DNA from: an uncultured Bacteroidales bacterium
GTDB lineage: Bacteria > Bacteroidota > Bacteroidia > Bacteroidales > VadinHA17
DNA: 64,000 nt
Reading direction: 5' to 3'
Assembly: GCA_963778605.1 (NCBI GenBank)
Contig: CAVZVF010000001.1
Location: 788,097 to 852,096 of the forward strand
Every line of letters starts with the position of its first letter. Position 1 is the stretch's first letter. Position numbers and translations under genes: made by a program. The notes below the pieces were generated by a model, which was given only the letters and a program-made list of their open reading frames with translations, ran no database searches and was not told the origin of the DNA. This document shows positions 1 through 64,000 of this stretch, piece by piece.

Positions 1-234
1 CAGGATGAAAGTAATGGTCTGCATAAATGCAATTCCCAGCTTGTTGAGAACGTAAATCTGGATCAGATATGTGACCATTGTAGCAAGGGTGATAACAAAT
101 GTAACAGCAATTGCCATTCCCATAGCAGTATTTATTTTGCCGGAAACGCCAAGGAAAGGACATATACCCAGGAATTGAGCCAGCACCACATTATTAATAA
201 AGACAGCTGATATAATTATTAATATGTATTCCAT
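1..234 (-). CDS. rnfA: Rnf electron transport complex subunit A (5' part; runs off window start)
   Basis: Manual translation from ATG at 234: MEYILIIISAVFINNVVLAQFLGICPFLGVS..., the RnfA N-terminal motif; lies directly after rnfE. Confidence 0.93.
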   Translation of the reverse strand, partial: MEYILIIISAVFINNVVLAQFLGICPFLGVSGKINTAMGMAIAVTFVITLATMVTYLIQIYVLNKLGIAFMQTITFIL

Positions 235-245
235 TTCAAATTATT

Positions 246-828
246 TTAATTCTTATTTATCCGGTTTACAAGAGCAATGAGGTAACCAAGGGCAATAAAT
301 GCTCCCGGCGCAAGAATGAATACAAGAATACCATCACCCTGAATGAATTTATATCCGAATATTGTCCCGCTTCCGAGAATTTCGCGAAAAGCACCAAGGA
401 TTCCAAGAGCCAGGGTAAAGCCTATTCCCATGCCAAGACCATCGATCATGGATGAGAAAACGGAATTTTTACTGGCATATGCCTCAGCACGTCCCAGAAC
501 TATGCAGTTGACGACTATCAGACGGAATAAATATTCCAAGTTTCTCATATAGTGCGGGCACAAATGCCTGCATTACAAGATCCACAATTGTAACAAATGA
601 AGCTATAATAACAATAAAAGCAGGTATCCTCACCTTATCAGGAATCATACCGGAAAGAAAAGAAATTGCAACATTTGACCCAACCAGGACAAAAGTTGTC
701 GCAAGCCCCATTCCCATACCATTCAGCGATGAAGATGTAGTAGCAAGAGTAGGGCAGGTGCCAAGTACAAGTACCAGGATCGGATTCTCTCTGAGAAAGC
801 CTTTAGTCAGGTTTTGAAACTGATTCAT
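246..828 (-). CDS. rnfE: Rnf complex subunit E, split by a 1-bp frameshift near 522
   Basis: ORF 484..828 (ENPILVLVLGTCPTLA...LGIFIP) continues in ORF 246..563 (LIVVNCIVLGRAEAYA...ILAPGAF). Confidence 0.92.
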
Positions 829-1400
829 TTTGAACCTCCTTTTTGAATAGTGTTATAGGCACGCTGCAAGGCATCGCAGAATGCTCTTGAACTTATTGTT
901 GCTGCAGTGATGGCATCAACCGGCCCCCCATCTTTTTTAACTTTAAGTTTGAATTTTGCAGGATCCTTACCGATAAACTGATCTTTGAATTTCGGTTCAG
1001 TCATCTTGGTTCCCAGTCCGGGTGTCTCTTTCTGGTCAAGTATAGTAGTATTAATAATAGTTCCATCTTTCCTGAATCCTGCGATCATATTGATATTTCC
1101 GCTGAATCCCTTTTTTGTATAAGTGCTTACAGCATAACCTATTATTGTACTATCTTTTTTTGCCGGATAAATTTCCAGGCTGTCACCTTCTCCTGTAGGG
1201 AGTCTGTACATTTCCGCACCCGGATTATTGTTAAATCCGGGGACGACCTGTTCAATAGCCTTAAGTTTCTTATTGAGGACCGACATCTCTATAGGTTTCC
1301 TGGTAAGTTCGTAAGCAAAGCCAAGACATGCCGATGCAACCAGCGATATTAGCGTCAGCGACAACACCATATTCTTTAAAGTAGATTCTAGCTTAGCCAT
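825..1400 (-). CDS. rnfG: Rnf complex subunit G (FMN-binding)
   Basis: N-terminal TM helix, ETPGLG, and DAITAATISS FMN attachment motif; operon position. Confidence 0.93.
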   Translation of the reverse strand: MAKLESTLKNMVLSLTLISLVASACLGFAYELTRKPIEMSVLNKKLKAIEQVVPGFNNNPGAEMYRLPTGEGDSLEIYPAKKDSTIIGYAVSTYTKKGFSGNINMIAGFRKDGTIINTTILDQKETPGLGTKMTEPKFKDQFIGKDPAKFKLKVKKDGGPVDAITAATISSRAFCDALQRAYNTIQKGGSK

Positions 1401-2394
1401 TTTTCACCTCCTCACCGAATCTTTTTGGTTTAATATATACATTCATAAGAGGAACAAAAGCATTCATGATAAGTATTGCGAATGAAACACCTTCGGGATA
1501 TGCACCCCAAACCCTGATAATAACTGTCAGTATACCTATGCCGCATCCGTAAATGATCATTGCCCTGGTATTCATGGGTGAGGTGACGTAATCGGTTGCC
1601 ATAAATATTGCACCAAGGAGTAATCCTCCAGTCAGGAGGTGAAACGACGGATCAGCATTTTTTGCAGGATTGGCCAGCCATAATATGGTTGTAAATAAAG
1701 CGAGACTTCCGACAACGGAAACAGGAATATGCCAGGTGATGATCTTTTTATAAAGAAGGTAACCAAAGCCTGCCAGGAGAGCAATTGCTGCAACTTCTCC
1801 CATTGAGCCTCCCATTTTTCCGAGAAACATTTGTGAAGGTGACGGGATCTGACTCATAAGTTGTTGTAATGGTTCACCGTTTTTAAGTCCCTCTTTTACA
1901 ATTGCGAGTGGCGTAGCGCCTGTTATTGCATCGGTGTATCCTGTTTTTAATCCCACAGGAACAGGCCAGGAGGTCATCTGGACAGGGAAGGAGATAAGCA
2001 TGAAAACACGTCCTACAAGAGCCGGATTGAAGGGATTGTTACCAAGTCCGCCAAAAGTCATTTTGGCAATTGCAATTGAAACAAAGCTACCGATTATTAT
2101 TATGAGAACCGGAATATTTGACGGGAGGTTAAAAGCCAGCAGGAGTCCTGTCACTATCGCTGATCCGTCGGTAACCGAAACCGGCTTGTTGAAAATAAAC
2201 CGTTGGATAGTGTATTCGAAAAATATACATGCAATTATTGAGGTAGCAGTCACAATTACAGCGCCATAGCCAAAATAAAATATTGATGTAAAGAGCGCTG
2301 GCGTAAGGGCCACAATAACGCCGGTCATCAGCTTTCTTGTTGTTGTTGCAGCGTGCGTTTGAGGCGACGGTGATACATTCAGCAGGATACTCAT
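1393..2394 (-). CDS. rnfD: Rnf complex subunit D
   Basis: FGGLGNNPFNPALVGR, DAITGATPL and FMATDYVTSP motifs; polytopic membrane protein. Confidence 0.95.
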   Translation of the reverse strand: MSILLNVSPSPQTHAATTTRKLMTGVIVALTPALFTSIFYFGYGAVIVTATSIIACIFFEYTIQRFIFNKPVSVTDGSAIVTGLLLAFNLPSNIPVLIIIIGSFVSIAIAKMTFGGLGNNPFNPALVGRVFMLISFPVQMTSWPVPVGLKTGYTDAITGATPLAIVKEGLKNGEPLQQLMSQIPSPSQMFLGKMGGSMGEVAAIALLAGFGYLLYKKIITWHIPVSVVGSLALFTTILWLANPAKNADPSFHLLTGGLLLGAIFMATDYVTSPMNTRAMIIYGCGIGILTVIIRVWGAYPEGVSFAILIMNAFVPLMNVYIKPKRFGEEVKNG

Positions 2395-2412
2395 ATATTA
2401 TAAAAGTGCTAA

Positions 2413-3747
2413 TTACTTCACGTTTCTTTCGCGTGCAATTTTTATGACAGTTGACTTGCCTAACCTGATATAATCAAGTAACGGACGGCTGGCAGGACAA
2501 ATATAGCTGCATGATCCACATTCCATACAGTTGGTTATACTCTCTGATTCAGTTCTTTCGAACAGCCCTTTTTCTGAAAGCGTCATAAGAAGATAAGGCT
2601 CCAGGTTCATGGGACAGACAGATACGCATTTTGCACATCTGATGCATGGTTCCATCAGATCCCTTTCCGATTCGCTGCTGGGGAATATAACTATCCCTGA
2701 CGTTCCCTTAACTACAGGCGTTTCAGTATTACTTATTGCCTTCCCCATCATTGGTCCCCCCGAAACAATTTTTCCTGTATCGTCCGGAAGACCTCCGGCA
2801 GCATCAATCAGTCTGGAGACAGGAGTTCCGGTCCTTACAATGTAGTTTCCAGGTTTTGAAAGTGACTTTCCTGTTATTGTTACAACTCTTTCAAAAAGAG
2901 GCTTATTCTTCTGAACTGCTTCATATACGGCATAAGCAGTTCCAACATTATGAACAACAGCACCCACGTCAATCGGGAGGCGACCAGCTGGCACTTCCCT
3001 GTTTATAAGAGCTTTGATGAGTTGCTTTTCAGCACCCTGGGGATACTTTACCTTAAGTGCGTGTACACTTATCCCTTTAAACATGGTCGCAAGTTTTGTC
3101 AGATGGTCAACAGCATCCATCTTATTGTTTTCAATACCTATCATTGCTCTTTCAACATTCAGAGCCCTCTTAAGTATTTCGACGCCTATGATTATCTCTT
3201 CACCTCTTTCGATCATTAACCTGTGATCTGAAGTCAGATATGGTTCACATTCAACTCCGTTTATTATAAGAATATCACATTTTTTACCTGAAGGAACCGT
3301 GAGTTTTATATGAGATGGAAATGTTGCACCGCCGAGACCCACAATACCGCAGTCAGTGCACCGCTTGATAATTTCCCCGGATGAAAGCTTTATATCCGTT
3401 ACTATTTCTTCCCGTCTGTCAATGGTTTCGACCCAATCATCACCCTCTACATCAATTAAAATGGCACTCTGTTTATATCCCGAACTATCTGTAACAAAGT
3501 CGATCTTGCTGACAGTTCCGGATACTGAAGAGTGAATATTCGATGAAAAAAAGCCTTTGCCTGATGCTATCAGCTGTCCCGTTTTAACTTTTTCTCCCTT
3601 AACTACGTTAATGACTGCAGGCGCACCTATATGCTGAGATACAGGTATGATAACGTTTTCGGGTACTGGTAAATACTCAATGGCCATATTGGCCGTCAAC
3701 TTGTTTTCAGGTGGATGAACACCCCCGATGGGAAATGTTTTCAACAC
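2413..3747 (-). CDS. rnfC: Rnf complex subunit C
   Basis: GGVHPPENK, GIVGLGGATFP and NGVECEPYLT motifs; two C-terminal CxxCxxCxxxC 4Fe-4S motifs. Confidence 0.95.
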   Translation of the reverse strand: MLKTFPIGGVHPPENKLTANMAIEYLPVPENVIIPVSQHIGAPAVINVVKGEKVKTGQLIASGKGFFSSNIHSSVSGTVSKIDFVTDSSGYKQSAILIDVEGDDWVETIDRREEIVTDIKLSSGEIIKRCTDCGIVGLGGATFPSHIKLTVPSGKKCDILIINGVECEPYLTSDHRLMIERGEEIIIGVEILKRALNVERAMIGIENNKMDAVDHLTKLATMFKGISVHALKVKYPQGAEKQLIKALINREVPAGRLPIDVGAVVHNVGTAYAVYEAVQKNKPLFERVVTITGKSLSKPGNYIVRTGTPVSRLIDAAGGLPDDTGKIVSGGPMMGKAISNTETPVVKGTSGIVIFPSSESERDLMEPCIRCAKCVSVCPMNLEPYLLMTLSEKGLFERTESESITNCMECGSCSYICPASRPLLDYIRLGKSTVIKIARERNVK

Positions 3748-3776
3748 TATAGTATATTTTAAATTTTAAACATGAA

Positions 3777-4640
3777 TTATGCGTTAATTAGTTCTGTCTG
3801 AGCTTCCACCTTTGGTTTCCGGGGAGGAAAGTTCAGCTCAAGTATTGAGTTTGTTGGGCATTCTGTAACACATTTTCTGCAGAAAGTGCACTTAGTTGCA
3901 TCAATATATGCCAGATTCTTATCAATTGTGATAGCATCAAATTTGCAAACGTTTAAACATTTGCTGCAGGCAATGCAGGCAACTTTACATGCTCTCCGGG
4001 CAGGTCCGCCTTTATCGCAGTTGGAACAAGCCACATAAATTTTTCGGTCTTTTTTTGCTTTTTTCCTGAGTTCAATGAGATCTCTCGGGCAGGCCTTCAC
4101 ACATGCACCACAGGCGACACAATTATCATCGTCTATCACAGGTAGTCCGGTTACGGGATCCATGTTCATGGCATTGAAAGCACATGATCTGACACAATCG
4201 CCGTTACCCAGACAGCCATAGCTGCAGTCGGTTTCACCAATATAAAGGTTGTGAGATATCCTGCAATCCGATGCTCCGTCATATTTTGAGGTGCGCGGCC
4301 GGTATTCCGGAGTTCCATTGCAAAGTAATACCGCAACAAGCGGATCAACAACGGGTGCTTCTTTCCCGAGAATCATTGCTGCATTTTTCATTACATCTGC
4401 TCCGCCAACAGGACAAATAAGACCATCAAAAGAATCAGCCTTTACCATTGCTTCAGCAAAATTACGACAACCGGCAAATCCACAGCCCCCGCAATTAGCT
4501 GAGGGCAGAAGCGCCTGTATCAGGTCTATCCTTGGATCTTCAATCACCCTGAACTTCTGAGCTACCAAATAGAGTATCACTGCTGAAAGAAGGGCCAGAA
4601 GGCTTAAACTTATGACTGTAATAAGAACTGTTGAACCCAT
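3777..4640 (-). CDS. rnfB: Rnf complex subunit B (polyferredoxin)
   Basis: LPSANCGGCGFAGC motif plus multiple ferredoxin Cys motifs. Confidence 0.94.
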   Translation of the reverse strand: MGSTVLITVISLSLLALLSAVILYLVAQKFRVIEDPRIDLIQALLPSANCGGCGFAGCRNFAEAMVKADSFDGLICPVGGADVMKNAAMILGKEAPVVDPLVAVLLCNGTPEYRPRTSKYDGASDCRISHNLYIGETDCSYGCLGNGDCVRSCAFNAMNMDPVTGLPVIDDDNCVACGACVKACPRDLIELRKKAKKDRKIYVACSNCDKGGPARRACKVACIACSKCLNVCKFDAITIDKNLAYIDATKCTFCRKCVTECPTNSILELNFPPRKPKVEAQTELINA

Positions 4641-4643
4641 TAG

Positions 4644-5066
4644 TTAAGCTTTTATCGTAAACGTAAATTTTTTGTCGATTTTGCTTCTGAATAAATAAAG
4701 TAAGGTAAAGTAAGGAATGAGTACTGCAATGGATAAGAGACCGGCAGTTAATTCAGGTACCGAAAATGAGGTTAGAATTATAAGTATTATGAGTATAACG
4801 ACCAGAGGCAGTAAGTATCCGAGCAAAACAGCAGCATAACCCATTGATTTGCACATAAGTACAGTTACAGCATCTCCGGCTTTTACAGTATAGTTGCCTG
4901 AAACCGTTACAAGTTTCTCCTCATTTCCCGTCAGGGTGCATGAGGCTTCAGCATGGCAGCCTGAGCAGGCGGATTTAGAGGTTATTTTGACAATAACCGA
5001 TTTTCCATCTGTTTTCTGAACAATGCCATCATGTTGAATGGTTTCTTTTAAACCTGTTTTCTCCAT
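4644..5066 (-). CDS. rseC: RseC/MucC-family protein (SoxR reducing system)
   Basis: SACSGCHAEASC motif plus two C-terminal TM helices; usual first gene of the Bacteroidota rnf operon. Confidence 0.85.
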   Translation of the reverse strand: MEKTGLKETIQHDGIVQKTDGKSVIVKITSKSACSGCHAEASCTLTGNEEKLVTVSGNYTVKAGDAVTVLMCKSMGYAAVLLGYLLPLVVILIILIILTSFSVPELTAGLLSIAVLIPYFTLLYLFRSKIDKKFTFTIKA

Positions 5067-5091
5067 TCTTTATAATAAAAATTACAAACCG

Positions 5092-5099
5092 CAAATTTA
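5092..5099 (-). promoter_or_regulatory. Candidate Bacteroidota -7 promoter box for the rseC-rnf operon
   Basis: Minus strand reads TAAATTTG (TAnnTTTG consensus) about 25 bp upstream of the rseC ATG; no clear -33 box seen. Confidence 0.45.
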
Positions 5100-5181
5100 G
5101 TGTTAATGAATTAACAGTACCTGTTTTTTGTCAGGTTTTGAAATCAGTTTTATTATTTATAATGATCCTAAACAACAAATA

Positions 5182-7287
5182 TCAGCTTATATTGCTCCAC
5201 GATTGTTTCTGACTAAAAAGATTTTTCAGCTCAGTTTTTAAAACAATGTTATGTTCGTTTTCCAGCAGCGGGTCATTTGTAATAATATTTTCAGCAATAT
5301 TCCGGACATATTCGATAAGCTGACCATCTTTACTCAGATTTGCTATTTTAAGGTCAAATGGAATGCCACTCTGAAGAGTACCCTCAATATCACCCGGGCC
5401 TCTCAACCTGAGATCAGTTTCTGCAATCTCGAACCCATCATTTGTCCTGATCATTACTTCAATTCTTTTAGCTGCCTCATTTGATAATTTATCAGAACTC
5501 ATAAGGATGCAATAAGACTGATCAGCTCCTCTTCCCACTCTCCCTCTCAACTGGTGCAATTGTGAAAGGCCGAACCTTTCAGCACTTTCTATTACCATTA
5601 CCGTTGCATTCGGTATATCAACGCCTACCTCAATAACTGTTGTAGCTATAAGTATATGAGCATGACCATCTTTAAAAAGCTTCATTGATGACTCTTTATT
5701 TGCCGGAGTCATTTTCCCATGTACCACACTGACACAATATTTTGGAGCAGGAAATACCCGTGTAATGGTATCCCAGCCATCCTCGAGATTTTTATAATCC
5801 ATTGTTTCCGATTCTTTGATCAGGGGATAGACTACAAAGATCTGTCTGCCTTCTGCAATCTGGTTCCGGAGGAAGCCAAATACTTTATTTCTTTCAGGAT
5901 CAGTAAAATGCATTGTTTTTACAGGGACCCTTCCGGGTGGAAGTTCATCAATCACTGAAAGATCCAGGTCTCCATAAAGCGTCATTGCAAGCGTTCGTGG
6001 GATTGGGGTGGCCGTCATGACCAGTATGTGAGGCGGATTAAGATTTTTTTGCCATAGTTTTGCTCTCTGCTCAACTCCAAAACGATGTTGTTCATCAATT
6101 ATAACAAGACCCAGATTCGCAAACTTCACATTCTCTACAATCAGGGCATGAGTGCCGATCAGGATGTTCAGTGACTTGTCATTCAGCGATTCATCAATAG
6201 ATTTTCGCAAACTCTTTTTTGAAGAGCCGGTCAGTAGCTGGACTTTAATATTGAGTCCTGTCAGAAATTTGCTGATTGTGTTATAATGCTGAGTGGCAAG
6301 TATTTCTGTTGGAGCCATCAGGCAGGCCTGGTAACCGTTATCCAGTGCAATAAGCATACTCATCAGGGCAACAAGTGTCTTGCCGCTCCCTACATCCCCC
6401 TGAAGCAGACGGTTCATCTGTTTTCCCGAACCCATATCTTTCCTGATCTCTTTCATAACCCTCTTTTGAGCATTGGTAAGTGTAAACGGAAGGTTATTAA
6501 AATAAAAATTATTGAAATTTTCACCGACATTTGAAAATATGAATCCCCTGAATTTCCTGCTCCGGTTTGTTTTAAATTTAAGGAGATTTAACTGGATATA
6601 AAAAAGTTCCTCAAACTTCAGGCGATATCTGGCTTTTTCAAGCTCCTCATTATCAGCAGGAAAGTGAATCTTGTGAAGTGAGTCATGAAGATCCGTCAGC
6701 TTATATCTTGATATAAGATATGATGGCAGAGTTTCAGGTATCCTGGTCTTTAACTGTTTGAGGAGGCTGCCGATAAGCTTGCTAAGTGTCTTAGATGTAA
6801 CAAATTGGTTTTTAAGTTTTTCAGTTGTATTATACTGTGCCTGAAGAGCTGAGTTAAGTCTCTCTTCACGTTTATCGGCTGCTTCAATTTCAGGATGAAT
6901 AATATTAATCATTCCATTGAAGATTCCTGGTTTTCCAAAGACTATATATTCAATTCCCGGCGGATACGTTCCCAGTATCCATCTTGTGCCTTTAAACCAA
7001 ACCAGTTTGATAGTCCCGGTTTCATCCCGGAAATCTGCTACAAGCCTCTTACCTGGTCCATGTCCTTCCGTTGAATATCCCCTTATTACACCTTTGATCT
7101 GAACATAGGGGAGATCAGGATCCATTTCAGCAATTTTATAAAACCTGGTCCTGTCGATATATCTGTAGGGAAAATAGTAGAGAAGGTCACGAAAAGTATT
7201 GATATGTATCTCTTTGTTAAGCAGCTCAGCTCTTTTAGGGCCAACTCCTGTAAGGTATTTAATATCTGTGTCGAAAAAATCCTGCAT
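5182..7287 (-). CDS. recG: ATP-dependent DNA helicase RecG
   Basis: LLQGDVGSGKT, DEQHRFG, MTATPIPRTL and QLRGRVGRG motifs; probable start at MQDFF (7287). Confidence 0.96.
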   Translation of the reverse strand: MQDFFDTDIKYLTGVGPKRAELLNKEIHINTFRDLLYYFPYRYIDRTRFYKIAEMDPDLPYVQIKGVIRGYSTEGHGPGKRLVADFRDETGTIKLVWFKGTRWILGTYPPGIEYIVFGKPGIFNGMINIIHPEIEAADKREERLNSALQAQYNTTEKLKNQFVTSKTLSKLIGSLLKQLKTRIPETLPSYLISRYKLTDLHDSLHKIHFPADNEELEKARYRLKFEELFYIQLNLLKFKTNRSRKFRGFIFSNVGENFNNFYFNNLPFTLTNAQKRVMKEIRKDMGSGKQMNRLLQGDVGSGKTLVALMSMLIALDNGYQACLMAPTEILATQHYNTISKFLTGLNIKVQLLTGSSKKSLRKSIDESLNDKSLNILIGTHALIVENVKFANLGLVIIDEQHRFGVEQRAKLWQKNLNPPHILVMTATPIPRTLAMTLYGDLDLSVIDELPPGRVPVKTMHFTDPERNKVFGFLRNQIAEGRQIFVVYPLIKESETMDYKNLEDGWDTITRVFPAPKYCVSVVHGKMTPANKESSMKLFKDGHAHILIATTVIEVGVDIPNATVMVIESAERFGLSQLHQLRGRVGRGADQSYCILMSSDKLSNEAAKRIEVMIRTNDGFEIAETDLRLRGPGDIEGTLQSGIPFDLKIANLSKDGQLIEYVRNIAENIITNDPLLENEHNIVLKTELKNLFSQKQSWSNIS

Positions 7288-7310
7288 AAGGAAAGTTATT
7301 GAACTAAATA

Positions 7311-7348
7311 TTCTTCGCTCCCCGAAGTGTAGGGGCGGACGAAAAGAA
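7311..7348. repeat. GC-rich imperfect hairpin between divergent recG and methyltransferase
   Basis: ttcttcgctcccc-gaagtgta-ggggcggacgaaaagaa. Confidence 0.35.
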
Positions 7349-7451
7349 GCCGGCAATAATTATTCATATTAATCGATAGTTCCACTTATCAAAAGTTGAC
7401 CGAAAATAAGTATTTTTGAAGTGCTTACCAACAACTAAAGCCGATTGTGAA

Positions 7452-8240
7452 ATGATTATTTTCAGAATCCTGGAATATCTGAAATATGTACTGTTTTGGC
7501 ATCACCGAAAAGGGCATGGCATTCATAGTCCTTTTGTTTTTGATCTGGTTTCGAGAATTTTCAGGAATAAAATCAACCCTGATATTGTCTGTAACATAGA
7601 AAAGATGAGAAAAAAGATGATTTCAGACAACCGCACGATTAATGTCAGAGATTTGGGTTCAGGGTCAGAAAAAACAAAAACACATATACGAAAAGTATCA
7701 GATATAGCTCTCTATTCACCGGTTAAGAAAAAATACGGAGTTTTACTTGCAAACATTGCAGCTGAATTTGGAGGTCAACTTATTATTGAATTCGGAACCT
7801 CTTTTGGAATAAGCACAATGTATATGGCAGGAGGATGCAGGGATGCAATAGTTTATACAATGGAAGGTTGTCCTGCAATTTCTGAAATCGCCAGGAATAA
7901 CTTCGATGAAGCAGGTTTTAATAATATAAGGATGTTAACAGGATCATTTGATGACCTGATGCCATCATTACTAAGCTTATCCGTTAAACCGGGACTTGTG
8001 TTTATTGACGGAAATCATCGAAAAGAAGCTGTAGTTAATTATTTCTGTCGTATGAGTGAAATTTCAGGCAATAAGACCGTAATAATTATTGATGATATCC
8101 ATTACTCAGCAGAGATGAAGGCTGCATGGGATATTATAAAAAAGAATGACCTGGTAACCATGACCATTGATATATGGAGGATGGGACTGGTATTTTTCAG
8201 AGAAGGGATAACACATACTGATTATAAAATAAAGTATTAA
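7452..8240 (+). CDS. Class I SAM-dependent methyltransferase (Methyltransf_24-like)
   Basis: GHGIHSPFVF, IIEFGTSFGIST, FIDGNH and IIDDIH motifs. Confidence 0.85.
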   Translation: MIIFRILEYLKYVLFWHHRKGHGIHSPFVFDLVSRIFRNKINPDIVCNIEKMRKKMISDNRTINVRDLGSGSEKTKTHIRKVSDIALYSPVKKKYGVLLANIAAEFGGQLIIEFGTSFGISTMYMAGGCRDAIVYTMEGCPAISEIARNNFDEAGFNNIRMLTGSFDDLMPSLLSLSVKPGLVFIDGNHRKEAVVNYFCRMSEISGNKTVIIIDDIHYSAEMKAAWDIIKKNDLVTMTIDIWRMGLVFFREGITHTDYKIKY

Positions 8241-8312
8241 CAAAAATTAATATTTTATAATTTCTTATTTGATTAAATTAATATAATTTCGAAAATTCAA
8301 ATTTTAAGCATT

Positions 8313-9014
8313 ATGGACAAAGTAATTGAGATTCATAATATTGTTAAGAACTATCAGGTCGGGTCACAGGTTGTGAGAGCTTTGAGATCGGTTTCCGTCG
8401 ATATTAAGAGGAATGAATATGTTGCTATCATGGGACCGTCAGGATCAGGAAAATCCACCCTTATGAATCTGCTCGGGTGTCTGGATACTCCATCCAGCGG
8501 ATCATATATCCTAAATGGTACCGATGTAAGTAAAATGGCGGATGATTTTCTTGCCGAGATAAGGAATAAGGAGATCGGATTTGTATTTCAGACTTTTAAC
8601 CTTCTGCCACGTTATACAGCTCTTGAAAACGTTACCTTACCCTTAATATATGCAGGTATCTCTAAAATTGAAAGAGAGAAACAGGCAATAGAAACTCTTG
8701 AACAGGTGGGACTTGGCGACAGAATGACTCATAAACCCAATGAATTATCTGGTGGACAACGACAGCGGGTGGCAATTGCAAGGGCTCTTGTCAACAGACC
8801 TTCTATTATTCTTGCCGATGAGCCGACCGGTAATCTCGACAGTAAAACATCACTTGACATAATGGGATTGCTTGATATCATACATAAAAAGGGAAATACT
8901 GTTATTCTAGTGACCCATGAGGAGGATATAGCACGGCATGCACACAGGATCATCAGACTTCTTGACGGAGAGGTTTCTCAGGACTATGCCAATGAAAAAA
9001 TTATCGAAGTTTGA
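8313..9014 (+). CDS. ABC transporter ATP-binding protein (MacB/LolD-like)
   Basis: Walker [10 protein letters not shown], signature LSGGQRQR, Walker [12 protein letters not shown]. Confidence 0.93.
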
Positions 9015-9064
9015 TTTCACTTTCCTGATTAACTGACTAGGTATTTAAAAATAATCTCCGGGTC

Positions 9065-9608
9065 ATGAAAATATATACCCGTACAGGAGACAATGGCACT
9101 TACCTCTATTTTGGGGGGCAGGAGGATCAAAAAACATCATAACCGCATCGAAGCTTACGGCTCTGTTGATGAACTTATTGCATGGATTGGCCTCTTGCGG
9201 GATAATAAAGCAAACTTCAGGCGGAATGATTTTATGGTCCGTATACAGGATCAGCTTATGCTATGTGCAGCAGCACTGGCTTCTGATCCTGAAAATTTAA
9301 ACAACAAAAAGTATACTCCGGATGTTGATTGTGTTATTGGCTTAGAGAAAGAGATCGATAGGATGGAAGAGACTTTACCACCATTGAATAACTTTATATT
9401 ACCTGGCGGTAATGTCCTTGTATCTTACTGTCATATAGCCAGATGTGTTTGCCGGAGGGCAGAGCGATCAGTTTTGAGACTAAATGAAACAGAAGCAGTT
9501 CCGGAAATTGTCCTGAAATTTCTTAACAGACTTTCAGATTATTTATTTGTTTTGTCCAGAAAAATAGGCTCAGAACTTGATATTGAGGAGATTAAATGGC
9601 CCTTATAA
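9065..9608 (+). CDS. PduO-type ATP:cob(I)alamin adenosyltransferase, 1-bp frameshift near 9100
   Basis: ATG 9065 gives MKIYTRTGDNG in another frame; continues as TSILGG...RIEAYGSVDEL...FILPGG...RRAER...NRLSDYLF. Confidence 0.9.
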
Positions 9609-9634
9609 ATAGTGTGCCATCTTTAAAAAAGGTA

Positions 9635-9666
9635 TTGCTTTTTAAATAAAATAATATATATATTTG
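9635..9666 (+). promoter_or_regulatory. Bacteroidota sigma-A-type promoter for the DUF2795 gene
   Basis: TTG (9635-37), 21-bp spacer, TATATTTG (9659-66), matching the -33/-7 consensus. Confidence 0.55.
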
Positions 9667-9702
9667 CAAACTTTGTTTTAAGCTTAATTTGATTAGAAAA
9701 TT

Positions 9703-9924
9703 ATGTACTGGACACTTGAATTAGCATCAAAACTTGAGGATGCTCCTTGGCCTGCCACAAAAGATGAGTTGATTGATTTCGCCATTAGGTCAGGTGCCCC
9801 GATGGAAGTTATTGAAAACCTGCAGGAAATAGAAGATGAGGGAGATATTTATGAAAGCATTGAGGATATCTGGCCAGATTATCCTAGCAAAGATGACTTT
9901 TTTTTCAATGAAGATGAATATTAA
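9703..9924 (+). CDS. DUF2795 family small acidic protein
   Basis: MYWTLELASKLEDAPWPATKDELID, the highly conserved Bacteroidota protein. Confidence 0.9.
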   Translation: MYWTLELASKLEDAPWPATKDELIDFAIRSGAPMEVIENLQEIEDEGDIYESIEDIWPDYPSKDDFFFNEDEY

Positions 9925-9928
9925 ATGA

Positions 9929-9960
9929 ATAGGGTGTAAAAGTTACAGCCCTATTTTTTA
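9929..9960 (+). terminator. Intrinsic terminator between convergent DUF2795 and OstA-like genes
   Basis: atagggtgtaa / ttacagccctat stem followed by a T run. Confidence 0.6.
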
Positions 9961-11529
9961 TTGAAAATATCGGCAACTTTTTTGGGTCTTATACTGTCGA
10001 ACCAATTAAATCCTTCAAGCCTTAAAGTATTTAGAGGCACCATTCCGGGGGGGGTGATTATACCTTCCGGATTTTCATATTGGAAAATATCTGTTATTGC
10101 ATTGTCTTTAACATATATGTCAATCCTGGCACACTTTACTTTATTAACACCGGTAATATTTTCACCATCAAGGAGATGATATATTGATTCGCCATTTCCG
10201 TTGACGTTGATCTTATACAGCTTGTTTTTTTCAAAATACCCGGTCAGTGCGCGGCCTTTGATCTGGTTAAACCTCATCGTGTCGACCTTATTTGTTACAA
10301 AAGCTGAGTTATAAAGTTCCATCCTGTCGGTCTGCCTGTTTTTGGTAAATATAGCCATTGAATCGGATGTAAACTGGTTTTCTGAAGACCATATTACCGG
10401 TAATTTGTAAAATCTGATGACTGAATCCTGAAACGAATAGGAGAGAGAGTCGCATTTTGCCTGGAGATCTTTACTGAATATTCTGCATCCATAATAGGCT
10501 CTTAAAAGTCTGTAACTTTTTGATGTATCGGTAATTGTATTTGCCCTTATGGTATCTGAATGAAGGAAAAGCGAATCTCCACCCGAGAACTGAATGAACA
10601 CAGCACTATCGGTTACCATGAATTTTTCCGGTTCTTTAAAGTACCATGCATAATTTCCGGTTACCATTACCTCATTGTTAGTATCGGCAATACTGACGTT
10701 TCCGAATGATTGACCATATCCGGCTTTCTTGTCATAAAAGATTGAATCTCCGTGAATGATTTGTTTTTTGTTATTGACTACTGAATTTTTCCATATCCTG
10801 GAAGTTTCAAGTTTAGTATCATACCAGCCTCCTTCGCAGTAAATATTCAGGCTGTCGCCTGTCATTTTTGTAGGGCCTTCAAAGAATGCCGTTTCCGTTT
10901 GAGTATTGTAATCCATTGTATCAGCAGTCATTACATAACCGGGATTGACTATCTTAACACTGTCTTTAAAGTGAAAAAGATTTTCTGACACATAGTATAC
11001 TCCGATAATACTTGTGAGTGTATTGTCTCCGTTTATAATCTTTCCTCTATCGTTATAACGGGCAATTTTATTTTTTACATCATAATCAACAGCATCGGTA
11101 AACAGATGAGTCTCCTTATCAATGAGTTCAACATTGTCATTGACGTATGCCAGTTCACTTTTCCCATCGTAAAAAAGGTAGTCCCCAAAAAGATCAAGTG
11201 TATCGCCCTGTTCAATATGAATTTTGTGGTATGCGGTTACCTGATTTCTGATCCATGGAAAAATGAGCGCTGTCACACAGCATTGTCATTTCGTTATGCA
11301 CAAGGGATACATTTCCAAGTAACCGGTGAATGTCCATGCCGGTTAGTTTATCTTTTACAATAATATCCAGGTCAGCATGTTTAAGTTCTATTTTTTTCTT
11401 CCCGGTAGTTTTATTTGATGTAGCCTGAGACTGAATAACAGGTGAAAAAAGAAGAAAGACTGCGACACAAAGTAAATGTCTTGCAAAAGCTAATTCGAAC
11501 AGGGGCCGTAAAAGTTTTATTTTAACCAT
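9951..11529 (-). CDS. OstA/LptA-LptD_N-like beta-jellyroll protein, frameshifted near 11260
   Basis: ORF 11212..11550 (signal peptide, LLGNVSLVHNEMTMLCDSA) continues in 9951..11276 with repeated ADT/CDSL/GNV jellyroll motifs; conserved neighbour of SurA. Confidence 0.8.
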
Positions 11530-12878
11530 CCTTTTTGCAGAAAGCCACAAGATTTGAATTCATCACTTATTTTTATATAAGTGGCTTCAATTTTCTTTTT
11601 TATCCAGTCTTCATAGACTTTTGTCCGTTCTTTTATTAAAGCAGCATTATAGAGGTTCTGATAATCATCTTTCAGATTAGCCCTGTGTGCCGGTAGTTCT
11701 TTATCAAGTTTTACAATTCTGAACACCACATTGGCGTTTGCATCGGTTGTCCTGAAAGGCTCTGAGATCTCGCCGACCTTCAAATTCCTTACCTTCGCGT
11801 ACATATCAGGATTCAATTCCTCAAGGGCGATCCATGTTACTCTTTCAGAAGGATTTGTACTTACAAATATTCCGCCATTGACCCTGCTGTCTTTATGGGT
11901 GGAGAATTTTCTTGCAGCAGCCTCAAAGGTTATGCTGTCTTTTCTTATCTGATTGGCAATACTATCGAGTCTGCTTATTGCAATTGCTTCTTCTTCCGGT
12001 TTTACTTTTGGCCGGATGAGAATGTGCCGGGTATTAACCATATCACCCTTCCTGTCAATAAGTTGTATCAAATGAAATCCATATTTGGTTTCAACAATTT
12101 TAGAAACGGTGTTTTTAGTAAGACTAAATGCTGCATCTGCATACTCTTTTTCAAGCTCACCACGGGTCAGATAACCTATTTCACCTCCTTTTTTAGCAGA
12201 TTCAGGATCTTCGGAATACATAATTGCCTCAACATTAAAACTCTTTCCACCAAGAATCTCACTTCTGATATCTAATAGCTTCTGCCTTGCTTCAGCTTTA
12301 TTTTCTTCATTTTCAGGCGGATCGAGCTGGATAATACTTATAGCAACTTTAGCAGGGACTACGGGTAAAGAGTCCTGGGGAATACTTGCAAAATATCTCT
12401 TTAAGGCAGCAGGTGTAATAGTGATATTCTCAGCAATTTTTGCCTGTACTTCATTTATAGTTTCCTGTTCGAGCATGGCTTTCTTTATATCGCGCCGGAT
12501 TTCAATCATGCTTTTCTTAAAGTATGCTTCGAGTGCCTTTTCGCTTCCTGCCTGTCTTATCGCATCATTCATTCTCATATTGAGATTACCCTCAACCGCG
12601 TCATCAGTCACAGTAATACTGTCAATTCTTGCCTGATCGAGAAATAGTTTTGAAATAAGCAGCTGCTCAAGAACAGTGCATTTGAGTTCATCGGCAGGTT
12701 GTTTGTTTTCATTTCTTCTAAAATCGATGATCGTATTCTCAATATCTGAAAGGTAGATGACCTCATTCCCAACAATTGCTGCAACTGATTCAACCAATAC
12801 CTGCGAAGATGCGGTAAAGGGCCCCATAAGCAGTAATCCACCCAGCAGAACAATTAATCTCAAGTACTTTTTCATCAT
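11517..12878 (-). CDS. SurA-like peptidyl-prolyl isomerase (two parvulin domains)
   Basis: Signal peptide, SurA-type N-domain, YSEDPESAKKGGEIG and ETKYGFHLIQL parvulin motifs. Confidence 0.88.
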   Translation of the reverse strand: MMKKYLRLIVLLGGLLLMGPFTASSQVLVESVAAIVGNEVIYLSDIENTIIDFRRNENKQPADELKCTVLEQLLISKLFLDQARIDSITVTDDAVEGNLNMRMNDAIRQAGSEKALEAYFKKSMIEIRRDIKKAMLEQETINEVQAKIAENITITPAALKRYFASIPQDSLPVVPAKVAISIIQLDPPENEENKAEARQKLLDIRSEILGGKSFNVEAIMYSEDPESAKKGGEIGYLTRGELEKEYADAAFSLTKNTVSKIVETKYGFHLIQLIDRKGDMVNTRHILIRPKVKPEEEAIAISRLDSIANQIRKDSITFEAAARKFSTHKDSRVNGGIFVSTNPSERVTWIALEELNPDMYAKVRNLKVGEISEPFRTTDANANVVFRIVKLDKELPAHRANLKDDYQNLYNAALIKERTKVYEDWIKKKIEATYIKISDEFKSCGFLQKGWLK

Positions 12879-12902
12879 AATATAATTTTGATTTTAGTTG
12901 TA

Positions 12903-13024
12903 TGATAGCCTGTCCCGCAAAGCGGGAGAACCGCACATGGTTGAAAATTATATTTTTATCGTGTTTAGCTTCGCTGAGCTCGCAAGCTCGGTTGTGATTG
13001 AGGTCAATCATGTGGGTTTCATTA
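12903..13024. repeat. Inverted-repeat element (gaacc(g)cacatg...catgtgggtttc) with two nested GC hairpins
   Basis: gaaccgcacatggttga (12928-44) pairs with tcaatcatgtgggtttc (13004-20); hairpins tcccgc-aaa-gcggga (12913-27) and gagct-cgca-agctc (12976-89). Confidence 0.6.
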
Positions 13025-13032
13025 GTAATTAT

Positions 13033-13884
13033 TTAATAAATCTTAAAATATTTTTGCTTGAGAGCATCATTGTAAATCCCATTCTCAAGCGATTGTATAA
13101 ATTGAAACCGGCGGTTATTCCAGATTACCCTTTTAATATCGTCTTTTACATATTCGTAAGGTGCAAGTGATGATCTTAGTCTGTAATCCCTGATGCTTAT
13201 CATGTAGACAGATGATGAGTCACTATATTCAAAAAAAGTGTTTCTTTTAAGAAAATTTTCCTGATTTTCAATATTCTTGTTTTAATTCAATCGAGAAGTT
13301 TGTCCATTGTGACCCATTGTTCATTAAAATCATCAAACTTTTCAGCGAACTGAAAACAATAACTTTCAAGTTGCTGAAGATCTTTTTGATCATTCGACCG
13401 GGCAAGAATCCTGATCTTATCAATAATAGGCGTTTCCAACGGTAGTTTAATGAAAAGTGCCTTAACTATATTTGAATTCAGGATAAAACTGCTTTCATTT
13501 AAAGCATAATAATTTTCAAGCTCATCTTCAGTTAGGAGAGTATCCATTTTCTCAAGCATCATTTGCCTCTGATACTGATATATAACCAGATTTGTCCTTG
13601 TATCTTCCAGTTGTTTTTCAATTTCATTTTTTAATTCCGGAGAAAGATTTTCTTCCGCTTTCTGATAATACAAGTTCTTTTTTTGCCCATTTATTAATAT
13701 AATTCTGGATAATCCCGAGACTATCATTTTTTGATGTTTCAGTCTGAAGAAGTTGAGGAATTTCGTCATAATATAAAATTACTTCTCCGACTTTTGCAAC
13801 AGGAACTCTATTTTCTGTTTTTTCATTGTCTCCGCATCCGGAAAAAATAATAATTGGTAAAAGAATACAAATTATTTTACTCAT
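13033..13884 (-). CDS. Lipoprotein of the PPIase/chaperone cluster, frameshifted
   Basis: Lipobox IFSGC; ORFs 13624..13884 and 13287..13769 plus manually read tail DIKRVIWNNRRFQFIQSLENGIYNDALKQKYFKIY*. Confidence 0.72.
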
Positions 13885-15854
13885 TTGTCAGTTTTTTCTT
13901 CACTTCTTCAAGAACACTGTTATCAATTTTAACGCTGTATTTTGCTTTTAATTGTCGTAATCCAATCGGCCTCAAGAGCATTCTGAAACCCCGCTATCAT
14001 TTCTGCCTTAACCTCATCAAAGGGCAGAGGTACTGGTTCTGTAATCTTTTTAACAACAATAATGGCCGGGGAATTCCCCGTTCTGTTAAAGATGGTGCCG
14101 GGAATCCACTGTGATGTTATCTAACATGGGGATTATCACCTTTAAACCATGTACCATCTTTTATTGAAAGAAGTGAGTCACCTTTACTATTGAATTTTAT
14201 TCTTAATAAGTTGTCCCTATCTGATTTACGTGAGTATTTTTTATATGCTGATATAAGTTTCTTTTTATTTCCCGGTGAGGCAAGTGAATAAATTTTTGCG
14301 TCAATTGCCCTGCGGGTCAGGTAATTGTTTTTATGTTCCTCATAATATTTACTGAGTCCGGTCGAATCTTCCCTTACTTTATTCCAGACTTTTCTTCCGG
14401 ATATTTCAAAAAGAAGTATCCCGTCATAGAATTCGTTCATCAGATATCTGAAATCGGGATATTTTTTTTCAAGAACTGAATTTTCATAGAGCATTATCTG
14501 GTCGGATATTCTTGTCTCAATTGATCGATCAATGAAGTATTCCGGATCATCAGTAACTATCATTGATCCTCTTTTTTCAAGATAAGCTGCAAATTCTTTG
14601 GTTGTAAAACGCTGGTTAGCAAAAGAGTATATATTTCCGGGTGGAATTAAATCCTTTTTATACCGTGCTAATCCCTTTATTATCAGGGTATCAGTATGGT
14701 CAATAAACCATGTATAAGCTGCACTTATTAACCTTGAATTTGTACTCTTTTTTGAGTTTCTCAATTAATGATCTTTTACTTATTGAATTCAGATATGACT
14801 GGTTTAATTTACTTTCAAGAAACGATTTTGATTCTTCAAACGATCCCGGTGCTTTTTTTCCAGAAGCTTTATAATATGCCATCCATACAGAGTCCTCACT
14901 GGTTTTGAATATTTACCGGTATCAGAAATAGCAAAAGCGGCTTCAGAAAAGGCAGGGATCATTTCTCCGGAGCCAAACCACTTAAGTTCACCGCCGTTAG
15001 ACGCTGATATCCTTATGATCTGAATATTTTTTTGCCAGCTCACTGAAAGATTTTCCCTGCTGAAGTTCATTGTAAATTCTGTTAATTTCAGATTCGGCTT
15101 CTTTTTCTTCCTTTCTCCCCGTGCCGGGAGGTACAGCTTTCATAATATGAGCGACCAGTATTTTTCCTTTTGAAGCTCGCTTATCTGTTACTTTAATAAT
15201 ATGATAACCGTATGGTGTTCTGAAAGGAACTGAAATTGCACCTTTTTTAAGTTTGTAGGCTAGCATCTTCAAAAGGCATAATCATTTGAAATACTGTAAA
15301 ATACCCAAGATTTCCGCCATTAATCATTGACCGACTTGTCATCAGAGGCACTTCTTGCTACCTGTTCAAAAGATTCTCCCTCAATGATCCTTTCTCGTAT
15401 GTCAGCTGCTTTTGTCCCAGGCTTTGAAGAGTATCTGCAGGAGAGGCTTCCGGCGGACAGGAAATCAGGATGTGCCAGGCATTAATTTCGGTAAGGTATC
15501 TCTGGTAAGCTTTCTGAAGCAGCTTTTCTTTTGTCAGTTGGTCAGTAAGATAATTCTGTGCCAATTGATTTCTATAACCGGTTAATTCACTTTTGAATGA
15601 CTTTGTTGTGTCAAATCCCTCGTTGATTGCATCAGCAACTTTAAGCTTAAAAGATAAATTGTTGAAGATAGTTGTCCGCGATCAAGTGTTTTTCCCGGGT
15701 TCAATGCTTTTCTTGTACATTCTAATGAACTCCCCGGCTACAATATTTTTTCCTGCGATATTCAATAAAATTTTATCGTCCAGATTTCTGTGCCTGGCAT
15801 ATGACAGGCAAAAGAAAAATAAGGATGGATGTTTGTGGGGACTCTGAATTTCAT
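13877..15854 (-). CDS. Parvulin-type peptidyl-prolyl isomerase (multi-domain), broken by several frameshifts
   Basis: Fragments carry [41 protein letters not shown] and [11 protein letters not shown]; collinear pieces from ATG 15854 to stop 13877. Confidence 0.8.
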
Positions 15855-15873
15855 CAGTATTAACTGATACCTG

Positions 15874-17357
15874 TTATTCAAATGATTTTCTGCTGTAGTT
15901 CGGTGCTTCCCTGGTTATTGAAACATCATGCGGATGGCTTTCAATGATTCCTGAGTTTGTAATTCTTACAAACCTGCCATCCTTTTTAAGGACACTTATA
16001 TTTTTTGCACCAACGTATCCCATTCCTGCTCTTAATCCTCCGGTTAACTGGTAAATTACTTCTGAAAGTGTTCCTTTATATGGTACTTTTGCCTCGATTC
16101 CTTCGGGAACAAGCTTTCTGATATCATCTTCCATATCCTGAAAATAACGATCTTTTGAGCCCAGTTGCATTGCTTCAATTGAACCCATGCCTCTGTATGA
16201 CTTAAACTTACGGCCGCTATAAATTATTGTATCCCCTGGCGATTCTTCAACTCCTGCAAAAAGCGATCCGGTCATTATAGAATCGGCGCCGGCAGCTAAT
16301 GCTTTAATGATGTCCCCTGAGTATCTTATTCCTCCGTCAGCTATGACAGGGATCCCTGATCCTTCGACAGCCTTTGCAACGTTATAAACAGCTGATAGTT
16401 GTGGTATGCCTACACCTGCAATTATCCGTGTTGTACAAATTGAACCTGGTCCGATGCCAACCTTTAGAGCATCCGCACCTTCATCGGCTAATTTCCGTGC
16501 AGCTTCTGCTGTTGCAATATTACCGGCAACAACATCTATATCCGGATAATTTCTTTTAATCTCTCTTAAAATATTTATAACACTATTTGTGTGAGCATGT
16601 GCTGTGTCGATCGATATTGCATCAACGTTTGCATTTATCAGGGCTCCGACTCTTTCGAGGGTGTCGGCGGAGATACCTACTGCTCCGGCAACTCTTAGTC
16701 TTCCTTTATCATCTTTACATGAGTTAGGACGATCTTTGGTTTTCGTGATATCCTTGTATGTGATCAGGCCTATAAGTTTGCCTGTCTCATCTATCATTGG
16801 CAGTTTTTCAATTTTATGTTTCTGAAGAATCCTGGCTGCAGATTCAAGGTTAGTCTGATGATTGGTTGTAATAAGATTGGAAGTCATAACTTCAGTGATC
16901 TTCCTGATGCCTGTCATGCTCAAATCTCAGATCCCTGTTTGTAACTATACCTTTTAATATTCCGTTTTTGTCAACAACCGGTATACCCACCGATCTTGTA
17001 TTCGGTCATAAGATTCATCGCATCACCAACTGTTGCCTCAAGATTAATGGTAATGGGATCAAATATCATAACGTTTTCAGCTCTCTTAACCCTCTTTACC
17101 ATTGATGCCTGATTATCGATAGACATATTCTTATGGATTACACCAATACCACCTTCCCTTGCTATGGCAATTGCCAGTTCATCTTCCGTAACGGTATCCA
17201 TTGCGGCAGAAATGATGGGTGTGTTTATACGAATATTTCGTGTAAACATTGAACTAAGGTCAACTTCGCGGGGAAGTACCTCAGAATATGAAGGAACAAG
17301 TAAGACATCATCAAATGTTAAGCCTTCATATAATATCTTATCTTTTAAGAATGACAT
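15874..17357 (-). CDS. guaB: IMP dehydrogenase with CBS domains, frameshifted near 16920-16985
   Basis: [39 protein letters not shown] and YRGMGS motifs. Confidence 0.95.
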
Positions 17358-17480
17358 CGGATGGAATTTAAGTTTTTGCTGGCGCAAATTACAAAAAAAT
17401 CAGGACTATGATAACATCTGTTTATTTTTAGTCATCTTAATAAATTGCATAACTGTTATTATTATTGTAAAAGAACATGA

Positions 17481-17652
17481 AGTTGTCTCCTGGGTCCTCA
17501 GCGGAACTCGTGAAAACCCTGTGATCTGTGTAAGTTCTTAATTATTTGTCACACAGAGTGCCGCAGCAGGCACAGAGCTGCACAAAGAATGTATTACCGT
17601 AATTTTAGACTTTTGAGACACCACCACCCTGACCGAAGCGACAGGGGATGGA
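17481..17652. repeat. Degenerate composite REP-like region between divergent guaB and recQ
   Basis: Outer IR ttgtctc (17483)/ttttgagacacc (17611-22); inner ctgtg repeats facing cacagag/cacagag/cacaaag (17552, 17571, 17581); trailing ccctg...caggg hairpin. Confidence 0.4.
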
Positions 17653-17726
17653 AGCACTTATTTTAACATCTTCAATTAAGTTACTTAAATTTGAGGATAA
17701 TTTTTTTACTTGTATTTTGGCTATAA

Positions 17727-19658
17727 ATGAATATAGAACCATACAGTCAGATTTTAACAAAGTATTGGGGATTCACATCCTTTAAACCATTGCAGGAAGA
17801 TATTATACGGTCTGTCGCAGATGGGAGGGATACACTCGCACTTATGCCAACCGGGGGAGGTAAATCTATAACGTTCCAGGTGCCTGCACTGGCAAAAGAA
17901 GGTATCTGCCTTGTAATATCTCCTCTTATAGCTTTGATGAAGGATCAGGTTAGCCGGCTTAATAGTCTGGAAATAAAATCAATAGCAATACATTCAGGGA
18001 TGTCGGCAGAGGAAATTGACATTGCACTTGAGAATTGTATATATGGTGATTATAAATTTCTGTATGTTTCTCCTGAAAGAATTTCAACCAGGCTCTTTCA
18101 GACCAGGGCACCAAAACTTAATCTCTCCCTTATAGCTATAGATGAAGCACACTGTATTTCACAGTGGGGTTACGACTTTCGTCCTTCATATCTTAAAATT
18201 GCATCACTGAGAGATTTTGTTTCCGACAAGATCCCATTCCTTGCGCTTACAGCTTCTGCAACGCCTGCGGTGATTGAAGATATTATGAAAAAGCTGGCTT
18301 TCCGGGAAAACAATGTTTTAAGAACCAGTTTCAGCAGAAAAAATATATCATACCTGGTACGGAATGTAGAAGATAAAGGTTCGTATCTTATCAAGACACT
18401 GCAAAAAGCGAAGGGTAGCGGAATAGTTTATGTCAGAAGCAGAAAACGTTGCAGAGAGGTTGCCGAACTACTTGTTAAAAATGGAATAAGCTCCGATTTC
18501 TACCACGCCGGGATTACCGGAAGAATTGAGAGATAAAAAACAAGTTGCCTGGACCAATGGATGATACCAGGGTTATTGTAGCTACAAATGCATTTGGGAT
18601 GGGTATAGATAAAGCTGAAGTGAGGTTTGTAATACATTGGGATATACCCGATTCAGTAGAAAACTATTTTCAGGAGAGCGGCAGGGCGGGTCGGGACGAT
18701 AAACCAGCATTTGCAGTCCTGTTATATTCACCGTCGGATAAAAAAAGGCTAAACGATTCAATCCGTCAAAAATTCCCTCCGGTAGAGAAAATTAAAGATG
18801 TATATGAGGCAGTGTGTAACTATCTCGAATGTTCCGCAGGGGGCTGGCAAGGATAATGTATATGATTTTAATATGGCCGATTTTGTTTCACATTATCGTT
18901 TGCCTGTTATAGAAACATATAATTGTCTGACATTTCTTCAAAGGGAGGGTTACCTTGAATTTACGGAAGAGATAAACAATCCTTCCAGGGTTCATTTTAT
19001 TGTCGGTCGTGATGACCTGTATAAATTTCAGGTGGCAAATGAACCTTTCGACGGATTTATAAAACTACTCTTAAGGTCTTATACAGGAATGTTCTCCGAA
19101 TTTGTACCGGTATTTGAGGAAGAGCTTGCAAAAAAATCAGCTATTTCAAGGGACGCTGTATATCAGTATCTGGTAAAGCTCTCATCAATGAACATTATAA
19201 AGTATATTCCCGGGAAAAAAACTGCCCTTGTGATATTTACTGAAGAACGTCTCGTCCGGAAGGCATTGTTGATCTCACCTGATAATTATCTTAAGGTAAA
19301 GGAAAGATATATTGCCAGACTGAACAGCATGATGGATTATGCCGATAGTGAGACAAGATGCAGGTCAGTTTTGCTTCTCAGCTATTTTGGCGAAGATTCG
19401 GACCGGTGCGGAATTTGCGATATCTGCCGCGACAGGAATGAACTTGACCTTAGTAAATATGAATTTGATATTATTCTTGAAGAGATCAAAGATGTGCTGG
19501 CAAAGGAACAGCCTGATGCGGAACAACTTGTTAGAAAAATAAAATATCATGAGGAAAAGGTCATTAAAGTACTGCGATGGCTTCTCGATCATAATAAGAT
19601 AATCACCGACGACAAACACCTTCTGAAATGGAAGGAACATGATCTTTTTTCGAAGTAA
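17727..19658 (+). CDS. recQ: RecQ-family ATP-dependent DNA helicase, split by two frameshifts
   Basis: MPTGGGKS, IDEAHCISQWGYDFRP, ATNAFGMGIDK, QESGRAGRD and Zn-binding CR...CGICDIC motifs across ORFs 17727, 18545 and 18798. Confidence 0.92.
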
Positions 19659-19744
19659 GTTTTTCTGCAATAACTGAACAATTCTTTTTCAGAATCTGAC
19701 AAAAGATTTTTTTTTGAATAATAAGATGTTTGGCCCGGGGAACT

Positions 19745-20820
19745 TTAAGCCTTGAGAGGATTACATCCAAAACCTGCAAGATCCAGCGTGCTAAGTTCAC
19801 CATCAACAAGTGAAAAGCCACCTGTAACAATATCTTCCGCCAGTTCTAAACTGCCATCAAGATCTAAATAGCATGTTGAAGTACATGAGAGTGCTGCATG
19901 CAATGCGGCAGAGATACTCACGACACTTTCATCATAACATCCCCAGAAAAGTTTAATTCCCGAAGCTTGTGCTATCGTAGAAATATCAAATGCTCCAAGC
20001 AACCCTCCACACTTCATAAGCTTAATATTGAATATACCGCAGGCCTGCGGCTCAGCCGCCAGAAACAGAGCTGAACCGGCATTCTTGAGCGACTCATCGC
20101 AGGCAATCATTTTACGTATCCCTGCCGGCAACGACTTCATTTCTGATTCTGTCCCAACCCGCATTGGTTGTTCAACAAGTTCCAATCCTAATGAATTGGT
20201 AGCTTTAAAAAAAGCAATGGTCTGATCCTGGTCATAGCCCTGATTAGCATCAACACGGATTTTAAAATAATTGCCAAATTTTTCTCTTAATTTTACAATC
20301 CGTTCAATATCCTCTTCAGGGTTTAGACCTATTTTTATTTTTAAAACTCTAAAACCCTGATGTTTATATTCTTTAGCTTCCATAAGTGTATCTTCAACAC
20401 TTAATATCCCAATGGTGATTGATGTAGGTAAACTGCGATGCCTCCTGCCGTAAAAATCAACAACAGGAATACCAAGATATTTTCCAAAGGCATCATGTAA
20501 TGAAATGTCAATTGCAGTACGGGTGGCAGAATGTTTCGGAAACAGAGTCTGTGATTCAGCTATAAGGTTTCGAAAATGGCGAATATCTTCTCCCTACCCA
20601 TTTTTGTAATGAGTCAGATTGCAGGTTTGAAATTGTATCTTCCAGTTTTTCTCCGAATACATATTCAGAACGCGGCTGCCGATCCATAGCCGGTAATTCC
20701 GTTTTCCAGCTCAATTTCCAGAAAAGCATTCAGAACTACTGAATTTACTTCATATGCGATAGTGTATGGTTTTTTGAGTTTCAGGTCTTTAGTGTATGCA
20801 CTTATTGTTTTAATTTTCAT
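19745..20820 (-). CDS. Enolase-superfamily dipeptide epimerase/racemase (MLE subgroup), frameshifted in the 5' third
   Basis: KIKIG, RVDANQG, VEQP, DES, NIKLMKCGG and DLDG motifs; N-terminus MKIKTISAYTKDLKLKKPYTIAY read from ATG 20820. Confidence 0.88.
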
Positions 20821-21893
20821 TTTTTAAGGTTTTTAAGAGTCTCAACCATTGATTCTACTCCTTCCTCAAGGGGAAGAATTACCGGAATGCCTAGTTTCTT
20901 TGAATAGGATTCTTTGTATGAAATTGCCTCTTTCGTAGTTAATTTGTTTGTGTTTAACATCAAAGCAATAACTTTCGAACCGTAACAATTGATAAGTTTT
21001 ATTTCGTCTTCGACTGAAGGAATCTCTCCCCATTTTGGATCCGAATCAAAATATTTCCGGATTGGCTGATGTACCAGAACGACGTATTTTGCGTTTCCTG
21101 ATACAAGAAACTCAGATCCGCATGGACCACTCGGGTTTCTGAGAGAGGACTGACCTTCTATAATGATCAGGTCTGGTTTCTCGTTTTTATAGGCATTTAT
21201 GATCGCGTTTGATAATTCGCCGCTGACAAAATCGTTAAGCGTTGAATCCAGAATAAATCCATACCTGGCTCCCTGCATCCATCCTGTTTGTCCTGTATAA
21301 ATCATTTCGGCTTTGAGACCAGCTTTTTCAAAGGCCTGTTTTAACAGCATTGCTGTTGTACGTTTGCCAATGGCACAATCCATTCCCATAACAGCAATAA
21401 CAGGGCATTTCACCTCAAACACCTCTTCCGACCAGAATTTTAAGTCTTTAAAAGTTTTCGGTTTGCGGACATCGATCATTTTTGCACCATATTTATTGGC
21501 CAGTTCGACCATCTCCGGTTGATCATTCAAATGATAGTGTAACCCATTCACCATGGATATTCCTTCAGTTAACACACTTTTAATTACTGCTATAAGATCA
21601 AAAGGTAAAACTCCGCCTACAGTGGCGACACCTATTATGCAATAATCCGGTTTACCTTCTTCTCTGATCGCCTCTTCCAGACTGTGCGAAGACCGGAATA
21701 TTCCTGTTGATGCCGTCTAACTACTTCTCCTGCGTCTTTTCCTGCCGAATATGAATCAATAACAGCTTTAATAATAAAACGGTCGGAGCTTCGGATCAGG
21801 CCATGGGATGTCTTGGCATCCGTCTTATGCAAGCATTCCGCTACTTAATAAAAATGCAGTTCCTCTTATTAAATCAAAATTTTCAATACTCAT
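20817..21893 (-). CDS. DUF1611 family P-loop protein (DgcN-like), frameshifted
   Basis: AKTSHGLIR, NGLH, GMDCAIGKRTT, TGQTGWMQG, DFVSGE and IEGQSSL motifs; overlaps the epimerase start by 4 bp. Confidence 0.85.
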
Positions 21894-21932
21894 TTTATTG
21901 CTATGTTATCTGATCATGAAATATTTATTTAT

Positions 21933-22187
21933 ATGACAATCGGTAATCATGCATAAGACCTCTTTGATTTTGACTTCGTCGAGCTCCGCTTCGCTCCGGT
22001 TCTTCGTTAGCCCCTTACCCTAAAGGGTGCGAAGAACCGAGTCCCGCAGGGCGAGCCCGGCGCAGCCAAAATCAATTACTCCCTCCTCGCCTTCGCGTAG
22101 CCGCTACGGCGGAGCAAGGTTAGGGTCGGGGCAAATAATTGATTTTCAAGCATCAAAATATTTATATGTATGATTTCCGATAGTCAT
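21933..22187. mobile_element. 255-bp MITE/REPIN-like element with imperfect TIRs, interleaved stems and nested hairpin insertions
   Basis: TIR atgacaatcggtaatcatgcata / tatgtatgatttccgatagtcat (20/23); core ttagccccttaccctaaaggg ... ctccct[35 bp]ttagggtcggggcaaa shared with the 48.5 and 62.1 kb elements. Confidence 0.7.
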
Positions 22188-22193
22188 TTTTAT

Positions 22194-24412
22194 TTATTTT
22201 AACCAATCACTGAAAAGATCATAAGGCTTCCCGGTTGATTCCGGCGTTTCAATGATCAATTGTCCGCCGGCATTCTTCGATTTGTAAGAAGTACGGATTA
22301 TTTCAAGATCTTCATTAATGCTTTTCTGGTCAGTTTTTTCACCATTCCCGTCAGTTGTACCGGCCATCATAAGTTTTCTTGGAGCCAGGCTGGCCTCAAG
22401 ATCAGGAAGATCGTAAGCTGTAAGGGCTCCCGGTACAAGGTTCTGTACAAAACCCGGGTAATAAAAGCGGTTCATAACAATTGACCGGTATGAAGAATAA
22501 GGTTCAATAAGTGCTACCCTTGTTATTTGCGGATCAAAAGCTGCAGCATAAAGCATCACCGGTGCCATCTCTTTCTTTGCAAGACCATATACTTCTGTTA
22601 TGCCCGTCCTTTTTTTAAGTAACCGTGTTAACCTGACAATATCACCGGCACGTATTCCCACTATGCTTCTGCCGATAATCATGGACGTATACCAGGTATT
22701 ATAAGAAATACCGCCAATTACTGCATCTCCCTTAAATGTCCCGGAACCCATTTCACCCATTCCGATCAGATCAGGTGCCAGTACCGTCAATCCATTTTTA
22801 ACAAACCATTCAATCTCTCCGCCTTCTGATGCATCGGCTGATTTATCTGAGGCATGCAGATAGATCAGAGATTTGTTATTTGGTTTATCAGGTATCATTA
22901 GCAGGTACGGAATGACATAATTACCTTCACCTTTGACAAAATATTTCTCAACCACATAACCCTCCCTTTGAAAACGCCCTGTGAACACCGGATCCTGAAC
23001 CGTCTGAGGGGCAATGTATCCTGAAAGCTTTTTAGCCGAATTTAATACCCCGGTAAGATATACAGGGAATTTTGCTCTTGACGCCTGTAACTTGCTGACC
23101 ATCTTTTCCGCTTCTTTTCGGTTAAGACTGAAAACAGTCTCTCCACCAAGGGAAGTGGAAAGTTGTCCGGTTGAAGTTTTCTGCAGCTCTTTGGCTGAAG
23201 GGAGATCAACCTGTTTCCTCAACCGGGGAACCCGGTAATTGAAGATGTTTCTGGAAAAATGCATACATGGCTTCCCGATTCTTCTTTGTATATCCGTGCC
23301 CGTTTTCGTCTTCAGTTATTTCGACATTGTCAGGCTTGCCGAATATTGTGTATGCATGTTTCAACTCAGCATAAGTTTCACGTGATCCCTGGATACTGAA
23401 AAAATCTCTTGTGGTAGCCATGATCAGAGTTGGTTTTGGCATCCTCACTTCAATAAAATCTGCATGGTCAATACCCCTGGAAAGCTCATGATAGAAATTT
23501 TGTTCCCCATCCTGAACGCCAATCGATTCGAGGAGCCGGCGATAGCTGGTTATGTAGCCCGCAGGTGCCGATGCCACAACACGGTCATCCAATGCTGAGA
23601 TATATGCAGTCTGTGTACCTCCGCCGGAAAGTCCATGAACACCTATTCTTTTGGGGTCCACCTCTTTCCGGCTTAAAAGGTAGTCGATACCCCTTATACC
23701 GTCCCAGATAAAATATCTTGCAACTGATTTACCAATTAGAAAAACCTGTACAGAAGGATAGGAGTGCTCAAGGGTGGAACTGCCGATTGTTGACTCACCT
23801 TTTACCGGATCAAAATATTGCAGGCGCTCACCCTGACCAATAGGATCAATAGCCAGGACAATAAATCCTTTCATAACCAGGTTTAACAGGGGTTGCTGGT
23901 ATAACTCCAGCCTGTAAACCCCTGTACTGTGTCCGCTGCAGAAAAGAATTGCCTGGTGCCGGCGTTTTTACATTATCCGGAATAAAAAGAGATGCTGTCA
24001 CATAAAAACCCGGGAGCGATTCATAGATGATGTTTTCAATTTTATAACCATTCTTCTTTACGGTTCCTGTGATCTTTGCATTTAAACTTGTTTTTTCAGT
24101 AAAGGGTCCGATTATATCCCACAATGTTTGTTTTACTGACGACTGTCGTTTCTGCCACTCACTCACAGTCTGAAGCTGTTTTATACCTTTAGCCCTTGTA
24201 TCAAGCATTTTAAAAGCTTCACCGGTGAGATAATGATACAACGAGTTGGGAGCATCGGTGTAAAGCAGCCAGTAATTCCTGATTACATCAAGATCATTCT
24301 GCTTCTGGCCATTGACCATGTTATTGGTCAGCAGCAGCAGGAGGAGTACTGCAAAAATTACAGTAAAAAAATTGGATTGCCTTTTGTAGATCTTGTAAAA
24401 TAGCTTTTTCAT
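22194..24412 (-). CDS. Two-domain alpha/beta-hydrolase (acetylxylan esterase-like), split by two frameshifts
   Basis: YESLPGFYVTASLFIP, IDPIGQGERLQY, nucleophile elbow GLSGGG, then a second degenerate hydrolase domain; ORFs 23846, 23206 and 22194. Confidence 0.8.
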
Positions 24413-24545
24413 TTTGTATAAATTTATTAAATGTATTTGATAAGTTCCCGGAGACTCTTTAAACAAGTATATTCATTTTGGACCAACTAATTGTGATACC
24501 GGTATATTTTACTTCCGGATTTATTTTACCCAGGTAAAAATTACA

Positions 24546-24579
24546 AATTCACATTGCTTTGAATTCAAAAATGTGAATT
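24546..24579. promoter_or_regulatory. 34-bp near-perfect palindrome upstream of the esterase (possible operator)
   Basis: aattcacattgctttgaattcaaaaatgtgaatt. Confidence 0.35.
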
Positions 24580-24654
24580 AAGTAAAAAGTCCAATTACTT
24601 TATTTAAATGATGTGTTAATTAAATTAAATAAAAAATTGTTCACATTTTAAAAA

Positions 24655-24698
24655 TAAGAATAAAAGAGAAATACTGAACTTTTTTCAGTATTTCTCTT
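24655..24698 (-). terminator. Intrinsic terminator after susD
   Basis: Perfect 15-bp stem aagagaaatactgaa / ttcagtatttctctt with T-rich tail on the minus strand, about 20 bp after the susD stop. Confidence 0.75.
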
Positions 24699-24716
24699 CG
24701 AAAAAATTAATACCTT

Positions 24717-26405
24717 TTAATATCCCGGATTTTGAACCAGATTGGGATTCTTGTTTATCTCAGATTGAGGAATTGGTACGAGGTAATTTTTATCACTAAA
24801 AGCTCTGGTGAGAAAATTACTTACTGTATACGTCTTTACTCCTGTTGCCAGATTTTTATTAATAACCATTTTTCTACCTGGTATATTATCGGTTACAGGA
24901 GCTATTTTCCAGCGGCGTACATCAAAATAGCGATGCTCTTCAAAAACCAGCTCAATCTGACGTTCATGCTGAAGCCTTGTCAATAAGGCAGCACCGGTTT
25001 CGGTTACAGGTGGCATTTCCACTCCGGGCCGGCTTCTTATCATATTTATGTAAGTCCTGCAGGTAGCTTCATCTCCAAGCATTAATTTTGCTTCAGCATA
25101 ATTAAGCAATATTTCTGCATACCGGATAAATATCCATGGTGAGTTACCCTGGTTGGTGGAGGATGGATTAACTATCGACTCATTGATAAATTTTCTATAG
25201 TAATAACCCGTTGTAGTGGCATTATTAGCAGAAACAGGACCTTCGTTGGAATCTTTTCCCCCGGGAAGGAATGTTTCAACTCCACGACCCTGAAAAGGAG
25301 CCCCATCAAATAAAATGGTTGCATAGAACCGCGGGTCACGATTGACAAATGGATTTTGCGGATCGTAGTCAGGATCATCAGCCGGAAGCAGGCCATTTGT
25401 CATTTCAAAAACATCAACAAGGTTTTGCAGGGGGTGGGCCTGACCAAATCCATTGTAGCCATTTGGATACAGAGAAAGTTCTACACCACCATTGTTAAGT
25501 TCCGGATCGATAGAATAATTAAATGGTCTTGACCATATTGACTCGGAATTATATGAATTTGCCTGCAAAAACTGATCTTTATAATTGGCAAACAGAGAAT
25601 ATTTATTCAAATCAATAACAGCTTTTGCTGCATCTGCTGCTGCCTGCCATTTAGTCAGGTCATTCGACGGATTGTTTAATGGACTTGCCATGTATAATAG
25701 TGCCCTGGATTTAGCGCTGAGGGCAGCTCCCTTAGTGATTTTACCCTGATCGGCATTATTATATTCAACAGGCAACAAATTGGCTGCATCATCCAGTTCT
25801 CCGACAACGAAATTCATACATTCATCATATGTATTTCTTGAAACATCCAGGTTGTCTGTTAAGTTGAAAGGTTTTGTGATCAAAGGGACACCTCCGAAAA
25901 AAGAAACAAGCTTGAAATATGCATAGGCTCTTAAAAACTTCATTTCTCCAACCATTTGGTCCTTTAAAGAAGCATCAACAGGAGAAGCATCTATCTTATC
26001 GAAGAAGATATTGCAATTTGTAATGACTTTCCAGTAGCTGTAATTGGAACCCATTTCACCACCTGTTGTCCAGAAATCGAGCACACCCAAAGTAGTAGGA
26101 GTAATATTTCCTCCGACTATATAGTCTGGTCTGCCGGTCCTGTAATGTGATTCATCAGAAACGTTAGCGATCATCATAGCCCCATATGTATGTCCCTGTG
26201 GCATTTTTCTATAGGTGCTGTTAATCCAGGTCTGTATTAAGTTTTGATCTTTCCAGACTGCATCATCAGAGAAGCTGCTGAGAGGTGTCTTGTCGAGTAC
26301 ATCCTTGGTACAGGAGGAGATCATTGCTAATGACAGAATCAGTAGCATTTGATAAATAAAAGCAATCTTAGTCGCTTTACTTAAAAGCTTATATATTGAT
26401 TTCAT
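24717..26405 (-). CDS. SusD/RagB family lipoprotein
   Basis: Lipobox ISSC; GEMKFLRAYAYF, RYAEILLNYAEA, ERQIELVFEEHRYFDVRRW and QNPGY motifs. Confidence 0.95.
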   Translation of the reverse strand: MKSIYKLLSKATKIAFIYQMLLILSLAMISSCTKDVLDKTPLSSFSDDAVWKDQNLIQTWINSTYRKMPQGHTYGAMMIANVSDESHYRTGRPDYIVGGNITPTTLGVLDFWTTGGEMGSNYSYWKVITNCNIFFDKIDASPVDASLKDQMVGEMKFLRAYAYFKLVSFFGGVPLITKPFNLTDNLDVSRNTYDECMNFVVGELDDAANLLPVEYNNADQGKITKGAALSAKSRALLYMASPLNNPSNDLTKWQAAADAAKAVIDLNKYSLFANYKDQFLQANSYNSESIWSRPFNYSIDPELNNGGVELSLYPNGYNGFGQAHPLQNLVDVFEMTNGLLPADDPDYDPQNPFVNRDPRFYATILFDGAPFQGRGVETFLPGGKDSNEGPVSANNATTTGYYYRKFINESIVNPSSTNQGNSPWIFIRYAEILLNYAEAKLMLGDEATCRTYINMIRSRPGVEMPPVTETGAALLTRLQHERQIELVFEEHRYFDVRRWKIAPVTDNIPGRKMVINKNLATGVKTYTVSNFLTRAFSDKNYLVPIPQSEINKNPNLVQNPGY

Positions 26406-26416
26406 AACCGTAATTG

Positions 26417-29400
26417 TTAAAAGCTTATGTTTATTCCTAAATTATAAATTTTGCTCTGAGGATAGAAAGAACCATTCTGTTGAATATTTTCTGGATCGAC
26501 CCATTTCAGTTTATCAATTGTAAACAGGTTATTTCCATTTAAATATACCCTCATGGAACTGATTTTAACCCTCGATAAAAAGTTAGCAGGTAAGGTATAT
26601 GAGAGTTCCAGTGTTTTTAACCTTGCGTACGCAGAATTTCTCATCCAGAATGTTGAATGAAGACCGCTGGGTTCTGACTCTGTGGACAATGTTGGTAACC
26701 AGGGATACTTTGAGTTCATGCTTCCGGGCGTATAACGGTTTTCAATTACTTCTGCAAGGTTATTATCGGTAAGTCTGCAATCGAGTACATAATATTGCCA
26801 TACCTGGGTTGCTCCTACAAAATTTGCCCACAGTGAGAAATTTTTGTAACTGGCAGATAAATTAACACCAGCTGTAACTCTGGGGATGTTGGTTTCATCC
26901 GTTCTGACCTGGTCCCCGGCATCTATAATGCCATTCCCGTTAATATCAGCATATTTAAGATCGCCAACTATTGAACCTGGCCAATGAGGACTGGCATCAA
27001 GGTCCGCCTGAGTTCTGAATATTCCGATTGCCTGATACATCAGGTCAGCTCCAAGAACATGGCCTTTTTCCTTTTGCCAATCCGGAACATTCTGTGCTTC
27101 AGCAAGATCAAGAACTTTACTCCTTGCATAGGCAACGTTTCCGGCAATTCTGTAAGTGAAATCACCAATTGTTCTGGTATGCGATAATTGAATTTCAAAG
27201 CCTTTGTTTTCCACACTGCCAATATTTTCAGCAGGTAAGATTAGACCTGTATAAGCCGGAATTGCAAGGACCCTGGTAGTTAAGATGTTTGATCTGATTT
27301 GTTTAAAAACATCCACACTTAAGCCTAAAAGACCTTTCCAGAAACTGGCATCAAGACCTATATTTGATAATTTTGCAACCTCCCATGTAAAATTAGGATT
27401 TGGTGTAACTCCGGCAGCAAGCCCTTGTGTTCCAAATGGTGATTTCCCATATACATATCCCTGACTGTTAAGGTTATAAAGTCTTAAATTCTGAAATGCA
27501 GCAATTGCATCATTTCCCACCTGTCCATAAGATGCTCTTAGTTTCAAATTGGTAATATACCCAAGGTTGTTTTTTATAAAATTTTCCTCTGAGATACGCC
27601 ATCCCACTGATATCCCGGGGAATAAGCCCCATTGTTTTCCCTTAGGAAAATTAGAAGAGCCATCATATCTGAGATTAAAATCCAGAAGGTATTTGTCTTT
27701 ATAGCCATAATTGATACGTCCAAAAAAGTTCTTTCTTCCACTTTCATAGCTTGTTCCATCGGTTCGCTGATCGATAAGACTGCCTGCAAATATTTCATCG
27801 ATTGTGGAAGAGAGATAATTTTTTCTGAAGGCACTGAACCCGGTTGATCTATAGTCCGATTGTTCCATAGCAATAAAGGTGCTGATACGATGATCTTTAA
27901 ACACGTTCTCATATTTAATGCGAAGATTATATAAAGTGCTTTTGCCGGTGCTGATTGATTCAGTAAGTTGGGGCGCCAGAATTCCGCCTCCTGTCACAGG
28001 AATATACGTATCGGTTCCTTTATCATAATTATAAACCGTAAATGGTGTTTGCCAGAGCTTTCTTGTTGATTCATCTTTACTGTAGGCAAAATATCCGTCA
28101 ACACCCAATCCTTTTACCCCGGGAATTTTTAAGTCGAAGGAGCCTTTTATTGAGGTGCGGTCAACATTATTGCCATCATTCCCCCAGGCAGAAGTAGCCA
28201 TAATAGCCGGATTGGCTCCACCTTCTATACCGGCAGATGGCAACCCGTTTGGCCAATACACAGGGTAAAAGGGGACCTGTCTTAGAGCATTAAAGTCTGA
28301 TGATGCATAATTACCAATCTGATAAGAATTGTTCAGATCAAAACCAACCTTTAAATATTTATTAACCTGTGCGTCGACATTACTACGTACAGAATAAGTT
28401 TTAAAGTTGAGGACTCCATTTTTAAAAATTCCATCTTCATTTGAATAGGATCCTGAAACTGAATATTTTATAGCTTCAGTACCTCCTCTGATGCTTAAGT
28501 TATGCTGACTCTGCATAGTTGTTTTTCTTAAAACCTCTTTATACCAGTCATAGTTTCCATAGTTGACCGGATCACTACCATCCCTGAATTTCTGGATTTC
28601 TGCATCTGTATACTTGGGGGCTTGTCCCTGACGAACCAGAACGTCATTGACGTATTGTGCAAAAGTTGGAGAGTCTGCCAGTTTAGGTAACCTTGTTGGC
28701 TGACTGATCCCAACGTTGACCGAGTAATCAATTGTAGGTTTGCCCAGAGTTCCTCTTTTGGTAGTTATAAGAATAACTCCGTTCGCTGCTCTTGCACCAT
28801 AGATGGCAGCAGAAGCATCTTTTAATATTGAAATCGATTCAATATCGTTCGGATTTATCCTTTCCCATCCTCCACCGCCCTGTATACCATCAATTACAAT
28901 TAATGGGCTAGTATCACCGGTAGTGCTGCTACCGCGAATTAAAATGGAAGCATCATCCCTGCCAGGTTCTCCGGAACTGGTTTTTGTTATAACTCCGGGC
29001 AGTAATCCTTCAATAGAATTTGACAGGTTTGTTAAGGGACTGGTTTTAATTTCAGTACTATTAACAGCAGCAACAGATCCGGTTAAGGTGACTTTCCGTT
29101 GTGATCCGTAGCCAACAACAACAACTTCATTAAGGCTTTGAGTATTTGATACCAGTGATACATCAATTACAGATTTCCCTGCTACCGGAATTTCTGCAGA
29201 ACCATATCCGATGAACGAAAATACCAGTATAGTATTTTTGTCAGATACTGATATTGAGTATTTCCCATTTTCATCGGTGAGGGTACCAATCGGTGAACCT
29301 TTAACAACTATGGTTACTCCAATCATAGCTTCACCGGTCTGGCTATCGGTAACCTTTCCGGTAACCACCTGCTGTTGCATATTTACAAGAGCATCTGATT

Positions 29401-29629
29401 TTATGTTGAACAGGGGCGGCGAGAAGTTTAATTTTTCGATACCGTTGCGGGTCTTTATAAGTTCAGTTTCCGGAAAATTATGAAAAGAACCCGATTTATT
29501 CGAATATACATCATCGGCAAGTATTTGCAGAATCCCTGAAATCAGGAGTATGACAGTAATACTTAATATTCGTAAGACATTTTTCAGCGAACGATAAATC
29601 AATTCTCTGAAAGGCATATTTTTTTTCAT
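26417..29629 (-). CDS. SusC/RagA family TonB-dependent transporter
   Basis: CarboxypepD-like domain, VVVGYGSQ, KDASAAIYGARAANGVILITTKRG, RYDGSSNF and terminal F. Confidence 0.96.
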   Translation of the reverse strand: MKKNMPFRELIYRSLKNVLRILSITVILLISGILQILADDVYSNKSGSFHNFPETELIKTRNGIEKLNFSPPLFNIKSDALVNMQQQVVTGKVTDSQTGEAMIGVTIVVKGSPIGTLTDENGKYSISVSDKNTILVFSFIGYGSAEIPVAGKSVIDVSLVSNTQSLNEVVVVGYGSQRKVTLTGSVAAVNSTEIKTSPLTNLSNSIEGLLPGVITKTSSGEPGRDDASILIRGSSTTGDTSPLIVIDGIQGGGGWERINPNDIESISILKDASAAIYGARAANGVILITTKRGTLGKPTIDYSVNVGISQPTRLPKLADSPTFAQYVNDVLVRQGQAPKYTDAEIQKFRDGSDPVNYGNYDWYKEVLRKTTMQSQHNLSIRGGTEAIKYSVSGSYSNEDGIFKNGVLNFKTYSVRSNVDAQVNKYLKVGFDLNNSYQIGNYASSDFNALRQVPFYPVYWPNGLPSAGIEGGANPAIMATSAWGNDGNNVDRTSIKGSFDLKIPGVKGLGVDGYFAYSKDESTRKLWQTPFTVYNYDKGTDTYIPVTGGGILAPQLTESISTGKSTLYNLRIKYENVFKDHRISTFIAMEQSDYRSTGFSAFRKNYLSSTIDEIFAGSLIDQRTDGTSYESGRKNFFGRINYGYKDKYLLDFNLRYDGSSNFPKGKQWGLFPGISVGWRISEENFIKNNLGYITNLKLRASYGQVGNDAIAAFQNLRLYNLNSQGYVYGKSPFGTQGLAAGVTPNPNFTWEVAKLSNIGLDASFWKGLLGLSVDVFKQIRSNILTTRVLAIPAYTGLILPAENIGSVENKGFEIQLSHTRTIGDFTYRIAGNVAYARSKVLDLAEAQNVPDWQKEKGHVLGADLMYQAIGIFRTQADLDASPHWPGSIVGDLKYADINGNGIIDAGDQVRTDETNIPRVTAGVNLSASYKNFSLWANFVGATQVWQYYVLDCRLTDNNLAEVIENRYTPGSMNSKYPWLPTLSTESEPSGLHSTFWMRNSAYARLKTLELSYTLPANFLSRVKISSMRVYLNGNNLFTIDKLKWVDPENIQQNGSFYPQSKIYNLGINISF

Positions 29630-30364
29630 AAAATGATATGAATTAAATTAAATAATTTCGAAATGGTGTTTTAAGGATTGTTTAAGGAATTTTCCTTTTT
29701 TAAGTTTCTGCATCAAGGCCCCTTGATTGTTTCCATTGGTTTTGGTTTATCAGGTTAGTATTATTATTTAATTCTAAGGAATTGTCCCCCTCAGACTTGT
29801 TGAAAATTTTCATATGAACTCCCATGTTCCGCAGGCGTGATTTTTTTATCCGGACCATTAGTCCGGTTGTAATTTGTGACATTTATGTTAATCAATTACT
29901 TATGATAAGTAGATGAATGACCAACAAACAATTGCATCTTATGATAGTTTTTAACATGGTTCTGCGTACCAATAAACCAAACAAAAAATAAATATTTTTG
30001 TTTAAAAATTAAATGAATTTACATGGTGCGTACCAGATGCACCTTGAAGCAAAATATCAATTACAGCCTGGGTGGCAGGATGTTTAGGGATTATACATGA
30101 CTAATTTGATTAATGTAACTATTTAAAATATCTTTGGATTATCAGAACTATTGCACAATTGATTTTATAACATTGCTGATTTAAGACATTCATAACTGAA
30201 AAAGCATATTCATGGATAAGGCGGGGAGTGGTTGCCGGATATAAGGCCGGGCTGATTGATCCCGGGACATGAAAGAATGGAAATGATTCAGTGGAAATTA
30301 AACACACTTTGTAATTAATCTTAAAATTTTGTAATTTTTTGATCATTAAAAAAAGGAGGTAAAA

Positions 30365-31705
30365 ATGAAATCTTTAAAGCGTCGTGAATTTATCAGAAAA
30401 TCAATCATTGTTTCGGGAGGCGTGGCTATCGGAGCTCCTGCATACATTAAAGGATATGTGCAAAACAAGCCAAGCGACATGGTTAATGTTGCAGTTTCGG
30501 GGATAAACAGCCGTGGCGGAGCGCATATATCAAACTTTACCAAGATCAAAAATTCGCGTGTGGTTGCTTTGTGCGATGTTGATCAGAATCTTTTTCCAGG
30601 CATGGTCAGCAACATTGAAAAGCAGGGTGGGGTTAAGCCCAGAACTGTTGTGGACTTCCGTGAGCTTCTGGATGATAAGGATATAGATGCAGTCTCTATT
30701 GCAGTGCCGGACTACTGGCATTCTCTTCAAACCATATGGGCCTGCCAGGCAGGAAAAGACGTTTATGTCGAAAAACCGCTTTCATGGTCGTTAGTGGAAG
30801 GAAGAAAAATGGTACAGGCTGCCAGAAAATACAACAGGATAGTACAGGTAGGAACACAATACAGAAGCGCCAGGGTAACACAGAAGGCAATACAAATGCT
30901 CCATGAGGGTGCAATAGGGGATATTTATATGGGCCGCGGAATTGTGTATGGCTTTCGCGGAAATATTGGAAGGGTACCGGATAGTCCTGTTCCGGAAGGT
31001 GTCGACTGGGATCTTTTCAGGGGACCGGCACCAATGATCCCGTTCAACAAGAATCATTTCCTTTATAACTGGCACTGGTACTGGGATACATCTACCGGAG
31101 AATTCGGGAACAATGGTGTCCACTATATGGACAGGGTCAGATGGGCAATGAAAAAAGATGTACACCCGGTTAAAATAAGCTGCTCCGGAGGCTTTTATGC
31201 TTGGGATTCAGACCAGGAAGTGCCTAATCTTCAGGTTGCCACTTTTGAATATGCTGACGGCACAATTATGGAATTGGAGGTAAGGAGTTTGTATACTCCT
31301 GAAGAGGCTGATAGTATTATCTTACTTGGTACAAAAGGATACGCCCAGCTTGGCACGAATTTTCAAATATTTCTTGGTAATAAAAAGGAACCGGCGGTAA
31401 ATATCACTTCAAAAGACCTTGAGGAAGATCCCAGGCGGGCTGAATTGGAAAAAGCCAGGATAGAATTCCATTTTGTGAATTTTCTTGATTGTGTGAAGAG
31501 CCGCAAGTGGCAGGATCTGAATGCAGATGTGGAACAGGGGCATATGTCAACAGCAATGATGCATTTGGGAAATATTGCTTACAAGACAGGAAGAAAATTA
31601 ACCTTTGATGGAAAAGCCGAAAAATTTGTGAATGATAACGGTGCAAACAAATATCTGTCTCGGCAGGTAGAAAGGAAACCTTTTATTTTGCCAAAAAATG
31701 TTTGA
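30365..31705 (+). CDS. Tat-exported Gfo/Idh/MocA oxidoreductase
   Basis: KRREFIRK Tat motif; GINSRG, PDYWH, GKDVYVEKP and NNGVHYMD motifs. Confidence 0.92.
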   Translation: MKSLKRREFIRKSIIVSGGVAIGAPAYIKGYVQNKPSDMVNVAVSGINSRGGAHISNFTKIKNSRVVALCDVDQNLFPGMVSNIEKQGGVKPRTVVDFRELLDDKDIDAVSIAVPDYWHSLQTIWACQAGKDVYVEKPLSWSLVEGRKMVQAARKYNRIVQVGTQYRSARVTQKAIQMLHEGAIGDIYMGRGIVYGFRGNIGRVPDSPVPEGVDWDLFRGPAPMIPFNKNHFLYNWHWYWDTSTGEFGNNGVHYMDRVRWAMKKDVHPVKISCSGGFYAWDSDQEVPNLQVATFEYADGTIMELEVRSLYTPEEADSIILLGTKGYAQLGTNFQIFLGNKKEPAVNITSKDLEEDPRRAELEKARIEFHFVNFLDCVKSRKWQDLNADVEQGHMSTAMMHLGNIAYKTGRKLTFDGKAEKFVNDNGANKYLSRQVERKPFILPKNV

Positions 31706-31725
31706 AAAACAAACTTTTATAAATA

Positions 31726-31876
31726 AATTAATTTAACATTTTTAGGTAATAAATCGAGAAGAGGGGGTACAAAAAACAGATCCTTGATGTAGATCCTTCT
31801 ACCTGACATATATATGACCGGGATTTCATGAAACCCTGGAAGCGAGAGTATGAACCGGATTGGGAACCTATAATAT
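31726..31876. pseudogene. Chimeric relic of two Gfo/Idh/MocA genes
   Basis: 31726-31773 matches 36046-36094; 31774-31876 reads QILDVDPST*HIYDRDFMKPWKREYEPDWEP, homologous to the C-terminus of 43184..44533 (PILEVDPSSGHIFDRDAMKLWKREYEPGWEP). Confidence 0.8.
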
Positions 31877-31880
31877 ATAA

Positions 31881-34050
31881 ATGAGAACCCTGAAACTTAC
31901 TCTGTATCTATGCCTTTTTATACTAATACCTTCCTGCCGTTTAGATAGGAGGCAGAATTACGATGTTGTTTACCAGCTGATTGAAAGGACTATACCCGGT
32001 CATTCCAAAGAGTTTGAACTTAAGACTTTAAGATCCGGTAAATATTCCAGTGCATTCAGGATAAGTTCACACCAGGACAAAATACTCATTGAAGGGACCG
32101 ATAAAATAGCAATCAGTAAAGGGTTTTACTATTACCTCCGTTATTTTCTAATGGGTAATATCTCCAATTGCGGTTCCCAGGTACCACCATTTAAAATTCT
32201 CCCGTCTGTTAAGAAACCAGTCTTTAAAAGTACACAAACTAAATTAAGATGGGGGCTATACTATTGTACTTATAACTATAGTTTTTCATTCTGGAGTTGG
32301 AATGACTGGGAAAAGGAGATAGATTGGCTTGCAATGCAAGGTGTAAATCTGCCTCTGGCTATCATGGGGACAGAGGCCGTATGGCAAAACACATTAAGAA
32401 GGTTTAACTTTTCAGATAATGAGATTGCATCTTTTATTCCGGGACCTGCATATATCTGCTGGTGGTTACTGGATAATCTGGAAGGCTGGGGAGGCCCTGT
32501 TTCGCAGACATGGATTAATAACCGCAAGGATTTACAAAAAAAGATACTTTTCCGAATGCGTGAATTTGGTATGCAACCGGTTTTACCTGCTTTTTATGGG
32601 ATGATACCAAATAGTGCAATTGCTAAATTCCCTGACAGCAAAATTTATAAGGATGCAAAATGGAACGGATTTCAGAGACCTGCTTTTATGGATCCCAACG
32701 ATAGCTTGTTTTCAAAAATGGCATCGGTCTTCTATTCCGAACAGGAGAAACTTTATGGGAAGGCGCTTTATTATAGCGGTGATCCTTTTCACGAGGGAGG
32801 TCAACATACAAAGAACCTAACTCTTGCTGCTGAAAATATCCAAAGGGCAATGCAAATACATAGCCCTAATTCAACCTGGGTTTTACAGGGATGGCAAAGG
32901 AATCCTACAGATTCACTCCTGATGGGGACAAATAAAGATAATACACTGCTTCTTGATCTGTGTGCTGAAGAAAAGCCTATGTATGAGAGAAGAAGGGCTT
33001 TTGGAGGACGAAATTTTTTATGGTGCAATATAAATGACTTTGGCAATAATACTTATATGTATGCCAATTTTGATAGCATCAGTACGGTGCCTGTCAAGCT
33101 GTTAAACCATAAATACACTAAGTTTTACAAAGGCATTGGAATTGCAGCTGAAGGCGCATTTACTGACCCGATTGTTTATGACCTGTTTTACGATATGGCA
33201 TGGCAGGATACTTCATTTAGTCTCAGGCCAATGGTTAAACGATTATTCTGGCTACAGATATGGAATCCAGAATGATATGGCAGTCAAAGCCATTTCTCTT
33301 CTCGCAAACAGCGTTTACAGAGCACCGCACAGGACAGAGAGCATCCTTTGTGCCCGACCCTCCCTTACTGCTGAACGGACAACAACCTGGGGACCGTCGG
33401 CAAAGCCGGCTTATGACCAGGATAGCTTATTTGCAGCATTAAATGCATTATTAGGTATTGAAGATGAATATATTGTTAATTCTGAGACCTACAGGTTTGA
33501 TCTTTCCAATGTATGCAGACAATTGCTTTCAGGAATTGCATACAATAAACTGAGGGAAGTCAGAGAAAGCTTTAACCGTAAAAATAAATTGGCTTTCAGA
33601 GAACAGTCGAAAGAGTTTCTGGACTTAATCTTGTTTGCAGACACTGTAACAGCTGCAATGCCCAACTTTTCATTTTACGAATGGCAACGAGATGCACAAA
33701 GACAAGCTACCAACAGTGCAGATTCTGCACAATTCCTTTGGAATGCCAACAGATTAATTACTCTTTGGGGCAATGAAGAAGGATCCGTTTATCTGCATGA
33801 TTATGCATATCGTGAATGGTATGGATTGTTGTCTAATTTTTATTATCCCCGCTGGAAAATGTATTTTGACTATCTTAATAGCAAACTTGACGGTAAAAAT
33901 GCTAAAGAGCCTGATTTTTATAATTTTGAAAATGAATGGGGTTATAAAAGTTTTGCTGAACCACGCGATATTGTCAGATCAAATTTCAAAAATGTAGTGA
34001 AGCACATATACTACTATGCAAAAGATGATTACTCAACAGGTAAGTTATAA
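31881..34050 (+). CDS. Alpha-N-acetylglucosaminidase (GH89), frameshift near 33225
   Basis: YCTYNYSFSFWSWNDWEKEIDWLAMQGVNLPLA, NLEGWGGP, DPFHEGG and LHDYAYREWYGLL..FYYPRW motifs; lipobox-like IPSC. Confidence 0.92.
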
Positions 34051-34174
34051 AAAACTCAAAACTTGTAACTGCCTGATCATATTTTTCTAATCTTCTTCTG
34101 ATAAGCTATTATTCGTTATTATGTATGCTTTCACATTAAATCTATTAAAACTTCTTTATCTAACTTAAAGAATA

Positions 34175-35629
34175 ATGAAAAAGAGGGGTCTTACAAGAAG
34201 AAAATTCATCAACACCTTATCAGCGGGTTCAATCGCTGCAGTTGTTTCAAATGCCAAGCCTGACCTGGGTAATAATACCTTGCCCTGTAATAATGACACC
34301 AACCGGATAAACCCTGCCCGGGCAAGATCATCTAATGATAGTGTGCCATCAGGCTTGAGGTTGTCGGTATTTGATGTTGACGCCACTCCTCCGGTTGGCA
34401 CACGTCTTGCTTCAATGGTAATGACAGGAACCTGGGATATGGGAATCAGGGCAAAAGGCATTGTTCTGTACGGAGCAGGCAAACCGATTGTTTTATGCTC
34501 TATCGACTGGATAGGGATATCCAATGAGGGCCAGGACGAATTCAAGCGTGCCCTGGCTGATGCTGCGGAGACTATTCCCGAACGGATTGCGGTTCACACA
34601 GTACATCAGCATTATTCTCCCGAATGCGATTTTGCTGCTGAAAGGTTTCTTAAAGAGGCTGAGATTGATCCTATGTGTTATGAGGGTACTTTTGCCCGGG
34701 AACTTATCAACCGGCTTGAAAATGCTATAAGAAGTTCAAGGGAAAAATCTCAGCCTGTAACCCAAATTGGGATGGGAGAGGCCCAAGTCTTCAAAGTAGC
34801 ATCGAACAGACGTATACTTGGTCCTGATGGCAAAGTACGAGAAACACGCTGGACAGTTTGCAGGGATCCGGCTTTGATTGCAGAACCTGAAGGACTAATA
34901 GATCCCAAGGTTTCGTTAGTGAGTCTCTGGAATAAGGAAACACCATTGACAGTACTCAGTTACTATGCTGTACACCCTCAGAGTTATTATGACAGGGGGA
35001 TTCCTAATCCGGACTTTCCGGGCATTGCCCGTTTTTACCGTCAACTTGCGGTTCCGCAAGCCCTCCATGTCCATTTTAACGGTGCAGGCGGAAATATTGG
35101 CGCAGGAAAATACAATGACGGATCAAAAGAGAATCGAGGCATTTTGTCTGAAAGGCTCACCGATGGGATGAAACGGGCGTGGGAAGCAACAAAACTGGAA
35201 ACAATAAAAGCCGAAGATGTAGTGTGGAAGATTGAACAGGTTGCTTTGCCACCTGCAAAATACCTTGAATCGCTTCAAAGAGAAAATGATTTGAAGGACC
35301 AGACATTTCTGGCCAATAATATACGGCAACTGATATGGTTACAACGCTGCCGTGCTGGGAAAAAGATAGATGTGGGTTGTCTTACCCTGGGACATGCCCG
35401 CATATTACACCTGCCGGGTGAGCTATGTATCGAATACCAGCTTGCAGCAAAAGCAAGGCGTCCCGATTTGTTTGTTGTCATGGCGGCTTACGGTGATTAT
35501 GGCCCGGGTTATATATGTATCTCTAAAGCTTATGAACAGTCTGGATATGAAGATGGTCCCGATTCGTATGTCTCTCCTGAGGTCGAAAAAGTACTCATGA
35601 ATGCAATAAACAAACTATTAATTAATTAA
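34175..35629 (+). CDS. Tat-exported protein, neutral/alkaline ceramidase-like metallohydrolase family
   Basis: TRRKFI Tat motif; VDATPPVG, HTVHQH, YAVHPQ, GAGGNI and LPGELCIEY motifs. Confidence 0.6.
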   Translation: MKKRGLTRRKFINTLSAGSIAAVVSNAKPDLGNNTLPCNNDTNRINPARARSSNDSVPSGLRLSVFDVDATPPVGTRLASMVMTGTWDMGIRAKGIVLYGAGKPIVLCSIDWIGISNEGQDEFKRALADAAETIPERIAVHTVHQHYSPECDFAAERFLKEAEIDPMCYEGTFARELINRLENAIRSSREKSQPVTQIGMGEAQVFKVASNRRILGPDGKVRETRWTVCRDPALIAEPEGLIDPKVSLVSLWNKETPLTVLSYYAVHPQSYYDRGIPNPDFPGIARFYRQLAVPQALHVHFNGAGGNIGAGKYNDGSKENRGILSERLTDGMKRAWEATKLETIKAEDVVWKIEQVALPPAKYLESLQRENDLKDQTFLANNIRQLIWLQRCRAGKKIDVGCLTLGHARILHLPGELCIEYQLAAKARRPDLFVVMAAYGDYGPGYICISKAYEQSGYEDGPDSYVSPEVEKVLMNAINKLLIN

Positions 35630-35685
35630 CCTCAGGAATTCATAATTAAGCGGCAACGTATTTCTGTGTCTTAATTGTCACCCGG

Positions 35686-37098
35686 TTAAGCCATTTCCCA
35701 TCCTTCCCGGACAGGTTCCCTGATAATTCTATCTGCTTCCGGTAAACCAATAGCTTTCATATTAGCTGAATCCCAGTAAATTTTTTCCCCTCCAAGTCGC
35801 AGAGACAAGACACCAAGCAGTGTGATTTCTGTAAGGCGGGATGCATATCCGAAGTTTGACATTGCCGGTGGTCCGCCTTTTATGGCATCTACCCACTCAC
35901 GATGGTGTCCTTTGGTGCGGGGGATGGAAGGAGCAGGGGGAGTAAATGAAGCCGCCAGACTCTCCGGGAAAATCCGGGGAGCTACGCTGGCTCCACCATT
36001 ATTGAGGATAATTCCCTTTTCACCAATGAACATAGCTCCTCTGTTAACTAATTTAATATTTTTAGGTAATAAATCGTGAAGAGGAGGGTGCAAACCGCCG
36101 GAATACCAGGTCAGTCTAAGAGGTTGTTGGTCCCCGTCCTCATCAAAGGTGTAATAACCTATTTCTCCATATGGTGCTATATCAGCACTACCATTATTTC
36201 CTGCCGGGAGCACTTCGACACTTTCGGGATTACGCAGGTTGAAAGCCCATGTAACCGTGTCCATATCGTGACAGCCAAAATCACCGAGTGCACCGCAGCC
36301 AAAGGCCCAGAAATCTCTCCATTTTACCGGAGAATAAACCTTATTGTAAGGATGCCAGGAGGTTGGTCCAAGCCAAAGATCCCAGTTAAATCCCTGAGGT
36401 ACAGGTGTGGAGTCTGACGGAAATCCGCTAAGCTGAGGCAACCATCTTGATGCCGAAACCCACGAATGTGCTTCTCTTACAGTTCCTATTGCCCCTGCCC
36501 TCAGGTATTCAACAGTCTGACGGATACCCTCCTGGTTATGCAACTGGTTGCCCATCTGGGTTGCCAGACCTGTTTCCCGGGCAACATCACGAACTTTCCT
36601 TGCTTCCCAGATATTATGTGTTAAGGGTTTTTCGCAGTAAACATGCTTCCCTGCACGCATAGACATAATTGAAATATATGCATGAGTATTGTCGGGCGAT
36701 GCACATACTATTGCATCAAGCGATCGCTCTTTAGCCAGCATATCCCTGAAGTCTTCATATTCCGGAATCTTATAGTTGGGTGTTTTTTTTGCATAGTAGG
36801 CCTCAATAATATTTTTTGTCGGACCACGACCTGTATCTGAGGAATATAAAATATCATTTTTCCATAAAGTTGCAGGATCTGCAATTGAAGTCAACTGGAC
36901 ATCATCAAGTTTAAAAAGTTCAGTAATACTGTACATTGATTGTCCTCCTGCACCTATAATTCCGATATTTACCTTATCGCTTGGTGCAACGTAACCTTTA
37001 CCACCTAAGACATAGCGGGGAATGATTGTTAAAGCTGCAAGAGATGTTAATGAGGTTTTAATAAACTCACGACGAGGATTCTTATTTTTTGATTTCAT
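35686..37098 (-). CDS. Tat-exported Gfo/Idh/MocA oxidoreductase
   Basis: PRREFIK Tat motif; GIIGAGG, GKHVYCEKPLTH, TQMGNQ and GDFGCHDMD motifs. Confidence 0.92.
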   Translation of the reverse strand: MKSKNKNPRREFIKTSLTSLAALTIIPRYVLGGKGYVAPSDKVNIGIIGAGGQSMYSITELFKLDDVQLTSIADPATLWKNDILYSSDTGRGPTKNIIEAYYAKKTPNYKIPEYEDFRDMLAKERSLDAIVCASPDNTHAYISIMSMRAGKHVYCEKPLTHNIWEARKVRDVARETGLATQMGNQLHNQEGIRQTVEYLRAGAIGTVREAHSWVSASRWLPQLSGFPSDSTPVPQGFNWDLWLGPTSWHPYNKVYSPVKWRDFWAFGCGALGDFGCHDMDTVTWAFNLRNPESVEVLPAGNNGSADIAPYGEIGYYTFDEDGDQQPLRLTWYSGGLHPPLHDLLPKNIKLVNRGAMFIGEKGIILNNGGASVAPRIFPESLAASFTPPAPSIPRTKGHHREWVDAIKGGPPAMSNFGYASRLTEITLLGVLSLRLGGEKIYWDSANMKAIGLPEADRIIREPVREGWEMA

Positions 37099-37296
37099 AT
37101 CGTTAGTTTTATATGGTTATTTTCATTCAAAACATTTATTATTAGCAAATATAGGCAATATGATAATATTAATCGGACCAGTATATTTTCGGTCCGCTAA
37201 ATGACAGGGAATTGCAGCACTTTACATTCAACACAATATTTACCTTGATCCTGACAATTCTAAAGGCTGGTAAGAATCAAGCTGGCATTGTTTCAC

Positions 37297-38895
37297 TCAC
37301 TCTGCCATGTGGACCAACAGGAGGGAGGTATTTGAGTTCTGAACTAAATTATCATTTACAAATTCAATTGCTCCTATAGTTGGATGTTCAGTATCCCTTG
37401 CATTCCCAAAATAATCTGTTGTTATATCCATAAAGAAACCATTAGCTTTTGTAACGGGTATTCCTGCACCTGTTTGCGGACTTGAAGCATTTAAAGGATT
37501 AAAATCATTACCGGAAAAACTTGTGAATTGAGGCATAATGTCGACAAGTGTGTGTTGCTCCTGGCCTGTTGCGGCAAACCAATTGGGATAATAAACACTT
37601 ATATTGTCCGATCCCCATGTTCCGGTTAACCCCACGGGATTATATAAATTGATAAGATGAGTTGAATAGTAATACAAATTATAATCATGATTGTGCCTGT
37701 AGATTGCATTCCAACCGGCGGGGTGATTGAAAAGAAAACCACCATCTGAAATTCGATAATTTGAATAAAAAATATTGTTTATAAAGTTTATTTCATTACT
37801 TCCTTTGTTATATGTAATGTTTCTTCTCCGATTTTCAATAATAGTATTATATGCAATTATTCCACCCTTACTGTTGCAGGTATCGGCAGGAGTACCTGTC
37901 GGATAATGCCATCCGGTATGAATATCGATATCATATGGGCTTCCTGACCGTAAAAATATATTATTATAGAAAGCAAATTGCTCACAATATCTTGAATAAA
38001 TGCCGGCATAAGAATTATCAATGAAAAAACAGTTTCTTATGACAGGTCTTTTTATTGTAGTTGAGTCTTTTGAGTTTGTTGCAGGCATTATTTGTATCGG
38101 AGGATGATTGGAAGCACCGGTTAATGTACAGTATTCCATTTTAAAGAAATCTGCCTGTTCACCGGAATTTTTTCTTACCCATATAATTGTTCTGGAACCA
38201 TTGTAAAAACTTGAATGTTTGAAAGTAACATTATTTCCTGTTACCAAAACTGTATGATTTGTAGAGGATGAAGCATTTGAAGGATATTTGATACTGCAGG
38301 AATCCAATTGAACGTAATTCCCGTCTATACTTAAAAGCTGGTTTGAATGAAAGTCCTGCAGGAAAACTATTTTTCTAAAGTAATTGAACGCACCACTCAA
38401 TTTTACAGGTGCATTTGAAGGCGAGTTGGCTCTAAATAAGGTAGATTTAGTACCGTCTGAGCTACTACTGGTTATACTTAAATCTATTTCAGATATTTCT
38501 CCCTCCCATATAATAGGATTTGCATCAGTTCCGTCGACATTGAACCTACCTCCGGTTGTTAAATCATAATACCCTTTTTGTACTAATACTTTATCTCCGG
38601 GCACTACTGTTCCTATTGCTTCTGCCAATGTCATGGCGTTTGAAGGATTCCTTCCTTTATGATTCCCGGCACCTGTTACGGTTACATATTTAGTAGGGGT
38701 TTTACCATCCAATGTTTGTGTTGCAACTCTCCGCTTCTCAGAATAAATGTTTTTGCCAGCCTCATTAGAAGTATGCACAAAAGCAGCACCACCAGCTAAG
38801 TATAGAAAAACTGAAATTAATAATGTAGTATTTCTCTTCAATACATTAATATTCTGATTATTTAACTCCAGGTAAGATACATCATAATCCACCAA
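37297..38895 (-). CDS. Secreted right-handed parallel beta-helix protein (start uncertain)
   Basis: YV...GAGNHKGRNPSNAMTL N-cap, PGDKVLVQKGYY, Asn-rich repeats (YNNIF, YNTI, INNIF) and C-terminal TDYFGNAR...TIGAIEF. Confidence 0.7.
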   Translation of the reverse strand: MVDYDVSYLELNNQNINVLKRNTTLLISVFLYLAGGAAFVHTSNEAGKNIYSEKRRVATQTLDGKTPTKYVTVTGAGNHKGRNPSNAMTLAEAIGTVVPGDKVLVQKGYYDLTTGGRFNVDGTDANPIIWEGEISEIDLSITSSSSDGTKSTLFRANSPSNAPVKLSGAFNYFRKIVFLQDFHSNQLLSIDGNYVQLDSCSIKYPSNASSSTNHTVLVTGNNVTFKHSSFYNGSRTIIWVRKNSGEQADFFKMEYCTLTGASNHPPIQIMPATNSKDSTTIKRPVIRNCFFIDNSYAGIYSRYCEQFAFYNNIFLRSGSPYDIDIHTGWHYPTGTPADTCNSKGGIIAYNTIIENRRRNITYNKGSNEINFINNIFYSNYRISDGGFLFNHPAGWNAIYRHNHDYNLYYYSTHLINLYNPVGLTGTWGSDNISVYYPNWFAATGQEQHTLVDIMPQFTSFSGNDFNPLNASSPQTGAGIPVTKANGFFMDITTDYFGNARDTEHPTIGAIEFVNDNLVQNSNTSLLLVHMAE

Positions 38896-38921
38896 CTTGA
38901 ATTTTGTTAGCTGCGCTTTAA

Positions 38922-40487
38922 CTATATCCCCTTACACTTCTTCGCCAACGCCCTGGCTTGTCCGGATCCAAACCTGCCTTTGAAAATATCAAAGAGCTGA
39001 TCCCCGGTCATACTGGCAGAAAGATCCGCCAACATTTTTTCCTGGGCATGAAAAGCACGCAGGGTTACTTCTTCGGGATCAACAAGGGAGAGAAGGATTT
39101 TTTCAAGTTCAACCTGAATATCTGCCGTTTCCGGTTTGCCAATGAGGTTATTAAACTCTCCCGGATCTTGATTAACATTAAACAGCAGGTCATCGTACCA
39201 TGTAAAATGGATGTATTTCCAATCACCCTTGCGGATCATAAATGAACCGGTACAGTTACCTTCTGAGTGTGATTCGCTGTAAGCAAATCCCGGGTGACTA
39301 CCGGATTCCCCCCGGAGAACCGGTAAAAGTGAATGACCCCGTAACTTATTAAAAGCAGGGGATCCTGCCAGATCAAGCATTGTGGCAACCAGATCCACAT
39401 GACCAACTGGAGTATTAATCTTAACATTTTTTGGTAATCCTGCACCGGCCATTATCATAGGAACCCGGGTTGCCACATCGTATAAATTATTTTTAAGCCA
39501 CAGGCCATGCTCCCCAAGAGATTCTCCATGGTCCGATGTATAAATAAAAAGTGTATTTTCTAATTCTCCTGATCGTTCTAATTCAGACCATATCTTCCCG
39601 ATATACTCATCCAATTCCGTTATCATCCCGTAATAACCGGCACGGGCTCTACGGATCCGATCTTCCGGAATCGGAGTAGCGATATTCTTGAAATGCCGCA
39701 GTTCCTGAAAAACAGGATGTAGTTCTTCCAGATGTCCCGGAGGAATGTTAGGCATATCAACATTATACTCCGGGTAAAGTCTGTAATATTCCTCCAGGGC
39801 TATAAATTTGGGATGAGGTTCTGATAACCCCAGGAAAAGGGCCCATGGTTTTTTTATATTTGGAGACTCTTCCTGAAGAAATTTAAGTGCAAGCTGAGTC
39901 AGAGCCGCATCCCCGTGTCTTACCTTCCGGGTCCCACCCTCCACATCAGGACGTTCATTGACCCTGTATGCAACAGGCCGCCGGAATAATGAAGTTACAT
40001 CGGGATCAGTACGGTGACCGTTACTTGTTTTTGTTTCGTCGAAGCCTGAATCAAAATCGTTGTTTAAATCCAGCTTCCCTATTGCCCGGCAATAATATCC
40101 CTCATTTTTTAAATATGTTCCCCATACCGGATGGCTGCCATCCCATACAGTGGAATTACAAAAAGAATTACAGTCTGATGCCAGCATGCCGGTCATCATA
40201 CTGGTTCTGCCGGGAACGCAAACAGGACTTCCGGTATAAACATCTGAATATGCAACTCCCTGATTGGCAATCATATCCATGTTTGGTGTTTTTACAACAT
40301 GATGACCTGCATATCCTGTGTATTTATAACCATGCTGGTCTGAAGTAATAAAAACAATGTTAGGCCTTTCTTTAATTGCAGTAGTCAGGATTTTCTTTGC
40401 TGAAAAACCGGACATAGGATTTATAACAGCAGTGCCTATGCCTGCAGAAATGGTTCTGGTAAAATTTCTTCTGGATATTTTTTTCAT
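38922..40487 (-). CDS. S1 sulfatase (choline-sulfatase-like), Tat signal, Cys-type
   Basis: SRRNFT Tat motif; SDQH, CVPGRTSMMTG and YTSDHGE motifs. Confidence 0.92.
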   Translation of the reverse strand: MKKISRRNFTRTISAGIGTAVINPMSGFSAKKILTTAIKERPNIVFITSDQHGYKYTGYAGHHVVKTPNMDMIANQGVAYSDVYTGSPVCVPGRTSMMTGMLASDCNSFCNSTVWDGSHPVWGTYLKNEGYYCRAIGKLDLNNDFDSGFDETKTSNGHRTDPDVTSLFRRPVAYRVNERPDVEGGTRKVRHGDAALTQLALKFLQEESPNIKKPWALFLGLSEPHPKFIALEEYYRLYPEYNVDMPNIPPGHLEELHPVFQELRHFKNIATPIPEDRIRRARAGYYGMITELDEYIGKIWSELERSGELENTLFIYTSDHGESLGEHGLWLKNNLYDVATRVPMIMAGAGLPKNVKINTPVGHVDLVATMLDLAGSPAFNKLRGHSLLPVLRGESGSHPGFAYSESHSEGNCTGSFMIRKGDWKYIHFTWYDDLLFNVNQDPGEFNNLIGKPETADIQVELEKILLSLVDPEEVTLRAFHAQEKMLADLSASMTGDQLFDIFKGRFGSGQARALAKKCKGI

Positions 40488-40511
40488 TTACTATGGGTAC
40501 TGATCCTTATG

Positions 40512-41951
40512 CTATTTTGCAGAATAAAACACTTTGGTATTATCGAGAGTAAGCTGAGACTGAATTTCCTTTTTCAATTCCTGGACTTTTCCCACATTAT
40601 CTTTTGAAACATCTTTTGTTTCGTAAGGATCAAGTTGAATATTATATAATTCATCTGTTCCCTCTTCAGGTTTTATCCCTTTGTGTATCAATTTCCAATT
40701 GCCCTTTTTTAATGCAATGGCATTATTTGACTTCCAGTACATTATTCGCTCTTCTGATAAAGGTTTTCCAATAATTGATGGCCAGAAATTGATTCCGTCA
40801 ACATTCAGTTCTTTCGGAACTTTTACCCCTGCAAGAAAAGCCAGAGTCGGGAAGACATCTGTGACATTAATCGGATCGTCAATTATCAAGTGCTTCAGTT
40901 TACCCGGCCATATCATTACAGCCGGAACCCTGAGGGCTCCGTCGTACAGGGTGGTTTTCCAGTCGCGTAGTGGTCTGTTATCGCCAAGTACATCATGGGG
41001 TTTAAATTTCCCGTTATATTCCACAGAAATTTTATCGATAAATTTTATTGGGCCCGGAGTCCAGTTCCTCTGTGCCCCGTTATCGCTTAGAAACATCACT
41101 ATTGTATTTTCTTCTATTCCTCTTTTTTTGAGTACTTCCAGTAACTTACCTATTGAATGATCCATATGCGTAACGGATGCTGCATTTTTACGGCGCGATT
41201 CATTACTTATTGTTTGTAAGTACATATCAGTCCATTCTTTCGGTTCTTCAAGCGGGTAATGAGGAACAGTGTAAGCCACATAAAGGAAAAATGGCATATT
41301 GCCGTCTCTGGGCTTATTAATAAACCGTATAGCCTCCGCAGTTATCAGGTCGGTGGCATGCCCCTCTTCATCTATCAACTTATCATTCCTGTGCCATGTT
41401 TTACTGCCATTTTTATATAAATGGGTAACAGGGTCAATCTGACCCAGCAATGACCCATAAGAGGAATTGAAACCATAATTCATTGGTCGTCCTTCAGGTA
41501 CAGCACCAAGATGCCATTTTCCTGAGATACCTGTATCATAACCTTTCTGTTTTAAAAGTCCGGCGATTGTAATTGTTCCGGCGGGCAATCCGGGTTCATC
41601 ACCTAATGGTGTGAGAATACCATATCTGCTTGGATATCTTCCTGTTAATAAAGAGGCCCGGGTAGGGGAGCTGACTGAACAGACATAAAACCTGTTAAAC
41701 TCGATCCCTTCCCGGGCAAGCCTGTCGATGGCAGGAGTATTAATTTCCGAGCCATGATAACCAACATCGTTCCAACCAAGGTCATCTGCAATAATTACCA
41801 CAATGTTGGGTTGCTTTTTCTCTGAGTCACCGGGCTTTTGATGGCTGACTGATAAATTAGAGTGAAGTAGTAGTCCGGACAATCCGAGAGCCGAATATCC
41901 AAAGAGACAATGCTTATAATTTGACATTTTGAATAACTTTTGATTTTTCAT
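40512..41951 (-). CDS. S1 arylsulfatase (arylsulfatase B-like), Ser-type
   Basis: ADDLGWNDVG, SSPTRASLLTG, GKWHLG and SDNG motifs. Confidence 0.93.
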   Translation of the reverse strand: MKNQKLFKMSNYKHCLFGYSALGLSGLLLHSNLSVSHQKPGDSEKKQPNIVVIIADDLGWNDVGYHGSEINTPAIDRLAREGIEFNRFYVCSVSSPTRASLLTGRYPSRYGILTPLGDEPGLPAGTITIAGLLKQKGYDTGISGKWHLGAVPEGRPMNYGFNSSYGSLLGQIDPVTHLYKNGSKTWHRNDKLIDEEGHATDLITAEAIRFINKPRDGNMPFFLYVAYTVPHYPLEEPKEWTDMYLQTISNESRRKNAASVTHMDHSIGKLLEVLKKRGIEENTIVMFLSDNGAQRNWTPGPIKFIDKISVEYNGKFKPHDVLGDNRPLRDWKTTLYDGALRVPAVMIWPGKLKHLIIDDPINVTDVFPTLAFLAGVKVPKELNVDGINFWPSIIGKPLSEERIMYWKSNNAIALKKGNWKLIHKGIKPEEGTDELYNIQLDPYETKDVSKDNVGKVQELKKEIQSQLTLDNTKVFYSAK

Positions 41952-42045
41952 CAGGTAAATTCCGGACTATTATCATATTTTGACTTCCGGATCCCGGCTT
42001 CCCACTGTAATTTATTTTAAAATGATCAGATAAAATTATTGAATA

Positions 42046-43026
42046 TTACTCAAGTATGTTTCTCATGTATTTTATGCATTTAGTAACTTCTTTGGCAGCA
42101 TCCGAGCCCTCCGGAACCTGGTATTCCATTTCAACAAATACATCTATGGGCCATTTATTTTTTTTGATTAAAAGGAGTACATCCGCAATTGGTGTTTCGC
42201 CTTCTCCAAATGGTCTGTTAGCATCAGGAGGATTGCTTTTTGGTCCGGTTTTATCCTTCATATGGATCATTGGGATAATGTCGTGATATTTTTCTATAAT
42301 GATGTTGGGATGAAGTCCTGTGGCTCCAAAATAATGGCCTGCATCAAAATTTAACCTGTTAGCAGGTGAATAGCCCATCAGCTTTTCGATGTCGAATCCG
42401 GGTTCGGCAAATTGCTTGTGTGTATGATAAATAGCGAGGCTTTTATGTTTTTCGGCAAACTTGCCAAGACGACGGCAGGCTTCATCACTGCATTCATCGG
42501 TAATACCATAGGCACCTAAAACATTTGCAGCATTAAACGCGTAATCAATTTCTGCATCAGACCATGTTGATGGTGCAAACTTGGCAATATGGATATCTAC
42601 GCCGGCATTATTATACATTTTACGGATATCTGCATACTTTTGCATTGGTAATGATAAACGCCATTGACGTTGCCTCTCCTTTATTGTTTTTACTGCATCG
42701 GCATATTCAGCTTTTGTTTTATCGTCCGCATCACGGGGTGGCCTTGGAGGAGCCTGGGGAAGACCTAAACCTTCTTCAAGGACACTTCTCATTTCAACAG
42801 CATTAACCCCGGCCTGCAGAATATATTGGAGGCATTGCTCCAAACTATGCGGCATGCTTAAATAGCTATATGTCGTCAAACCTAACTGAACGCCACCTAC
42901 CTTCGAATTGGGCTTTTTGGTTTTTTGCATTCCCAAAAGGGAATAATTTAAAGGTGTCATTGAAAAAGCAGTGGCAGCAGCAGCGGTGCCTAAAAATTTT
43001 CGTCTCGAAATCGTTGATTTTTTCAT
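42046..43026 (-). CDS. Tat-exported sugar-phosphate isomerase/epimerase-like TIM barrel (AP_endonuc_2)
   Basis: SRRKFLG Tat motif; YHTH, NFDAGHY, HMKD, FGEGETP and EMEY motifs. Confidence 0.85.
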   Translation of the reverse strand: MKKSTISRRKFLGTAAAATAFSMTPLNYSLLGMQKTKKPNSKVGGVQLGLTTYSYLSMPHSLEQCLQYILQAGVNAVEMRSVLEEGLGLPQAPPRPPRDADDKTKAEYADAVKTIKERQRQWRLSLPMQKYADIRKMYNNAGVDIHIAKFAPSTWSDAEIDYAFNAANVLGAYGITDECSDEACRRLGKFAEKHKSLAIYHTHKQFAEPGFDIEKLMGYSPANRLNFDAGHYFGATGLHPNIIIEKYHDIIPMIHMKDKTGPKSNPPDANRPFGEGETPIADVLLLIKKNKWPIDVFVEMEYQVPEGSDAAKEVTKCIKYMRNILE

Positions 43027-43183
43027 ATTTACTGGATTTTAATGAAATTTTGATAAGATATTATTCATGTTTAAATATTGTTATGACTGTCTTAACCTGT
43101 GACTATTTAAAAATTTCAATCTCCCATGGAGTCTTATATTTTGCGATCTGCACCGGGTCTGTTGGTTTAATTCAAACCCAAAG

Positions 43184-44533
43184 TTATAACTTAGGTTCCC
43201 AACCCGGTTCATACTCCCGCTTCCAAAGTTTCATTGCATCGCGGTCGAAAATATGCCCACTTGAAGGATCAACTTCCAGAATTGGCTTATTGACTCTGTA
43301 TGCTATATTTGCCAGATGATCCAGCAAAGTACTCTTTACACCATCTGTTATAGGAGCTTTCAATTTTGCCTTGCCGCGGATGGCATCAAAGAAATTTACA
43401 ACATGCAGGGTTGACATATCCCCTCCGCCGCCTAAAACGTTACCGGCTTCAGTACCCTTGGATTTCCTGGTCTTCAGACTTTTCCCAAGCCGGTCAAAAA
43501 GTTCGTATCCGTCCCTGTTAACAAATACAGAACCTTCTGACCCGTAAATTATTGTTCCTCTTCCTGATTTGGAATAAGTTCCATAGCCATTACGGCTTTT
43601 CCCGTCCCATTTAATAACTTTGTTACCAGGGAATCTGAATGTCGCATACATTGTATCGAACATACTCCACCCATCATCCAGAAAGTGGCGTTTGTCAGCG
43701 TTAACCATAACCTGTTCCGGAATATCTGTTTGAAGTGCCCAGCGGGCGACATCCAGTTCATGCGTTCCATTGTTCCCGGTTTCAGCGGTACCAAAATCCC
43801 AACCGTACCAATGCCAGTTATAGTTCCATGTGTCATGCATATAAACTTTCCTTGGAGATGGTCCCTGGAAAAGGTTCCAATCTAATCCATCGGGTACCGG
43901 TGCTTTTTCCGGTACTACAACCCTGCCCCTTGCATCAGTGTAAAAAGCAACCGCTTCATAAGGTTCCCCGATAACTCCATTATGGATTTCACCTATAATT
44001 TCAATTGACTCAGGGGCCGAACGTTGCTGTACACCCATTTGCATTACCTTCCCGTATTTATCCTGAAATTTTACCAGGAGCTCCCCCTCATACGGATCAT
44101 GGCTGCAAGGTTTTTCAACGTACACATGTTTCCCTGCCTCGACTGCCATGCAGGCCATGGGTGTGTGCCAGTGGTCAGGGGTTGCATTAAATATAGCATC
44201 AACTTTAGGGTCATTGAGTATTTTCCGGAAATCATTTTCCAGGGCTGGTTTGTAATCAATTAGTTTTGAAAACCTCATTGCAGCATTTTCACGCTGACTT
44301 TTCATCACATCGCAAAGGTAAGACAGTTCAACATTGCTCTCTTTTTTAGAGATAGGTTCTGTATAGGCACTCAGACGTCGCCCTAACCCGGCAATTGCAA
44401 CATTAAGCCTGTCATTTGCACCAATTATGCGGGAATAACTTCTTGCACTCATACTAAAGGCAGTTCCGCCTATCGTTATACCAGCTGTGCCAACTGTGGC
44501 TTTTTTAATGAAATCTCTTCTGTTTGTTCTCAT
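43184..44533 (-). CDS. Tat-exported Gfo/Idh/MocA oxidoreductase
   Basis: NRRDFIKK Tat motif; TPDHWH, GKHVYVEKPC and NNGTHELD motifs. Confidence 0.92.
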   Translation of the reverse strand: MRTNRRDFIKKATVGTAGITIGGTAFSMSARSYSRIIGANDRLNVAIAGLGRRLSAYTEPISKKESNVELSYLCDVMKSQRENAAMRFSKLIDYKPALENDFRKILNDPKVDAIFNATPDHWHTPMACMAVEAGKHVYVEKPCSHDPYEGELLVKFQDKYGKVMQMGVQQRSAPESIEIIGEIHNGVIGEPYEAVAFYTDARGRVVVPEKAPVPDGLDWNLFQGPSPRKVYMHDTWNYNWHWYGWDFGTAETGNNGTHELDVARWALQTDIPEQVMVNADKRHFLDDGWSMFDTMYATFRFPGNKVIKWDGKSRNGYGTYSKSGRGTIIYGSEGSVFVNRDGYELFDRLGKSLKTRKSKGTEAGNVLGGGGDMSTLHVVNFFDAIRGKAKLKAPITDGVKSTLLDHLANIAYRVNKPILEVDPSSGHIFDRDAMKLWKREYEPGWEPKL

Positions 44534-44582
44534 TTTTGAATATCATTTTTAATTGACTCATTTTTTCAATCCTAAAAATACT

Positions 44583-45173
44583 TTATTCTTAATAATAATA
44601 TCAGTTTTCCTTACAGAAAAAGAGTCGTTCCATGAAAATAACAGATTGAAGGTTTTTCCATTTTTGCTCGTCCACCTGACAGGAAATAATGACGTCTCTC
44701 CAGAACCAACATCCCAGTATCTAGATTAAAACACTGTGTTCCAGGGACCTCAGGCTTCAGGTGCTTCATTTATGCCAAATCCTCCCTGAAAACCGGAGCA
44801 CTAAGGATCTTTGATATTGGGAAGGAACTGACACCATAAATAACGTTTCAGACCCGGATTATATATTCTTCCTGACCCGTAACAAGTTGTTTTCCCGCAT
44901 TCCATCACTCATTGTACCATTCCAGAATGATCTTGACATTTCTTATGATCAGCAGCGAGGTGGTTTTGTGGTTTGCGAGAGTTCCACTCATTGAATTGGG
45001 TTTTTTGGATGAAAAACCTTCATTTTCAGGTGATGTAATTTTACACCCCTGGGATTGTCCGCGGACTCCAGTGAAAAGCAATACCGGAATAAGTATGCTT
45101 ATGCTATACTTTACACAAAGAGAAAGTACCTGAAGTGAACGATGAATTTACTGGTTATCTGATTTGTCTCCAT
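44583..45173 (-). pseudogene. Internally deleted, degenerate paralog of the 54278..56461 gene
   Basis: 44590-44885 aligns with 54285-54578 and 44886-45120 with 56188-56420; reads TSPENEGFSSKK...HKTTSLLIIRNVKIILEWYNE*WNAGKQ with in-frame stops. Confidence 0.9.
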
Positions 45174-45206
45174 GCTTTTCTTTACTAAAGATCACGGGTC
45201 AGCGTT

Positions 45207-46472
45207 TTATTTATTTAATTCATTCCTCCAGAAATCAAGGTGGTAAACAGGTCCGTCTGTATTCCATACCTTGGATACGATATCCATATCGCCATCCTGG
45301 TCAACATCTCCGGCCTGGGCATCGTGCCATCCCGGATTACCTGTATGAATAACATATATCTCAAACATAGGCTTCCTGCCTCCCAGGTTATACCATATAA
45401 TCCCGCGAGGCTTTAAACCTCTGGGCTTCATAGCAACTTTTCCACCGGCTTCCATGTAGGTGTCAGGGTCTTCCTGTTCACCTGCAAAAATATCCGGGTA
45501 TCCGTCCTGGTTAAAATCGGTGACAATTAAAGAATGGAATGAACCTGTACCCGGAACATTCCCTTCTACAACCGGTGGGTCAGGGAGCTGATGAGATTCC
45601 CAGCTTTTACCTTTTCCTTTATTTTCAACCCAATAAACATGTGAACCACCTGTATCGCAATGGCTGTAAACAATATCATTATTACCATCATTATTAACAT
45701 CAACTATCCATGACCTGATACTTCTGCCATACGACGCATTGGGAATAAACTCAAAAGGCCATTCAAAACGTTTCCAGTTTGTGGACTGATTGCCCGGATT
45801 GGCAAACCAGTAACCCGGTATTATCACGTCAGGGTCATTATCGCCGTCAATATCTCCAAACCCATGGGGCGCAACCCCTCCATGATCATTATTTCCTGAA
45901 CTGATTATGATCTCCCTCATCTGGTTGGAAGTGTTGTACCATGCAATATTATTTCCGTCGTAAATCAGCAGGTCATTCTGGCCATCTCCATCAATGTCAA
46001 CCGTTGTCGCATCATGGCCCCCGGCTTTAAAAAAGAAGACATTCCATGGAGTATCAGGGTTCTTTCCCAGAACTCCGGGATTTTTAAACCATACTCCCTG
46101 GAAAACCACATCATCCCAACCGTCGTGGTCGATATCGATCGGGGTTGTCCCCAGTGTATTTGCAAGGGGATCGGAAGATCCCATCAGGTGAGGGATCCAT
46201 ATCGAGTCGTTCAGTCTGCTATACCAATAGGCTGAGCTGGTATTCCTGCGTGAAACCGCAACATCGAGGTCTCCATCCTTGTCGAAATCAGCTAATGCCG
46301 GACCACCTGTTCCCCATGATGATCCAGGCAGGACTGCATCGATATAGTAATGTTTCCATTGCGGATAATTCTTTTTCTGCGAAAAGGAGCCGGTGTAAAT
46401 ACACAAGCAGAAAGCAGTGAAAAATATTTGTTGCAAACAGTGGTGATAACTGATAAGAGATTTCATTGTCAA
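45207..46472 (-). CDS. Secreted FG-GAP/VCBS repeat beta-propeller protein
   Basis: Seven DxDxDGxxD Ca-binding repeats (e.g. DFDKDGDLD, DIDGDNDPD, DVDQDGDMD). Confidence 0.85.
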   Translation of the reverse strand: MTMKSLISYHHCLQQIFFTAFCLCIYTGSFSQKKNYPQWKHYYIDAVLPGSSWGTGGPALADFDKDGDLDVAVSRRNTSSAYWYSRLNDSIWIPHLMGSSDPLANTLGTTPIDIDHDGWDDVVFQGVWFKNPGVLGKNPDTPWNVFFFKAGGHDATTVDIDGDGQNDLLIYDGNNIAWYNTSNQMREIIISSGNNDHGGVAPHGFGDIDGDNDPDVIIPGYWFANPGNQSTNWKRFEWPFEFIPNASYGRSIRSWIVDVNNDGNNDIVYSHCDTGGSHVYWVENKGKGKSWESHQLPDPPVVEGNVPGTGSFHSLIVTDFNQDGYPDIFAGEQEDPDTYMEAGGKVAMKPRGLKPRGIIWYNLGGRKPMFEIYVIHTGNPGWHDAQAGDVDQDGDMDIVSKVWNTDGPVYHLDFWRNELNK

Positions 46473-46653
46473 TTTATTTAAGCCGGAGCATTCAGGAAGC
46501 TGATTAAAATAAATTTATCATAAATATAGGGATGTATATTAAATGAATTTATTTCCAATAGAACTGATTTATTGAAAGTTACTACAAGAAACGGACTAAA
46601 TGGTGTAATTCACAAATGTTTTCGTCTTTCAACAAAATAGGGATTCAATGGTT

Positions 46654-47439
46654 TTAAATACCTAAAACTCTTTTTGCATTGCCCGACCTTAAAAGTTCCT
46701 TAGTTTCCGCATCGGCTTCATTTTCTCTGAGCGATTCAATGCGTAAGAGTCCTGTCACATAATCAAGGATAGGTGAATGGGTCCCGAAGGCAAACATTTT
46801 TTCTCCAAATATAGCTATCAGTTCGCTTAAATTGGAAATATTCTTACCCGAAGTATCCAATAAGATATTTGTATCTCTGAATAGTTTTGTATCCTCATCA
46901 TTTAGCTGAGTTCCGTTTGCAATATTAAGAACCATGTATTTTGCATCGGGCACTTCTTTGATCAGAGGGATAATATCTTTCAGGCTCCACTCATTGCTCA
47001 GGTCCATCCAGTGTCGTGGTCTGCTGTCAACCATTCTTATGGTCAGCGCCAGGGTCAACCCCTGATCCCTCGCCATCTTTGTGAGCTCAATGCATGCCGG
47101 ATCGTTCAGCTCATAATCATGATACTGCGGATACAGCCGGATCCCCTTCATCCCGAACTTTTTTACACATACATCCAGATCATTTTTCCAGCCTGCATAA
47201 ATAGGATTTATAATACCAAAGGGAAGAAACCTGTTGCGAAACCTTATATCAGAGTTTATTTCTGAATAAAGTTCCTCATTGGATGCATGTGTGTCCTTGT
47301 AGAATATCCCATTCATGTTACTCACCACGGATATATCTACCTCATACTTATCCATCCTTTCAAGCAGTGCCTGACACGAATTGCAATTTGTTTGCTGGAA
47401 TGGCCAGTGGCCGACATTAGAATTAATATCAATTAACAT
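46654..47439 (-). CDS. Amidohydrolase-family TIM barrel with degenerate metal motif, no signal peptide
   Basis: MLIDINSNVGHWPF (no HxH), MKGIRLYPQYH, LDTSG and FAFGTHSP. Confidence 0.75.
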   Translation of the reverse strand: MLIDINSNVGHWPFQQTNCNSCQALLERMDKYEVDISVVSNMNGIFYKDTHASNEELYSEINSDIRFRNRFLPFGIINPIYAGWKNDLDVCVKKFGMKGIRLYPQYHDYELNDPACIELTKMARDQGLTLALTIRMVDSRPRHWMDLSNEWSLKDIIPLIKEVPDAKYMVLNIANGTQLNDEDTKLFRDTNILLDTSGKNISNLSELIAIFGEKMFAFGTHSPILDYVTGLLRIESLRENEADAETKELLRSGNAKRVLGI

Positions 47440-48361
47440 TGTTTCCCGCCTTTCTTAAAATGTTATTAAAGTTTTCAAAAAAAATCTTTTTCTTCTGAGT
47501 ATCATTTAATTTTGAAGCGAGAATTGTACCAACGCTCTGGTAATATGAACTATCTGATCCATAAAACAACCGGTCCTCACCAAGGTATTTAAGAGCAAAA
47601 TCAATCATATTACCTTCGTTATTACTGCCTGAAGTATCCACATAAACATTGGTATAATCTTTTAATGCCTTACATGCATATTCCCAATCGCCTCCACCTC
47701 CTGTATGCGCATACTGGAAAATGGCTTCCGGATATCTTGTTGCTGCTTCCACGAAATCTTCAGGCACAGACGCATTAGGCTGTGTATTGCCATATTTTGT
47801 GCGTTTTCCTCCGACTCCGATTCCGCAGTGGGCATGCATCAGTATTATCATCTTAAGATCAATGAACTTCTCGATAATAGGATAGAATAGAGGGTCGTTT
47901 ATTTTTACCTGGTTATAGACCTTTAATCCAATCATTCCCTTATCAATGCACCTGTTGATTTCTTCAAGTGATTCCTTACCGTATACAGGATTCACAAAAC
48001 AGCTTCCGAGATACCTGTCAGGATACTTCTTCATAGCTTCAAGGACGCTATCGTTGCAGCTCCTGAATTCTTCCGGGGTGGCCAATGATTTACCACCTGC
48101 CGATATAGGTTTGGAAATCTCCAGCTTCTCAATGCCTAATCTGTCAGCAAAATCTAATTGTGATTCGAGGGTACCGACGAGGCCGACATGCTCATGAGCA
48201 TTTATTTTCCTGTACTTCATGACCTCCTTCATTATATCATAATGTGCAGTTGTCATGTTAGCACCCGTAGCTGATTCAGCAATTTTGCTGCCCAGTATCA
48301 AACCCGCTGCTGAAAGAGCAGTATAACTGAAAAATTTTCTGCGGTTTAAAGTTTTTGACAT
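47429..48361 (-). CDS. Tat-exported amidohydrolase (Amidohydro_2)
   Basis: NRRKFF Tat motif; INAHEH, IGLK, LMH, AHTGGG, VDTSGS and YGSD motifs. Confidence 0.85.
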   Translation of the reverse strand: MSKTLNRRKFFSYTALSAAGLILGSKIAESATGANMTTAHYDIMKEVMKYRKINAHEHVGLVGTLESQLDFADRLGIEKLEISKPISAGGKSLATPEEFRSCNDSVLEAMKKYPDRYLGSCFVNPVYGKESLEEINRCIDKGMIGLKVYNQVKINDPLFYPIIEKFIDLKMIILMHAHCGIGVGGKRTKYGNTQPNASVPEDFVEAATRYPEAIFQYAHTGGGGDWEYACKALKDYTNVYVDTSGSNNEGNMIDFALKYLGEDRLFYGSDSSYYQSVGTILASKLNDTQKKKIFFENFNNILRKAGNNVN

Positions 48362-48528
48362 TAAATTACTTTTTACTTGTATTTTTATTAATCACGTTTT
48401 ATACTGAATCCGAAATATATATTTCATTTTTTCAGCAGGTACCTGTCACCTTATTGTTGAGCCAACTGGGCATACCACACCTGTACATTTTCATTTACGT
48501 TATCATCGGTAAATATAATCTTAATCTA

Positions 48529-48673
48529 ATTCTGCTTTGACAGATTAGAAAAATCAACCTGCGTTTGCCCTTAATCCCTAAAGGGAACAGGTTGATTTTT
48601 CAGTTTGCTTCCTTTAGGGTTGGGGCAAACAAACTGAAAAATCGTTGTAAGTTGTAATCTGTCAAAGTAGATC
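48529..48673. mobile_element. 145-bp MITE-like element with interleaved stems (copy 1)
   Basis: TIR tctgctttgacagatta / taatctgtcaaagtaga (16/17), flanked by TA on both sides; near-identical copy at 62082..62225. Confidence 0.85.
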
Positions 48674-48718
48674 TAAATTGTACAAATTTACTAACCTTAT
48701 ATATATGAACCTGAAATT

Positions 48719-49252
48719 TTACTTTATGGTTATTTTCCCTGCTTCATAAATTACCCGGTTCAAGTCGGGACTATCATAACCGTGATTAGTTGCAACGACA
48801 GTAAGGTCAAATTCCCCTGATGCCGGGTATGTATAGAAAGCATACCATCCTGTTTCCATAACCGTTGTGGGCAATCCTTTTGCCTTCACAAGTCCATAGT
48901 CGATAAAACAATCGCTCGCAACAAGAACAGGGTGATCGAACATATCAATTGAATCGATTGTGCTGTTCTTCTTTTTCATAATGGTTCTGATGCCCCCTGG
49001 CCACACTGATACCATGTCTGCCCCGGTATAAACAACAATCTTGATCTTTTTGCCACTGAATATTTCAGTAACAAGTGAATCTTTACCATTTATGTCTGTC
49101 ATATATGTTTCCAGACCGGTTATTACAGGAGCCGATACGTTATCCTCTTTCAAACAGGATATAAGAAAAACGGGAACTGATAATACCAGAATTAATATAT
49201 AAAATATTTTTTTCATAATTATTTGTTTTTTTAAAATAAACTTTTTATCCAA
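48719..49252 (-). CDS. SusE-positioned surface lipoprotein (PKD/Ig-like)
   Basis: Probable start MKKIFY, lipobox LISC, YTYPASGEFDLTVVATN PKD-like motif; directly after susD. Confidence 0.7.
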   Translation of the reverse strand: MDKKFILKKQIIMKKIFYILILVLSVPVFLISCLKEDNVSAPVITGLETYMTDINGKDSLVTEIFSGKKIKIVVYTGADMVSVWPGGIRTIMKKKNSTIDSIDMFDHPVLVASDCFIDYGLVKAKGLPTTVMETGWYAFYTYPASGEFDLTVVATNHGYDSPDLNRVIYEAGKITIK

Positions 49253-50722
49253 TTAATAACCAGGATTTTGTATTAAAGACTGGTCCTTCTCAATCTCACC
49301 TACCGGTATTGGTAATAACAACTGATATTCAGGTATAAGCTCACTTCTCCATATCCTTTTTTCATATTCATTATTCTTCATTAGAATAGCTGAAATATAC
49401 TCAATTGCTTTACCTGTCCTTACAAGGTCAAAATAGCGGTGTCCTTCAAAAGAAAGTTCCATTCGACGTTCATGAAGCATCAGGTCAATATTAAGATCAG
49501 AAGCTACAAGAGGAGCCATATCAACTCTTGCCCTCACCTGGTTTACATAACCCACAGCAGCATCTTTTTGTCCGAGCACCATCAGTGCTTCGGCGTACAT
49601 CAGGAGGGCATCCGCATACCTCGTGATCATATAATTATAATCTGTTCCGACGAGGTCATATTTTGTGATATCTGACAGGGGTGGCATTAATTTCAACGGA
49701 ATGGGAGTTGTAAGTCCATTCAGAGGTGTAAAGCCCGAGTCGACTGAAACTTTATAGCGGGTCCACTCCTGAGACGCAACAAAATCGTCCATCAGGTCTT
49801 TTTCCACTGTGAAGCGACCGTTGCAGGTACTCATATTATAAATAGAATATCCTGTTGTAGTGGACATATTTCTGAAATAATAACTTGGTGAACCAGATGC
49901 CACATTATAATTGATCTCAAAGATTGATTCGGAATTAAACTTATTTGAGGACAGCCATATCTTTGAAAAATCGGGAAGAAGCTCATAGCTGCCAGCCTGT
50001 TTGTCAACAATCAGCTTTTTAAGAGTTGCGGCAGCATTAGCATGGTCATTAATGGTCAGATACACTTTACCAAGCATAGTGAGTGCAGCGCCTTTTGTAG
50101 CCCTGGCTCCTTCACTGGCTATTGCTGCATCGTCTTTACTATAACAGTTAGCAGAAGCAAATTCAAGATCAGGTATAATTACCTTGGAATATATGTCGCT
50201 GACAGGGGTACGCCCTATTCCAAAAGCAGTGCCGGGATCATCAAACCGTTTAACCACCATAGGTACATCTCCATAAATCCTGACCAGGTAAAAATAAGCA
50301 AACGCACGGAGAAATGATGCTTCACCCTTGTATGCAGCAACAGCAACAGCCTCTGCATCATTTTTAGGAAGATATTTATCAATGATGTCAATTATATTAT
50401 TGGCATTGACAATCATTTTATAGAAATTATTCCAGTAAGTTGAAACTGAATTGGTGTTATCCTTGTAGAAAGTATGAAAAACGGTTACACCGAAAGCAAT
50501 TGTTCCTTCCCCTGACATCATGGCGTCAGTGTGAGGCAGGTTATTTACGTCAAAAATAGTCTGTAATGGTTTATAAACTGCCACTACACCTGTTTTTATA
50601 TCAGCAGGAGTTTTAAAGAATATCCCGGGTGCCAGGGTATCCTCAGGTTGCTTGTTCAGAAACGATTCCGAACAGCCAGTCAACATAGTTGTTATTACTA
50701 AAATTGAAAATATGTTTTTCAT
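49253..50722 (-). CDS. SusD/RagB family lipoprotein
   Basis: MKNIFS...LTGC lipobox; GEASFLRAFAYF, RYADALLMYAEA, ERRMELSFEGHRYFDLVR and QNPGY motifs. Confidence 0.95.
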   Translation of the reverse strand: MKNIFSILVITTMLTGCSESFLNKQPEDTLAPGIFFKTPADIKTGVVAVYKPLQTIFDVNNLPHTDAMMSGEGTIAFGVTVFHTFYKDNTNSVSTYWNNFYKMIVNANNIIDIIDKYLPKNDAEAVAVAAYKGEASFLRAFAYFYLVRIYGDVPMVVKRFDDPGTAFGIGRTPVSDIYSKVIIPDLEFASANCYSKDDAAIASEGARATKGAALTMLGKVYLTINDHANAAATLKKLIVDKQAGSYELLPDFSKIWLSSNKFNSESIFEINYNVASGSPSYYFRNMSTTTGYSIYNMSTCNGRFTVEKDLMDDFVASQEWTRYKVSVDSGFTPLNGLTTPIPLKLMPPLSDITKYDLVGTDYNYMITRYADALLMYAEALMVLGQKDAAVGYVNQVRARVDMAPLVASDLNIDLMLHERRMELSFEGHRYFDLVRTGKAIEYISAILMKNNEYEKRIWRSELIPEYQLLLPIPVGEIEKDQSLIQNPGY

Positions 50723-50744
50723 AACGGTAATTCTAATTTTATGT

Positions 50745-53700
50745 TTATAATGAAACATTTATTCCAAAAGATACTATTCTGGTAAGCGGGTATGCCCCGG
50801 CATCAATCCCCTGAGACAATGCTGAACTTCCTGAGGAATTTACTTCCGGGTTATATCCGGGATAATTAGTTATCAGCAATGCGTTCTGGATACTCGTGTA
50901 AATGCGTACCTGACCAAGGTTTAACCTTTTAAGCAGGCTTTTTGGTACTGTATAGCCGAATGAGACATTCTGAAAACTGACGTAAGTCCCGCTAAAAAGC
51001 AATGTGCCTCTGTTTGATGTACCATCCCATGATTTACGGGTCGGAGCAGCATAAAGGGCATCAGTTCTGTCGGGACGCCAGTAATTATCAAAATTCTGGT
51101 AAACAGTGTTAACAGTTCCATTATTTCTGGCCATAACAGATTCCATTTGTGTCATTAGATGATCACCTCCCTTTACTCCATTAACCTGAACCGACAGATC
51201 AAATCCCTTATATTCAAAGGTATTTGTCATGCCCCAGATAAAATCGGGATTAGGTGATCCAATAATGGTATTATCAGATCCATCGATAATCCCGTCACCA
51301 TTGACATCATATAGTTTAGCTGTCCCGGGAGATGAGCGGTACATCCATTTCGGATTACTTGCGTTAACAATCGGATTTGTTTTAACATCTTCCCAATCCT
51401 GGTATGGACCGAGGAAGTAAGTGCCCCATATATTAGCCAGTGGTTTCCCTTCAATTGTGTATGAATTATTACTTATTAGAGGACGTTTGTCTTTTCCTGT
51501 ATTAAGCACCCTGTTCCTGTAATAAGATAAATTAAATGTTGTTGACCAGTTGAAGTTGCCGGTCATGTTCCGTGTCTTTATAAGGTATTCAAACCCACGG
51601 TTCCGCATGGAACCAATATTTACCATGTAGGAACTGAAGCCTGTAATGGTTGGCAATGGCATACTGAACAACATATCTTCGGTCAGTCTGTAAAAATAAT
51701 CAACAGTTAGAGATATCCTGCTCTTCAGCAATTCAACATCCGTTCCGATACTATAGTCGGTAGTTGATTCCCAACCCAGGTTGGAATTGGCAACCCTGCC
51801 GTCAACATAGCCGGGGGAGACTGCAGATCCGGTTCCTAAAACATAGGATGTAGCTGAAAGTGTGGGCAAAGCATTGTAATTGCCAATCCCTGAGTTCCCA
51901 ATGATACCCCATCCTCCGCGGATCTTAAGATCGTTTAATATATCTCTTGAGAGGAGAGAAGAAAGATTTTCGTCGGAAACCCTCCATGCAGCTGAGAATG
52001 AAGGAAAGATACCCCATTTTTTATTAGCCCCGAATTTTGATGAACCATCCCGGCGAACACTACCTGTAAGATAGTATTTTCCGAGGTAATTATACATTAC
52101 CCTGGCAAAACTTCCTATCATTGACTCGCTGGACCGGTTGGTACTGGCATCATTCTGGGAATTTAATATTGTTATAGCCTGGTTCAATGTAGGAACCTGA
52201 TCTGTTGCATAATCATACTTGTTAATGTATGTACTTCTATATGAAGTCTCTTCGACAGAATAGCCTAAGATGGCATTAACAGCGTGCCCGCCAAAGTTAT
52301 GATTATATGTTAAGAAGGACTGGGAGTTCCAATATAGCCTGGAAGATATGTTATTCAATCCCTGAGGTCTTGATGTTGTAGCAGATGTTGTCGGATAAGA
52401 CGTGGGGAGAAAATATGACCGTTCCCAGTTTCTGAATTCAGTATGAAATTCAGAACGTAAAACCAGGTCTTTGTGTAAATTGATCTCTCCGAATATTGTT
52501 GCGAGGTTCTTTACAGTCCTTCTGTTATCCTTAACTAAATTATTGACCAGAGGATTAACAAAGTCAGTAAGGTTCCATTGTTTCCAATCACCTGTCTGAA
52601 ACCCCAAATATTTAGGATCTCCATTTTCATCGTAAGGTCCATATATGGGTGGCATCCTTACTATGTCAAAAAATGCATTTTCTAAACCTGACATAACATC
52701 CAGGTTTTCAATTGTAGGTGCAAGCAATAATCCTGTTTTCAACCAGTCATTTATTTTTAATTCAATGTTCGACCTGAAAGAAAAGCGGCTATAACCGGTA
52801 GAATTCACAATACCATCCTGTTTATAATATCCTCCGGAGATCATATATTTTAAATTTTCCGTGCCCCCGTTAGTGGAAAGTTGAACATCCTGTACTTTTC
52901 CAACCTGAGTAGCCACATCCTGCCAGTCGGTATCATACGGCTGTGCCTTGGTCTCATCTGTAACAGTAATCCACCTGTTATACAGAGTATTACCGGGAGC
53001 CATCGGACCTGCGTTACTTGAAAAGTTAGTCCAGTTATATATTCTTGTCTCATTATCATCAGTCCATTTCCATAACGGAGCATCAGGATTATTTGTACCG
53101 TAATTTGGATCTTCGACAATATAAGCCTGGGCACGGGCATCATCCATAAATTGAAGGAAGTCTTCCCTGTTCAGCACATCCATCCTGTGGATCATCTTTT
53201 CCATACCTGTGCTCACATTTATATTAATTGTAGGTTTACCCATGGTCCCTTTTTTAGTTGTTATAAGAATAACTCCGTTAGCAGCCTGGGCTCCATATAT
53301 TGCACTGGAAGATGCATCCTTCAAAACTTCAATTGATTCAATATCAGCTGTATTAATTGAGTTAAGCGGATTTTCCGTCTGGTTGAAACCATCTTTAAGA
53401 GGAAAACCGTCAATAACTATCAAAGGATCGTTAGAGGCATTAATTGAAGTCATCCCCCGTATTACAATGTTTGATCCTCCGCCGGGTGCATTGTTGGAAT
53501 TCAAGATCCTGACTCCGGCCATTTGTCCTGAAATAGCCTGAGTGAAACTTGATACAGGTTTATCTTTAAGATCTTTGGAAGAAACAGAAGAAATTGATGT
53601 GGAAACGTCTCTCTTTTTTTGTATCCCATAACCTATGACGATTACCTCCTCCAGTCCTACTGCCTCCTCCTGCAGTACAACTTCGACCTGAGTGCGGCCG

Positions 53701-54113
53701 CCTAATATAATTTCCTGAGAAGTCATTCCAACAAAAGAAAATACGAGAGTGGCATCAGCAGGTACATTGTTTAACACATATTTACCAGATGCATCTGTAA
53801 GAACTCCAAGAGTTGTTCCTTTGACGACAACTGAAACTCCGGGCAACGATTCTCCGTTTGTACTGATAACTCTTCCGGATACCGACCTTTGCTGGAGTTC
53901 TGTTGTTTTAGTCTCAAAGTCAGCAGAAACCAAAATCTTACTTTCCGGGATTATGGCATTTAAAGTTAACGGATGCTCTGATCCTGTAAAAGTGTAATTG
54001 GGATGTGCATGAATTATCCCGGGGTTAACGAGAATAAATATAACACATGCAAACTGTAATACTTTTTTCATGGAATGGTAAACCAATACCAGGAAATGGT
54101 TGTTTTTTTTCAT
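50745..54113 (-). CDS. SusC/RagA family TonB-dependent transporter
   Basis: VIVIGYG, LKDASSSAIYGAQAANGVILITTKKG, RRDGSSKFG and YPLTRIVSFGINVSL. Confidence 0.96.
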   Translation of the reverse strand: MKKNNHFLVLVYHSMKKVLQFACVIFILVNPGIIHAHPNYTFTGSEHPLTLNAIIPESKILVSADFETKTTELQQRSVSGRVISTNGESLPGVSVVVKGTTLGVLTDASGKYVLNNVPADATLVFSFVGMTSQEIILGGRTQVEVVLQEEAVGLEEVIVIGYGIQKKRDVSTSISSVSSKDLKDKPVSSFTQAISGQMAGVRILNSNNAPGGGSNIVIRGMTSINASNDPLIVIDGFPLKDGFNQTENPLNSINTADIESIEVLKDASSSAIYGAQAANGVILITTKKGTMGKPTININVSTGMEKMIHRMDVLNREDFLQFMDDARAQAYIVEDPNYGTNNPDAPLWKWTDDNETRIYNWTNFSSNAGPMAPGNTLYNRWITVTDETKAQPYDTDWQDVATQVGKVQDVQLSTNGGTENLKYMISGGYYKQDGIVNSTGYSRFSFRSNIELKINDWLKTGLLLAPTIENLDVMSGLENAFFDIVRMPPIYGPYDENGDPKYLGFQTGDWKQWNLTDFVNPLVNNLVKDNRRTVKNLATIFGEINLHKDLVLRSEFHTEFRNWERSYFLPTSYPTTSATTSRPQGLNNISSRLYWNSQSFLTYNHNFGGHAVNAILGYSVEETSYRSTYINKYDYATDQVPTLNQAITILNSQNDASTNRSSESMIGSFARVMYNYLGKYYLTGSVRRDGSSKFGANKKWGIFPSFSAAWRVSDENLSSLLSRDILNDLKIRGGWGIIGNSGIGNYNALPTLSATSYVLGTGSAVSPGYVDGRVANSNLGWESTTDYSIGTDVELLKSRISLTVDYFYRLTEDMLFSMPLPTITGFSSYMVNIGSMRNRGFEYLIKTRNMTGNFNWSTTFNLSYYRNRVLNTGKDKRPLISNNSYTIEGKPLANIWGTYFLGPYQDWEDVKTNPIVNASNPKWMYRSSPGTAKLYDVNGDGIIDGSDNTIIGSPNPDFIWGMTNTFEYKGFDLSVQVNGVKGGDHLMTQMESVMARNNGTVNTVYQNFDNYWRPDRTDALYAAPTRKSWDGTSNRGTLLFSGTYVSFQNVSFGYTVPKSLLKRLNLGQVRIYTSIQNALLITNYPGYNPEVNSSGSSALSQGIDAGAYPLTRIVSFGINVSL

Positions 54114-54277
54114 AGATTTCTAAAGGTTATTAGTTAAAAGAATTCTTATTGACAGCTAAAGGTAATAATTAAATTGATTATCAAAAAATTAACTGTATTT
54201 AATTACAGATTAAGATAAAACAGAATAAAATGATAATCAGAAATTACCTTCAAAAATTCAAAAGACATCAGTATTAA

Positions 54278-56461
54278 TCATTCAGTGATAAAATTCACTC
54301 TCCTCACAGAAAAACTATCATCCCCTGAAAATAACAGATAACAGGTTTTTCCATCTTTGCTCATCCATTTTGCAGGAAATGAAGATGTTTCTCCCGGACC
54401 AACATCCCAGTCTTTAGTATAAAACACTGTATGCCATGGACCCCATGGTTCCTGTGCTTCATATATGCCAAACCCTCCCTGAAAACGGGAGCCCTGAGGA
54501 TCTTTGCTATAAGGGAGGACCTGACACCATAAATAACGTTTCAGACCCGGATTATATGTTATTCCTGACCTGTAACAATTTGCAGGATTGGTAAATACAG
54601 CTCCTCTCCCGGAGATATCTTCCGACCAGACTGGTTTTCCCTCCCTGTCTGTATTTTTAAAGTATTCATAAGCATTAATATCACCGATTTTATTTTTATC
54701 TACCCGGGCCAGTACCATCTGATCAGAAGCCTTGTATGCATCTTTTTCATCATTTGAACAGATATAAACATATTTATCTCTGGCCCCACTATAATTTCTT
54801 CCAAAATTGAAAAAAACAGGCAGCCCGAAACTTACTGTAAATTTCCAGTCGCTGTATTTCCAGGTTTTTCCATGATCTGATGACCATGCCAGCTGTGATT
54901 CCTCTCCATCCTCATTAGCATTTCTTACCCACATATAAAGTATCCCGTTTACCATCAGCATGCCACTTGCTTTTTTACCAAGGCGACCCTGTCCGGAATG
55001 TTCACCGGTTTCTGAACGGATATTAATACCCAGAAAATCAGGTGGGTTACCAATAATTTTTGCGATACCTAAGCTTAGTTTTTTGTCGACCTTTGGTTCA
55101 AAACCCCAACCATCACCATATGCCGTATACTGGTTGTCATCATCTGCCCATGTTATTGGCCAGGTATCACTGCCAGAAGCTTTACGAATGATCGAAGATG
55201 CCGGAGCAAACTTAATTTCCTTGATAAATTTGCTCAAAGGGTAGGGAGGATCTTCGTATGCATCCATAAGAGGATTGATAAGATATCTTACCGTGCCATA
55301 ATTAAATCCTTCTCCTTTTTCAGGGTCATACATAGCTTCACCATTCCGGACCACAATTATATTCAGAGAAGGAATGGCTATCAATGTCTGGTTGCCAGCT
55401 CCCGCTCCTGAAAAGAGATCTCTGGGTGCCCGTGTCCACACTCCGTCATAATTATTATACCAGGCAAGACCGCTTGCAAGGGGGAGGTCTTTCTCCTCCC
55501 TCGGGGGTAATGGTGTTCCGGCAAATTTAAGGAGACTCTTTACCCATGAGGAATCAATCAGCTGTTTCCCATCCCAGTTACCGTTATGAAGCATTAATCT
55601 TCCAATTCTTGCCGTTGCCCGGGGTGTAAAACTGCCACCTCCCCAGTTGGCGACAAGACCAAGACCATCAATCTCATATGTCTTCCCGTAACCTATTTGC
55701 CATTCGTCGTCATTAATGCCTATCGGCTTATAAACCCTTTCGCGCAGGAGTGTCCGGATATCTTTATACTTTGTGCCCCTGTAACTTGCCGTTACAGCAT
55801 ATGCCAGCATAGCCATGCCGGGGTTGGAGTACTGATAAGAGGTTCCGGGATCGAATATAACGGGTGCCTTGTCCCTTGCCATAGTGAAAGGATCCGGATC
55901 TTTGCGCCAGAAATTTCCTTTCCATCCGGGAATGTCCATGTGCTTATCCTTAATCACAATGCCATGAGATTTAGCATCACGAATATCCATTTCTGATAAT
56001 TCCGCATCCTCAATTCCGGAACTGTGTGTAGCCAGTTCACGGATAGTAATCTTTGATTTGAGCGGATCATTTTTCCATTCGGGAATAAACTTACAGGCAG
56101 GATCATCAACCATCATTCTTCCGTCGTTCAGGGCAAGCAGTAGAGACATTCCACCTACCAATGCTTTGGCCATGGAAGCAGTATAATGTTGTTTTCCCGC
56201 ATTCCATCCTTCAGCGTACCATTCCAGAATGATCTTGTCATTTCTTATGATAAGCAGTGAGGTGGTCTTATGGCTTGCGAGTGTATCCTTCATTGAATTG
56301 AGTTTTTCGGATGAAAAACCTTCATTTTCAGGTGATGTTTTTTCCCACCTGAAGGATTGCCCATGAATGCTGGATAAAATGAATACCGATAGAAGCATGC
56401 TGATTATATACTTAGCAAAAGGTATCAGTATTTTATCATGAATCATAAATTTTCTTGCCAT
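54278..56461 (-). CDS. Beta-lactamase-fold serine hydrolase fused to a DUF4185-like beta-propeller
   Basis: ASMAK (SxxK), LATHSSG and YSN in the N-half; GSDTWPITWADDDNQYTAYGDG and EPWGPW in the C-half. Confidence 0.8.
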   Translation of the reverse strand: MARKFMIHDKILIPFAKYIISMLLSVFILSSIHGQSFRWEKTSPENEGFSSEKLNSMKDTLASHKTTSLLIIRNDKIILEWYAEGWNAGKQHYTASMAKALVGGMSLLLALNDGRMMVDDPACKFIPEWKNDPLKSKITIRELATHSSGIEDAELSEMDIRDAKSHGIVIKDKHMDIPGWKGNFWRKDPDPFTMARDKAPVIFDPGTSYQYSNPGMAMLAYAVTASYRGTKYKDIRTLLRERVYKPIGINDDEWQIGYGKTYEIDGLGLVANWGGGSFTPRATARIGRLMLHNGNWDGKQLIDSSWVKSLLKFAGTPLPPREEKDLPLASGLAWYNNYDGVWTRAPRDLFSGAGAGNQTLIAIPSLNIIVVRNGEAMYDPEKGEGFNYGTVRYLINPLMDAYEDPPYPLSKFIKEIKFAPASSIIRKASGSDTWPITWADDDNQYTAYGDGWGFEPKVDKKLSLGIAKIIGNPPDFLGINIRSETGEHSGQGRLGKKASGMLMVNGILYMWVRNANEDGEESQLAWSSDHGKTWKYSDWKFTVSFGLPVFFNFGRNYSGARDKYVYICSNDEKDAYKASDQMVLARVDKNKIGDINAYEYFKNTDREGKPVWSEDISGRGAVFTNPANCYRSGITYNPGLKRYLWCQVLPYSKDPQGSRFQGGFGIYEAQEPWGPWHTVFYTKDWDVGPGETSSFPAKWMSKDGKTCYLLFSGDDSFSVRRVNFITE

Positions 56462-56473
56462 TTTTCAGACTGT

Positions 56474-57499
56474 TTACATTATTGGGATTATATATTCAGT
56501 TTTAGATTCACCGGCATAAGAGATAATTATTTTATCATTGGTTAATTGTATCATTCTCCAATTTTCAGGATCATAGCCAAAGGCTCCTGTCATAACCTGG
56601 GTGAGTTTGTTCCCGTTTGGAAACGAATAATTACTTATGCTGTTAATATGTTCATGACCAGCAATGATCAGACGGGTCGAGGAGTTATTTTCAAGAACGC
56701 TGAACAGGTTATACGTTATGCTTTTTGAGGAATATTTTGAAGTTGGTACAGTTAAGTTACGATTTTCAACAGATTTTTCAAAAGGTAACGGCATGTGCAT
56801 AAAAATTATTTCAACGTCTGAAGAAGATTCTTTAAGTTGAAAGTCGAGCCAGAGAAGCTGAGACTGATCAATAATAAACGGCACCTCACCGTCAGAGACT
56901 TCTTTAGTTGCATAATAACTGTTATCAAGAAAGATCAGGCGAAAAGTAGTGGTATCAATTTTTAATACCCGGCTATAATATGTGCCTTCTTTAAAACACG
57001 ATACATTTCTCATCCATGTAGCTCTTGCCCTTCCTGCAAGAAACTGATTGTTTGTATAAGCTAAATCGGGACTTACAAAATAACTTGCAATGTCATGGTT
57101 GCCGAGAGTAAGATATGCAGGCACTTCACATGAATCGAGCAATCTGGTGTACTGTTCAATCTGCGTATCCAAAGTACTCCCCTTTTCAGTCTGGGCTTCG
57201 TAATAATCAATATTGTCACCTGTAATAATTACAAAATCGCTTTGATATTTTCGGGGTATTGATTCAAAGAAATGAACCAGAGGTCCGGCATTATTGCCAA
57301 AATGCCTGCGTTTTTCAACAAAAAATGGATGATAACCTGTCAGATTGCAGATATGGGGATCTGTAACATGGATAAATGTAATTGTGTCAGGTTTTGATAG
57401 AGTTTCGGAAGTTACTGTATCCGCTTTTGTAAAATAAGGCGTAAACAGTGTTAATAACAGCAGACAGACTGATGAATAATGAAACTTTATCCTTTTCAT
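56474..57499 (-). CDS. Secreted calcineurin-like metallophosphoesterase
   Basis: TDPH, TGDNID, GNHD, FMH and AGHEH motifs; signal peptide. Confidence 0.88.
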   Translation of the reverse strand: MKRIKFHYSSVCLLLLTLFTPYFTKADTVTSETLSKPDTITFIHVTDPHICNLTGYHPFFVEKRRHFGNNAGPLVHFFESIPRKYQSDFVIITGDNIDYYEAQTEKGSTLDTQIEQYTRLLDSCEVPAYLTLGNHDIASYFVSPDLAYTNNQFLAGRARATWMRNVSCFKEGTYYSRVLKIDTTTFRLIFLDNSYYATKEVSDGEVPFIIDQSQLLWLDFQLKESSSDVEIIFMHMPLPFEKSVENRNLTVPTSKYSSKSITYNLFSVLENNSSTRLIIAGHEHINSISNYSFPNGNKLTQVMTGAFGYDPENWRMIQLTNDKIIISYAGESKTEYIIPIM

Positions 57500-57633
57500 G
57501 TTTCTAACTTTATATAGAATTTTTTCCGGTGGGTACTAAATTATAAAAAATGTTCATTAAAATTAAATAGTTGATCCTTATTAATACGTGTTTCCAATCC
57601 CCGCAAGAATATTAATTTTAATTTCAGTCAGCG

Positions 57634-57765
57634 ATGAAAATGAGACTTGACATGCCCAACGTTTTCCGGGAAGATTTCAAAAACCGAAAGGATTTTGATG
57701 AGTTTTTCAGTGAACTTTTCAAAGAGGGCAAAAACCAAATGCTTAAGACCGGGATTAATGATTAA
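57634..57765 (+). pseudogene. Possible N-terminal fragment of an IS256-family transposase
   Basis: 43-aa ORF ...FKNRKDFDEFFSELFKEGKNQMLKTGIND resembles IS256 N-termini (recalled pattern); no catalytic domain or IRs seen. Confidence 0.35.
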
Positions 57766-57789
57766 CAAATTTACCATATGTCTCCGGGT

Positions 57790-59694
57790 TTATTCTTTAT
57801 AATCAGCATTATTCGGTACCAGCCCCAGGCTTCCCAGAAAATCCAGACAGGAAGCTTTTACATTATAATTTCGCCCTTTCATTTCATGGACACCATCTAA
57901 TGGTTTCAATAAACGGTTGCTTGTTTTTCATGTATAAGAAGGTAGTTAATAGCCATTAATGCCAGATCCATATTTTCGCTCGGCACAAAACTTTTTAAGG
58001 TTTTCTTCAGCCGTTTTACTGCCTGATTCCTGCCATTCAATTGCAGATGCAGTTATCGCCACGGGAGGATAATCATCATTCATTGCTTTAAGAATCGCAT
58101 TTGAATATGGTTTTAAATCGTCAGCACTTTGCGACCGTAACCCAATAATTGCCCAATACCTGACAATCTTATTTGAATCACCGAGCAACTTAATTTGTTG
58201 AGCAGTAATCTCCTTTCCCCTGAATCCTGACAAGTGAAGCAGCCTGATAAATTTCCGCTACAGGGTAATTCTTATTATTCAGGCGAAATTCATAAGGGGT
58301 GGTCTGTTTTCGAAATAAGACCAATTTCATATTCAGGAAGGAACAAAACATCCCGCGATTGAAGAATTTCCTCTTTCAACTGGTCCCGCATTCGTTCCAG
58401 AACAGGTTTAAATTCAGGATCATGAACCAGATTTTTTGTTTCCCAAATATCGTTTTCAATATCGAATAAGAATTCAGCGGGGCGGTCCTCGAAAAGGCTT
58501 TTTTGCAGTTGGTTTAATTTATTATCAGCCAGATCTTTCCGCATTTGTTGTTTAATCTCCCCTATTTCCATGTAACGGATATACCTGGCTTCGGGCATGA
58601 AAGGCATAAAATTGCGGAATACATATATTTCCCATTAGTCACACTCCTTACCATATCAATACCATTATCCGACCGGTCTTCTGAAAGTATAAGGTGATCT
58701 GCAGGTTTTGACCTGTTTTTTCCCATCAAAATCCTGCCTTTCATATATTCAGGCACTTTGCCGCCGGCAATACTAATCAATGTTGGTGCAAGATCTTCAA
58801 AATCAACGAGCTCATCGGTCACGACACCGCTCAGTACCCCATGGAGACAGATTTTTATACATTTCAGGAAACCATATCACAAACGGTACCCGATAACCGA
58901 GATTGATCCCATTGGTTTTTCCACGCGGCTCTCCTTCTCCATGATCGGCATAGAAAAATATAATAGTGCTGTCTCTTAAATGATCATTTCCCAAACGATC
59001 AAGTAATTCACCAATCTCATTATCTGTCAGCTTTATCGAATTATAGACCCTGGCAAATTGTTTTCGCATTTCAGGGCTATCATTGTAAAATGGAGGCATT
59101 TTAAAATCATTATCACCAATACGTTCACCGGCAGAGAGTTTATTCAGCACATTTTCCGTGTACCAGGAGTAAGATTCTGTCATGGTCCTGGACTGGTGTG
59201 AGTCCATAAAATTAAAGACTGCAAAAAAAGGTTGTCCCGGTTTGCGTTTCCACCAGCCTGCTTCTCCTGAACTTTCATTCCAGGCTTTTTTTGTGAACTC
59301 TTCAGCGTTAGCAACATTATAGTCTGTTTTTTTATTGTTGCATGTATAATAACCTTCTTTTTGCAGATAGTATGGGAATCCCTTTAATATAATCAGGGAC
59401 CGGGTAGTTGCTACGGTGGTTACCTGTACCTGTTTTATAGGTCTTAACACCGGTAATAATACAGGATCGGCTGGGGGAACAAACTGTGCCGGTAGAAAAA
59501 GCATTGGTAAACCGAACACCCTCCTTCGCCAACCGGTCTATAACCGGAGTCCTGGCATCTTTGTTCCCGTAACAACCTACAAACTGGGGTGAAGTATCTT
59601 CGATTGTGATCCAAAGAATATTCGGTTTTTGTTGGGCAATTACTGCACTTCCAAAGAATAAAGGCATAAACAGCAGGTTTTTATACGGGTTCAT
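57790..59694 (-). CDS. S1 sulfatase with C-terminal HEAT-like repeats, Cys-type, multiple frameshifts
   Basis: ILWITIED, CSPSRSCIITG, YADHGEG, RSVTNGKY and LLGDSNKIVRYWAIIGL; tail ...LGLVPNNADYKE*. Confidence 0.85.
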
Positions 59695-59705
59695 GTTGCG
59701 ATTTA

Positions 59706-61222
59706 TTAGTTGATAATTTTCATTTGGAAGAGACCTTTGAAATATTTTTTCAAAATATATTCCGGTTGCAGCTTATCCGGGATTTGCTTTAGTTTTTTAT
59801 AGTCGTATTCAAGCGGCAAAATTGTTTTCGGGTTCATTGTCGCTGTATCATTGGTTAATGTGTACCATTCTTTCAGCAACACCATCATTTCATCTACCAT
59901 GGTTTTATTTTCGGGAAGGGCTGCAAGGTTATTAATTTCCAACGGATCGTGTTTCAGATTGAACAACTGTGTATAATTCCGTTGCGGATACCTGATTAAT
60001 TTCCATTCATCGGTGCGGACGGCCCTGGCAGTATTACGATAAACCGTATAAAGTGAACTGCGAACTTCTTTTTCCTTTCCCCTGACGACAGAAACAAAGT
60101 CCTTACCATCAATACCATCAGGTGCAGGCAAACTGCACAGGTCCGCCAGGGTTGGAAAGATGTCGTACAGGTAAACCAGTGCATCTCTTACTTCATTTTT
60201 CGGAATGCCCGGCCCGCTGATTATCAGGGGCACTTTTGTACTATGTTCATAAAGGTCCTGCTTGCCTAATAATCCGTGGCTTCCGATTGCCAGTCCATTG
60301 TCGGCAGCGTAAACAATGATTGTATTATCAAATAAGCCTTCCTTTTTTAAGGTTTCAATAATATCGCCTATCCTTTTGTCAAGATGACTGATCAGGGCAT
60401 AGTAATCGGATAGTGATTCCTGTATTATTTCCGGAGTTCGTGGCCAGGGCGCAAGTGTTTCGTCCCTGATGTTTAAATCATCGAATTCAAAAGGGTGCAG
60501 AGCTTTAAAATTTCCCGGCAACGGAATTGATCCATCGGGATACATTCCGATGTAATCTTTACGTGGTGAACGCGGATCATGAGGGGCAGTAAAAGCCACG
60601 TAACAAAAAAATGGCTTTTTCACGCGCCCCTTTTGCATAACTGTTCAGATAGCCTATGGCTGCATCGGTAAACAGATCGGTGGAAAACCCTTTTTTTACC
60701 GGGCTGCTTAGTTTACGATCGGGCCCCAGGCTTTGGCATGGGACCTGATAATGATCGGCCATACCCCCAAGGAATACATTTTCACCTTTCTGAAAAGAAG
60801 CCTCAAAAGTTTTTGCGCTATTGTGCCATTTCCCGGTTCCGAAAGTTTCATAACCATTTTCGGCAAAATGCATCGGCATTGTATGAACTCCATCAAGATG
60901 ATCATAAACATGGAAAAGGCTTTTCCCGCGTTAACAGCATGGCCCGGCTGGGGGCACATATGGCCCCATGATGTCCTCCCATGACATAATTGTTGGTGAA
61001 CCGGACACCATTTTCAGCCAACTTATCGATATTTGGTGTTCTGATGTAGGTATTTCCTGCACATCCCATGGCATCGGCCCGTTGGTCGTCAGCAAAAAGG
61101 AAAAGTACGTTCGGTTTGGACCGGTTTTCTTTCTTTTCTGCCGCAGTTCCCTTACCGGTATTGCAGCTCACAAACGTTCCGAATAACATAAGTGCAGATA
61201 CCGGAAATAATACGTTTTTCAT
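59706..61222 (-). CDS. S1 sulfatase (lipoprotein), Cys-type, frameshifted
   Basis: Lipobox FVSC; ADDQR, CAPSRAMLLT, GKWH, APHDPR and ADNGLAIGSHGLLGKQ motifs. Confidence 0.88.
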
Positions 61223-61224
61223 TT

Positions 61225-61849
61225 TTAATTCTTTTTCAGGTTTGATATTGTTTCAATATCTTCAGGAAGGAACGAACCAGATGTCAGTACAATAGCCATT
61301 GAATTTTTCAGTTTCCCCATTGTGAAAGTAAGTATCATTGAAATAATCATTGTTCCAATAATCGGGAGCCTGACCAACCCCGCCTCCTTTAAGAACCATC
61401 GATTCGTCAAACCCCCGATCCTGAGTGCGGTACGGATAATTATCTCCCAGGTGCCATTTTCCAAAAATACCTGTGGTATAACCACCTTCTTTAAATGCCT
61501 TTGCAATGGTTGTCCGGTCCGCATCCAGAATTTCCCGTCCATTGATTGTATGCCAAACGCCAACTTTATTACAATAATTACCGGTCATTAATCCGGACCG
61601 ACTTGGGGCACAGGTTGTCCCGACATGAAAATTAGTAAAGCGAACACTCTGCGAATGCAGTTTGTCCATGTTAGGAGTCTTAATCAAAGAATTACCATGA
61701 CATCCCATGTCTCCGTATCCCTGATCATCGGTCAGTATAAAAATAACATTTGGTTTGTCTTGTTTTTTGACAGATTGTCCGTGACATCCAACGGACAAAA
61801 TTATTGGAGCTAAGAACATTCCAATTGATGCAGATTTATTGTATGTCAT
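61225..61849 (-). pseudogene. Truncated arylsulfatase (N-terminal ~190 aa only)
   Basis: TDDQGYGD, CAPSRSGLMTG, GKWHLG and GYCTDIWF, then an abrupt end; no room for the remaining >250 aa before the next gene. Confidence 0.8.
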
Positions 61850-61869
61850 GTGCGTGTTACTATTTTCTG

Positions 61870-62000
61870 AATCATGCTATCATAATAAGGGTTTTTCACC
61901 ATCATTTTTTGTGGTGAACCAGGTGTGCTTCGATCATCCTGGATGTACTTTATCATCAGCTCCATCCTCCTGAACCGGGAGACAATAATAATTCTTCAAT
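61870..62000 (-). pseudogene. Collapsed C-terminal relic of another arylsulfatase
   Basis: Reads LLLSPGSGGWS joined directly to ELMIKYIQDDRSTPGSPQK(N)DG, two motifs recalled as separated in Bacteroidota arylsulfatase C-termini. Confidence 0.6.
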
Positions 62001-62081
62001 ATCAAGACTGGAATAATACCAGGTCATTTATTATTACCTGATTTTTTTCGTCTGTTTAATCAATTATTAATGTAATAATTA

Positions 62082-62225
62082 ATTCTACTTTGACAGATTA
62101 GAAAAATCAACCTGTTTTGCCCTTGATCCCTAAAGGGAACAGGTTGATTTTTCAGTTTGCTCCCTTTAGGGTCGGGGCAAACAAACTGAAAAATCGTTGT
62201 AAGATGTAATATGTCAAAGTAGAAT
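62082..62225. mobile_element. 144-bp MITE-like element with interleaved stems (copy 2)
   Basis: TIR attctactttgaca / tgtcaaagtagaat perfect, TA-flanked; about 9 differences from 48529..48673. Confidence 0.85.
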
Positions 62226-62239
62226 TAATATACTTTACT

Positions 62240-63701
62240 TTAATTGCAATATTTTTTTTTCGTATCAGCAACTGCTTTACCACCTGTAACAGGTTCAGGA
62301 TGATCTTCATGAAGAAGGGCTTTCATTTGTTGTTTACACCGGCATATTTTGAATTCCCGGCAAGATTATGCAATTCCTTCGGGTCAGCTTCTTCATTGTA
62401 TAATTCTTCCCCCATTTTTCCGAAACCCCATTCAGTATATCTCCATACTTCGGTACGAACACTATGACCTGGTGTATTTCCTCTCTGAACCTGGGTAAAA
62501 GCAGGATGATTCCATTCTGCTTCAGGGTTTTTAAGAAGAGGAAGCAAACTATATCCTTGTATATTTGAAGGAGGCGTTAAACCTGTAAGTTCGGCAAGCG
62601 TCGGATAAATGTCGATCAACTCAACTGTTCGCTTACAAATCTTTCCGGCTGATTTATTTCCCGGAAAAGAAATGATTAAAGGACTTTTTGCTGATTCTTC
62701 AAAACAACTTTGCTTAAACCATAAGCCATGTTCTCCAAGATGGTATCCGTGATCGCTCCAAAAAACAATGACAGTATTCTCACTTAATCCCAATGAATCA
62801 AGAGCATCGAGCAACCGTCCGATTTGGGCATCTACAAATGAAATAGCAGCAAAATAAGCCAGTTTGCACTCCCTGGCCTGGTCGGTGGTGATGCCAAAAT
62901 AAGGCCATGGTTTAGTGGATGCTAAAGCCAGCTCAGGGTAATCATCCGGCGTTTCCGAAGATATTTTGGGAAGACTCATCTGGTCCTGGTTATACATGTC
63001 GAAATATTTTTTTGGTGTTATCCATGGGGTATGAGGCTTATAGAACCCGGCAGCGATAAAAAACGGTTTGTTTTTATGCTTCTCCAATAGTTTAATAGCT
63101 TCAGTGGCAACCTTCCCGTCGGTATGTTCCACGTCTTTTCCCTTTCTGTCGGAAAGATAGGCCATTGCTGAACCCAGACCCCTGTTCGGTGTATAATTTA
63201 TGAGGTCAAGTTCAAGGGACGTTTTATCAAGTCCTGATGGATTTATGCGTTCCATCCATGATGCCCTGTCGTCTAACCCATTAGTGCCTATATCACCCGG
63301 GTTTCCATAATGGTACATCTTTCCAACACGGGCAACAAAGTAGCCGTTTTTAATGAACATTTGCGGAAGAGTTACCACATCAGGCATATCCTGCCTGAAA
63401 TGATATTTAAATCAAAAACACGTGTTTTGTCAGGACGCAAGCCTGTTAAAAGGGAGCTGCGACTGGGACTGCTAAGTGGGAACTGGCAATAAGAGTTTGC
63501 AAATGCAACACCTTTCGATGCCAGTCGGTCGATATTTGGAGATTTCACCAATGGATGACCGTAACAACCCAGGTCATTGTTCATGTCATCAACAGCGATG
63601 AAGAGGACGTTCATTTTCTTTCCCTGGGCATGAATTGTACCAGCAGTAACCGTGAGGGCCATGGGAAGAATCATACTGTTCAGAAAGGAATTTTTCATCA
63701 T
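62240..63701 (-). CDS. S1 sulfatase (iduronate-2-sulfatase-like), Ser-type, two frameshifts
   Basis: [32 protein letters not shown] and [11 protein letters not shown] motifs; tail ...KKKYCN*. Confidence 0.9.
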
Positions 63702-63723
63702 ATAATAATTTATTTTAATGGTA

Positions 63724-63794
63724 TGATGGAACCCACATGTAACTGATTATTATAATATTGTGTTTGTGTATTCAAATACATGGGGGGTTCATCA
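63724..63794. repeat. Inverted repeat related to the 12.9-kb element
   Basis: tgatggaacccacatgta / tacatggggggttcatca around an AT-rich spacer. Confidence 0.55.
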
Positions 63795-63858
63795 CTATAT
63801 AATTTTATTATCTAATATTTCATAAATCAATACCTGTTTAATTTTTGATTATCACTAT

Positions 63859-63999
63859 TTATTTCTTTATTCCCCATTTTTTGAATAACCATTCCAAAGT
63901 ACGATAGGGATAGCTTGCAAGTCCCTCAGGAGTGGCGCCCAGTTCTTTAAATAGTTGTTTAACAGCTGCTGTCAGTTCAGGATTATTATCATTAATTGC
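63859..63999 (-). CDS. C-terminal end of an unidentified gene entering from beyond the window
   Basis: Open frame AINDNNPELTAAVKQLFKELGATPEGLASYPYRTLEWLFKKWGIKK*. Confidence 0.6.
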   Translation of the reverse strand, partial: AINDNNPELTAAVKQLFKELGATPEGLASYPYRTLEWLFKKWGIKK

Positions 64000-64000
64000 A

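Follow-up and report, generated by a model that had tools for sequence, protein, structure and literature searches.

A MITE in a Bacteroidales genome carries a double hairpin whose loop also occurs as repeats bracketing DUF559 nuclease genes in other Bacteroidota

The non-coding 257-bp element at positions 21932-22188 of the window (the whole 64,000-nucleotide stretch of DNA that was analysed) belongs to the non-autonomous DNA transposons known as MITEs, and inside it palindromic modules are nested one within another. Chief among these is a double hairpin—two inverted stem-loops with one common arm—that is found across Bacteroidota, and in several members of the phylum its loop forms an inverted repeat or repeat array bracketing small DUF559 (Vsr-like PD-(D/E)XK) genes. 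The best explanation, and in our judgement a probable one, is a MITE of nested modules that is moved by a transposase in trans and in which the loop of the double hairpin is a putative site of a cognate DUF559 nuclease. As a MITE the element at 21.9 kb is in itself unremarkable; more unusual is its core, with a phylum-conserved 22-nt loop held in hairpins whose stems change freely, inside MITEs of unrelated ends, and with a sequence identical to repeats that bracket small Vsr-like nuclease genes.

The termini of the element are imperfect 24-nt terminal inverted repeats, TATGACAATCGGTAATCATGCATA and TATGTATGATTTCCGATAGTCATT, at 21932-21955 on the plus strand and 22165-22188 on the minus strand, which match at 20/24 positions (counted by eye); the left end is conserved across the listed family copies. 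These ends correct the limits of 21933-22187 given by an earlier sequence-only reading of the region. An AT-rich 8-bp target-site duplication, TTTATTTA, stands as a direct repeat on both sides (21924-21931 and 22189-22196), in line with the 8-bp duplications seen family-wide. Its right copy holds the stop codon, at 22194-22196, of a minus-strand gene at 22194-23264; the element had been rightly placed close to this stop codon, but the distance is 5 bp and not 6. The open reading frame list of the window contains no frame of 50 aa or more inside 21932-22188. In a similarity search against congeners around the locus, only the flanking hydrolase gene aligned (~70% identity), and the empty site is thus not readable. 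Since terminal inverted repeats and target-site duplications accompany each copy, the copies are products of transposition, and we read the 257-bp element as mobile DNA with nested REP-like modules and not, as had been suggested, as a member of a stand-alone structured RNA or ssDNA family.

The interior modules, all given on the plus strand, begin with the outer A arm TTGATTTTG (21964-21972), part of a 23-nt pair with A' that is 83% complementary and the site of a GATTTT heptamer-like core that occurs three times in the element. The A stem of the 21.9-kb copy is lengthened by GC-rich segments on both arms, at 21973-21996 on the left and 22040-22066 on the right, as seen from the sequence, the complementary pair and the predicted ssDNA fold; the left extension is missing from the simple form of the family in other orders (comparison with four loci, L055, L066, L088 and L095). 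The inner arms, A CGGTTCTTCG (21997-22006) and A' CGAAGAACCG (22030-22039), are complementary at 10/10 positions and enclose the B loop TTAGCCCCTTACCCTAAAGGGTG (22007-22029), which consists of a C-run tail and a mini-hairpin, CCC-TAAA-GGG, and contains the B core GCCCCTTACCCTAAAGGG at 22010-22027. A shared middle arm follows at 22067-22078, where outer A' CAAAATCAA (22067-22075) and C AAAATCAATTA (22068-22078) have 22068-22075 in common. The C arm is complementary at 11/11 positions to C' TAATTGATTTT (22136-22146), and between them lies the B' loop, in a 5' part, CTCCCT (22079-22084), and a 3' part, TTAGGGTCGGGGCAAA (22120-22135), the latter identified from its sequence and from copies in this genome and elsewhere. 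B' is interrupted by a 35-nt GC-rich module (22085-22119) placed at the apex of its mini-hairpin; copies free of this insert read CTCCCTTTAGGG. The stem-loops of B and B' have opposite orientations, giving the inverted pair that a REPIN requires, and their loops are complementary over ~20 nt, the 22-nt loops of the double hairpin being CTCCCTTTAGGGTYGGGGCAAA / CTCCCTTTAGGGYYGGGGCAAA and complement. The A/A', B/B' and C/C' pairings described by the sequence-only reading are therefore all present at their coordinates, as is the overlap of A' with C. Folded as ssDNA, the element reaches z = -5.69, and 0/200 shuffles fold as well.

Two MITE families in this genome carry the double hairpin, with end sequences TATGACAATCGG... 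and TTCTACTTTGACAG.... The long family, to which the 21.9-kb element belongs, comprises 76 loci or fragments by blastn, 59 of them near-full and some counted twice owing to near-duplicate contigs in the assembly; its copies are dispersed over many contigs, and their lengths cluster at 222 and 257 bp. Target duplications of 8 bp are perfect in 32 of the 50 copies with both ends found and have at most one mismatch in 44/50 (swapped control, 2.7% perfect). The short family (43 loci by blastn, 143 bp) has ends that differ from these and duplicates 4 bp, perfectly in 38/41 cases and mostly as TTAA, CTAA or TTAG. Two of its copies lie on the plus strand of the window with the same double-hairpin core, at 48530-48672 (CTAA at 48526-48529 and 48673-48676) and at 62083-62224 (TTAA at 62079-62082 and 62225-62228). 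Compared with the window copies, the long family has a median identity of 94.4% and the short one of 97.1%. By crude gene calls, 57/57 long-family and 40/42 short-family copies are intergenic. The B' 16-mer with at most two mismatches has 98 matches in the genome, of which 96 fall in the two MITE families (41 short, 55 long) and two are apparent chance matches; some MITEs of the same end type hold other cores. The observation that the 21.9-kb and the 48.5/62.1-kb elements have in common the B/B' core and the interleaved layout, with different ends and stems, thus holds; the likeness therefore reflects a shared module and not convergent rebuilding in this genome, where, every copy being a transposition product, the architecture is inherited by copying.

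End-motif scans, inspection of adjoining ORFs and self-BLAST of the 86%-complete assembly yielded no autonomous element whose ends match those of the long or the short family. Nine extra end-like matches are other MITE-like elements or solitary ends, the ORFs adjoining solitary end-like matches of the short family look like ordinary genes (by eye), and none of 24 DDE_Tnp_1 matches in the genome is linked to MITE ends. IS5-family derived MITEs have a 4-bp target of YTAR type. The short family at 48.5 and 62.1 kb, though not the 21.9-kb element, resembles them in duplicating 4 bp as TTAA, CTAA or TTAG, but differs in that 0/24 DDE_Tnp_1 matches are tied to its ends. Bacterial MITEs include Correia/NEMIS, ERIC, RUP and Nezha, and with such elements, as outlined in the relevant passages of PMC3733652, ours agree in being non-coding and 143-257 bp long, in their terminal inverted repeats and target-site duplications, in their tens of intergenic copies and in their strong hairpin fold. 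Compared with the same outline, they differ in that the interior is a conserved, phylum-wide double hairpin and not a degenerate IS remnant, and in that this module is common to unrelated ends with 8- versus 4-bp duplications, the parental IS not being found in the 86%-complete assembly.

The double hairpin extends far beyond this genome. In a scan of one genome per species the 20-mer was found in at least 106 stretches, and the record titles of the listed matches all name Bacteroidota lineages save one, Bosea thiooxidans. Across the phylum the 22-nt loops are conserved, whereas the stems vary by lineage with pairing kept: among the matches listed, 66/103 distinct units have at least seven uninterrupted flanking pairs (control, 5.7%), and of the 33 doublets with closely spaced units outside this genome, 27 keep both stems at 10 pairs or more (swapped control, 6%), the interleaved layout thus returning with different stems in many Bacteroidota genomes. 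We judged pairing by such per-sequence stem counts and swapped controls in place of column-wise covariation, because stem lengths vary and a MAFFT alignment of the 33 doublets was out of structural register. The shared arm is centred on a GAAAATC/GATTTTC heptamer, a heptamer-like core occurs in it in 30/33 doublets from other genomes, and the two arms overlap in the majority of doublets whose middle segment measures at most 25 nt. Outer inverted repeats around the doublets (score of at least 11) fall into at least seven sequence classes, grouped by hand. An exact-pattern search for the B' core gave 0/40 hits in relatives, 24 of them congeners; this understated the spread, as diverged members of the family do turn up in congeners when these are searched by DNA similarity. 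A "TSD plus guide" model, in which direct repeats on both sides pair with the middle segment, was set aside, since the arm parts beside the two loops differ from one another and no independent insertions were at hand. An explanation by MITEs and a nuclease site does not account for the shared arm or for the conserved heptamer in it.

The loop motif also occurs beside nuclease genes. All motif copies cluster at one locus in 5/5 further genomes, and in four of these five the motif lies on both sides of an ORF of 129-133 aa. The motif-flanked ORFs match Pfam DUF559 (E 6e-36 to 3.6e-33), and among solved structures they come closest to 3HRL (E 2.5e-25) and to 3R3P, a homing endonuclease domain (E 3e-5). 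Among the matches listed, 6/106 motif loci have a DUF559 coding sequence at most 300 nt away and 100/106 have none within that distance. A protein-first search found the strict motif on the flanks of 8 among the best 30 DUF559 loci, and in 17/28 stand-alone DUF559 genes the two 200-nt flanks share an exact inverted repeat 10 nt or longer (mismatched pairs, 18%). Analogous repeats, each a hairpin plus a G run, bracket DUF559 genes elsewhere, and we provisionally group all of these as DUF559-bracketing hairpin repeats, whose parts are a C/G mini-hairpin closed by a loop of 4 nt, a linker of two pyrimidines and a G run. B' fits this pattern as CCC-TTTA-GGG-TC-GGGGC, split here by the 35-nt module, and the motif beside the DUF559 genes at loci L117-L120 has exactly this sequence. 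On a DUF559 protein tree, hand-assigned motif types need 10 changes (shuffled mean 17.9; 0/200 as low), a clustering that may reflect relatedness of the host genomes.

The association is not obligatory. This genome has eight DUF559 matches, flanked by related but different motifs, and inverted B-core copies around a DUF559 gene were not found in it, the exact B core lying beside 0/8. The check for a co-occurring DUF559 nuclease gene that the sequence-only reading had suggested is borne out in other genomes, where the motif flanks such genes, but not by the exact core here. Three of five other motif-bearing genomes (G045, G383 and G384) gave no DUF559 match at E 1e-10, and it is from these that we take the link to be dispensable; in the remaining two, the single DUF559 gene of G382 has other flanks and the DUF559 gene of G385 has an internal stop. 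Neither the motif nor repeat-flanked DUF559 genes were described in the open literature that we searched, and DUF559 is, to our knowledge, a large family without a known role, which would gain a testable substrate if nuclease and motif are partners. "VSR, DUF559, DUF2726" form one clade in Table 1 of PMC3424549, which concerns the Vsr-like homing endonuclease I-Bth0305I. By sequence, the motif-flanked proteins appear akin to Vsr and I-Bth0305I as presented in that table, given their matches to DUF559, 3HRL and 3R3P; the genes here differ in being bracketed by hairpin repeats. The motif-flanked nuclease loci examined showed no sign of an intron, intein or methyltransferase context.

These observations suggest how the element may have arisen and spread. 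The outer repeats would be recognised by a trans-acting DDE-type transposase, so that the element moves as DNA; the terminal repeats and target duplications are what point to such an enzyme. The loop motif would be the DNA site of a cognate DUF559 nuclease, by analogy with REP sequences and RAYT transposases. The double hairpin may have got into MITEs of several end types through capture, or through insertion at the centre of palindromes, and, once inside, would have been amplified with them.

An alternative that we consider improbable is that selection acts on a structured RNA, a cis-regulatory element or sRNA whose loops kiss or whose B and B' pair, with the MITE only its vehicle, and that this selection keeps the loops conserved and the stems compensatory. 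Strong predicted folds (for the 62.1-kb short-family element, ssDNA z = -9.45, beside the value at 21.9 kb), stems that differ across genomes with pairing kept, and two loops complementary over ~20 nt would all suit an RNA. However, the window had no match in Rfam at gathering score, and searches by E value (up to 10 or 1) of 21850-22250 and of 14 loci elsewhere returned sub-threshold noise only, as the sequence-only reading had anticipated in recognising no described family. The unit is also nearly two-fold symmetric, so that both strands read alike, and the motif is used as a duplex inverted repeat around protein genes. The placement of the copies argues in the same direction. Copies lie in divergent, tandem and convergent intergenic regions. 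Where the flanking genes are in tandem, 12 long-family copies share the orientation of these genes and 23 oppose it, while the short family has 12 and 10 such copies. There is accordingly no clear orientation bias, and the same orientation past a stop codon, remarked on for the three window copies, is not a rule.

The same placement bears on a second alternative, to which we give equally little credence: that MITEs carry the double hairpin as useful cargo—a terminator working in both directions, an insulator or a nucleoid-protein site—which makes their insertion cheaper and is kept for this reason by MITEs of several end types, the DUF559 link being incidental. Its two-fold symmetry would suit action independent of orientation, copies do lie between genes (one of them 5 bp past a stop codon), and the module occurs in at least seven outer-repeat classes. 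Against this, the stems of the window copies, read by eye, have no T run after them; short-family copies are overrepresented in divergent spacers, on the promoter side (15/39), and seldom lie in convergent ones (2/39); and cargo of this kind leaves unexplained why conservation across the phylum falls on the 22-nt loop and not on the stems. Least credible, and in our view very improbable, is a REPIN-like doublet moved on single-stranded hairpins by a RAYT/IS200-type Y1 (HUH) transposase: the genome does have 15 Y1_Tnp matches (12 strong), the two inverted hairpin units do have a REPIN-like layout, and one element with long-family-like ends does contain a Y1 gene (G000:C7:16910-18228), but HUH Y1 transposition (IS200/IS605) is not known to make either the terminal inverted repeats or the target duplications present here, and the HUH/RAYT link that had been proposed fails at the genes themselves, 0/12 Y1 genes examined having the B core within 600 nt and those genes having distinct hairpin repeats of their own.

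Taking up again the reading as a MITE with a putative nuclease site, we note its likeness to the REP/REPIN-RAYT systems (REPtrons) and TIRtrons in the account of them in passages of Di Nocera et al. 2013 (PMC3733652): short hairpin units are found alone, paired in inverted doublets or clustered, and they flank a small single-locus gene of nuclease type. In most genomes examined all motif units lie at the single nuclease locus, and in a few they are dispersed. As set against that account, the flanked gene here is a DUF559/Vsr-like PD-(D/E)XK gene and not an HUH Y1 transposase, what is conserved is a loop with a G-run tail and not a GTAG/CGTC-tagged stem, and the dispersed copies ride inside elements with terminal inverted repeats and target-site duplications. 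If nuclease and motif are partners, they would constitute a second, independent REP-like class with a PD-(D/E)XK nuclease in place of the HUH transposase.

A broader view, which we offer only tentatively, is that Bacteroidota hold an undescribed counterpart of REP-RAYT, in which DUF559 nucleases each have a cognate mini-hairpin plus G-run motif spreading via palindrome apices. The motifs would spread as loops of hairpins with variable stems, inserting into the apices of existing palindromes, and the resulting matryoshka-like nesting would run from MITE to double hairpin to mini-hairpin to 35-nt module. Insertion at apices could then make the same interleaved topology recur with different stems and outer ends. 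The 35-nt module itself distinguishes the two length classes of the long family, being absent from 222-bp and present in 257-bp copies, and all 40 of its copies in the genome (40/40) lie within that family. Such apex-nested modules suggest an uncharacterised process of hairpin-loop-directed insertion or copying, and in congeners the 35-nt module is found at the apex of other, unrelated C-run/G-run hairpins.

The feature at 21932–22188 is a MITE copy, one of many in the genome from which the window derives (G000; 5.28 Mb, 34 contigs, 39% G+C, 86% complete), all of which we searched. The B′ 16-mer, from one of the two complementary 22-nt loops (B and B′) of the double hairpin, occurs there 98 times with at most two mismatches: 41 times in a short family, which includes the window's 48.5-kb and 62.1-kb copies, and 34 and 21 times in the long family of the 21.9-kb element, with and without a 35-nt insert, respectively; the remaining two lie in other sequence and are apparent chance matches. 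Using the window copies as blastn queries, we recovered 43 loci of the short family and, for the long family, 76 loci or fragments, of which 59 are near full length. Alignment of the ends showed that long-family copies start with TATGACAATCGG and finish with CCGATAGTCATA. We located both ends in 50 of the 61 copies that are 150 bp or longer; directly outside these ends lie AT-rich 8-bp direct repeats, perfect in 32 copies and with at most one mismatch in 44 (2.7% perfect when flanks were swapped). Two lengths predominate, 222 bp in 12 copies and 257 bp in 22. Short-family copies start with TTCTACTTTGACAG, are 143 bp long in 37 of 41 cases, and carry perfect 4-bp duplications, mostly TTAA, CTAA or TTAG, in 38 of 41. 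These duplications are transposition footprints, and both families are MITEs; given their different ends and duplication lengths, the two presumably use different transposases. For the 21.9-kb element, four of five hallmarks of a MITE were found, and the fifth, a parental IS, was not. Separately, multi-kilobase segments are duplicated between contigs at 92–98% identity (C1:1002320-1008338 versus C19:1-6015, and other contig pairs), which suggests that the assembly mixes strains; some MITE copies (e.g. C1:1003461 and C19:1141) are therefore counted twice.

The window's long-family copy is bounded by the target duplication TTTATTTA at 21924–21931 and 22189–22196. Reading of positions 21700–22420 together with a repeat finder confirmed every A, B, and C pairing listed in the sequence-only reading: the inner A arms (21997–22006 and 22030–22039) are complementary at 10 of 10 positions, an extended 23-nt A pair (21964–21986 and 22053–22075) at 83%, and the C arms (22068–22078 and 22136–22146) at 11 of 11, with B at 22010–22027, the 3′ part of B′ at 22120–22135, and positions 22068–22075 common to A′ and C. 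Folded as ssDNA, the element reaches −53.8 kcal/mol (z = −5.69), equaled by none of 200 shuffles; the 62.1-kb element has z = −9.45. Both predicted folds form a junction closed by the outer repeats, with B at the tip of the A hairpin and B′ in a second arm, and a B:B′ helix is absent from both minimum-energy folds.

This double-hairpin layout extends well beyond one genome. An exact-pattern search for the B′ core found it in none of 24 congeners and none of 16 same-order genomes; congeners hold diverged long-family copies (80–85% identity, including loci L170 and L171) whose B′ sequences read differently, so that the exact pattern missed them. A scan with CCCTTTAGGGTYGGGGCAAA, one genome per species, returned at least 106 stretches. 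Among the matches listed, record titles are Bacteroidota except for one MAG labeled Bosea thiooxidans, and include Flavobacterium, Chryseobacterium, Epilithonimonas, Maribacter, Lutibacter, Saprospiraceae, Phaeodactylibacter, and various Bacteroidales. The 20-mer is typically a hairpin loop whose stem sequence varies from genome to genome: at least seven uninterrupted pairs directly flank it in 66 of 103 distinct units among the matches listed (5.7% when downstream flanks were swapped among loci), and a complementary partner loop lies upstream of 50 distinct units, again among the matches listed. Within close doublets (middle segment of at most 26 nt, n = 33), both stems have at least 10 pairs in 27, as against 6% when middle segments were swapped, and the middle segments, 31 of them distinct, carry a GAAAATC- or GATTTTC-like heptamer in 30. 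These stem and heptamer counts point to the layout x-N-[B]-N′-x′-M-[B′]-M′-x, in which the central arm can pair left or right. The overlap of A′ with C noted at 21.9 kb is the same feature as this central shared arm, and the earlier remark that arms of differing sequence still pair is borne out by the stem counts. The doublets are embedded in longer elements, whose outer inverted repeats pair in 27 of 38 loci examined and, by our grouping (score of at least 11), form at least seven sequence classes. By eye, short-family relatives from other Bacteroidales (L071, L114) show compensatory stem changes, AACCTG/CAGGTT becoming AACCCG/CGGGTT. The architecture of the 21.9-kb element is inherited from this shared module.

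Rfam searches with the element and with 14 doublet loci from other genomes matched no family. The proposal of an unrecognized structured family is partly right: the module is real, occurs widely, and has no Rfam entry, but the 21.9-kb locus itself is a MITE copy. The module is nearly two-fold symmetric and shows no clear orientation bias, and its motif also serves genes as a flanking duplex inverted repeat; all three points favor a DNA-level role, although an RNA role is still conceivable. In layout the element resembles REPINs and REPtrons, from which it differs in failing the RAYT criterion and in having target duplications. A tie to HUH/RAYT transposases, the class mobilizing REP-type repeats, had been suggested; the genome has 15 Y1_Tnp matches, and the B core lies within 600 nt of none of the 12 examined, all of which carry their own, distinct hairpin repeats. 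Nor was any of 24 DDE_Tnp_1 matches tied to the ends of either family. End-motif scans outside known copies gave 12 and 9 further matches; those to long-family ends are other MITE-like elements or solitary ends, and ORFs beside solitary short-family end-like matches look ordinary by eye.

MITEs with long-family-type ends in this genome also carry other hairpin-plus-G-run cores, or a Y1 gene. At C7:16910-18228 and C9:189503-192950, long-family-like ends (TATGAGYATCGGGAATCAT) accompany a 149-aa Y1 transposase gene between cccccggtgcaaccgggggt hairpins, and the C9 copy additionally encloses a DDE_Tnp_1 match. C18:9107-9330 and C9:222300-222568 are MITE-like, with long-family-type ends and a different hairpin-plus-run doublet core reading ACCCCCATCCCGA-CCTTCCCCCAGGGGGGAAGG ... 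TTTCCCCTTGGGGGAAA-CGGGAAAGGGGGT. IS200-like units with a 161-aa Y1 gene lie at C5:20076-20420, C9:177647, C8:26887, C9:209182, C6:24182, and C15:310755; most have ends CATAGCCGTCAAGC...GCTTGACGGCTATG bracketed by variable GC-rich inverted repeats, and the C5 unit has B/B′-like brackets, TTGCCCCCCACCCCCCTGAAGGG before it and CCCTTCAGGGGGTTGGGGGGCAAAA after. A further Y1 transposase gene (C1:359644-359988) sits amid arrays of cagccctacgggct hairpins; it has the look of a classical RAYT/REP locus and shows no relation to the B core.

Five genomes were picked for having several motif copies at their loci; in each, all copies (4–12 per genome, at most one mismatch) lie at one locus. The DUF559 gene (a Vsr-like PD-(D/E)XK nuclease family) that the sequence-only reading suggested looking for turned up in four of them, as an ORF of 129–133 aa with motif copies on both sides (Pfam DUF559, E 6e-36 to 3.6e-33). 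The fifth (G045) has four tandem 30-nt units (L121:6018-6137), gaaatytcct plus the loop 20-mer, in which palindromic gaaatttc serves as both arms of successive hairpins; no DUF559 gene was detected beside them or genome-wide. Among the matches listed, DUF559 coding sequence falls within the 300-nt flanks of 6 of 106 motif loci, two of which (L082, L084) come from genomes outside the five. Searching protein-first, with a profile of the four motif-flanked sequences, we found that 141 of the 301 Bacteroidota genomes sampled contain homologues. The strict motif pattern flanks 8 of the best 30 DUF559 loci, and most other stand-alone genes have analogous brackets, in which a G-run tail comes after a C/G-rich mini-hairpin (e.g. 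CCCTCTCC-TTGA-GGAGAGGG-TT-GGGTGAGGTG; CCCCTCC..GGAGGGG). Exact inverted repeats of at least 10 nt connect the 200-nt flanks of 17 of 28 stand-alone genes versus 18% of mismatched upstream/downstream pairs, a control inflated by motif types common to several loci. In a maximum-likelihood phylogeny of 30 DUF559 proteins (pseudogene row L143 dropped, read-through ORF L146 cut to 135 residues), hand-assigned motif types change 10 times versus 17.9 in shuffles (0 of 200 as low), and 6 of 8 CCCTTTAGGG-type proteins form one group (support 84/68); since related hosts share motif labels, this indicates clustering, not co-evolution. Judged by sequence, the nearest solved structures are 3HRL (E 2.5e-25) and 3R3P, labeled a mobile intron protein (E 3e-5); a PD-(D/E)XK classification citing both places VSR, DUF559, and DUF2726 in one clade (PMC3424549). 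The domain also terminates ORFs of ~800–1480 aa in many Bacteroidota genomes (L145, L147, L149, L154, L159, and others), with the strict motif on the flanks of none among those fetched.

The window's genome has eight DUF559 matches, five intact, and the exact B core flanks none of the eight. Longer-run variants (GCCCCCCAACCCCCCTGAAGGGGGG and its complement) bracket two genes (C8:14942-15259 and C33:24141-24458), and at C16:38500-41700 three tandem DUF559 genes lie between arrays whose 29-nt unit differs (catttggatatttctaccccccaaccctg) and which each finish with a CCCCCC-AAAT-GGGGGG hairpin. Of five other motif-bearing genomes, whose assemblies are of unstated completeness, three have no DUF559 match at E 1e-10; the DUF559 gene of the fourth has different flanks, and that of the fifth contains an internal stop. 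The window-genome flanks and the DUF559-less genomes count against a strict nuclease–motif partnership. Dispersed doublets can evidently survive in assemblies that lack a cognate gene, much as MITEs often persist without their IS. A partnership of nuclease and motif would be a bold reading of the sequences; the module's function is inferred with moderate to low confidence, and the shared arm with its conserved heptamer lies outside this account. The nearest published analogue of the gene-plus-bracket layout is the TIRtron, a Y1 gene flanked by inverted repeats (PMC3733652); the TIRtron gene is an HUH transposase, whereas the bracketed gene here is DUF559. In literature that left most subscription journals outside its scope, we found no description of the loop motif, the double hairpin, or repeat-bracketed DUF559 genes.

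The 35 nt (22085–22119) that distinguish the 257-bp from the 222-bp form separate CCCT from TTAGGG at the tip of the B′ mini-hairpin, and all 40 genome copies of this module (at most five mismatches) are in the long family. In congeners, a near-identical 32-nt core sits at the tip of other hairpins, either C-run/G-run or GC-rich (CCCCCCT, module, CAGGGGGG; CCTGCCTGCAT, module, CCGGCAGGCAGG); it was present in 10 of 12 loci fetched, 8 of those 10 in such unrelated hairpins. GC-rich stretches of the A stem (21973–21996 and 22040–22066) are missing from a simple long-family form in other orders (L055, L066, L088, L095) and resemble, by eye, a one-armed insert in L061. The element is a stack whose layers are the outer repeats, stems bearing the heptamer, the GC-rich extension of the stem, the loop motif and its mini-hairpin, and the module at the apex. 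Twice in this stack a conserved centre lies within a variable flanking inverted repeat, a pattern compatible both with insertion at hairpin apices and with copying that symmetrizes arms; apex-directed nesting would be a bold reading.

With genes called crudely, as non-overlapping ORFs of at least 110 aa chosen greedily, all 57 long copies and 40 of the 42 short ones fall between genes. The stop codon of a minus-strand gene (22194–23264; marginal Abhydrolase_7 match) lies inside the element's right duplication copy. The earlier remark that elements sit past a stop codon in the same orientation does not generalize: relative to tandem flanking genes, long copies are in the same orientation 12 times and opposite 23 times, and short copies 12 and 10 times, respectively. 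Divergent spacers are over-represented for the short family (15 of 39). The adjoining DUF1611 gene (20817–21832, minus strand) looks split: the ORF at 20817–21575 has the C-terminal P-loop domain and just the last third of the N domain, and directly upstream lies a 65-aa ORF (21635–21832) without a Pfam match, which may reflect a frameshift or a start-site problem.

Follow-up and report, generated by a model that had tools for sequence, protein, structure and literature searches.

The object at positions 48530-48672 of the window (the whole 64,000-nt stretch of DNA analysed here) is a MITE by every feature that can be tested, and it is tied to the IS701 family of insertion sequences (ISs). In our best explanation, to which we give a probability of about 0.85, a DDE transposase of the IS701 family mobilises the MITE in trans, and the folded core is kept for the element's own propagation. 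A sequence-only reading had described a 145-bp element at 48529-48673 with TA-flanked TIRs. The element and its TIRs (17 bp) hold; the exact extent is 143 bp, and the flank is not TA but a 4-bp duplication, CTAA. We set the borders where the genome copies cease aligning, and in the alignment of copies with their flanks these borders read TTCTRCTTTGACAGATT ... AATMTGTCAAAGTAGAW. A second copy, which had been put at 62082, is likewise real and starts at 62083 (Table 1). The same reading held that the object was more than a simple MITE or terminator: it does have conserved, covarying stems beyond bare TIRs, and it is nonetheless a MITE.

Table 1. Features of the two MITE copies in the window
Feature	Position	Strand	Remark
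Left TSD copy, CTAA	48526-48529	.	repeated at 48673-48676
MITE copy 1, 'G-type' subfamily	48530-48672	+ (orientation arbitrary)	borders from genome copy alignment
Left TIR TTCTGCTTTGACAGATT, 17 bp	48530-48546	+	A-type form TTCTACTTTGACAGATT = ends of ~1.5-kb IS701-family ISs
A = 8-mer X1 (GAAAAATC, 48548-48555) + n1 (AACCTG)	48548-48561	+	14/14 pairs with A'
B, loop of A/A' hairpin	48564-48586	+	complementary to B'
A' = n1' (CAGGTT) + shared 8-mer X' (GATTTTTC, 48594-48601)	48588-48601	+	
C = shared X' + n2 (AGTTTG), 6 nt	48594-48607	+	14/14 pairs with C'
B', loop of C/C' hairpin	48609-48629	+	complementary to B
C' = n2' (CAAACT) + X2 (GAAAAATC, 48636-48643)	48630-48643	+	
Right TIR, 17 bp	48656-48672	+	from genome copies and the 53-element alignment
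Right TSD copy, CTAA	48673-48676	.	same as left copy
MITE copy 2, 142 bp, 'A-type' subfamily	62083-62224	+	TTAA flanks at 62079-62082 and 62225-62228

By BLAST the MITE occupies 42 places on 12 contigs of its own genome; 40 of these copies have both ends and two are degenerate. The length is 143 nt in 36-37 of the 40, and 38 lie between perfect 4-bp TSDs, variable first and last bases included. Most of the perfect TSDs (31/38) read YTAR (TTAA 18, CTAA 7, TTAG 6); the others are ATAA (2) and TAAA, CTAT, ATAG, TTAT and GTAA (1 each). The sister genome G538 holds an empty site for the 62083 copy: both flanks meet there at a single TTAA. No ORF of 50 aa or more was found inside 48530-48672, which a 61-aa frame at 48355-48540 enters by 11 nt at the left end. 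The 40 copies form two subfamilies, 11 G-type and 29 A-type, with a mean identity of 98.6% within a subfamily and 94.9% between them, and 12 of the 26 A-type copies of 143 nt have identical sequence. This high identity, together with the 12 identical copies, indicates recent amplification. Two diverged copies in the same genome (G000:C16:188364-188515, L147, and C6:621232-621387, L148) suggest that older insertions exist alongside the recent burst; in one (76% identity) 11 nt are inserted behind the left TIR, and in the other (87% identity) the left TIR is damaged. Across the genus, the MITE family was found in 32 of 212 genomes at 68-97% identity (at most four candidates were scored per genome). 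An initial sampling of 16 other families gave a single one with a match, to the TIR only, and a distant-mode search of plasmid and phage collections returned no match.

The search for an IS with a matching TIR, which the sequence-only reading had proposed, succeeded: IS701-family ISs with identical 17-bp TIRs occur in the same genus. A 25-mer scan led to a metagenome contig (L149) on which a partial ORF comes directly after the exact TIR. The 192-aa partial protein that it encodes reaches 155.8 bits with NF033540 (IS701 family transposase; cut-off 150), and homologues of this transposase are present in 10 of the 212 genus genomes. Four elements of 1495-1500 bp (L153-L156) have both 17-bp TIRs exact, a further one of 1528 bp (L152) has exact TIRs and mismatched flanks, CTAA/TTAG, and two more (L151, L161) show 1-2 TIR mismatches; matching TTAA or TTAT duplications border six of these seven delimited ISs. 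The table in De Palmenaer, Siguier & Mahillon (2008, PMC2266710) gives IS701-family members as 1400-1550 bp long, with ends ---YACT-Y--YR and 4-bp repeats, and the MITE end TTCTACTTTGACAG fits the consensus of that table at positions 4-7, 9 and 12-13. The MITE and the ~1.5-kb ISs of its genus are thus alike in their 17-bp TIRs, end consensus and 4-bp duplication, but the MITE is without a transposase and has only its outermost 24-33 nt in common with them; in a comparison of MITE and IS, similarity ceases 22-33 nt in from each end. An A-run just inside both MITE ends, on the same strand, is also present at the IS ends. Because the likeness is only terminal, the ~90-nt core did not arise by internal deletion from the ISs found here and has an origin of its own. 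For IS5 of E. coli, the pertinent section of PMC5009759 gives a 5'-YTAR-3' target and a 4-bp duplication, the same motif and length as for the MITE; however, the parent transposase of the MITE scores as IS701, not IS5, and the ends of the IS5-like (DUF772) elements in its own genome are unrelated.

The MITE's own assembly (86% complete) yielded no intact IS701-family gene, only one weak fragment (23 bits), and the L149 protein gave no match in this genome. Genome-wide TIR searches (13-mer with ≤2 mismatches, 21-mer with ≤5) returned only the MITE copies and a single-copy element of 432 bp at G000:C14:297733-298164 (L146:134-565) whose TIRs read TTCTACTTTAACAGATT / TTCTATTTTGACAGATT. Over ~120 nt on the left it agrees with the IS701-family ISs at their transposase-upstream end, and it is apparently what remains of the parent IS after an internal deletion; a Pfam search with its 104-aa open frame gave no match. 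Counting against our explanation, the MITE is present in only three of the ten transposase-bearing genomes (G023, G520, G525). Other parent candidates of the own genome were ruled out by their ends: 24 DDE_Tnp_1 and 5 DUF772 loci have different ones, an IS1380-family element has the TIR TATTTAACCTGATTAATTCATAAA, and the TIR of a ~1.87-kb IS with a 549-aa frame, TCCCGAGTTTGACAGTT, has only TTTGACAG in common with that of the MITE. This last IS, of the DDE_Tnp_1 type, is found at G000:C9:190026-191899 and C1:119284-121157 with no clear target duplication.

Two further observations concern relatives of these ends. In G036, an uncultured Bacteroidales MAG from another family, L076 and L051 carry the same 24-nt terminus (TIR and A-run) next to an interior that differs from the MITE, both at contig ends. 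This element, not found outside G036 in 401 order-level genomes, the genome contigs or the metagenome contigs, is probably another IS or MITE using the same transposase clade. Separately, the transposase-upstream IS ends of L151, L156, L160, L161 and L162 have a subterminal hairpin ~25-75 nt from the tip, with arms that vary yet stay complementary (GCCTTGAAAAT...ATTTTCAAGGC versus CCCCTGAAAAG...CTTTTCAGGGG) and a conserved CATCGAAAAACAA after it; the hairpin, which precedes the transposase gene, may have a regulatory role. The idea that the MITE core pairs in antisense with the mRNA of the transposase was considered and rejected: the repeated weak matches, which lie on the strand opposite the codons that specify a conserved motif of the transposase, are chance agreement of purine-rich sequence.

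In the mechanism that we propose, an IS701-family DDE transposase would recognise the 17-bp TIRs and move the MITE in trans, inserting it at YTAR by way of a 4-bp staggered cut. Hairpin complementarity would be kept by selection on intrastrand folding, which would be equal on either strand. The constraint would act on propagation, that is, on whether so short an element is competent to transpose, and the fold might, for instance, bring or hold its ends together. A different sort of mobility had been suggested from the sequence, with the element as a folded ssDNA substrate for a nuclease or transposase acting in trans. Two subterminal hairpins, conserved in shape and variable in sequence, would suit an HUH-type enzyme (IS200/IS605 TnpA or a REP-associated RAYT). 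However, this identity conflicts with the 17-bp TIRs, identical to those of a DDE IS701-family IS, and with a genuine 4-bp duplication, in which the variable bases are the same on either side, and the own-genome copies show no bias of contig strand (22 + versus 18 -). HUH elements (IS200/IS605 PATE, REP/RAYT) are not known to have TIRs or a target duplication; since the MITE has both, the HUH-type identity is in practice refuted.

The core itself was described correctly from the sequence in its main lines. Both A/A' and C/C' are perfect, with 14/14 Watson-Crick pairs each, and B is complementary to B' over 8 + 11 pairs, two of them G-T, which flank a 4x2 internal loop. The shared 8-mer GATTTTTC belongs to both A' and C, so that A/A' and C/C' compete for 48594-48601, and B/B' crosses both. 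Read in the opposite sense, as GAAAAATC, this 8-mer opens A and closes C', which gives a core of ~90 nt in the order X-n1-B-n1'-X'-n2-B'-n2'-X. As read from this layout, the predicted helices A/A', B/B' and C/C' cannot all form fully at once, since A' and C overlap by 8 nt and B/B' crosses both hairpins with linkers of 1-2 nt. The RNA minimum free energy is -65.5 kcal/mol, compared with -29.2 +/- 3.7 for dinucleotide shuffles (z -9.9), and the minus strand also folds far below its dinucleotide shuffles (z -7.4). Constrained RNA folds put the extended B/B' form lowest (-62.2 vs -57.8 and -57.2), folds with DNA parameters put the A/A' hairpin form lowest (-37.4 vs -31.3 to -33.3), and the predicted conformers lie within ~4-6 kcal/mol of one another, the absolute energies of these constrained folds being unreliable because mismatched TIR pairs were forced. 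The RNAalifold consensus on related elements is the two-hairpin form.

To follow these segments across species we fetched 79 related loci. Both ends are present in 55; in the other 24 the element is cut short or rearranged, or it lies at the end of a contig. The alignment excludes L106, which has a 16-nt insertion, and three elements whose length falls outside 138-156 nt; it holds 53 distinct rows from 25 genomes, the two window copies included, with ~10 rows one base out of register in C'. Among the variant loci, L110 (G497:C7) has a ~32-nt GC-rich hairpin inserted within B'; L116 and L117 (G475) keep the left half and have an early degenerate right end without C'; and several others (L123, L124, L129 and L109) are left halves only. 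When the TIRs, A/A', B/B' and the unique part of C/C' are taken together, the 53 elements have 91.5% of cells paired (TIRs 90.6%). The covariation score for this helix set is 0.145, versus 0.076 in shuffled alignments (0/500 as high; the rows are related by descent, and such shuffle counts overstate significance) and 0.029-0.045 with slid partners. Pairs with two-sided change number five in the TIRs, six (of 14) in A/A', five in B/B' and five in the unique part of C. For full C/C' the score is 0.245 vs 0.109 shuffled (0/500 as high), a value that includes the ~10 rows one base off register. B/B' behaves differently: 90.5% of its cells are paired, but its score is 0.106 vs 0.085, and its five two-sided pairs are not above shuffles (4.1, with 152/500 as high). 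B/B' is mostly conserved sequence with weak to moderate covariation, and it may either be base-paired or consist of two inverted copies of one protein-binding site. A/A' and C/C' are strongly covarying across species, and all three segment pairs are conserved and partly exclusive.

The variants behind these scores are easily followed. There are nine of n1 and twelve of n2, and the partners match in nearly all. For n1/n1' the forms include AACCTG/CAGGTT, TACCTG/CAGGTA, AACATG/CATGTT, GTCCTG/CAGGCC and AATCAG/CTGGTT, among others; for n2/n2', AGTTTG/CAAACT, AGCTTG/CAAGCT, AGCTTT/AAAGCT, TCCTTT/AAAGGA, TGCTTT/AAAGCA and TGTTTT/AAAACA. In one subfamily X1, X' and X2 are altered jointly, to GAAAAACC/GGTTTTTC/GAAAAACC. 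The compensatory change that the sequence-only reading saw between the two window copies, A48573/T48621 against G/C, did not survive comparison with the 40 copies, which have G/C in 24, A/C in 13, A/T in one and G/T in one, with one unparsed. The A/T combination is that of window copy 1 alone, and both positions lie in an internal loop of the MFE fold. Real covariation is seen between species only, and at other positions.

Within the genome, the paired core varies as little as the TIRs. Variants per position number 0.15 in the paired core, 0.19 in the TIRs and 0.50 in the linkers (paired vs linker p 0.006), counted from 29 differences from the subfamily consensus in 36-37 copies of 143 nt, with 20 linker positions; some of these variants may have been inherited from a common ancestor. 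For the TIRs, a role is expected in transposition only. The numbers are small, and they suggest that core stems and TIRs pass through the same filter, by which only copies that are still mobile leave descendants. Since the paired core is as invariant as the TIRs and about threefold less variable than the linkers, the constraint most likely bears on the element's own propagation, and selection for host gene regulation is the less likely target. Other sources of constraint are conceivable, namely arm matching without selection or a symmetric RNA effect exerted in either orientation.

The first of these can be stated more fully. The complementarity may never have been selected at all: starting from a palindromic ancestor, template switching or gene conversion would keep the arms matched and leave the stems as a by-product. 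Hairpin-templated correction could have this effect, and covariation in the inverted repeats of mobile elements can arise without base pairing; the TIRs, for which pairing is not needed, show five covarying pairs. In the same direction, B/B' is mostly plain sequence conservation, and the subfamilies were amplified in bursts, so that few independent lineages were sampled. We nevertheless find this account quite unlikely. At least five forms of n1/n1' and at least six of n2/n2' are well matched and have changed independently of each other next to constant loops, and the linkers vary ~3x as much as the paired positions. Furthermore, the order X-n1..n1'-X'-n2..n2'-X differs from that of a simple palindrome: a fold-back sets A against C', which are identical and not complementary, and a single palindromic ancestor is thus insufficient.

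We next consider whether the core acts as RNA. Here the proposal is a strand-specific regulatory RNA in mRNA UTRs, selected by the host as a bistable switch, kissing loop or terminator/antiterminator, much as the sequence-only reading had supposed for 3' UTRs. The very stable RNA fold described above, conformers only ~4-5 kcal/mol apart and the covariation of A/A' and C/C' would agree with it, as would the 11 of 29 cases in which the adjacent gene's 3' end is ≤53 nt away. Gene context, taken from a crude ORF caller (ATG start, ≥100 aa) and not from annotation, does not bear it out. None of the 40 copies is inside an ORF, although only 34% of YTAR sites are intergenic. The copies lie in 25 tandem, 13 divergent and 2 convergent contexts, which does not differ from the 25.7, 9.7 and 4.7 expected from YTAR sites (p 0.26) and shows no enrichment at 3' ends. 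Orientation relative to genes is random, with 13 sense and 12 antisense in the 25 tandem contexts, and sister species differ in insertion sites. Both random orientation and TIRs that are the ends of a known IS family had been named in the sequence-only reading as grounds for giving it up.

The mismatches in the alignment provide an independent view of strandedness. A G-T mismatch is tolerated only in + strand RNA, and an A-C mismatch only in that of the minus strand. G-T/A-C counts are balanced in the TIRs (24/23) and in A/A' (9/10). They are 69/24 in B/B', where a single invariant T-G pair that closes a helix accounts for 45 of the 69, and 5/21 in the unique part of C, a count affected by the register problem in C'. 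This balance, which favours neither strand, and the random orientation argue against a single functional RNA strand. As for known signals, Rfam (E up to 10) gave at best eukaryotic models, of miRNA and snoRNA, that fall far short of their gathering scores, and a scan found no intrinsic terminator or sigma-70 promoter inside the MITE. Inspection by eye of the MITE found neither TAnnTTTG, a Bacteroidetes -7 motif, nor a conserved form of the IHF-like motif WATCAANNNNTTR, 12/13 positions of which fit in one subfamily only. Altogether, no strand-specific RNA role is supported, the core does not look like a gene-regulatory RNA switch, and a host-selected regulatory RNA is very improbable. As a side observation on gene context, several sulfatase-like frames on the minus strand at 59706-63701 of the window are broken up into ORFs that adjoin or overlap (59706-60638 / 60577-60879 / 60902-61222; 61225-61563 / 61262-61849; 62323-63387 / 63372-63701), and MITE copy 2 sits between two of these split genes, which may be frameshifted pseudogenes or assembly errors.

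Our preferred reading, movement in trans by an IS701-family transposase with a core kept for propagation, would allow a more specific and rather doubtful extension. The core might be a three-state nucleic-acid device required in cis by an IS701-type transposase or by the cell. Its hairpins would compete for the shared 8-nt arm, its loops would pair, and the device would serve synapsis, excision or copying, being needed because the element is too short to loop as ordinary duplex DNA. If this were true, the three-state core would constitute a structure-dependent step in DDE transposition. Element lengths fall into two classes, 139-145 nt in 46 of the 53 elements and 151-152 nt, or about one helical turn longer, in the other seven. 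The two classes would fit a helical-phase constraint between the ends, a pattern that rests on one lineage.

Among described elements, the closest functional analogue in print, as far as the cited account goes, appears to be bcr1 of the Bacillus cereus group. In the account given in PMC3184786, bcr1 is a dispersed intergenic element of ~150-155 bp with short direct repeats and a predicted cruciform-like fold in which two independent stem-loops are kept by compensatory changes. Compared by this description, the two are alike in size, intergenic dispersal, direct repeats and two-stem-loop form, but bcr1 belongs to another phylum and has 5-bp repeats, and the hairpins of the MITE, unlike those described for bcr1, share an 8-nt arm and have complementary loops, its parent IS being identified as well. 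This combination of a common arm with complementary loops is what is unusual in the MITE. Correia/NEMIS (Neisseria), Nezha, Chunjie and RUP, as presented in the same source (PMC3184786), are also short, TIR-bounded, non-coding intergenic repeats with stable predicted folds. They differ from the MITE in their TIRs and parent IS family, and the MITE is without a sigma-70 promoter or terminator. More generally, Correia elements are known for a duplicated TA, for an IHF site and for being processed by RNase III. In the literature that our search on MITEs of Bacteroidetes and of IS701 brought up, this MITE family is undescribed, although the supplement of a census preprint (10.1101/2024.01.18.576219) may list it.

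The core probably works to the benefit of the element itself. Since nothing points to a host-selected RNA switch, these findings have little import for gene regulation. What they provide is a clean annotation for ~40 repeats in the own genome and for their relatives, which occur in at least 31 further species within one Bacteroidales genus; the repeats are now linked to their parent IS family. The natural compensatory variants of the MITE core make the role of the fold in the mobility of a short DDE element testable.
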